The notes under the pieces: model-generated | Seen by the model: only the letters and a program-made list of their open reading frames with translations | Databases searched by the model: none | Told to the model about the DNA's origin: nothing | Position numbers and translations under genes: made by a program | Shown here: positions 1 through 30,499 of the stretch, one piece after another | Numbering within the stretch: position 1 is the first letter of the stretch | Layout: each line of letters starts with the position of its first letter | Assembly (NCBI GenBank): GCA_043826455.1 | Contig: JBDRQD010000068.1 | Span: 1-30,499 of the forward strand | Direction of reading: 5' to 3' | Length of the DNA stretch: 30,499 nucleotides | Source: Candidatus Bathyarchaeota archaeon | Lineage (GTDB): Archaea > Thermoproteota > Bathyarchaeia > TCS64

Positions 1-806
1 TGTCTTATCATCAAGATGTCATCCCCCTCATAAGCGAGAAGACCGAGAGAGCCCTAAGGGACGTGGGGCTCACGGAGTACGAGACCCTTGCCTACCTCTC
101 GCTTCTCGTCGCCGGCGAGATGACCGCCGAGAGCGTGAGCGAGTCCTCCAACATCCCCTACACCAAGGTGTACAGCGTGCTGGACTCTCTTCACAGCCGC
201 GGCTGGGTCGAGGTGGAGAGCGGCAGACCTAGGAGGTATTACCCTCGTCCGCCCGTCGACGCTTTGAGGCAGGAGAAGAACCGCCTGGAGGCCGAGTTCG
301 AGGCAAACAGGAAGGTGATCCTGGAGGAGCTTCAGCCCCTCTTCGAGAAGAAGGACATCAAGGAGATCCCTGAGATATGGATCATCCGGGGGGAAGATAG
401 CAGTTTCAGCAAGATCATTGAGCTTCTGGGTAAGGCCAAGAAGGAGATTATGCTGGCCATACCTTTCATCCCGGAGAGCCTCCTCAAGGGCTACCCGAGC
501 TTCAGGAACCTGCTGAAGACCTCTATCAGGAGGTACATGGACAGCGACATAGTGATCAAGGTTCTGACGACCAGGGACACGCTGAGGTCCGTTGACTTCC
601 CCGAGATACGTGTGGCGGAGATCCGGGTGACCGACTCCATGTTCGGCGGCGGCCTGGTGGTGGATGGCAGAGAAACAATCATCTTCCTAGACCTGAAGCA
701 CCCGGATGGCCCGGACACGGCCATCTGGTCCGAGCACGAGACTTTGACCTCCTTGGCGGGAATATACTTCAAGCACATGTGGGACAACGCTGAGCCAGCT
801 AGTTGA
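1..806 (+). CDS. TrmB-family transcriptional regulator (5' end probably at or just before the window edge)
   Basis: N-terminal wHTH GLTEYE...YLSLL...IPYTKVYSVLDSLHSRGWVE...GRPRRY typical of TrmB, followed by a C-terminal effector domain. The frame is open from position 3 (SYHQDVIPLISEKTERALRDV), so the true start is likely upstream of the GTG at 63. Confidence 0.88.
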   Translation, partial: SYHQDVIPLISEKTERALRDVGLTEYETLAYLSLLVAGEMTAESVSESSNIPYTKVYSVLDSLHSRGWVEVESGRPRRYYPRPPVDALRQEKNRLEAEFEANRKVILEELQPLFEKKDIKEIPEIWIIRGEDSSFSKIIELLGKAKKEIMLAIPFIPESLLKGYPSFRNLLKTSIRRYMDSDIVIKVLTTRDTLRSVDFPEIRVAEIRVTDSMFGGGLVVDGRETIIFLDLKHPDGPDTAIWSEHETLTSLAGIYFKHMWDNAEPAS

Positions 807-830
807 GGCTTAAGGCCTCGCGAACCATCA

Positions 831-858
831 ATTTTGTCTCAGAATAATGAGACCAAAA
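831..858. repeat. Motif A copy 1: 11-6-11 palindromic site ATTTTGTCTCA-GAATAA-TGAGACCAAAA
   Basis: Inverted arms around a 6-bp spacer; the reverse complement aligns with copies at 4557, 5732 and 7031. Confidence 0.8.
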
Positions 859-933
859 CGACGTTTCAGCAGTCGCCGGCTTTTCTACACCCGAGAACTG
901 GGGAAAACGCGTACGAGATGTCTTTTCAAGATG

Positions 934-973
934 TTTTCTAACTCGTTTACCCTAGGGTAAATGAATTAGAAAA
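934..973. repeat. Motif B copy 1: perfect 16-bp palindrome TTTACCCTAGGGTAAA (946-961) within a 40-bp near-palindrome
   Basis: Arms TTTTCTAACTCGTTTACCCT / AGGGTAAATGAATTAGAAAA are complementary at 18 of 20 positions. Confidence 0.8.
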
Positions 974-1017
974 TGCAACTAAAACCTAGCGCTGATTCTG
1001 GAGGTCTATGTCATTTT

Positions 1018-2271
1018 CTAGATGAGCCCGCTCAAGACCTCAGACTCCTCCCCGGAGACGCCCAGGGCCGTTATGGAGAGCTTGTTGGTGTCGAATAACT
1101 GCTCCGAGACACGGCGCACGTCCTCGTCCGTCACGGCGTTCAGCTTAGCCACGGCCTCGTCCACTGTCCGGGGTCTACCCGACCTCAGCGTGGATACGCC
1201 GAGCTGGTGCATCCTCTGCCTGTTGTTCTCAGAGTTCAGTATTAAGAGGCCCACGGTCTTGTGTTTGACCTCCTCCAGCTTGGCAGGGTCTAGCCCCTGA
1301 TTCATGGCTTCCAGCTCTTTGAGCACGATCTCTGCGACTTCCCTCATGTTCGCTTTTCGTGTGCCCGCGAACACGCCAAAGGCGCCGACGTCCTCAAGAG
1401 CCTGGTTGTATGAGTATATGTTGTAGACGAGGCCCCGCCTCTCTCTAACCTCCTGGAACAGCTTTGAGCTGGCCCCCAGCCCCAGGTAGCTGCTGACTAT
1501 GGTCTGGGCCGCCATGTCCTCGTGCCCGTAGGGCGCGCCCTCTGTGGCTATGCAAAGCTGGACCTGCCCGGTGTCCTTGCTCACGAACATCCTGCCCGGG
1601 TTGTGGACTGGCTTAACGCGATTTCTCACTGGTTTACCTAGACCTTTTTCAGCGAATTTCTCTAGGTTCTGGACCAGTTTTTCGTGGTCTACCAGGCCTG
1701 TGGCCACGACTGTGAGCTCTCTTCTGTAGTGTTGCGCGTAGTATTCTCGGATGAGGTCTGTGCTCATCTCTTGGATGGTTTCCACTGTCCCTGCTATCGG
1801 GTGGGCTAGCCGGCTTCCTCTCCAAATGTTCTCAAGACACAGCTCGTGAATGAGACTGGAAGGATCGTCCTCCAGCTGCTTGATCTCCTCGAGGATCACC
1901 TGCCGCTCGTTCTCTATGTCCTGGTCTCTGAGGGCCGAGTTATGGTACATGTCCTGAAGCACCTCGGCCGCAAGGGCTAGGTCGTCGGCCATGACGCGGG
2001 CGTGGTACGCAGTCATGTCGCGGTCAGTGAAGGCGTTAAGGCTGCCACCGCGGTTCTCTATGGTCGACGAGATCTCCTGGGCCGTCCTTGTCTCTGTGCC
2101 TTTGAACAGGAGGTGCTCGAGGAAGTGACTGCAGCCCCATACGGCTTCCCCCTCGTCCCTGGATCCCACGTTCGCCCATAGGCCCAATGAGACGGACTTG
2201 GATGAGGGACTGTGTTCCGTTATCACTCTGACGCCGTTATGCAACAGCTCGTCTCTAAGCTCAATGGACAT
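1018..2271 (-). CDS. M16 (pitrilysin/MPP-like, M16B) zinc peptidase
   Basis: Inverted zincin motif HFLEH, VGSRDE, NAFT, ERQVILEE and C-terminal LFQEVRERRGLVY (R/Y pair). Confidence 0.93.
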   Translation of the reverse strand: MSIELRDELLHNGVRVITEHSPSSKSVSLGLWANVGSRDEGEAVWGCSHFLEHLLFKGTETRTAQEISSTIENRGGSLNAFTDRDMTAYHARVMADDLALAAEVLQDMYHNSALRDQDIENERQVILEEIKQLEDDPSSLIHELCLENIWRGSRLAHPIAGTVETIQEMSTDLIREYYAQHYRRELTVVATGLVDHEKLVQNLEKFAEKGLGKPVRNRVKPVHNPGRMFVSKDTGQVQLCIATEGAPYGHEDMAAQTIVSSYLGLGASSKLFQEVRERRGLVYNIYSYNQALEDVGAFGVFAGTRKANMREVAEIVLKELEAMNQGLDPAKLEEVKHKTVGLLILNSENNRQRMHQLGVSTLRSGRPRTVDEAVAKLNAVTDEDVRRVSEQLFDTNKLSITALGVSGEESEVLSGLI

Positions 2272-2509
2272 AGGCTACGCACCCCCCTTTATCGTCGTGG
2301 TAAATAAAATGATGCGTCTTCAAGCCTTTAGATGTGCTTAAATTGCCTTAAAATGGCTTGGATAGGTTTTGTGTCCAAGCGTTTTTCATCCTTTTATATC
2401 TACAAAGCACCCTCGAGTGAAAAGGTTAAAAAATGGCCCATTGGAGCGCATAGTTTTAACAATATCGTGTCAATTTTAGATCTCGTTGTTTTAGGCTTTA
2501 TAGATAAAG

Positions 2510-2527
2510 TACCTTCAAGATTATGGA
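2510..2527. repeat. Motif C copy 1: TACCTTCAAGATTATGGA
   Basis: Exact 18-bp match to 8806-8823. Confidence 0.75.
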
Positions 2528-2577
2528 CGTAAAATGTGTACATTTTTCTAGGTCGTGATAATGAGGACGCAGGCCCC

Positions 2578-3321
2578 TCAGGCCAAGGCCTCAGCCCTTT
2601 TCTTACCCTCCGGGCTCAGCGATATGTTGTATATTTCCGTCTCCCTTAATCCCAGAGAGGCGAGCATTCGGTCCATCAGGTTCTGCGTCTTTCTGTCTAA
2701 AAGGTATAGGTTTTTTATTGAAATATCTTTATCAGCTTTGATCCATTCTAGGATCTTTTCGTGGCGTATGCCCGTCTCAGTACTCAAGGATGGTGTGTCT
2801 GTGGGCTCTTCTTGGTCTCGCAGAGCGCTCAAGACCTTCATTGATAGGTATAGTTTCTCCAAGTCGCGGATATGGCCTGTTGTTATGGTTTCTAGGGTCG
2901 GCAGCTCGGTTCTTACGATGGTTTTCACGTTGTTTAGGGTAGGGGTTTTTTGTGTGAAAATGCTTAGTCTATGGGCTGTTTCTCGGCCTTTCTCTGTAAG
3001 GCTCCATAGGTCGTAGGTGTATCTTCCGTTGTAGTGTATTGTGGTGGGTTTCCCTCTTTCGGGTTCTTTCTGGACTAGTCCTGTGGCTTGTAGTGAGCTT
3101 AGCCAGTTGTTTAGCTCTTTTTTTGATAGTTTTACCCCATGTTTTCTGAGCTCGTTTTGCATGTCTAGCGTTGTAAGGTTTGGCTCCTTGGACTCTTTCA
3201 GTGTCAGGTATATGATTCTGGCGCTGTCGCTCATGAGGGGTCTCAGTGTTTTTTCGAAGGCTTCAGCCAGCTCGTCTTTAGTGTACCCGGCTTCAGAACC
3301 CGGTTCAGCTTGATCTACCAC
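2578..3321 (-). CDS. Hypothetical protein with two probable winged-helix DNA-binding domains
   Basis: 247-aa ORF. Segment ARIIYLTLKE...LSKKELNNWLSSLQATGLV...WSLTEKG has wHTH helix/wing pattern, and a second segment KVLSALRD...TPSLSTETGI...ISLSPEGK ends the same way. Confidence 0.65.
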   Translation of the reverse strand: MVDQAEPGSEAGYTKDELAEAFEKTLRPLMSDSARIIYLTLKESKEPNLTTLDMQNELRKHGVKLSKKELNNWLSSLQATGLVQKEPERGKPTTIHYNGRYTYDLWSLTEKGRETAHRLSIFTQKTPTLNNVKTIVRTELPTLETITTGHIRDLEKLYLSMKVLSALRDQEEPTDTPSLSTETGIRHEKILEWIKADKDISIKNLYLLDRKTQNLMDRMLASLGLRETEIYNISLSPEGKKRAEALA

Positions 3322-3328
3322 AATTTAA

Positions 3329-3353
3329 ATATTCAGGATTTTTCTGAATATAA
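3329..3353 (-). promoter_or_regulatory. Palindromic operator ATATTCAG-N7-CTGAATAT (3329-3351) overlapping the TATA box (TTATAT, 3348-3353, minus strand) of the wHTH gene
   Basis: Perfect 8-bp inverted repeat. The TATA-like box lies 27 bp upstream of the GTG at 3321, consistent with a leaderless transcript. Confidence 0.55.
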
Positions 3354-3438
3354 GTTTTATGTTTACACCCCGTAAAAAATCGGAATTATCGAGGAAAGGC
3401 ATTAAAATACACCCAATCAAAGTAACTATGATGAAACC

Positions 3439-4422
3439 TTGGCGAAACCCAAAGTCTACGTGACGAGAAAACTGTTCCCGGAGGCAATTAAAATATTGGA
3501 GAAAGTCGCCCTAGTCGAGGTGTTCGAGGGCGAAGAGGACCCCGTGCCAAGAGAGCTTCTCCTAGAGAAAGTAAAAGACGTGACGGGACTACTCCCCATG
3601 CTCACAGATCAGATAAACGCGGAGCTCATGGATAGAGCTAAAAAGCTTAAAGTCGTGAGCAACTACGCCGTCGGGTACAACAACATCGACGTGGACGCCG
3701 CTACGCAGCGCGGTATAATGGTCACCAACACACCCGACGTGCTCACTGACACAACAGCGGACTGTGCCTTCATGCTTCTCATGGCCATATCCCGGAGGAT
3801 CGTCGAGGTGGACAAGTATGTCCGAGAAGGTAAATGGGTCAAGGCCTGGGGCCCCAAGATGCTTCTGGGCAGCGACATCAACGGAAAGACACTCGGAATA
3901 ATCGGCCTCGGCCGCATAGGCTCTGCCCTAGTTCCCCGCGCCAAGGGCTTCAAGATGAAAGTGATCTACAACGACATGTATCGAAGCCCCGAGAAGGAGA
4001 AGACGCTTGGAGTGGAGTACAGGGAGCTGGATGATCTCCTCAGAGAGGCGGACTACGTCAGCGTCCACGTGCCCCTCACAGACGAGACCAAGTACCTGAT
4101 AGGGGAGAGGGAGCTCAGCATCATGAAGCCCATGGCCTACTTGATAAACACGTCAAGAGGCCCCACAGTGGACGAGAGAGCCCTATACAAGGCGCTCAAA
4201 GACAGGGTGATCGCGGGAGCGGCCCTTGACGTCCACGAGAAGGAGCCCACGGACCCCGATAACCCCCTCCTGAGCCTGGACAACATAATTGTGGCGCCCC
4301 ACATCGGTAGCGCCACCATTGAGACCAGGATCGCCATGGCCCTGAGGGCAGCTAACAACATGGCCGCGGCTCTCAGAGGTGAAAAACCCCGTGACCTGTT
4401 GAATCCACAGGTCCTCTCATGA
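3439..4422 (+). CDS. gyaR: Glyoxylate reductase / D-glycerate dehydrogenase (D-isomer-specific 2-hydroxyacid dehydrogenase)
   Basis: YAVGYNNID, TNTPDVLT, GIIGLGRIG (Rossmann), LINTSRG, LDVHEKEP, APHIGSAT. Confidence 0.9.
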   Translation: MAKPKVYVTRKLFPEAIKILEKVALVEVFEGEEDPVPRELLLEKVKDVTGLLPMLTDQINAELMDRAKKLKVVSNYAVGYNNIDVDAATQRGIMVTNTPDVLTDTTADCAFMLLMAISRRIVEVDKYVREGKWVKAWGPKMLLGSDINGKTLGIIGLGRIGSALVPRAKGFKMKVIYNDMYRSPEKEKTLGVEYRELDDLLREADYVSVHVPLTDETKYLIGERELSIMKPMAYLINTSRGPTVDERALYKALKDRVIAGAALDVHEKEPTDPDNPLLSLDNIIVAPHIGSATIETRIAMALRAANNMAAALRGEKPRDLLNPQVLS

Positions 4423-4445
4423 TTTTTCATTAAAAATATCATTCA

Positions 4446-4466
4446 ATACCCCTAGGGTAAATGAGT
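4446..4466. repeat. Motif B copy 2: ATACCCCTAGGGTAAATGAGT
   Basis: Right arm AGGGTAAATGA is identical to copy 1; left arm is degenerate. Confidence 0.7.
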
Positions 4467-4556
4467 TTAAAATGTTCGTGAAATTGTTACGAAAAACTGT
4501 ATTCAGCATCCGGTGAAAGATGATTTGCGTGAGCCCCAAAACCACCCCAACACGGG

Positions 4557-4584
4557 TTTTTGTCCCACAATTCTGAGACGAAAA
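4557..4584. repeat. Motif A copy 2: TTTTTGTCCCA-CAATTC-TGAGACGAAAA
   Basis: 11-6-11 inverted arms in the convergent gyaR/tdh gap. Confidence 0.8.
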
Positions 4585-4689
4585 AGCTGTTTTCACCTAT
4601 TTAAAATGAGATCAACAGTAAAAAAACGTATTCATGCGTCAGGATTTACTAAGAGAAAAGAATCCTACGCCACCCTGGAAACGATTAGA

Positions 4690-5649
4690 CTAAAGCAGCC
4701 CCTTCTTGTGCCTCTCACCAAGCACCTTAAGCATGTCCTCCACCATGGATGGAAGATCATACTCCGGCTTCCAGCCCCACTCCTCCCTGGCCGCGGAATC
4801 ATCCAAGCTCTTAGGCCAAGAGTCCGCGATGGCCTGCCTGTAGTCTGGCTCGTACGTGACCTTGAACCCTGGTATGTGCCGCTTCATCTCCCTGGCCAGC
4901 TCCCGGGGGTTGAAGCTCAGGGCCCCTATGTTGAAGTCGCAGTGGTGCCGAAGACTCTCCAAGGGCGCGTCCATGAGCTGAGTGAAAGCCTTGAGACAGT
5001 CAGGCATATACATCATGGGTAGAACCGTGTCATCCTTGAGGAAGCACCTGTACTCCTTCTTCTTAATAGCCTCGTAGAATATCTCCACGGCGTAGTCAGT
5101 GGTGCCGCCACCCGGCGGGGCCACGTTGCTGATTATCCCGGGGAGCCTGGCGCCGCGGACATCCACCCCATACTTCTCGAAATAGTAGTTACCCAGAAGC
5201 TCACCCACGACCTTGGTGATACCGTATATGGTCCTGGGCTTCTGAACCGTCTCCTGGGGAGTCAGCATCCTGGGGGTCTCGGGGCCGAAGGCGGCTATGG
5301 AGCTGGGGTGGAAGACCCTCAGCTTCATGTCTCTGGCCAGGTTGAGGACGTTACGGAAGCCCTCAACGTTGATGGCCCACGCCAGGTCCGGGTTCCTCTC
5401 CCCCGTGGCTGACAGTATGGCGGCCAGGTGGTACACGGCGTCTATCTCATGCTCCTTCACGACCCTCTCCAGCTGGTCCTTTTTCAGGACGTCCAGAACC
5501 TCGAAGGGGCCACTGTGGCCCTCATCCTTCTTGATGTCTGACGCGACCACGTTGTCCTTACCATATATCTCTCTGAGCCTCGGTGTAAGCTCGGAGCCGA
5601 TCTGGCCCAAAGCGCCTGTCACTAGGACACGGCCTATGTCTCCGCCCAT
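4690..5649 (-). CDS. tdh: L-threonine 3-dehydrogenase, SDR (GalE-like) type
   Basis: TGALGQIG nucleotide-binding motif, HLAAILSATGE, PSSIAAFG, YGITK catalytic YxxxK, PGGGTTDYA, RQAIADSWP; divergent from kbl. ATG at 5649 follows GAGGG; alternative TTG at 5661. Confidence 0.9.
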   Translation of the reverse strand: MGGDIGRVLVTGALGQIGSELTPRLREIYGKDNVVASDIKKDEGHSGPFEVLDVLKKDQLERVVKEHEIDAVYHLAAILSATGERNPDLAWAINVEGFRNVLNLARDMKLRVFHPSSIAAFGPETPRMLTPQETVQKPRTIYGITKVVGELLGNYYFEKYGVDVRGARLPGIISNVAPPGGGTTDYAVEIFYEAIKKKEYRCFLKDDTVLPMMYMPDCLKAFTQLMDAPLESLRHHCDFNIGALSFNPRELAREMKRHIPGFKVTYEPDYRQAIADSWPKSLDDSAAREEWGWKPEYDLPSMVEDMLKVLGERHKKGLL

Positions 5650-5731
5650 TGGAACCCTCAAATTAGCTTAACTTTTAGGGATATAATTCCTTCCTTCCAC
5701 CAAATATTCACGGTGGCCGCGGTCCCCCGGT

Positions 5732-5759
5732 TTTTTATCTCAACATTCTGAGACAAAGC
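5732..5759. repeat. Motif A copy 3: TTTTTATCTCA-ACATTC-TGAGACAAAGC
   Basis: 11-6-11 inverted arms between the divergent tdh and kbl promoters. Confidence 0.8.
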
Positions 5760-5822
5760 CCGGGTTTCACCGGGAAAACGTTAAAGGTTCAGCCACGATT
5801 CGATGGATTAGAAGGTTCAACG

Positions 5823-7016
5823 ATGAGAGACCCTACAGGATTCCTTAGAACAGAGTACGAGGACCTCGTGGAGAAGGCCCTGGACTGGAAGCTGAAGGAG
5901 CTTCAGGGGCCCAGCGAGCCCCTATCCATGGTGGATGGGAGAGAGGTGATCGTGCTGTGCGCCAACAACTACCTGGGGCTGACGACCCACCCCAAGCTCA
6001 AGAGGGCCGCCACGAAGGCCATCAAGATGTACGGCGTGGGCTCGGGCGCCGTGAGGGCCATCTCGGGCACCATGGACGTGCATATGGAGCTGGAGAGGCG
6101 GCTGGCCAGGTTCAAGGGCGCCGAGGCCAGCCTCACCTACCCTACAGGGTTTATGGCCAACTCCGGCCTGATACCGCAGCTCGTTGGGGAGGGCGACCTG
6201 ATAATCAGCGACGAGCTGAACCACGGCAGCATCATAGACGGCGTCAGGCTGTCCAGGGCGGAGAGGACGGTTTACAAGCACAACGACATGGACAGCCTCG
6301 CCCATGTGCTGGAGGAGGCGGAGAAGCACAGCCCCGCCTACCGGCGGATACTCATAATCACTGACGGCGTCTTCAGCATGGACGGCGATATGGCCCCCCT
6401 GGACCAGGTGGCCAAGCTGGGCAAGGAGCACGGCGCCATGGTCTACGCGGACGACGCCCACGGCGAGGGTGTTCTGGGCAAAGGGGGCAGGGGCATAGTG
6501 AGCCACTTCGGGTTAACCCATGAGGATGTCCACGTGGAGATGGGCACCTTCAGCAAAGCGTATGGCACTATCGGCGGGCACATATCGGGCTCCGATGCCC
6601 TGGTCAAGTTCGCGTGGAACAAGAGCCGCACATGGCTCCTCAGCAGCAGCCACCCGCCCGCCGTGGCCGCGGCCACCATAGCCGCCATCGATGTCCTGGA
6701 GAATGAGCCTAGGCATGTTAAGAACCTGTGGAAGAACACCGACTACTTCAAGAAGGCCGTGGAGGACCTGGGCTTCAACACAGGTAAGAGTCAGACCCCG
6801 ATTATACCCATCATCGTAGGGGACAGCCACAAGGCCAAGGCCCTTGCTGACAAGCTCTACGAGGCCGGCGTCTTCGTGGTCCCCATAGTGTTCCCCATGG
6901 TGGCCAGGGACCTGGCGCGGATCAGGACTCAGATGCACGCCAAGCTGACGAGGGAGCAGCTGGACACTGTCATAGAGAAGCTGGAGACCATCGGCAAGCA
7001 GCTGGACATAATTTAG
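5823..7016 (+). CDS. kbl: Glycine C-acetyltransferase (2-amino-3-ketobutyrate CoA ligase), PLP-dependent class II
   Basis: CANNYLGL, SDELNHGSIIDG, TDGVFSMDGD, DDAHGEG, GTFSKA (PLP lysine), ARIRTQM; context with tdh. Confidence 0.88.
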   Translation: MRDPTGFLRTEYEDLVEKALDWKLKELQGPSEPLSMVDGREVIVLCANNYLGLTTHPKLKRAATKAIKMYGVGSGAVRAISGTMDVHMELERRLARFKGAEASLTYPTGFMANSGLIPQLVGEGDLIISDELNHGSIIDGVRLSRAERTVYKHNDMDSLAHVLEEAEKHSPAYRRILIITDGVFSMDGDMAPLDQVAKLGKEHGAMVYADDAHGEGVLGKGGRGIVSHFGLTHEDVHVEMGTFSKAYGTIGGHISGSDALVKFAWNKSRTWLLSSSHPPAVAAATIAAIDVLENEPRHVKNLWKNTDYFKKAVEDLGFNTGKSQTPIIPIIVGDSHKAKALADKLYEAGVFVVPIVFPMVARDLARIRTQMHAKLTREQLDTVIEKLETIGKQLDII

Positions 7017-7030
7017 GGAAAAAATATCCT

Positions 7031-7058
7031 TTTTTGTTTCACTATTTTGAGACAACAC
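7031..7058. repeat. Motif A copy 4: TTTTTGTTTCA-CTATTT-TGAGACAACAC
   Basis: Occupies most of the 48-bp convergent kbl/nucS gap. Confidence 0.7.
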
Positions 7059-7064
7059 AGGCTT

Positions 7065-7844
7065 CTATTCGAAGAACGCCGTTAGGGGCTTGCTCTTCTT
7101 CTCCTTCAGCACTTCTGAGCAGGCCTGGGGTGAGAGAGGCTTGAACTCGTAGCCATACGTCTTCAGCAGCTTATCGGCCCCCTTGGCGAGCTCAGGGGCC
7201 ACCAGGATGGCTCTCACTGGCCGTCCCTCATCCAGGTCTATGACGTCCATGTACTTCTTCAGCTGGTTCACGGCGTCCTTGGTGGCCTTGACGCGTTTGA
7301 TCTCGACCACCGTCAGCTGGTTGTCCCTGTCGTAGCCGATGATGTCTATGAAGCCGGGGTCTACCTGCATCTCCTTGGACACGGGCCTGAACCCCTCCTC
7401 CAGAAGATCGGGCCTGTACAGTATAGCTTCTTGCATGTCCTTCTCCGAGGCGTATAGGCTGAACTCGGCCGCGTCGACTAGGCCCAGGACCGCCACCAGT
7501 GAGACCCGGGTGAAGGTCACCTCCATGGCCTCGTTCTCCTTCCTCCGGTACACTCTCACGGTCAGCCCCTCCTTGGTCAGCTTGGTCCTGAACAGTGAGC
7601 CGGCGGGCTGCCAGTTCACCGGGCTATAGTCCCTGGGCCTGTGCACCAGGGCCGAGCCGTCAGGCTTGAAGAGGACGACCCTGCCCCCTGAGCCCAGCTT
7701 GCTGCTGGCTCTGCCCTCGTACTCGACGCTGCACTCGCCGGCCAGTACCACGGTCCTGTGCCTCGATATCCCGGCCTTGACGGCCTTCTCGGCCTCTTTC
7801 AGGGGGGGGTTCTCGAGGACCATCTGCCTCTGGGGGGTCTCCAC
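7065..7844 (-). CDS. nucS: Mismatch-specific endonuclease NucS/EndoMS
   Basis: CSVEYEGRASS, KPDGSALVH, PVNWQP, RecB-like nuclease motif IDIIG...VVEIKR...QLKKY, ILVAP. Confidence 0.95.
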   Translation of the reverse strand: METPQRQMVLENPPLKEAEKAVKAGISRHRTVVLAGECSVEYEGRASSKLGSGGRVVLFKPDGSALVHRPRDYSPVNWQPAGSLFRTKLTKEGLTVRVYRRKENEAMEVTFTRVSLVAVLGLVDAAEFSLYASEKDMQEAILYRPDLLEEGFRPVSKEMQVDPGFIDIIGYDRDNQLTVVEIKRVKATKDAVNQLKKYMDVIDLDEGRPVRAILVAPELAKGADKLLKTYGYEFKPLSPQACSEVLKEKKSKPLTAFFE

Positions 7845-7848
7845 GGTC

Positions 7849-8574
7849 TCAACCTACGCTGGTGACTATGGTCGTCCAGGGCGCGTTCATCTTCTGGTCG
7901 TATAGCTTCAGGTGATCCACGGCGTCGCTCAGGAGGAACGTGTTGTGTCCCGGGTACAGCCTGTCGGGCCGGAGCTCCAGCATCCTCTTAATAGACATCT
8001 TCCAGTCGTCGAGGTCGAAGCCGGGGCCGTTGATGAACCCCAGGCGCCCGCTGGCCCCCGCCACGTCGCCGCAGAAGAGGCTCAGTTTGCCGTCCCTCTC
8101 CTTCATCAACAGAGAAATGCAGCCGGGTGTGTGGCCGGGAGTGTGTACGACTCTGAGGGACGCGTCACCTACCTGGAATTTGTCCCCGTCCTTCAAGGTG
8201 ACGTCCACGTCCACTGCCTTGAAGCTGAGGCCCCTCTCCAAGGCCATGCCGTACAGGCTGTTCTCGTCCAGCTCCGTTATGCTCCGCCTGTCGGCCTCGT
8301 GGGCGGCTATCCTGCACCCTGTGGCTTGTTTGATCTCATAGTTGCCCCCTATGTGGTCGAAGTGGCTGTGGGTGTTGAAGGCCACTGTGATCGTGTCGGG
8401 GTTGAGACCCATTCTCTTGACGTTGCCCAGTATGTCCCTGGCGCCTAAGCCTCCGCCTGTGTCGATCAAGGCCAGAGCGTCTCCTCCGTCCACCAGATAC
8501 ACGTTGCAGTCCCCGGACGCCGAGTAGCCGAAGCCCGCACCGCCCACCAGGTAGACCTGATCAGTTATCTTCAT
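7849..8574 (-). CDS. Metallo-beta-lactamase-fold hydrolase
   Basis: LIDTG, THSHFDHIGG (HxHxDH), HTPGHT, GD, PGH; 4 bp upstream of nucS, so probably co-transcribed. Confidence 0.92.
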   Translation of the reverse strand: MKITDQVYLVGGAGFGYSASGDCNVYLVDGGDALALIDTGGGLGARDILGNVKRMGLNPDTITVAFNTHSHFDHIGGNYEIKQATGCRIAAHEADRRSITELDENSLYGMALERGLSFKAVDVDVTLKDGDKFQVGDASLRVVHTPGHTPGCISLLMKERDGKLSLFCGDVAGASGRLGFINGPGFDLDDWKMSIKRMLELRPDRLYPGHNTFLLSDAVDHLKLYDQKMNAPWTTIVTSVG

Positions 8575-8805
8575 AAGACCAAGGAAACCATGAGCGAAGA
8601 GGCTTTTATTTGATTCGACGGCCGTGGGCCCTGATCCCCCTCCTCGGGGGTTATGGCCGGGGTTTCTATCCGTTCTGTGTGATCGATGCTTCGATCCCCC
8701 CTCTTCGGCCGTCTATGGGTTGACATGATCTTTGCACGCCGTATTGCATGGCTGTGTAAGATCGAGGTAACTTCGAAGGGTTTTTGTGGGGCCTTATTAA
8801 AAATA

Positions 8806-8823
8806 TACCTTCAAGATTATGGA
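8806..8823. repeat. Motif C copy 2: TACCTTCAAGATTATGGA
   Basis: Exact 18-bp match to 2510-2527. Confidence 0.75.
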
Positions 8824-9334
8824 TACGAGTTGTAACCTAAATAAGTTAGCGTGGATAAAACTATCTTATTCAGCTTATTTGGACGTTCCTCTGTTTTGTT
8901 CGGCGTCCTGTAGCCTGCAGGACCCTGATAGGCGTCGCCAGCCTCGGCTGGGGGTGAGCATCCAGTCTAATGATAAAAATATTCACCATTATATAGTCCC
9001 CCCCTACGTTTTTTGCACATCAACCCTCGTTGCCCTGTGCTTGATGTGATGAATGTGCCGTATTTTTGTATGGTATGAACAGCGCTTTTTCATAGATTCA
9101 TGCGCCGTCGGACCGGTTCTGTGGCTCCTTTTGGTGTGGGGCGTCCGTTTCCAGTCTATCTCGCTCTACCCCCCTCCCCCCTCTCTGCGGCTCCGGGTGC
9201 TGGCTGGATGCTTACCCGTCCGTGTCCTCATCCGTATCGCTTATTCAGTCTAGGACGTATGAGGCGGAAAAAGGTTTAACGTCTCTTTAGATTAACTTAC
9301 CTAAGAAAAGGGGAGAGCGCGGCTCCGTCTTTGG

Positions 9335-9505
9335 CTACTCCTTGAACTGGGCCTTGAAGTCGGCGTCCATCTCAGGGTAGTGCTTCTTGTTAAACTCGTC
9401 CAGCTTCTCGGGGTGAGTGAGTTTGACGTGGAAGCGTACTCCGCCAGGGCTCGCCGATTTCCTGTCACAGTATGGACACTTAAACTCCGTTAGCTGAGCA
9501 CCCAA
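9335..9505 (-). CDS. Small C2H2 zinc-finger protein (~56 aa)
   Basis: FKCPYC-x12-HVKLTH (C-x2-C-x12-H-x4-H). Likely start is TTG at 9505, since the extension to 9571 reads through AT-rich promoter-like DNA. Confidence 0.75.
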   Translation of the reverse strand: MGAQLTEFKCPYCDRKSASPGGVRFHVKLTHPEKLDEFNKKHYPEMDADFKAQFKE

Positions 9506-9600
9506 AATTTGACACTCCACATAATTATAGTATTTATGATTATAATAGTTTTTACTGTTAGCTTGTTTCACTCACAGGTTTAGAGCACATTTTGTGTTCA

Positions 9601-9616
9601 CTTACCCTAGGGTAAA
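9601..9616. repeat. Motif B copy 3: CTTACCCTAGGGTAAA
   Basis: 15/16 match to copy 1; ~40 bp downstream of the MFS stop. Confidence 0.75.
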
Positions 9617-9652
9617 CCTGTTAAAAGATCACTGAAAAACAGCCTTGGGCGC

Positions 9653-10939
9653 TCATACCTCAGCATCCTTTGGCTCCTCAACAAAAACCATAAAGAGGAG
9701 CCCGATCACGGCGAGGGCCCCAGACAGGATCACCCAGGGTAGCGCATTATCATACCTGTAAAGGTAGCCGCTCAGGAAGGTCCCTAGGGTCTGCATGGAC
9801 ATGCCCAGGACCCCGCTTCCCCATGCCCCCCTCATGAGCCACAATCCGCCGCCCCCAATGGAGGCCATGATCCTCCCCCTCTTTGCTCGGGGCGTCATGT
9901 CCGCGAACAGGCTCTGGAAGGCCGGGTTCATGAAGGCGTTGGTGAGAGTGGTGAAGGCCGCGAGGACCACGACCTGGGTGAAGGTCTGGCAGCGGAGGAA
10001 GAGGAAGCACTGGGCGGAACCCAGGAGCATGCACAGGCCGGCGATGTGCTTCTTGCTGAACCTGTCCACGACGCTTCCCGCGGGTATTCCCAGAACCACG
10101 CTAACCAGGCCACTCACCAGCATCACCTCACCCCACTGCCTGACGGTGAGCCCTATGATCTCGGTGGCCCTCACTACCCAGAAGCTGCTGGTGAGGGACG
10201 CGAAGAACACGGACACGGAGACCAAGAAGGAAAGCACGTACAGCCTCCGAGGGACCTCCCCTAGGACCCCGAAAACGCTCCTGTAGGCGTCAACTATGAG
10301 CCGGGGCGTCTTCCCTAGGGTGAAATCCAACCTGTTGGGGTTCTCCACGGTCTCCTTCAGGTACCTGAGCCGGAAGAAGGCGACGCCTGACGCGATGAAG
10401 AAGCTGCTCAGGTAAAGCCCGTGCATGGCCCGGCTCATGCCTATGGTCTCTATGAGCCAGCCTCCGATGAAGGGGGCCGCGATGCCGAAGGCGCTGGGTA
10501 TGGCCATGGTGGCCGCGAAGCCTATGCCCCTCTGCTGGGGCGGGATGCTGTCGGCGATGAGCGCCGACCTGGCGGGGAAGTAAAAGGTGACCAGGCTCTG
10601 GACGAACATGCCCACGGCGAGCCACTGCCACGTGTTGGTGAAGGCGGGTATGAGAAACGCTGCCCCGTAGGCGAATGTCATGTAGCCGATGAGCTTGATC
10701 CTGCCCTGGAAGTCGGCAATGTAGCCGCCCAACGGGTAGAGGATGAGGCTGGCCAGGCTCCCCACAGCCATGATGACGCCTATTGTTTCGTAGTCTCCCC
10801 CCAGACTCAGGACGTAAAGCGACAGGAAAGGCCATATGATGTCGATGGTGGTTCTCCAGACGCACTCGCACACCGTCATGACGAGGACATTGCCCTTCAT
10901 GAAGCTGAACACGTCTCTGACGGTTTCCAAGGCCCCCAC
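9653..10939 (-). CDS. Major facilitator superfamily transporter
   Basis: About 12 hydrophobic segments; motif A GGYIADFQGRI and its repeat GSVVDRFSKK; ADSIPPQQRG / ADMTPRAKRG. Confidence 0.92.
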   Translation of the reverse strand: MGALETVRDVFSFMKGNVLVMTVCECVWRTTIDIIWPFLSLYVLSLGGDYETIGVIMAVGSLASLILYPLGGYIADFQGRIKLIGYMTFAYGAAFLIPAFTNTWQWLAVGMFVQSLVTFYFPARSALIADSIPPQQRGIGFAATMAIPSAFGIAAPFIGGWLIETIGMSRAMHGLYLSSFFIASGVAFFRLRYLKETVENPNRLDFTLGKTPRLIVDAYRSVFGVLGEVPRRLYVLSFLVSVSVFFASLTSSFWVVRATEIIGLTVRQWGEVMLVSGLVSVVLGIPAGSVVDRFSKKHIAGLCMLLGSAQCFLFLRCQTFTQVVVLAAFTTLTNAFMNPAFQSLFADMTPRAKRGRIMASIGGGGLWLMRGAWGSGVLGMSMQTLGTFLSGYLYRYDNALPWVILSGALAVIGLLFMVFVEEPKDAEV

Positions 10940-11032
10940 CAGAAAATATGCCCCATAGGTGTTTCATGTGCTTTAAAACTCATCGGGGCCGTGCACCTTT
11001 TTAGTATCCACACGTATTTTCAGTTGAGTGAA

Positions 11033-11401
11033 ATGAGCGCGAAGAACAACAAGGTCACCTGGATCACTTGCCCGGACTGCGGAGCCAAGATAGGCGTGGT
11101 TCTCTCGGTGGGTAAGGTGGCGGTCGCCCCAGCAGCCGCCTACGCAGCAGCCGCTGAGCCCCTGGAGGCTGAGGCTGAGTGGCCCCCCCAGCAGGACTTC
11201 AGAGCCAAGCTGGAGGCCGCGGGCGTGGACCTCGCGCTCGTGGACGTGGAAGAGGAAGGCGCCATGGTCTCCGTCAGCCCAAAGAAGTTCCTAGGAGACC
11301 TGTGGGGGCCTATAAACGACGCCATCAAGACCCTGGGCGGTAACTGGGTGCGCGACGGCAGGAACAGCCGCTGGGAGATCAGCCCTGAGCCTGAGGCCTA
11401 A
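11033..11401 (+). CDS. Hypothetical protein (122 aa) with N-terminal CPDC, Ala-rich linker and small C-terminal alpha/beta domain
   Basis: ATG at 11033 after an AT-rich intergenic region, with GC3-rich codons like neighbouring genes. The upstream part of the 10421 ORF is antisense to the MFS gene. Confidence 0.75.
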   Translation: MSAKNNKVTWITCPDCGAKIGVVLSVGKVAVAPAAAYAAAAEPLEAEAEWPPQQDFRAKLEAAGVDLALVDVEEEGAMVSVSPKKFLGDLWGPINDAIKTLGGNWVRDGRNSRWEISPEPEA

Positions 11402-11613
11402 AGGCTGCCCAATATCTCGGAGGCAACTTCCTTCGCCCACTGCCCCGTCCCCGGAGCTTTGGTAACCTTCTTCAGGTACTCGGCCCAGCTCAGCCCCAGG
11501 GCGTACCTCCACTGCGGGTAGGCTTTCTCCAGGTTACTGTAAGCCTGGAGGTGCTGCATGCAGTAAGCTGAGCCCTCCACCGCGGCTCTCACACAGACTC
11601 TGCACGCGTTCAT
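11398..11613 (-). CDS. Small Cys/His protein (71 aa) translationally coupled to topA
   Basis: C-x2-C-x10-C-x2-H followed by a Trp-rich helical part; ATGA overlap with the topA stop. Confidence 0.75.
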   Translation of the reverse strand: MNACRVCVRAAVEGSAYCMQHLQAYSNLEKAYPQWRYALGLSWAEYLKKVTKAPGTGQWAKEVASEILGSL

Positions 11614-13667
11614 TTACCGGCCTCCTTTGAGGGGCACCCTGGGTTGATGCAGAGCTCCATCGGCTTCCTCCGGAAATACAGCTTGACTACCGGTGAGCCG
11701 CAGACGCTACACTGCTTCCCTGTGGGGTGTATCCTCTTTTTCTGCGGTAACCCGTACCTCTGCCTACACTCCGGGTTCGAGCACGAGGCGTACACGGCCC
11801 CCGTCTTGGAGTTACGCCCCAATAGTATATCCCCGGCCTTACAGGTCGGGCACCTGCCCAAGTAGTCCTCGCCTCGCCTTATCTCGGTCAGTGTCCGGGA
11901 CAGCTCTGAGCCTATCTGTTTCTCGTTCATCTTGAACTTGGCCAGGATGGGTTTAAGCTCCTCGACGGCTTCAGCTACAACCTTCTCGGCTTCCACGTCG
12001 CCCGTCTGGATGCCCTCCAAGTCCATCTCCAGGCCCCGTGTCATCTCCACGGAGAGAATCTCGGGGCAGTACCTCTCAAGGGTCTCCACTATGCCGTAGC
12101 CCAGGTCGGTTACCCTGATGCTCGCCCCCTCTATGTAGCCCCTCCTCGCCAGGGTGTCTATTATGGTTGTCCTGGTGGCCTTGGTGCCTATGCCCTCGTT
12201 CTCCATCAGCCTAAGCAGGCTGCTGGCGTTGAACCTGGGCGGCGGCTTAGTGTAGCTCTTCCTTGTGGACAGCTTGTTGACGGGCACCTCCTGGCCGGCC
12301 TGAAGCTCCGGCAGACGCTGGTCCTCTTTCCTCACGTACGGGTAGTGGTCCATCCAGCCCCTCTGGGTGGTCACGCTGCCCCTCAGGCGGAACAGGTGTC
12401 CGTTGACGTCCACGTCCACGGTCACGTTATCGGTGATGGCCAGCTCTGCGAGGCAGGCCAGGAACCGCCTCGTGACCAAGTCGTAAACCTTCTTCTCCTG
12501 GTCTCCCAGTCTCCTGGGGGTCGCCCCGGTGGGGTGGATGGCGGGGTGGGCCGGGTCATCCTTCTTACCCTGCCTGGGCTTGAGCCTCTTCCTCGTCAGC
12601 AGAGCCTCAGCTTCCTTGGCATAGTCAGGGTTTGCCCTGAGCTTGCCTAGAATCTCCTTAACATCGATGGAAGGGGGCAGCCTCTGGCTGCTGGTGCGCG
12701 GGTAGCTGATGTAGGCTCCGAGGTACAACTTCTCGGCCGCTGCCAGGGTGGCCGCGGGGCTCATCCGGTGAACCCTGTAGGCCTCTCTCTGGAGGTCACC
12801 CAGGTTGAAGGGGGGAGGCGGCGGCCTCTTCTCCGTCTCCTTATGAACGCCTGTGACCGTGCCTGTTCTGCCTCTGCAGGCTGAGGTCAGCTCCTTAGCC
12901 TGCCCCTCTCCATCAAGCCGGGGCTTCTCGTACTCCAGCTGGTACGTCTCCCCGTCTATCTCTGTCTCCGCGGACACCCTCCAGTACGGGACCGGGACGA
13001 AGCTGTTGATCTCGTCCTCACGCTGCTTGACGAAGCCCAGAGTGGGGCCCTGGACCCTGCCTATGCTCAGGGTCCTGGAGCGGCCAGAGGCGTTCCTGAC
13101 GGAGAGGGTGAGGGCCCTGCTGAGATTGATGCCGTAGAGCCAGTCCGTCTCGTGCCTGGCCTTACCCGCGGCTATGACGGGGTAGTCCAGCGACACTGAG
13201 CGGCTCTCCCACGACGTGTTCAGGTCCTCCCGCGTCAGGGTGCTGTAGAGCATTCTCCCCGCCTTGGCAAGGGAGTGGTCGCCCACGGCGTACCTCAGCA
13301 CGTTGTAGGCTATGAGGCTGCCCTCAATGTCGTAGTCGCAGGCACTGACATACCCTGAGGCGCCCTCAGCGAGAAGCCTGAAGGCCTTGATGTGGGCCCC
13401 TGCCCTGTCGCGGCCCCTGGACGCCTGGTGAGCAGGCACCCATTTCATGTCGTATACTGGGTAGCTCCAACCTCCGCCGTCCTGAGCTATGGAGTACAGG
13501 TGCCCCAGCGCTGAAGCCACGATAAGCTGGGTGTCGCCCCGAGACGCGACATAGAAAGACACGTCCCCTATCTTACCTGTCTCTGGTCTTCCTTCAAGGT
13601 CCAGCGCCTGGGCTATCCTCCTGGCTGAGCTCGGCTTCTCTGTGACCACCAGTATCCTATCAGGCAA
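11610..13667 (-). CDS. topA: DNA topoisomerase I (type IA)
   Basis: TOPRIM VTEKPS, GHLY, ACDYDIEG, SIGRVQGPTL, catalytic ISYPRT, AHPAIHPT, GIGTKATR, C-terminal Cys4 zinc ribbons. Confidence 0.96.
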   Translation of the reverse strand: MPDRILVVTEKPSSARRIAQALDLEGRPETGKIGDVSFYVASRGDTQLIVASALGHLYSIAQDGGGWSYPVYDMKWVPAHQASRGRDRAGAHIKAFRLLAEGASGYVSACDYDIEGSLIAYNVLRYAVGDHSLAKAGRMLYSTLTREDLNTSWESRSVSLDYPVIAAGKARHETDWLYGINLSRALTLSVRNASGRSRTLSIGRVQGPTLGFVKQREDEINSFVPVPYWRVSAETEIDGETYQLEYEKPRLDGEGQAKELTSACRGRTGTVTGVHKETEKRPPPPPFNLGDLQREAYRVHRMSPAATLAAAEKLYLGAYISYPRTSSQRLPPSIDVKEILGKLRANPDYAKEAEALLTRKRLKPRQGKKDDPAHPAIHPTGATPRRLGDQEKKVYDLVTRRFLACLAELAITDNVTVDVDVNGHLFRLRGSVTTQRGWMDHYPYVRKEDQRLPELQAGQEVPVNKLSTRKSYTKPPPRFNASSLLRLMENEGIGTKATRTTIIDTLARRGYIEGASIRVTDLGYGIVETLERYCPEILSVEMTRGLEMDLEGIQTGDVEAEKVVAEAVEELKPILAKFKMNEKQIGSELSRTLTEIRRGEDYLGRCPTCKAGDILLGRNSKTGAVYASCSNPECRQRYGLPQKKRIHPTGKQCSVCGSPVVKLYFRRKPMELCINPGCPSKEAGK

Positions 13668-13810
13668 CCCAGTATACTATTGGGTGACCACGAATAATCC
13701 TTTACACTGCCCAGACGGTGAGCACCTGAAATCGTAAATTCCCAGCCACTAGGTACAAACACGCCCCACCCTTCACAACATATTTGAGAGCCCCGCACCC
13801 ATTGAAGGTG

Positions 13811-14356
13811 ATGCAGTCCTTCACCACAGTCCTCACAGAAGGAAAAGTCGTGGTCCCCTCACAGAGCGAAGCCGACAGCCTCATGAACGACGGCTACGGC
13901 ACCAGAGTGGCCGGCCTCCTCCTGCTAGAGCCCGCTGAGACGCTCTTCAACGTCGAGCGGGAAAAGATCACCGTGGTGGACGAGAAAACCAACAAGAGCA
14001 TAAGCTTCAGCGAGCTGCTCCGCGTATTCCTGGACACAGACCCGAAAACCTGGACCCGGTTCCTCGTCTACAGGGACCTGAGAACCAGGGGCTTCGTCGC
14101 GAAGAGGGACCCCAACGGCGTAACAGACCTAATTGTCTATGAACGCGGCGCCTTCAAGAAGGAGCCGCCCAGGATAAGGGTGGCAATAGTCTCCGAGGGC
14201 TCACCAGAGAACCTTGAAAGACTTCTCGGCCTGGCTCAGAGCATTGAAGATGAGGGCCGCCAGCTCAAGCTAGCCGTTGTTGACCGGAGGGGAGAGATGG
14301 TGTACTATAATCTCTCAGAGCGCAAGTTCGGCGACGTAGTCGACCAGCTCATCTAG
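13811..14356 (+). CDS. endA: tRNA-splicing endonuclease subunit, probably the non-catalytic structural (beta) subunit
   Basis: LEPAETLF, FLVYRDLRTRGF, VYERG, LAVVDRRGEMVYY. The G-x-K-F/Y-G motif and catalytic His/Lys are not recognisable. ATG at 13811 follows GAAGGTG. Confidence 0.82.
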   Translation: MQSFTTVLTEGKVVVPSQSEADSLMNDGYGTRVAGLLLLEPAETLFNVEREKITVVDEKTNKSISFSELLRVFLDTDPKTWTRFLVYRDLRTRGFVAKRDPNGVTDLIVYERGAFKKEPPRIRVAIVSEGSPENLERLLGLAQSIEDEGRQLKLAVVDRRGEMVYYNLSERKFGDVVDQLI

Positions 14357-15616
14357 CTTGACCTTCTCCTGGTCACCCGTCTTCATGTCCCTGACCGTCA
14401 CCTCGCCGCCGGCCAGGTCCTTCTCGCCCACAACGACGACCACGGGTATGTTCTTCTTGTCGGCGTACTCGAACTGCTTGCTGAGCCTCCGGCCCATCAT
14501 GTCTATGATCGTGGACACCCCCGCCATCCTCAGCGTCTGGGTGATCCTGATGGCGTCCAGCTTGACCGCTTCATTTACAGGAGCCACGTATACCTCGGCG
14601 CCCAGTGTAAGCTCTTTGAAGGCCCCCTTGGCGTCCAAAACGGGGGTAAGACGATCTATACCGAAGGATACACCCGTGGCCGGCGTCGGCTCGCCCCCGA
14701 AGAGCTGCACAATCTCATCGTATCTTCCTCCACCCGCGATGCTTCCATAATCCTCGTAGCCCTCAGCCAACACTTCGTACACTGCGCCGGTGTAGTAGTC
14801 GAGGCCCCGGGCCAGGCTCAGGTCCACGTTTATAAACTGGGCATAGCCGAAAGCTCCCGCGTACTCTACCAGGGATGAGAGCGCCTTACAGCCCTCCAAC
14901 CCCTCAGGGTACCTCTCCAGCAACGCTACTGCGGCGCCTATCACCTCTGACGGCTCTCCTTTGAGGTTCAGCATGTCCAGCAGCTTCATGCTGGCCTCGT
15001 CGTCCGGGGAGATGCCTCTCAGCTCCTCTATGACTCCGTCTCGGCCCACCTTCCCCAGCTTGTCCACGGCCCTGAAGGCGTCGAGGCTTCTCTCCTCGGG
15101 GATGCCGATCATGGATACAAAGGATTTGAGGATGCGCCTATCGTTAAGTTTGATGATGAAACCCTCGAAGCCAAGCTGCCTCAAGGCGTCCACAGCAGCC
15201 GCTAGCACCTCGGCGTCCGCTATGCTGTCCGCTACGCCGAAGATGTCCACGTCAGCCTGCCAGAACTCCCTGAACCGCTTCTCGGTGGGCCTCTCATACC
15301 TCCACACGGGGCCAATCATGTACCGCTTGAAGGGAAGCTGCAGCTCTCTATGGGTCGCCACCACGCGGACGGTGCTGGCGGTGTGCTCGAATCGCAGCGC
15401 CAGCTCACGGTCCGACTTGTCCTTGAAGGCGTACACCTGGTTCATTATGTCCTCCCCGCTCTTGATCCGGAGCATGTCGAGGTACTCGAAGGCCGGCGTG
15501 TCCAGCGGCTCGAAGCCGTAGGACTCGTAGACCTTCCGCACCGTGTCCACTACCCAGTTCTTCTTCATCTGGTCCTCCGGGAGGTAGTCACGGGTTCCGC
15601 GTGGTGGCTGGAACAT
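14315..15616 (-). CDS. hisS: Histidine--tRNA ligase
   Basis: PRGTRD, LALRFEHT, WRYERP...RFREFWQ, ARGLDYYTG, GGGRYD, C-terminal anticodon-binding domain. Confidence 0.97.
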   Translation of the reverse strand: MFQPPRGTRDYLPEDQMKKNWVVDTVRKVYESYGFEPLDTPAFEYLDMLRIKSGEDIMNQVYAFKDKSDRELALRFEHTASTVRVVATHRELQLPFKRYMIGPVWRYERPTEKRFREFWQADVDIFGVADSIADAEVLAAAVDALRQLGFEGFIIKLNDRRILKSFVSMIGIPEERSLDAFRAVDKLGKVGRDGVIEELRGISPDDEASMKLLDMLNLKGEPSEVIGAAVALLERYPEGLEGCKALSSLVEYAGAFGYAQFINVDLSLARGLDYYTGAVYEVLAEGYEDYGSIAGGGRYDEIVQLFGGEPTPATGVSFGIDRLTPVLDAKGAFKELTLGAEVYVAPVNEAVKLDAIRITQTLRMAGVSTIIDMMGRRLSKQFEYADKKNIPVVVVVGEKDLAGGEVTVRDMKTGDQEKVKLDELVDYVAELAL

Positions 15617-15649
15617 GGACGTGTAAATGATCAGGGGATTATGTATAGG

Positions 15650-16285
15650 TTACTCTGCCAGGCTTGTCTCCACCCGTTCGACGCCTCGGCCCGGGTTCTT
15701 TCTCTTAAGCTTGATTGCCCCGATCTCACTGGTGTTCCTGACGTGGGTTCCGGCGCAGTGCATCTCCACTGGGCCGCACACCCAGTTCCGGATGCCGCCC
15801 TCGTCCACGGTGATGGTTACGGGGTGGCCCTCGGCCAAGAACACGTTGGTATCCTCCTCCGCCTTCTTCAACTTCACAGGGTCCAGCCTCTCCTCGTACA
15901 GGTAGTCGGCCCTGTCCTTCTTGTCATCCACGAAGCTGCCCGTCCTCTCCGCGTAGCCCAGGTGCCTCCACAGATAGAACTCCATGATGTGGCTGGCCGT
16001 GTGAAGCTTCATGATCTTGTACCTCCTCTCCCAGTCCACGACCCCGTGGACCACGTCTCCCGGCTTGAGGCTCGCGGGCGACTCCACCACATGCAGTATA
16101 ACGTCGCCGTCGAACCGTGTGTCCACGACCTTGAACCCGTTCAGAAAGCCCGTGTCCCCCGCCTGGCCTCCGGCCTCCGCGTAGAAGGCGGTCCGGTCAA
16201 GCTCCACTCCCTCATCCCTGACGCTAACCACCTTGGCGTCGAACTCCCTCAGGTAGTGGTCTCCGTTGAACAGCTTGACCGCCAT
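15650..16285 (-). CDS. alaX: Alanyl-tRNA editing protein AlaX (AlaX-M type)
   Basis: FYAEAGGQAGDTG, HTASH (HxxxH), HCAGTH (CxxxH). Confidence 0.93.
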   Translation of the reverse strand: MAVKLFNGDHYLREFDAKVVSVRDEGVELDRTAFYAEAGGQAGDTGFLNGFKVVDTRFDGDVILHVVESPASLKPGDVVHGVVDWERRYKIMKLHTASHIMEFYLWRHLGYAERTGSFVDDKKDRADYLYEERLDPVKLKKAEEDTNVFLAEGHPVTITVDEGGIRNWVCGPVEMHCAGTHVRNTSEIGAIKLKRKNPGRGVERVETSLAE

Positions 16286-16443
16286 GGGTTAAGGGGAGGC
16301 TGTGCACGAAAAAAGCCTTGTGACCCAGAACTTGATATCAGTATAAGAAAAAAGCTGCCTCATTCAACCAATTATTAAAAATTAGCCAAATGCAACTCGA
16401 AAAAATCACACATTCTTCCATGCAGCTGTCAGAAAAGAAGGGG

Positions 16444-17856
16444 TTAGCCGAGGGCGCCCCGTAGGAACGGGTACAGGTCCTCGACCTGCTCCTGCACCAT
16501 GGTCTGGTAGTACTGATACAGTATGCTCACCGCCAGCAAGGCGCCCATGCCCGACCCGAAGACCCCGAAGAACTCGCTGATCGAGGCCAGGAGCCCCACG
16601 ATCATGCCGCCTATGATGGTGATGGTGGGTATGTACCTGTTGAGCAGCTTCTCCAGGGGCTTCTTGCTGCGCCTGAACCCGGCCACCTGCATCCCCGACT
16701 GGAGCAGCTGCTCGGCCATCTGGTCGGCCCCCAGCCCACCGATCTCCAGCCAAGTGGCGCTGAAGAGGATACAGAAGCCCACCACTATCAGCAGGTACAG
16801 GATCGCCCTTACGGGGTCCGCGGCCACTCCGCCGAGGCTTCCAGGCGAACTTGTGTAGTAGGCTAGCCCACCTATGGCGTTCACCCCTCCCGACTCTGTG
16901 CGGTTGAACATTCCGAACATGTTGAAGACGAAGTTAGTGTTGTCCACGTTCCACCTGCTCCAGATGAACTGGCCTATGAGCTGGACGTTGGCGAACATGG
17001 CGTAGGCCAGGATGACGGGTATGTTGCTGACGTAAAGCAGCTTAATGGGCATCCTGCTCCTGTAGCCACGGTAGCTGCTGTGGCTGATGGGTATCTCCAC
17101 CCTCATGCCCTCCACGTACACCACGAAGGCGAAGACCACCAGGGTCATGAAGAACCCTATCATATCCGGCCACCCCGACCTGTAAAGCCAGTCCAGGGGC
17201 GGCAGCCCGCTCATTATGCCCTGGAAGAAGGCCACCAACGCACCATAGCTGCGCCCGTCCCCCATGGGGCCGGAGAAGCTGAGGCTCATCCACCAGATGT
17301 TCTGGGTGATCCCTGCGACGATGAAGAGGCTTATGCCGCTGCCTATGCCCCACCCCTTCTGGACCAGCTCGTCCAGCATCATTATGACTAGGCCCGCCGC
17401 TAGCAGCTGAGCGAAAATGAGTACGGACTGGGTGGTGGATATGCTCCCGTAGACCCCGCTGACTATGTACAGGCTCGCCTGAACTACCACCATGACGAAG
17501 CTGAAGACCTTGCTCGCCGTGGTGAAGAGGCCCCTGTCATCGGGGTCAGACCTATCGAAACTAATGATGTCCGAGCCGGCCAGGAGCTGGATGATGAGGC
17601 CCGCGGTCACAATGGGGCCGATGCCCAGCTCCATCAGGGTTCCCCTGTTGGACGCGAAGATGATCCTCAGAGTCGCGTAGGGGTCCGACCCGCCCGTGAT
17701 GACCCCGTAGAGCGGTATCTCCGACATAATTAAATAGACGATGAGGGCCGCCAGGGTCCACATGAGGCGGGTGTTGAAGGACACCTTCTTCGTGGGCGCC
17801 CTAACCTCCGGTATGAAACGTGACACCGGTTTGAACAGGTCCAGGAAGCGAACCAA
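16444..17856 (-). CDS. secY: Preprotein translocase subunit SecY (Sec61alpha)
   Basis: GTLMELGIGPIVTAG, GWGIGSGISLFI, PIKLLYVSNIPVIL, GSGMGALL; last gene of the spc-type cluster. Confidence 0.97.
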   Translation of the reverse strand: MVRFLDLFKPVSRFIPEVRAPTKKVSFNTRLMWTLAALIVYLIMSEIPLYGVITGGSDPYATLRIIFASNRGTLMELGIGPIVTAGLIIQLLAGSDIISFDRSDPDDRGLFTTASKVFSFVMVVVQASLYIVSGVYGSISTTQSVLIFAQLLAAGLVIMMLDELVQKGWGIGSGISLFIVAGITQNIWWMSLSFSGPMGDGRSYGALVAFFQGIMSGLPPLDWLYRSGWPDMIGFFMTLVVFAFVVYVEGMRVEIPISHSSYRGYRSRMPIKLLYVSNIPVILAYAMFANVQLIGQFIWSRWNVDNTNFVFNMFGMFNRTESGGVNAIGGLAYYTSSPGSLGGVAADPVRAILYLLIVVGFCILFSATWLEIGGLGADQMAEQLLQSGMQVAGFRRSKKPLEKLLNRYIPTITIIGGMIVGLLASISEFFGVFGSGMGALLAVSILYQYYQTMVQEQVEDLYPFLRGALG

Positions 17857-17867
17857 GGCTGTCCCCT

Positions 17868-18296
17868 CTACGGCTCTACTATGGAGCCGCCGGCTTCTTC
17901 TATCTTTTCCTTTGCGCCTGACGTGGCGTAGGCTACCTTGACCTTCAGAGGCACAGAGATGCTTCCTCTTCCTAGGAGCTTGCCGATGCCGAGGGCCGTC
18001 AGATCCAGCTCGTTGCCACCCTTGACGCCGTAGTCGCCGATGACCTTCACGGCCAGGTCCTCCAGCTCACCCACGTTTACGGTGGCTGGTTTGGGCTCTA
18101 GCGCTGAAGGCGGCAGGAAACCTGTCTTGTGGAACCTCCACGGCTCGTACTTGACGGTCCTGATCCAGAAGTGCTTGTGCCCCCCGGCGTTGCCCTTTCC
18201 TCCGCGGCTGCCGCTCTTTCTGTGCTGGCCTACCTGGCCGAATCCCATGTACCTGCTTCCGCGCTGCCTCCGAACCTTCCTTAACTTGTGGGGCAT
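17868..18296 (-). CDS. rpl15: 50S ribosomal protein uL15
   Basis: RRQRGSRYMGFG...HRKSGSRGGKGNAG, KLLGRG, AKEKIEEAGG; start at MPHKL. Confidence 0.95.
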   Translation of the reverse strand: MPHKLRKVRRQRGSRYMGFGQVGQHRKSGSRGGKGNAGGHKHFWIRTVKYEPWRFHKTGFLPPSALEPKPATVNVGELEDLAVKVIGDYGVKGGNELDLTALGIGKLLGRGSISVPLKVKVAYATSGAKEKIEEAGGSIVEP

Positions 18297-18298
18297 AT

Positions 18299-18766
18299 CT
18301 AGCACATCCTCCTAGCCAGTTCGTTTATGGCTTCACCCCTGTATCCCAGCTCGCCCTTGTTGTTGTAGGGTCGCTTAACGGATCTCCTGTACCCCTTCTT
18401 GGGGGGGTGCAGCCTGAAGAAGGGTTTAACACCCTCCAGTTTGTTGATATCCAACTCGCAGCTGTGGAGCTTCTCGGCCAGCTGGCCCAGGCCTTCGTAT
18501 CCCAGGCCCTTCACGTACTCGTCCGTGAGATTCACGCCGCCGGGCGCCTCTCCCCGCGTCTCCAGCATGATCCTGATGGTCTCCACATCCGGCTCACCCC
18601 AGGTCATGTAGTCCTTGGCCTTCTGAAGCATCCCCTGATAGTCGTGCCTGTCGTCCAGTAAGGTGGCGTAGTTGTTCCTGTCGATTCTCAGCATCCGGAG
18701 CGTGTCCTCCACCCTCTTGGGACAGTTCACGCCGCCGCGTATGCGTATCGCTAATATGCTCTTCAT
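18299..18766 (-). CDS. rpl30: 50S ribosomal protein uL30 (archaeal long form)
   Basis: AIRIRG, TLRMLR, GMLQKAKDYMTWGE, FRLHPPKKG, GELGYRG. Confidence 0.95.
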   Translation of the reverse strand: MKSILAIRIRGGVNCPKRVEDTLRMLRIDRNNYATLLDDRHDYQGMLQKAKDYMTWGEPDVETIRIMLETRGEAPGGVNLTDEYVKGLGYEGLGQLAEKLHSCELDINKLEGVKPFFRLHPPKKGYRRSVKRPYNNKGELGYRGEAINELARRMC

Positions 18767-18771
18767 CTAGA

Positions 18772-19407
18772 TCACGCCCAGTCCTGGGGAGTCATAATGC
18801 TCTGCGTCTGCTTCAGGGCCTCGAAGGTAGCGAAGGCGAAGCTCGTCCTGGTGGTGGTCTTGCCTATACACTTGCTCCAGCAGTCCTTGACGCCCGCGAG
18901 GCGTAACACCGCCTTGGCGGTGTCTCCGGCCACCAGCCCCAGACCTCTGGGCCCGGGTAGGAGGGTGACCACTACGCTGCCGGCCTTACCCTGCACCTTG
19001 AAGGGCAGTGTGTGGCCCTCGCCGCAGTCGCACTCCCAGCTGCCGCACCCCATCCGTACGGGTTGGAGGTTGAGCTTGGCCAGCCGTATGCCCTTCTCTA
19101 TGGCGTTCCTAACCCGCTGGGCTTTGCCCATGCCGACGCCTATGAGGCCGCTGCCGTTGCCCACGGCCACCAGGGCCGTGAACCTGCTCCACTCGCCTGC
19201 GTCTGTCTGCTTCTGGACGAGGTTGATGTGAATCACCTCGTCCTTGAGGTCCTGTACCAGGAGATCCACGATCTCCACTTCCTTGATCTTCAGTCCCTCT
19301 GCGAAGACCTCGTATATCGAGGATATCTGACCCTCGAAAACTCGTCTCCCCAGCTGGGTCTTGGGGACCCAGTTATCCAGAGGGCTCGAATCCCGTCTTC
19401 TACTCAA
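18772..19407 (-). CDS. rps5: 30S ribosomal protein uS5
   Basis: WVPKTQLG, VQKQTDAG, GCGSWEC, PGPRGLGLVAG. Confidence 0.96.
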   Translation of the reverse strand: MSRRRDSSPLDNWVPKTQLGRRVFEGQISSIYEVFAEGLKIKEVEIVDLLVQDLKDEVIHINLVQKQTDAGEWSRFTALVAVGNGSGLIGVGMGKAQRVRNAIEKGIRLAKLNLQPVRMGCGSWECDCGEGHTLPFKVQGKAGSVVVTLLPGPRGLGLVAGDTAKAVLRLAGVKDCWSKCIGKTTTRTSFAFATFEALKQTQSIMTPQDWA

Positions 19408-19987
19408 CGCTGTTCTCCTCTATGCGTGCTTTGACCTCCTCGAAGTGGGCGGGTAGCTCCTCCGGTCTCAGTCCACGACGGAGATAGACTGAGAACCGCT
19501 TCTCGTACTCGAGGGGGTCCTCCATCTGCTCAGCGTACTCGGCCACTGCGCCGCCGCTCACCCTCTCGGGTGAGGGTATTATGTCGCTGTCGCATGGAAT
19601 CTCTAGTCCGGCGTCCATGGCCCCCTTGGCCACGGCGAACACCTTGCTCCCCGGCGTGGCCCTCTTTAGGCCCATGTCCAGGTTGGCTCGCTCGACGCCT
19701 GCCTCAAGGGCCTTCCTGCCTGCCAGGTAGCCTACGAGGTAAGCTGCGGGTGTGTTCTTGCCGCTGGCCTTCCAGCCGAACCGCTTCAGGTCTCGGCTGG
19801 CTGCCTGGGCCACCACGTAGTCTCCCTCGATCTCCGCGTTGGTCACCTGGACCAGTACGCCCTTGTTTGATACCCTTACCACAATCCTGGGGACGCCAGT
19901 GGTGGCGAGGGCTCTCCGTGCAGCGTAGTCGGTCTTCTTCTCCCTTCTACGCCTGTACTGCACCCGGTATCTAGGTCCCTTAGCCAA
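19400..19987 (-). CDS. rpl18: 50S ribosomal protein uL18
   Basis: AKGPRYRV..RRRREKKTDY, NTPAAYLVG. Confidence 0.96.
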   Translation of the reverse strand: MAKGPRYRVQYRRRREKKTDYAARRALATTGVPRIVVRVSNKGVLVQVTNAEIEGDYVVAQAASRDLKRFGWKASGKNTPAAYLVGYLAGRKALEAGVERANLDMGLKRATPGSKVFAVAKGAMDAGLEIPCDSDIIPSPERVSGGAVAEYAEQMEDPLEYEKRFSVYLRRGLRPEELPAHFEEVKARIEENSVE

Positions 19988-20438
19988 AGGTACGCCTCCT
20001 TAGGTTCCTGTCGTTAATGTAACGCTCGAGCTCGGCAATACTCCTGAACTCGCCTCCCTTGGCCTTCCTGTACAGGCTCCGGTAGGTGCTCACAGCTATC
20101 ATCCGCCTCTCCCTCAGCTCCCTGAGCTTTCTCCTCTGGGCGCGTATCTTGTTCATCCACCGGGTCTTCCTGGGGATGACGCTGAAGATCTTGCCCTTCT
20201 TGGTTCCGGGCCCGATGCGTCTTCCCTTCTTCTTCTTCTCGGCTAAGGTGCGGGCTCTGCCCCGGCTCTGACCGATCTCCGGCAGAGCCTTGATTGCCTC
20301 ATCGTGGACGAGTTTCCTGATCTCCTCCCGGGTGATGGCCATGCTCACCTCGTCGGCCTTCTCCGGGTCGATCCAGACGCGGTTCACCCCGCATCCCATG
20401 ATCTCGGCCGCGAGCCTTCTCTGGCTTCTCAGGTTCAT
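19980..20438 (-). CDS. rpl19e: 50S ribosomal protein eL19
   Basis: NLRSQRRLAA, RVWIDP, AITREEIRKL, YRKAKGGEF. Confidence 0.96.
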   Translation of the reverse strand: MNLRSQRRLAAEIMGCGVNRVWIDPEKADEVSMAITREEIRKLVHDEAIKALPEIGQSRGRARTLAEKKKKGRRIGPGTKKGKIFSVIPRKTRWMNKIRAQRRKLRELRERRMIAVSTYRSLYRKAKGGEFRSIAELERYINDRNLRRRTFG

Positions 20439-20920
20439 TTCTCGTCCTCCTCCTCGGCTTCATCCTCGTCCTCAAGGGCCTCGAACTCCTCCAGGTTCTC
20501 GTCCTCGAGCTCCTCGAAGTCGTCCTCGGGCTTCTTGTATCCGGGGTTGAGGATACGGATGTTGAGCTCCTCCGCTTTCGCCCTTATGGCCTCTTTTTTC
20601 CGGCCTCCGACGGTTCCGCCGATCCTGGCCGCCTGGGTCTGGGGGTTGACGTTCTCCAGGTCAGCCGTGTTCCAGACCATAACCTCCTCCACACCGGAGG
20701 GGTGGAGGCCTCTGACCTCCGCCGGCCCTCTCCAGCCAACTGTCACGGACCTTGGCCAGCCCTTGAGGTTGAACCTCATCTTGTTGTCGATGCCCTGGGG
20801 TTTCCTCCAACTGTCCTTTACACTGACTAACCTCCAGGACTCGAAACGTTTGAAGTGGGGTCTACGTTTGTTTATTCTGCTCCTAACCTTCATCAGTCTT
20901 TTCTTTTGTGCGTCGCTCAC
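20435..20920 (-). CDS. rpl32e: 50S ribosomal protein eL32 with acidic C-terminal tail
   Basis: SWRKPQGIDNKMR, RGLHPSG, RILNP. Confidence 0.95.
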   Translation of the reverse strand: MSDAQKKRLMKVRSRINKRRPHFKRFESWRLVSVKDSWRKPQGIDNKMRFNLKGWPRSVTVGWRGPAEVRGLHPSGVEEVMVWNTADLENVNPQTQAARIGGTVGGRKKEAIRAKAEELNIRILNPGYKKPEDDFEELEDENLEEFEALEDEDEAEEEDEK

Positions 20921-20926
20921 CCGTCA

Positions 20927-21469
20927 TCACTCCTTCTTGTACACGTAGATGCCGTCAAGAAACTTGCGTAGGTCCTTGTTCCGTATCTTCGTGGATTCCT
21001 GTATGTTGGCGGCTGTCTGCCCCACCATCTCTATGTCGTTACCAGTGACGACTATGTCGTCTCCCTCGACGCTGACCTTGACACCTGGAAGTATGTTAGC
21101 GTAGCGAGGCTGCCTCTCACCCACGAAGTTGTTTATGGACACCATGTCCCCTCTGACTTGGATGTTCATGGGGAAGTGGATGAACACTATCTTCAGCTTG
21201 TAGGTGAAGCCCTCCGTCACGCCCGTGATCATGTTCTTCACGTGGCTGGTTATGGTGTTGACGAGGGCAGCCTGCTTCTTACGGGGGTTCTCCGCCCAAA
21301 CGCGGAGGACCCTGTCCCGGTAGTCCATGCGGAGCTTCGCGTGAGCGAAGTCTCGGACCACCTTCCCGTTGGTGCCTGTGACTGCGACCTTATGTCCATC
21401 TAGGGTCAGGTCTACGTCTTCAGGTACTGTCACATGATTCTCAACGATCTGTACAGTCACATCATTCAC
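20927..21469 (-). CDS. rpl6: 50S ribosomal protein uL6
   Basis: NMITGVTEGFTYKLK, HFPM, NFVGE, VGQTAANIQ, DLRKFLDGIYV; the start may be a few codons in. Confidence 0.96.
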   Translation of the reverse strand: MNDVTVQIVENHVTVPEDVDLTLDGHKVAVTGTNGKVVRDFAHAKLRMDYRDRVLRVWAENPRKKQAALVNTITSHVKNMITGVTEGFTYKLKIVFIHFPMNIQVRGDMVSINNFVGERQPRYANILPGVKVSVEGDDIVVTGNDIEMVGQTAANIQESTKIRNKDLRKFLDGIYVYKKE

Positions 21470-21472
21470 CTT

Positions 21473-21865
21473 TTAGTACACGTAGGCTAGGAGTACCCCG
21501 CCCACGTTCTCTTCTTTCGCCTGGTTGTGATCCATGACCCCGCTGGGGGTGCTGAGGATCACGGTTCCAAGGTTTCGGCTGGGCAGGAACCGCTTCTCCC
21601 ACTTCTCCATCTCGGAGACCCTGGTCTTGAAGCGGGGAGTGACCGCCTGGCACTCGTTTATCCTGCCGAACAGCTGGACCCTGAACTTGCCCTGTCGGCC
21701 ATCATCGATGAACTCTATCTCACCCACGTAGCCCTTGCTCTGGATGAGGCGGAGCACTCTACCCACGAGGCCTGAGGCCGGGGTTATGATGCACTCCGAC
21801 TTACGCCTATGCTCGTGAGCCAAGATGGTGTTCAGCGCATTCACAAGTGGATCCACAACATTCAC
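21473..21865 (-). CDS. rps8: 30S ribosomal protein uS8
   Basis: [40 protein letters not shown]; alternative GTG start at 21856. Confidence 0.96.
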
Positions 21866-22026
21866 CTATATTTTTTAAATCCCATTTTGACCGCTACTTC
21901 GCGGAAGCACTGGCGGCACAGGTTGATGCCGTAGCGGCGGACAAGCCCCTGCTTGGTGCCGCACCTGGTGCACCCTCTGCTGCCTTTGCCGTAGTGCCTT
22001 TCCTTGCTCTGCTTCTGGATGCTCAT
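21862..22026 (-). CDS. rps14: 30S ribosomal protein uS14 (zinc-binding, 54 aa; not in the supplied ORF track)
   Basis: Manual translation [58 protein letters not shown] overlap with the rpl5 stop; canonical position between L5 and S8. Confidence 0.96.
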
Positions 22027-22544
22027 TGATCGGTACCTACCTTTACCCCGAAGGTCTCCGAGATGAAGCTCATGGACTCATCGGGTGTTACTCTGTGGCC
22101 GCTGCCCACCTTCGCCTGGGCTCTCTTTCTCCTGTTGACGCTGTAGCCGGGCCTCTCCACGGTCACCATTACGTCCATGCCGGTGATCCCCAGCCTTGGA
22201 TCGTACCTAGTCCCTGGTATGTCTATGTGCTCTTTTATGCCGAAGGCGAAGTTGCCTTGCTTGTCGAAGCTCTTGGGGTTTATTGTCGCATCCACGGCCT
22301 TGAAGGCCTTCTCCAAGAAGACCTCCGCTTTGTCTCCTCTCAGGGTAACAATGCAGGCCATGGGCTCCTTCTTCCTCAGATTGAACTGTCTTATGGTCTG
22401 CTTGGCCACACGTTGGCAGGGCTGCTGACCGGTTATCTGCTGGAGTATGGTCATGGCGTTGTCAAGGGGTTCCCCGGAGGCGCCCACGGATATGTTGACG
22501 ACCACTTTGCCTATCCTCATCTCTCTCATTGCGTTATCTGTCAT
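22023..22544 (-). CDS. rpl5: 50S ribosomal protein uL5
   Basis: [38 protein letters not shown]. Confidence 0.96.
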
Positions 22545-23281
22545 TGTTCTTCACCGGCGTTGAGGGTTATGAGAGGCTGCTTGGACCCCACCACGAACAC
22601 GTACCCGGCCAAGGTCCTGATGTCGTCTCCCTGGGGGGTCCTGATGGTGCAGATCTTCTTCCAGCCGGGCTCCGGGCCGAACCCGATGATCGTGCCCTGG
22701 GCGCCCTGGCTTCGGCCGCCCGTGATGATGCTCTGCTGCATCTCCTTGAACTCCACGTGGTCCAGGATCTCCTTCTCGGGGACCTTTAGCTTGATGACGT
22801 CGTTGACGCTGTAGCTGTCGGCCTCATACGCTATGATGAGGTTCTGGCCGTCGTGGAAGTTGAGCTGTGTTCTCTTTCCTGGCAGCGTAGATTTGCCAGT
22901 TATCCTGACCAGCTTGAACTTGGCCTCGTCCTCCGTGATGGGCTGGAACCTGAGCTTGCCGTTGTGGTCCGGGAGTACTCTGAAGTTCTCCTTGGAGTCT
23001 GGTATCGTGACCACATCCATGAGGCCCACGGGGAACTTTTCGTCCAGCCTGGGCTTGCCGTCGATGATCACCTTACCTTGCTTGACCAGGTACTTGGACT
23101 CCCTCGCTGTCTTCGCGTACTTGAGCTCGTCCCTGATGAGGACGTTCACCGGCATTGAGGTTCTGAGTGAGTGAGGCCCGGCCCTTGTCTTGGTGGCCCA
23201 AGTCCCTGACTTCCGGTGGATGGGCCAGAAGGCTGGGCTCTGATGTCTCTTCATGTGCTTGACTGGTCCTTTCTTACCCAA
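22541..23281 (-). CDS. rps4e: 30S ribosomal protein eS4
   Basis: KHMKRHQSPAFWPI, GPH, FPVGLMDV, QLNFHDG, ITGG, YVFVVG; TTG start at 23281 after GGAGG. Confidence 0.95.
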   Translation of the reverse strand: MGKKGPVKHMKRHQSPAFWPIHRKSGTWATKTRAGPHSLRTSMPVNVLIRDELKYAKTARESKYLVKQGKVIIDGKPRLDEKFPVGLMDVVTIPDSKENFRVLPDHNGKLRFQPITEDEAKFKLVRITGKSTLPGKRTQLNFHDGQNLIIAYEADSYSVNDVIKLKVPEKEILDHVEFKEMQQSIITGGRSQGAQGTIIGFGPEPGWKKICTIRTPQGDDIRTLAGYVFVVGSKQPLITLNAGEEQ

Positions 23282-23283
23282 TG

Positions 23284-23664
23284 CTACTCCTCCTCCGCGC
23301 TGAAGCTCTTTCGCTCCAACACCCTTCTCCTCCACTCGTCGTTGAGATTGAGTCGCGTGATCATGACGTTCTCCGGCCTGATGGGTAGCTGGACTGTGGA
23401 GCCGTCTTGCCTCGTCCGGGTGACCCCCTCCACGAATATTCTGGTGTTCTTGGTGTCAACCCTGAGAACCCGCCCTTCGGACAGCTTCCTGTCCCCCTTG
23501 GTGATGGACACCGTGTCGTCCTCCACCACGGGCATGGAGCGTGTACCGTGCTCGGCCCTCAGGTTGGGTGAGAGGGGCGCGGAAACATACTTCCTACGCC
23601 TATGAAGAGGGGCGTTGTACCTGCGCTTCCTAGATGTCGAGGGCTTAGTTACTCCTTCCTTCAC
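23284..23664 (-). CDS. rpl24: 50S ribosomal protein uL24
   Basis: YNAPLHRRRK..SAPLS, DTVSITKG, IFVEGV, ENVMITRL. Confidence 0.95.
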   Translation of the reverse strand: MKEGVTKPSTSRKRRYNAPLHRRRKYVSAPLSPNLRAEHGTRSMPVVEDDTVSITKGDRKLSEGRVLRVDTKNTRIFVEGVTRTRQDGSTVQLPIRPENVMITRLNLNDEWRRRVLERKSFSAEEE

Positions 23665-24084
23665 CTACACCACCATCCTGGACAAGTTGCCCAGCCTAGC
23701 CCACCTGTTCACGGCCTCCCTGGCCACGGGGCCCTTGATGTCTGATCCCCTCAGGTTACCCTCGGGGGTTAGGATGACCGCCGCGTTGTCCTCGAACTGG
23801 ATCCAGGAGCCGTCGCTCCTCCTGTAGAGCCTTCTCTGCCTGACGATCACTGCGTTGAAGAGCTGCCTCCTCATCTCGGGGGTGCCCTCCCTGCAGGATG
23901 CTATCACCAGGTCCCCAACACCGATTGGGGGGAGCCTTCTCCTCCGGCCCTTGTAGCCCAGCATCTGGATTATCCTGAGCTTCCTCGCCCCCGTGTTGTC
24001 GGTGCAGTTGATGACGCTCCCGATGGTGAGGCCACCGGCAACCTTGGTCCTTGGTAGAATCCTCCTCTTTATCCTCTTAGACAA
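23665..24084 (-). CDS. rpl14: 50S ribosomal protein uL14
   Basis: CTDNTGA, GVGD, AVIVRQR, FEDNAAV, GPVAREA. Confidence 0.96.
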   Translation of the reverse strand: MSKRIKRRILPRTKVAGGLTIGSVINCTDNTGARKLRIIQMLGYKGRRRRLPPIGVGDLVIASCREGTPEMRRQLFNAVIVRQRRLYRRSDGSWIQFEDNAAVILTPEGNLRGSDIKGPVAREAVNRWARLGNLSRMVV

Positions 24085-24088
24085 CCAT

Positions 24089-24403
24089 CTACGCCTCCTT
24101 CACCATCTCGACGACCACGAAGGACTTGGTCTTGCTGAGGGGCCTACACTCGGCGATCCTCACCAGGTCACCCACCTTTACTGGTAGGCAGGGCGTGCTG
24201 TGGGCTGTGATCTTGCTGCTCATCCTGGCGTACCGCTCATACTTCTTGTTGTACTTGGTGTACTCCAGTCTGACTACCACCGATTTCCGCATGCGGGTGC
24301 TGACCACCGTGCCCTCCAGCACGCGTCCTCTCACGGACAGGCTGCCGTGGAAGGGGCAGTCAGCTTCGTCGCACTCTCTTTCAGGCTTCTTAAGGGTCAT
24401 CAA
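24089..24403 (-). CDS. rps17: 30S ribosomal protein uS17
   Basis: CPFHGSLSVRG, KYERY, AECRPLSKTKSF. Confidence 0.96.
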   Translation of the reverse strand: MMTLKKPERECDEADCPFHGSLSVRGRVLEGTVVSTRMRKSVVVRLEYTKYNKKYERYARMSSKITAHSTPCLPVKVGDLVRIAECRPLSKTKSFVVVEMVKEA

Positions 24404-24415
24404 TTCAGGTCTCGC

Positions 24416-24697
24416 CTACCATCTCCGCTTAATCGTCTTTTTTACCCGGTCCTCGGGTCTACCCTGGAGGGCTGAGCCCTCCACTTTCACGGCTTCACAG
24501 TTGAGCTTGAATTTAAACACCGCGTTTTTCTTCGCTACGCGCTTGGCGCCGTCACTGTCGATGACGATGGTGTTCATGGTCTCGTCTATGATTACGCCCT
24601 TTATACACATGTTGGATGGGTTGCTGTCCTCCAGCACTTGACCCTCCAAGCCGATAAGTTCATGGTTAAGTATTTCATGAGCCTTGGGGACAGCCAT
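24416..24697 (-). CDS. rnp1: Ribonuclease P protein component 1 (Rpp29/Pop4)
   Basis: HELIGL, GVIIDETMNT, GRPEDRVK; canonical position between L29 and S17. Confidence 0.93.
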   Translation of the reverse strand: MAVPKAHEILNHELIGLEGQVLEDSNPSNMCIKGVIIDETMNTIVIDSDGAKRVAKKNAVFKFKLNCEAVKVEGSALQGRPEDRVKKTIKRRW

Positions 24698-24698
24698 A

Positions 24699-24899
24699 TC
24701 ACTGCTCCCCCTCGTTCATCACAGTCATTATCCGGGCTATAGTTCTCCTGAGAGCCCGTGCTCTTCCGGGGTTCTCCACCGCTCCCCCGGCCTTGATCAT
24801 GGTCTTCATCTTCGTGAGCTCCGTGGTGAGCTCCACGAGTTTCTCCTTCCTCTCCTCAGGGCTCATGTCCCGGATCTCCGCCATCCTAAGTATGGGCAA
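24699..24899 (-). CDS. rpl29: 50S ribosomal protein uL29
   Basis: ILRMAEIRDMS, ENPGRARALRRTIARIMT. Confidence 0.95.
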   Translation of the reverse strand: MPILRMAEIRDMSPEERKEKLVELTTELTKMKTMIKAGGAVENPGRARALRRTIARIMTVMNEGEQ

Positions 24900-24901
24900 G
24901 G

Positions 24902-25786
24902 TTACTCCTCCTCGTCCTCCTCAGTCGGGTCCTCGTCGGGGAGGTTCTCATTGGGCGTTTCCTCCGGCTCGAGTTCCTCGACCTCAACGTCGGTCACCAC
25001 CGGCTCCTTGGACACTGGTTCCTCCTCAGCTGGGACTTTGGACTCCACCACTTCCTCTACCTGTGGCTCCGTGGCTTCATCCATCTGAGGCTGCGCGGCT
25101 TCCTCAACCATAGTTTCAGTTACCTGGCCCTCCTCTGCCTCCGCCTCGTCTGGCTCAACGCCCGGGATGAGCTGCTGGTACTCGATTTCAGGTAGGTTGT
25201 CCAAGTTCACTTTGTCGGGGAACTTCGCGTCGGGGGGGACAATGTTTACTGTGACTCCCAGGACTCCGCGCTTCATCTTGACGTGGATGGTGGCGCTTTT
25301 GACATACCTCTGGGCCGGATCCCCTGCCTTGGGCACATAGCCCTCCACCACCTTCTCGAATCGGGCTCTCGCGCTTCTCAGGGGTCCCTTCAGTATAACC
25401 TCACAGCCTAGGGCCCCGCTGTCCATGATGCGGCGTAGGCTCCAGAAGATGGCCCGTCTAAAGTGAACTCCTCTCTCCAGGGCGTTGGCCACCCTGGAGG
25501 CCATGATGAGGGGGTTCATCTCGGGGACCTCTACCTCCACGACGGTGATCTGGGGGTTGGGTAGCCCCAGCTCAGTCTCCAGGCGCTCGGACGCCTCCTT
25601 GATGGCTTTTCCGCGTTTGCCTATGACTCTGCCCGGCCTCATGGCGAAGAGGTTGATCTGGGTTCCTAGGGGGGTCTTGGTAAGGGTGATGCCGCCGTAC
25701 CCGGCCTGCTCGTACTCGTCGTAGAGAAGCTCGTCCACTTTGACGCGTTCGATGCTGTCCTTGATGATGCGCCTGACAACTGACAT
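24902..25786 (-). CDS. rps3: 30S ribosomal protein uS3 with long acidic C-terminal extension
   Basis: AGYGG, TPLGT, RPGRVIGKRG (KH domain), LERGVHFRR, GALGCEV, GVLGVTV. Confidence 0.96.
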   Translation of the reverse strand: MSVVRRIIKDSIERVKVDELLYDEYEQAGYGGITLTKTPLGTQINLFAMRPGRVIGKRGKAIKEASERLETELGLPNPQITVVEVEVPEMNPLIMASRVANALERGVHFRRAIFWSLRRIMDSGALGCEVILKGPLRSARARFEKVVEGYVPKAGDPAQRYVKSATIHVKMKRGVLGVTVNIVPPDAKFPDKVNLDNLPEIEYQQLIPGVEPDEAEAEEGQVTETMVEEAAQPQMDEATEPQVEEVVESKVPAEEEPVSKEPVVTDVEVEELEPEETPNENLPDEDPTEEDEEE

Positions 25787-26247
25787 TAGTATTCCTCGAC
25801 TGCGACCTCTACGTGGGTCAGATGCTTAAAATAGGGTGAGGCCCTGCCGAAAGCCCTCGGAATGTACTTCCTAATGACTCTGCCCCTGTGGGCAACCACG
25901 TGAATGATCCTTAATCTGTCTGCGTATAGCCCCTTGAACTCCGCGTTAGCCTCCACGGACTCCAGGACCTTCAATATCTCTCCGGCTGCCTTCTCCGGGA
26001 ACCGGCCGGCGTCGTGCCCCTCAAGCTCCTTCCTGTGGGGTATCTTGCCGCGGTACCTGTAGTAAGGTACAGCGATCTTCTTCTCCATGACTCCCTCGAG
26101 GTAGACCTTGGCCGCCTCGAGCTTCATGCCCTTGAGCTGATGACAGATCTCTCTAGCTACCTTTGGTTTTATCCTTAGATCCCGTCCGCTGGCTATGGCG
26201 GTCTTATCCGGGTCTAGCCCTTGCACCGAGTATTTCCAGGATGGCAT
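25786..26247 (-). CDS. rpl22: 50S ribosomal protein uL22
   Basis: GRFPEKAA, ANAEFKGL, PRAFGRA, THVEV. Confidence 0.96.
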   Translation of the reverse strand: MPSWKYSVQGLDPDKTAIASGRDLRIKPKVAREICHQLKGMKLEAAKVYLEGVMEKKIAVPYYRYRGKIPHRKELEGHDAGRFPEKAAGEILKVLESVEANAEFKGLYADRLRIIHVVAHRGRVIRKYIPRAFGRASPYFKHLTHVEVAVEEY

Positions 26248-26280
26248 ATACGCACCGTTCGCCTACATTGAATCGGGGCT

Positions 26281-26292
26281 TAATATAAAAAC
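26281..26292 (-). promoter_or_regulatory. TATA box of an internal promoter upstream of rpl22
   Basis: Minus strand TTTTATATTA ~35-40 bp upstream of the rpl22 ATG, in a 218-bp AT-rich gap. Confidence 0.55.
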
Positions 26293-26465
26293 GTTATTCA
26301 TTCCATAAACCACAGGAAAATGCATTTTACATTGTCTCTACAATCAGAATTTTTCCACGCTGAACCCATGTGTGTAGGCTTTTACTGATAAAAGAATTTG
26401 TTTTACAATTAATGCAATGAGAAATGTGCTTAACGAGTGTAGTATAGAAAGTAGATGAATAGAAT

Positions 26466-26855
26466 CTACTTCAGGGGGATGTACATGCTGCTTCTCGAGG
26501 CACCGATACCCGGACGCCCGTGGCGCACAAGGTTGATGCTTATAGCGAACTCGCCAACGTAGTGGCCCAACATCTTCTCGGTGATCTTGATCTCCTTGAA
26601 CTCCTTGCCCGTGTGGACGTAGATACTCTTCCCGATCATCTCGGGGAGAATGATCATGTCCCTGGCGTGGGTTCTGATGGGCTTGCCCGAGTCCCTGCGC
26701 AGCTTCTCGAGGATTATCCTCTGATCGTTACTAAGTCCACGGCGGAGGCTCCTCCTCATGCGTGCGGGGAGGATTCTTATGAACTCGTCCATTGACATGG
26801 CCTGCAGTTCCTCGACGGTCTTCCCGCGGTACTTGAAATCCTTCGGCATTTTCAT
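26466..26855 (-). CDS. rps19: 30S ribosomal protein uS19
   Basis: FKYRG, IRTHARDMIILPEMIG, MLGHYVGEF, HGRPGIGASRSSMYIPLK; alternative ATG at 26849. Confidence 0.96.
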   Translation of the reverse strand: MKMPKDFKYRGKTVEELQAMSMDEFIRILPARMRRSLRRGLSNDQRIILEKLRRDSGKPIRTHARDMIILPEMIGKSIYVHTGKEFKEIKITEKMLGHYVGEFAISINLVRHGRPGIGASRSSMYIPLK

Positions 26856-26885
26856 TCACCTCTACTAAGGGGGGTTATTTAACCC

Positions 26886-27611
26886 TTAGTTTCTCCTCCT
26901 CTGTCGTTTGCCGGAGTTCCTGGCGGCTATCAGGCCGACCTTGGCTCCGGGCGGTGCGTGTCTGCTGACTGTTGTGGACTTGCCGGGTCTCCTGTGGCGG
27001 CCTCCTCCGTGGGGGTGCATGGCCGCGGGCATCTTGACTCCGTGGGCTATGGGGTACTTGTGGCCCTTGGACCTCTTGGCCTTGAGCTTGCCTCCGGCCT
27101 TCATGAAGGGCTTCTCCAGTCGGCCGCCACCGCTGATGATGCCGACGGTGGCTCTGCTGTTGTTGGGTATGGACACTGTTCTTCTGGATGGTAGGCGTAT
27201 GGATGTGTGTGTGGGCGTGTGGGCGATGACTGTTCCGTAGCTTCCTGAGGCTCGCGCGATCTTTCCTCCGTCTCCGGGCCTCAGCTCGATGTTGCAGACC
27301 ATGGTTCCCTCAGGCACCTTGCCGACGGGTAAGACGTTCCCTACTTGCGCGGGGGCCTCCGGTCCGACGGCTACCTGCTGGTTGACGTGGGTTCCCTCTA
27401 TTGCTGAGCTGTAGAAGCCTTCGCCTGGCTGGAACTCGATGTAGGCTAATGGTACCATTCTGCCGCCCTCGTGGACCATCTCCTTGATGGTTCCGTTCAT
27501 GTTCTCATCGGACAGGCTCGGGTACTTGGATGGCGCTATCTTGTGCATCGTCGCGGCCCGGAACACGCTTCCGCCGCGGCCTCTCCTCTGTACTTTTATC
27601 TTCTTACCCAT
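26886..27611 (-). CDS. rpl2: 50S ribosomal protein uL2
   Basis: MGKK..QRRGRG, CNIE.RPGDGGK.ARASG, GGGRLEKP, HPHGGG, APPGAKVG. Confidence 0.96.
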   Translation of the reverse strand: MGKKIKVQRRGRGGSVFRAATMHKIAPSKYPSLSDENMNGTIKEMVHEGGRMVPLAYIEFQPGEGFYSSAIEGTHVNQQVAVGPEAPAQVGNVLPVGKVPEGTMVCNIELRPGDGGKIARASGSYGTVIAHTPTHTSIRLPSRRTVSIPNNSRATVGIISGGGRLEKPFMKAGGKLKAKRSKGHKYPIAHGVKMPAAMHPHGGGRHRRPGKSTTVSRHAPPGAKVGLIAARNSGKRQRRRN

Positions 27612-27621
27612 TGTTCCGCAC

Positions 27622-27882
27622 CTACAGTATTCCTAGACGGATGGCGACATCTGACGCGTCGTACTCGTCTTTCAGCTTTATGAAGGCTTTCTTCTCTCCC
27701 TTCCGGGTGATGAGGGTGTTGACTGTCTCGGCCTCGACCTCGTAGAGCTCCTTGATGGCTGTGGCGATCTCGTGCTTGGTGGCGCGCCTGTCAACTATGA
27801 AGACGAGTTTGTTCTCGTTCTCTATCATGTTGACGCTGCGCTCCGTCATCATGGGGTACTTGATTACCTTATATGACTCCAT
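27622..27882 (-). CDS. rpl23: 50S ribosomal protein uL23
   Basis: [35 protein letters not shown] at 27882 after GGAGG. Confidence 0.95.
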
Positions 27883-27884
27883 GG

Positions 27885-28649
27885 CTAAGCCCTCCACACC
27901 TCGTCTAGAGACTCGAAGGCTTTTTTACCCCACAGGACGAGCCTGCCGGGGTGTGCGCCTGGGGCTAGAAGTTCCGCGTTCAGGCTGTGCACGTCCACTA
28001 TCTCGACGCCGGGGAGATTCCTAGCTGCTGCGCCAACTCCCCTGTCCTCGGAGACCACTATGAGGGGACCTTTTCCTATCTTCTTCTTGCGACCCCTCAT
28101 GGTACCTCTTCCGGCCCTGATCTTTTTCCGGTCAGCGCGTTCCACGTCCGACCAGATCCCTAGGGCCTGGAACAAGTCCTTGACCTCCTTGGTTTTGTTG
28201 AGGCTCTCCACCTCGTCGTCGATGACTAGTGGCAGCTGTTCTACGCTCTGGACTCTGTGTCCTCTCTTTTCTACGAGTTCCTTCACGGCCGTGGCCGCGA
28301 TACCCGACCTTATGGCGAATCTCTTCTCCTTCTTGTTGATCCGCTTCACGATGATCTTCTCGGAGGTGGGCGGGAAAGCCGCGTGGCCGCCTACTATGCT
28401 TACGCCGAAGGCGGCTCTGCTGCCCTGCCTGAGCCTGGGGACTCGGGCCATGCCGTGGCCTGTTCCATGGGACTCTGCGGTCGTCCTCTTGCCCGCCATG
28501 GGGTCCCTGCCCTGGGGCTGGAACCTCGTGCTCTGGAGGGCGACGACCGCCCGCTTTATTACATCATGACGTACAGGGGTCTCGAAGACCTTGGGGACCT
28601 CTACCTCTGCGACCTTCTCGTTCTTCAGGCTGAGAACTGATACTTTCAT
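27885..28649 (-). CDS. rpl4: 50S ribosomal protein uL4
   Basis: [55 protein letters not shown] overlap with rpl3. Confidence 0.96.
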
Positions 28650-29653
28650 TGTTTGTCGCTCCTCTTCCACTCGGTGTGTAGGTAGGTCACCTGGGGCGTC
28701 TCCTCGGGGTAGCCCGCGTCTCTGGCAGTCTTTCTGAGCTTGATGAGCCTCTTGGCTGGGCCCATGACGCTGCCCTTGAGGAGCAGGTAGTCTCCCTCGA
28801 CTAGGCCGTAGTTCTTGAACCCTCCTTTGGGGTTGACTCGGCCCGCGTCCTCTCCCATCATCATTATCCGTTTGTTGTACTCTGTTCTGTTGTGGAAGCC
28901 CATCTGGCCCGCCCTAGGCACCTGGGGTAGCACCCGTCTGGGTGACCAGGCGCCTATGCTGGCTACGGCTCTCTTCGATTTTCTGGATTTACGGGATAGG
29001 ATGCGTATGCCCCACCTCTTCACCGGGCCCTGGAACCCTTTGCCCTTGGTTACGCCCACGAGGTCGATGCTCTCCCCGTCTTTGAAGACGTCGCGTATGG
29101 TGATGGTCTTGCCGAGGAGACTCTTTGCGTAGGCGAACTGGCCCTCCATGGTTCCTCCGCTCACTGGGATCTCCATGATGTCGGGCGCCTTCTTGGGGAC
29201 GGCTGCGAGCCTGGGCTGGGTCGCCGTTATGACTCTTATCTGGGCGACCTTGTCGAGGCTCTTCTCGATCTCCGCCAGCTTCTCGGCTGGGTTGGGGTCC
29301 GTTGTGAAGGGTATTCTCCTGTACAGGTCTTTAGGCTGGTTTGCCATCCACGCCTCGGTCATGGCCTCTAGGCCGTCGTATGTCTTCTTGTAGGCGCGGA
29401 CTGCGATTACCAGCATGGGTGGAGTGTCTATTACGGTGGCAGCGGATTTTATCTCCTGCCCGTACTCAGGAACTCGTTCCCTGTCTTCTATGTAGAACAG
29501 GTGAGTCATGCCTGCCTTGTATCCTGCGAAGCCTACCAGCCCTGGCTCCTTGTCCAGGGTGGGCCAGAAAGAGACGCGTCCGTTTGGGTTTCTCGCCTTC
29601 TTGCGGGGCGAGTAGGACAACGACCCTTTCTTCGGTGAATGTACGCGTGGCAT
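28646..29653 (-). CDS. rpl3: 50S ribosomal protein uL3
   Basis: GFAGYKAGMTH, TKGKGFQGPVKRWG, PRAGQMGFHNRTEYNK, KGSVMGP. Confidence 0.97.
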   Translation of the reverse strand: MPRVHSPKKGSLSYSPRKKARNPNGRVSFWPTLDKEPGLVGFAGYKAGMTHLFYIEDRERVPEYGQEIKSAATVIDTPPMLVIAVRAYKKTYDGLEAMTEAWMANQPKDLYRRIPFTTDPNPAEKLAEIEKSLDKVAQIRVITATQPRLAAVPKKAPDIMEIPVSGGTMEGQFAYAKSLLGKTITIRDVFKDGESIDLVGVTKGKGFQGPVKRWGIRILSRKSRKSKRAVASIGAWSPRRVLPQVPRAGQMGFHNRTEYNKRIMMMGEDAGRVNPKGGFKNYGLVEGDYLLLKGSVMGPAKRLIKLRKTARDAGYPEETPQVTYLHTEWKRSDKQ

Positions 29654-29659
29654 TTAATG

Positions 29660-29712
29660 ACACTCCTATTTTTAGGCTGTAAAGAATCAACATGGCTTAG
29701 ATTTAAAGGATT
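29660..29712 (-). promoter_or_regulatory. Promoter (TATA TTTAAAT, 29701-29707) and RBS (GGAGTG, ~29661-29666) of the rpl3 operon
   Basis: Minus-strand TATA-like box ~50 bp upstream of the rpl3 ATG, with an SD-like sequence just before the start. Confidence 0.55.
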
Positions 29713-29868
29713 CGTAGAAGGTGGAGTAGTGTATCTACTGGTTTGTTTCTGTTTATTTTGTGTGTGTGGTGTGCATAGTTTAATGGTTGGTGTATAGTAA
29801 TGTGAGTATGTTGTAGGATTACGTTGCTGGTCTCTGGTTTTCGTTGTATGGTGGGTTTGGCGTTTCTC

Positions 29869-29904
29869 TGTGTGTGTGTGTGTGCGTTGGGGGGGGAGGG
29901 GGGG
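29869..29904. repeat. (TG)8 microsatellite followed by a G8-A-G7 run
   Basis: TGTGTGTGTGTGTGTG at 29869-29884 and GGGGGGGGAGGGGGGG at 29889-29904; a shorter (TG)5 lies at 29759-29768. Confidence 0.85.
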
Positions 29905-30048
29905 TCCTGTCGTCGTCATCATGATTCCCCTTTTTTTGGGCTTTTTTTCTGGATCGGAGGCTTTTTTCAGGTTCTTTTGTGGTGGTGGTCAGGGGTGTCA
30001 GCCGTCATCGCCGCCGTTGTTTTATGCGGGTTCGTTGGCTGCGCCGTT

Positions 30049-30499
30049 CTATGTGGTGTGGGCTGCACTCTGTTGTGGTTTGATGGCTTTTTTTGGGTAG
30101 GGGCATGTTGCGTTCAGCAAGCATTCGCCGCATATGGGACGCTGCGCTCTGCAGACCTCTCTCCCGAACCGGATGAAGGATAGGTGTACCTCCCTGTACC
30201 TGTCGGGGTAGGAGGCGTCCTCCAGCACCCTGCGGATGTCCTCGTAGGACGCGTTCCTGGGCACGATCTCCAGGCGCTTGCATATCCTCTCTATGTGCCT
30301 GTCCACCGGAACGACACGGTGCCCGGAGACGAACATAAGCGCCACGTCGGCCGTCTTGAACCCCACGCCGGGGAGCTCCACCAGCTCCTCCCGCGCCTCG
30401 GGGAGACTCTTATCGAATACCTCTGAGAGGTCCCCGCCGTACTTTTCCACAACCTCTCTGCTCACGGCCTTCAGGGTCCTGGCTCTCTGGTTGTGCATG
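30049..30499 (-). CDS. nth: Endonuclease III (HhH-GPD DNA glycosylase/AP lyase), 5' part outside the window
   Basis: HhH LPGVGFKTA with catalytic Lys, VPVDRH, and [4Fe-4S] motif C-x6-C-x2-C-x5-C (CRAQRPICGECLLNATC). Confidence 0.93.
   Translation of the reverse strand, partial: MHNQRARTLKAVSREVVEKYGGDLSEVFDKSLPEAREELVELPGVGFKTADVALMFVSGHRVVPVDRHIERICKRLEIVPRNASYEDIRRVLEDASYPDRYREVHLSFIRFGREVCRAQRPICGECLLNATCPYPKKAIKPQQSAAHTT

Follow-up and report, generated by a model that had tools for sequence, protein, structure and literature searches.

What do four 28-bp palindromic sites, dispersed between the genes of a 30,499-nucleotide stretch of Bathyarchaeia DNA (the window), mark in this genome? 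Bathyarchaeia are an abundant sediment lineage, and the literature that we searched, which included few subscription papers, mapped neither an origin nor a chromosome landmark in them and said nothing about these sites, which we call motif A. In the available text of two papers, chromosome segregation and organisation, and the positioning of Smc without ParB, are open questions beyond a few archaeal models (PMC12284271, PMC11840125).

A sequence-only reading of the window had described the sites as 11-bp inverted arms around a 6-bp spacer, and we confirmed all four sequences as written. Site 1 (831-858) is 24 bp past the stop codon of trmB, between convergent trmB and M16; site 2 (4557-4584) is between convergent gyaR and tdh, a position that in most relatives abuts the tdh stop codon at 1-19 bp; site 3 (5732-5759) is between divergent tdh and kbl; and site 4 (7031-7058) is between convergent kbl and nucS. 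All four are thus intergenic and three are convergent, as the reading had it. We built a matrix from 31 sites at 15 loci in other genomes, leaving the window out, and scanned the 2.95-Mb assembly with it. The window's four sites rank at the top, with scores of 34.9, 33.9, 30.8 and 21.7 (site 4 being the weakest); the next match scores 15.6. Twenty column-permuted matrices gave one match of at least 18 in total and none of at least 22, so the motif stands out from chance. The matrix scan also bore out that the topA-rpl3 half of the window has no copy, and it gave no match of at least 14 on the contig that carries the ilvD side of the same region. The only four strong matches in the genome span 6.2 kb; a symmetric version of the pattern, allowing 2 mismatches, has 5 matches in this genome.

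Of 70 family relatives, 54 have motif A, most often inside one syntenic block. The symmetric pattern with 2 mismatches occurs in 55 of 71 family genomes, with 129 matches per strand (summed from the table); its reversed control gave 11 matches, spread over 9 genomes. The regions of relatives that we compared were picked for holding a match or the winged-helix (wHTH) gene described below, so clustering within them is partly a product of selection; genome-wide scans show clustering too–for example, 7 of 9 matches in G070 are within 44 kb, and 4 of 4 in G065 are within 12 kb. The genome studied here has 4 copies, and G070 as many as 9. Among 111 sites, counted in regions from 53 genomes of which 46 have a site, 48 lie between convergent genes, 41 between divergent and 14 between tandem ones, 1 is in a coding sequence and 7 are at fragment edges. 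The positions of the sites turn over between genera while the genes remain in place. No genome in the comparison is closed: G036, considered as a closed reference, was rejected for its 100-N gaps, and distances in G036 and G069, both scaffolds with such gaps, are discounted for that reason.

The pooled consensus, TTTTTGTCTCA-GAATTC-TGAGACAAAAA, is fully palindromic including the spacer. The asymmetric nnATT(C/T) spacer that had been taken to give each site a direction does read on one strand in the window's four sites, but it is not general: among 109 unique sites it reads on one strand in 26, on both in 20 and on neither in 63. Together with the palindromic consensus, this indicates that the sites have no common polarity. 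Compensatory pairs at variable arm positions occur at chance level (5 versus 3.7 expected; 6 versus 6.6), and the flanks show a 10.5-bp A/T phase that is locked to the site over seven position classes and was matched by 0 of 2000 phase-shuffles. Independently varying arms and phased flanks are what is expected of DNA that a dimeric protein binds and bends, and motif A is likely to be the target of one such putative protein.

Four candidates for this protein were rejected. A search for a TrmB orthologue came up empty in each of 5 site-bearing genomes that have no copy in the block. The tandem-wHTH protein is missing from site-bearing genus g29 and has a likely operator of its own (motif F, below). 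ParB turned up in 2 of 5 genomes but not in the genome studied here (G000). For Cdc6, the match is poor in both directions: g29 keeps one strong motif A site despite missing both the wHTH gene and the orthologous Cdc6, and motif A is weak in g4 although Cdc6 and the E modules described next are intact there.

The same block holds a second kind of element, the E module, which the sequence-only reading did not report. It is about 185 bp long and consists of a dyad (TGGAYA-N7-TRTCCA), a core of the type GAAGGTA-N8-ATAAGG, an AT-rich stretch and a second dyad. Module E1 (2359-2542, minus strand; dyads 2524-2542 and 2359-2377, core 2495-2516) lies between motif A sites 1 and 2; E2 (8654-8838, minus strand; dyads 8820-8838 and 8654-8672, core 8791-8812) has the same layout; and a third copy is upstream of ilvD, at 8995 on contig C63. 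These three are the only copies in this genome, all inside the block, and none occurs elsewhere in 871 kb (two gap-free contig stretches). The dyads are spaced 163-166 bp apart in 60 of 67 copies, and the middle is 64% AT compared to 42% genome-wide. The strict pattern is found in 41 of 52 family relatives versus 2 of 198 other genomes; both genera without the orthologous Cdc6 fail to show it. In three genera E1 has the opposite orientation to its neighbours. Where a motif A site shares a fragment with an E module, the two are within 7 kb of each other in 78 of 84 cases. Of 57 E half-sites, just 9 are identical to a common A half-site, which does not support a binder shared by A and E.

The layout of E resembles that of an origin, and from it we infer that the modules are candidate replication origins, probably for Orc1/Cdc6. 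Compared by eye with the ORB consensus, the E boxes appear to differ in being symmetric dyads without the shared G-string, and their arrangement does not seem to match that of ORBs. In the available text on archaeal oriC (ORB/DUE/ORB, ucm), an AT-rich stretch is likewise enclosed by two boxes, with a conserved motif inside (PMC12141716, PMC4010727), and the part seen of a study of Haloarcula oriC2 describes a titrating ORB cluster in which extra boxes lie nearby, as here (10.64898/2026.08.15.744077). The differences are that E forms a tandem series of three modules, spaced about 6 kb from one another, and that cdc6 does not adjoin it, being 25 kb or more away. On shared contigs the distance from cdc6 to the block is 25 kb in G065, 51 kb in G090 and 119 kb in G089; the 384-kb G088 contig has no cdc6, and in four genomes the DNA up to about 6 kb from cdc6 contains neither E nor A. 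Adjacency of cdc6 and origin is not universal, since the accessible part of one report gives two Thermococcus exceptions (PMC4640148).

Beside E1 is a single-copy, order-restricted gene for a 247-aa tandem winged-helix protein (2578-3321, minus strand), whose GC3 is the lowest among the block's genes in most of the genomes tabulated. Model and fold searches predict two winged-helix domains, the second with slighter backing. A single-copy 11-7-11 palindrome, motif F (3326-3354), covers its promoter and is likely to be the gene's own, putative operator. The arrangement recalls the WhiP-type origin (Sulfolobus oriC3), where an origin-like module is likewise adjoined by a tandem winged-helix gene of about this length, and a WhiP cluster is among the Atlas look-alikes of the wHTH protein (0.86, a lead only); HMM searches gave no link to WhiP, and the two also differ in that the TAC-repeat box is not seen in E and the wHTH gene has a likely operator of its own. 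A genus-restricted long palindrome, motif M2, occurs about 116 bp inside motif A site 1 (934-974), about 110 bp inside site 2 (4433-4473, minus strand), and, unaccompanied by motif A, at the 3' end of an MFS gene (9589-9629). A 117-aa protein (11048-11401), which 43 of 45 family relatives possess, has motif A in its promoter in several genera; it gave no informative family or fold match (best Z 5.8).

We propose that motif A is a set of orientation-free, parS- or datA-like landmark sites around a candidate origin region, a reading to which we give a probability of roughly 0.4. It is likely that the motif marks a chromosome region and not particular genes, and the region is probably a replication-origin region. 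The protein bound to A would organise, insulate or help to segregate the block region or, alternatively, would titrate an initiation factor, roles that we propose by analogy with parS, SegB sites and datA-like ORB clusters. The sequence-only reading had offered a matS/parS-like organising or roadblock site as one of its two options; this putative role fits the clustered sites, their placement in any orientation and their independently varying arms.

The parS clusters of bacterial ParABS, in the available text, likewise consist of several clustered, orientation-free palindromic sites near the origin (PMC11840125; PMC4368675). Motif A differs in its 28-bp length with a 6-bp spacer, in having no conserved ParB and fixed-length E modules alongside, and in that its own position relative to an origin is only inferred. 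SegB sites of Sulfolobales, as far as the accessible text goes, are also archaeal palindromes that are strongest at one locus and are proposed as chromosome organisers; they are 13 bp long (TCTAGA-S-TCTAGA), 83.7% intragenic and also scattered (PMC12284271). The motif A consensus does not match theirs, and motif A is 28 bp long, is intragenic in 1 of 111 cases and has no scattered strong copies. No segAB was recognised among the block's genes.

The gene neighbourhoods can also be read as those of a transcription-factor operator or roadblock for local genes, with copies upstream of genes tuning promoters and copies at gene ends halting read-through, for example into E or antisense into neighbours. 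Nearly all sites are intergenic; they abut the tdh, trmB and kbl stop codons; their distance from the start codon is steady within a class (57-63 bp for kbl in 9 of 13, 85-92 bp for ilvD in 6 of 15); and in four g27 genomes a site is upstream of an Lhr-type helicase gene, even where the gene has moved to a different piece. Against an operator, 48 of the 103 sites outside coding sequence with both neighbours known are convergent, the flanked genes have no common pathway, and site positions turn over when genes do not. A family-wide regulator with no sites outside a block of 6-45 kb would also be unusual. We regard this explanation as rather unlikely, though with a real chance of being right.

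Whether the landmark region is an origin or the opposite end of the replichore turns on strand asymmetry. In G088, the skew at fourfold sites changes over at the block, with the sign of an origin (z 5.66, 0/3000; rank 3 of 300 cut points when the block and the ribosomal operon are excluded), and the best origin-type switch in G090 is also at the block, though weak (p about 0.1). No origin-type switch at the block is seen in three shorter stretches: G070 has no keto switch there, and G032 and gapped G036 lean the opposite, terminus-type way. The genome's own contig C48 tempers the skew evidence with z 3.05 at another point. Raw GC skew on the genome's own contigs was noise, local A+C skew was dropped because the ribosomal-operon promoter shows the same skew, and low GC3 at the wHTH gene was dropped as an origin signal because 7% of crudely called genes are equally low. 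Within 60 kb, more genes point towards the block than away (78 versus 37; 66 versus 43), and a fork leaving the block would meet the ribosomal operon head-on, which counts against an origin.

These orientations and the leaning of G032 and G036 would suit a replication terminus, with motif A as a matS/Ter-like site and the skew switch carrying the opposite meaning in this lineage. Either replichore end may show a switch, and since coding strands beside strong promoters are A+C-rich here, the usual sign may not hold. By the usual convention, however, the two longest contigs have an origin-type sign, cdc6 is nearby in three genomes, E orientations form no trap that is consistent over genera, and there is neither a dif site nor a conserved Xer. 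We think a terminus improbable.

A hairpin in RNA or single-stranded DNA (a terminator, processing site or REP-like repeat) is very improbable: of 160 deviations from palindromic symmetry, 114 would still allow G-U pairing on one strand, and many sites come directly past stop codons, but compensatory change is no higher than chance, wobble pairs number 23 on the same strand and 15 on the opposite one, a T run comes before the stem and an A run after it, 142 kb gave zero Rfam matches, the phased flanks suggest duplex DNA, and dispersed copies are absent.

The least credible explanation is that the sites are tyrosine-recombinase targets bounding mobile gene cassettes. The 11-6-11 geometry had suggested it, and XerA/dif and the pdif islands of Acinetobacter, in the text available, are likewise 11-6-11, intergenic and clustered, bordering a single gene or a few (PMC2958812, PMC4640148, PMC12907356). 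In two reports, dif is single-copy per chromosome (PMC4640148) and carries the hallmark TAA(N6-8)TTA where the arms meet the spacer (PMC11840125). Motif A is multi-copy, has the archaeal hallmark in 0 of 109 sites, lacks a conserved recombinase and is flanked by stable core genes. Spacer identity is somewhat commoner within genomes (7 of 127 pairs) than between them (103 of 5978), but none of the 6 pairs within the window is identical. The genome encodes six integrases; the protein closest to XerA reaches a score of 169, where the cut-off is 220, and has matches in 7 of 61 genomes; PF00589 was not found in 19 of 70 relatives (five of them site-bearing assemblies that are 92-96% complete), and no XerA orthologue recurs on the chromosome in these incomplete assemblies. 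A lineage-wide ilvD-Lsm inversion has motif A at one junction in G070, G068 and G071 (in G071 assigned by position beside the same gene), but not in G032 and G072. Shuffling of whole modules between sites, as the cassette idea predicted, was not found: gene order and orientation are conserved, tdh and kbl being divergent in 27 of 27 neighbouring pairs, and module genes disappear one at a time, not as units between sites. Nor did recombinant joints appear: among the 15 of 21 joints listed (four runs), none fell at a site apart from collinear pieces of one relative, in Logan contigs that carry no start, strand or level and with runs X2, X3 and X21 containing relatives only.

Taking motif A as landmark sites around a candidate origin, a fuller picture would be that the family replicates from two to four non-ORB 165-bp modules away from cdc6, with A as a flanking centromere-like or Smc-positioning site of a ParB-free domain; this extended version is rather unlikely. 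Motifs A, E, F and M2 provide four defined baits, each confined, or nearly so, to about 20 kb. If E is an origin, rules that look for ORBs or for adjacency to cdc6 would miss origins of this kind.

All four of the 28-bp palindromes (motif A, 11-6-11) claimed by the sequence-only reading are present, at 831-858, 4557-4584, 5732-5759 and 7031-7058 (sites 1-4). A matrix scan of the genome and its relatives, the check which that reading had proposed, put these four sites on top: with a matrix trained on 31 sites from other genomes they score 34.9, 33.9, 30.8 and 21.7, the next best match in the whole assembly scores 15.6, and permuted matrices were nearly empty (one match of at least 18 in 20 trials). 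Motif A is present in 54 of the 70 relatives in the family (control: 11 matches in 9 genomes); 5 of 6 genomes from another family of the order also have it. In genus g4 the motif is weak, and the regions retrieved for G073 and G037 yielded no copy. Strong copies are restricted to 4-44 kb among the matches listed in the family-wide scan, in which 108 more matches were counted.

The window covers contig C68 from end to end; C68 is one of 81 contigs in the 2.95-Mb assembly, of which C63 bears the ilvD side of the same gene block. Around the sites lie genes for a TrmB-like protein, an M16 peptidase, a 2-hydroxyacid dehydrogenase (gyaR), an NAD-dependent epimerase-family protein (tdh), a class I/II aminotransferase (kbl), NucS, a metallo-beta-lactamase-fold (MBL) protein and an MFS transporter, together with an unnamed gene; gyaR, tdh and kbl, the original reading's labels, are putative assignments in keeping with Pfam. 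Across the 53 genomes whose regions were compared, gene order (ilvD-rSAM-trmB-M16-wHTH-gyaR-tdh-kbl-nucS-MBL-topA) is conserved up to the level of the taxonomic order. The wHTH gene (2578-3321, minus strand) encodes a tandem MarR/PadR/ArsR-like winged-helix protein of 247 aa, single-copy and order-restricted, whose named homologues come from Candidatus Bathyarchaeota; its look-alike score to WhiP is no more than a lead. Motif F (3326-3354), a single-copy 11-7-11 palindrome, covers the wHTH promoter in 35 of 37 regions; the two g29 regions without the gene also lack this palindrome, which is likely an autoregulatory operator of wHTH. As binders of motif A, TrmB and a conserved ParB were rejected, and wHTH and Cdc6 are probably not binders either; co-occurrence failed for all four. 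Full-length Smc is present in 4 of 4 relatives examined and was not found in the genome's own assembly, possibly because of an assembly gap.

By comparing DNA downstream of the wHTH stop we found module E, in which a dyad (TGGAYA-N7-TRTCCA) is followed by a core (GAAGGTA-N8-ATAAGG), then by an AT-rich stretch and another dyad. Three copies are in the genome, all in the block: E1 (2359-2542), E2 (8654-8838) and one on C63 (8995-9178). The dyads recur at a spacing of 163-166 bp in 60 of 67 copies, and 146 bp separate the two dyads. The strict pattern occurs in 41 of 52 family relatives versus 2 of 198 other genomes, with weaker copies in families f2 and f4 and genera g28 and g29. Because E1 is inverted in three genera and persists where the downstream M16 gene is lost, it is not the M16 promoter. 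A genus-limited palindrome, M2, is found inward of sites 1 and 2 at a distance of 100-125 bp, and the layout in the window is mirror-like (site 1, M2, E1, wHTH, F, M2, site 2); M2 copies sit at gene 3' ends (934-974, 4433-4473, 9589-9629, 2921-2961 and C63:8044; weaker ones on C8 and C13). Both ends of an inversion in G007 (locus L047) are near M2 copies.

Several other features were seen in the window. A dispersed repeat occupies 8970-9190, where many contigs from three DNA runs stack. A 117-aa protein with a CxxC motif (11048-11401) has a C-terminal domain that is also inserted, by a weak tblastn match, in a 474-aa protein on C56, presumably RFC-large-subunit-like from our reading of its sequence. 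The 71-aa gene at 11398-11613 resembles the C-terminal part of topoisomerase I, and many relatives have it upstream of topA. In the g4 blocks fetched for G088, G089, G090, G086, G084 and G092, topA was undetected. Composition is strongly strand-asymmetric at 29500-30200 and 2750-3250 (minus strand A+C-rich), immediately downstream of the promoter regions of the ribosomal operon and wHTH.

We read the motif A sites tentatively as a landmark around an origin region (probability roughly 0.4). The E modules, unique to the block, are candidate non-ORB replication origins, and we give about even odds that they are origins. Compared by eye, they do not appear to match the ORB consensus, which counts against this. 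On a gap-free 384-kb contig of G088, the fourfold-site keto skew flips at the block, and the flip has the origin-type sign (z = 5.66). With block and ribosomal operon excluded, genes facing away from the block differ in skew from those facing towards it (-0.098 vs -0.185, p = 2e-5); this contig, however, has no cdc6. The best origin-type switch in G090 (487 kb) is also at the block (p ~0.1), but the two genomes belong to the same genus. Also in favour, cdc6 lies 25-119 kb from the block in three genomes, with neither E nor A found alongside cdc6 in the genomes examined, and the strict E pattern has no match in either g28 or g29, both without orthologous Cdc6, a joint absence that may be one event. 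Cdc6 homologues in G075, G076, G077 and G073 (g28/g29) are only 29-34% identical, and G073 also has a broken copy. Against it, G070 has no skew switch over 99 kb, the skew of G032 and G036 leans the opposite way, and genes face the block. Further in favour, module E resembles Sulfolobus oriC1 in its box/AT-rich/box plan with an inner motif, as described in excerpts of PMC12141716 and 10.64898/2026.08.15.744077.

That motif A is a local regulator or roadblock site is rather unlikely. The 111 sites scoring at least 18 (46 genomes) comprise 48 convergent, 41 divergent, 14 tandem, 7 fragment-edge and 1 in a CDS; since kin share positions, these amount not to 111 events but to roughly seven recurring positions and some singletons. 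A role as terminus organiser we consider improbable. Hairpins are very improbable: the arms vary independently about a single consensus, with compensatory change not above expectation. The A/T content of both flanks oscillates at 10.5 bp, phased to the site, in 7 of 7 position classes; independent arms and phased flanks point to duplex DNA that a symmetric dimer probably recognises, bending or wrapping the flanks.

Least probable of all is the proposed system of recombinase-target cassettes. The consensus is palindromic straight through the spacer, and the polarity ascribed to the sites does not hold in general, as the core reading fits one strand only in 26 of 109 unique sites. The window was rightly said to lack a recombinase gene, the genome's six tyrosine-recombinase matches all lying on other contigs. 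Three such genes are on C67 (46 kb), probably an integrated element. No conserved XerA was found: the genome's most XerA-like protein is under the family cut-off, and 7 of 61 genomes have a match to it, most at about 25-33% identity. PF00589 went undetected in 19 of 70 relatives, among them the site-bearing G007, G025, G032, G034 and G036 (92-96% complete). TAA-N6-8-TTA, the most conserved feature of archaeal dif in the part of PMC11840125 available, is in no motif A site examined; Thermococcales have one dif copy and one XerA according to excerpts of PMC4640148 and PMC2958812. Across the 53-genome regions gene order is kept: all 27 tdh-kbl pairs remain divergent, and M16, gyaR and trmB are lost one by one, never as a site-to-site unit. 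Nor, among the 15 of 21 joints listed, did contigs of four sequencing runs show a recombinant joint at a motif A site; those of X1 (possibly the source sample) cross the sites intact, and an X3 contig, 91% identical, is collinear across sites 2-4. In favour of recombination, spacer identity is about threefold commoner within genomes (7 of 127 pairs) than between them (103 of 5978), and one old inversion has a motif A site at a junction in 3 of 5 genomes.

The site cluster is real and conserved, and apparently undescribed in the literature searched. The suggestion of matS/parS-like protein sites survives in part: as an origin-region landmark the cluster would work most like parS or SegB-site clusters, or the ORB cluster of Haloarcula oriC2, for which the portion of PMC4010727 available proposes a titrating role; it is a member of none of these.
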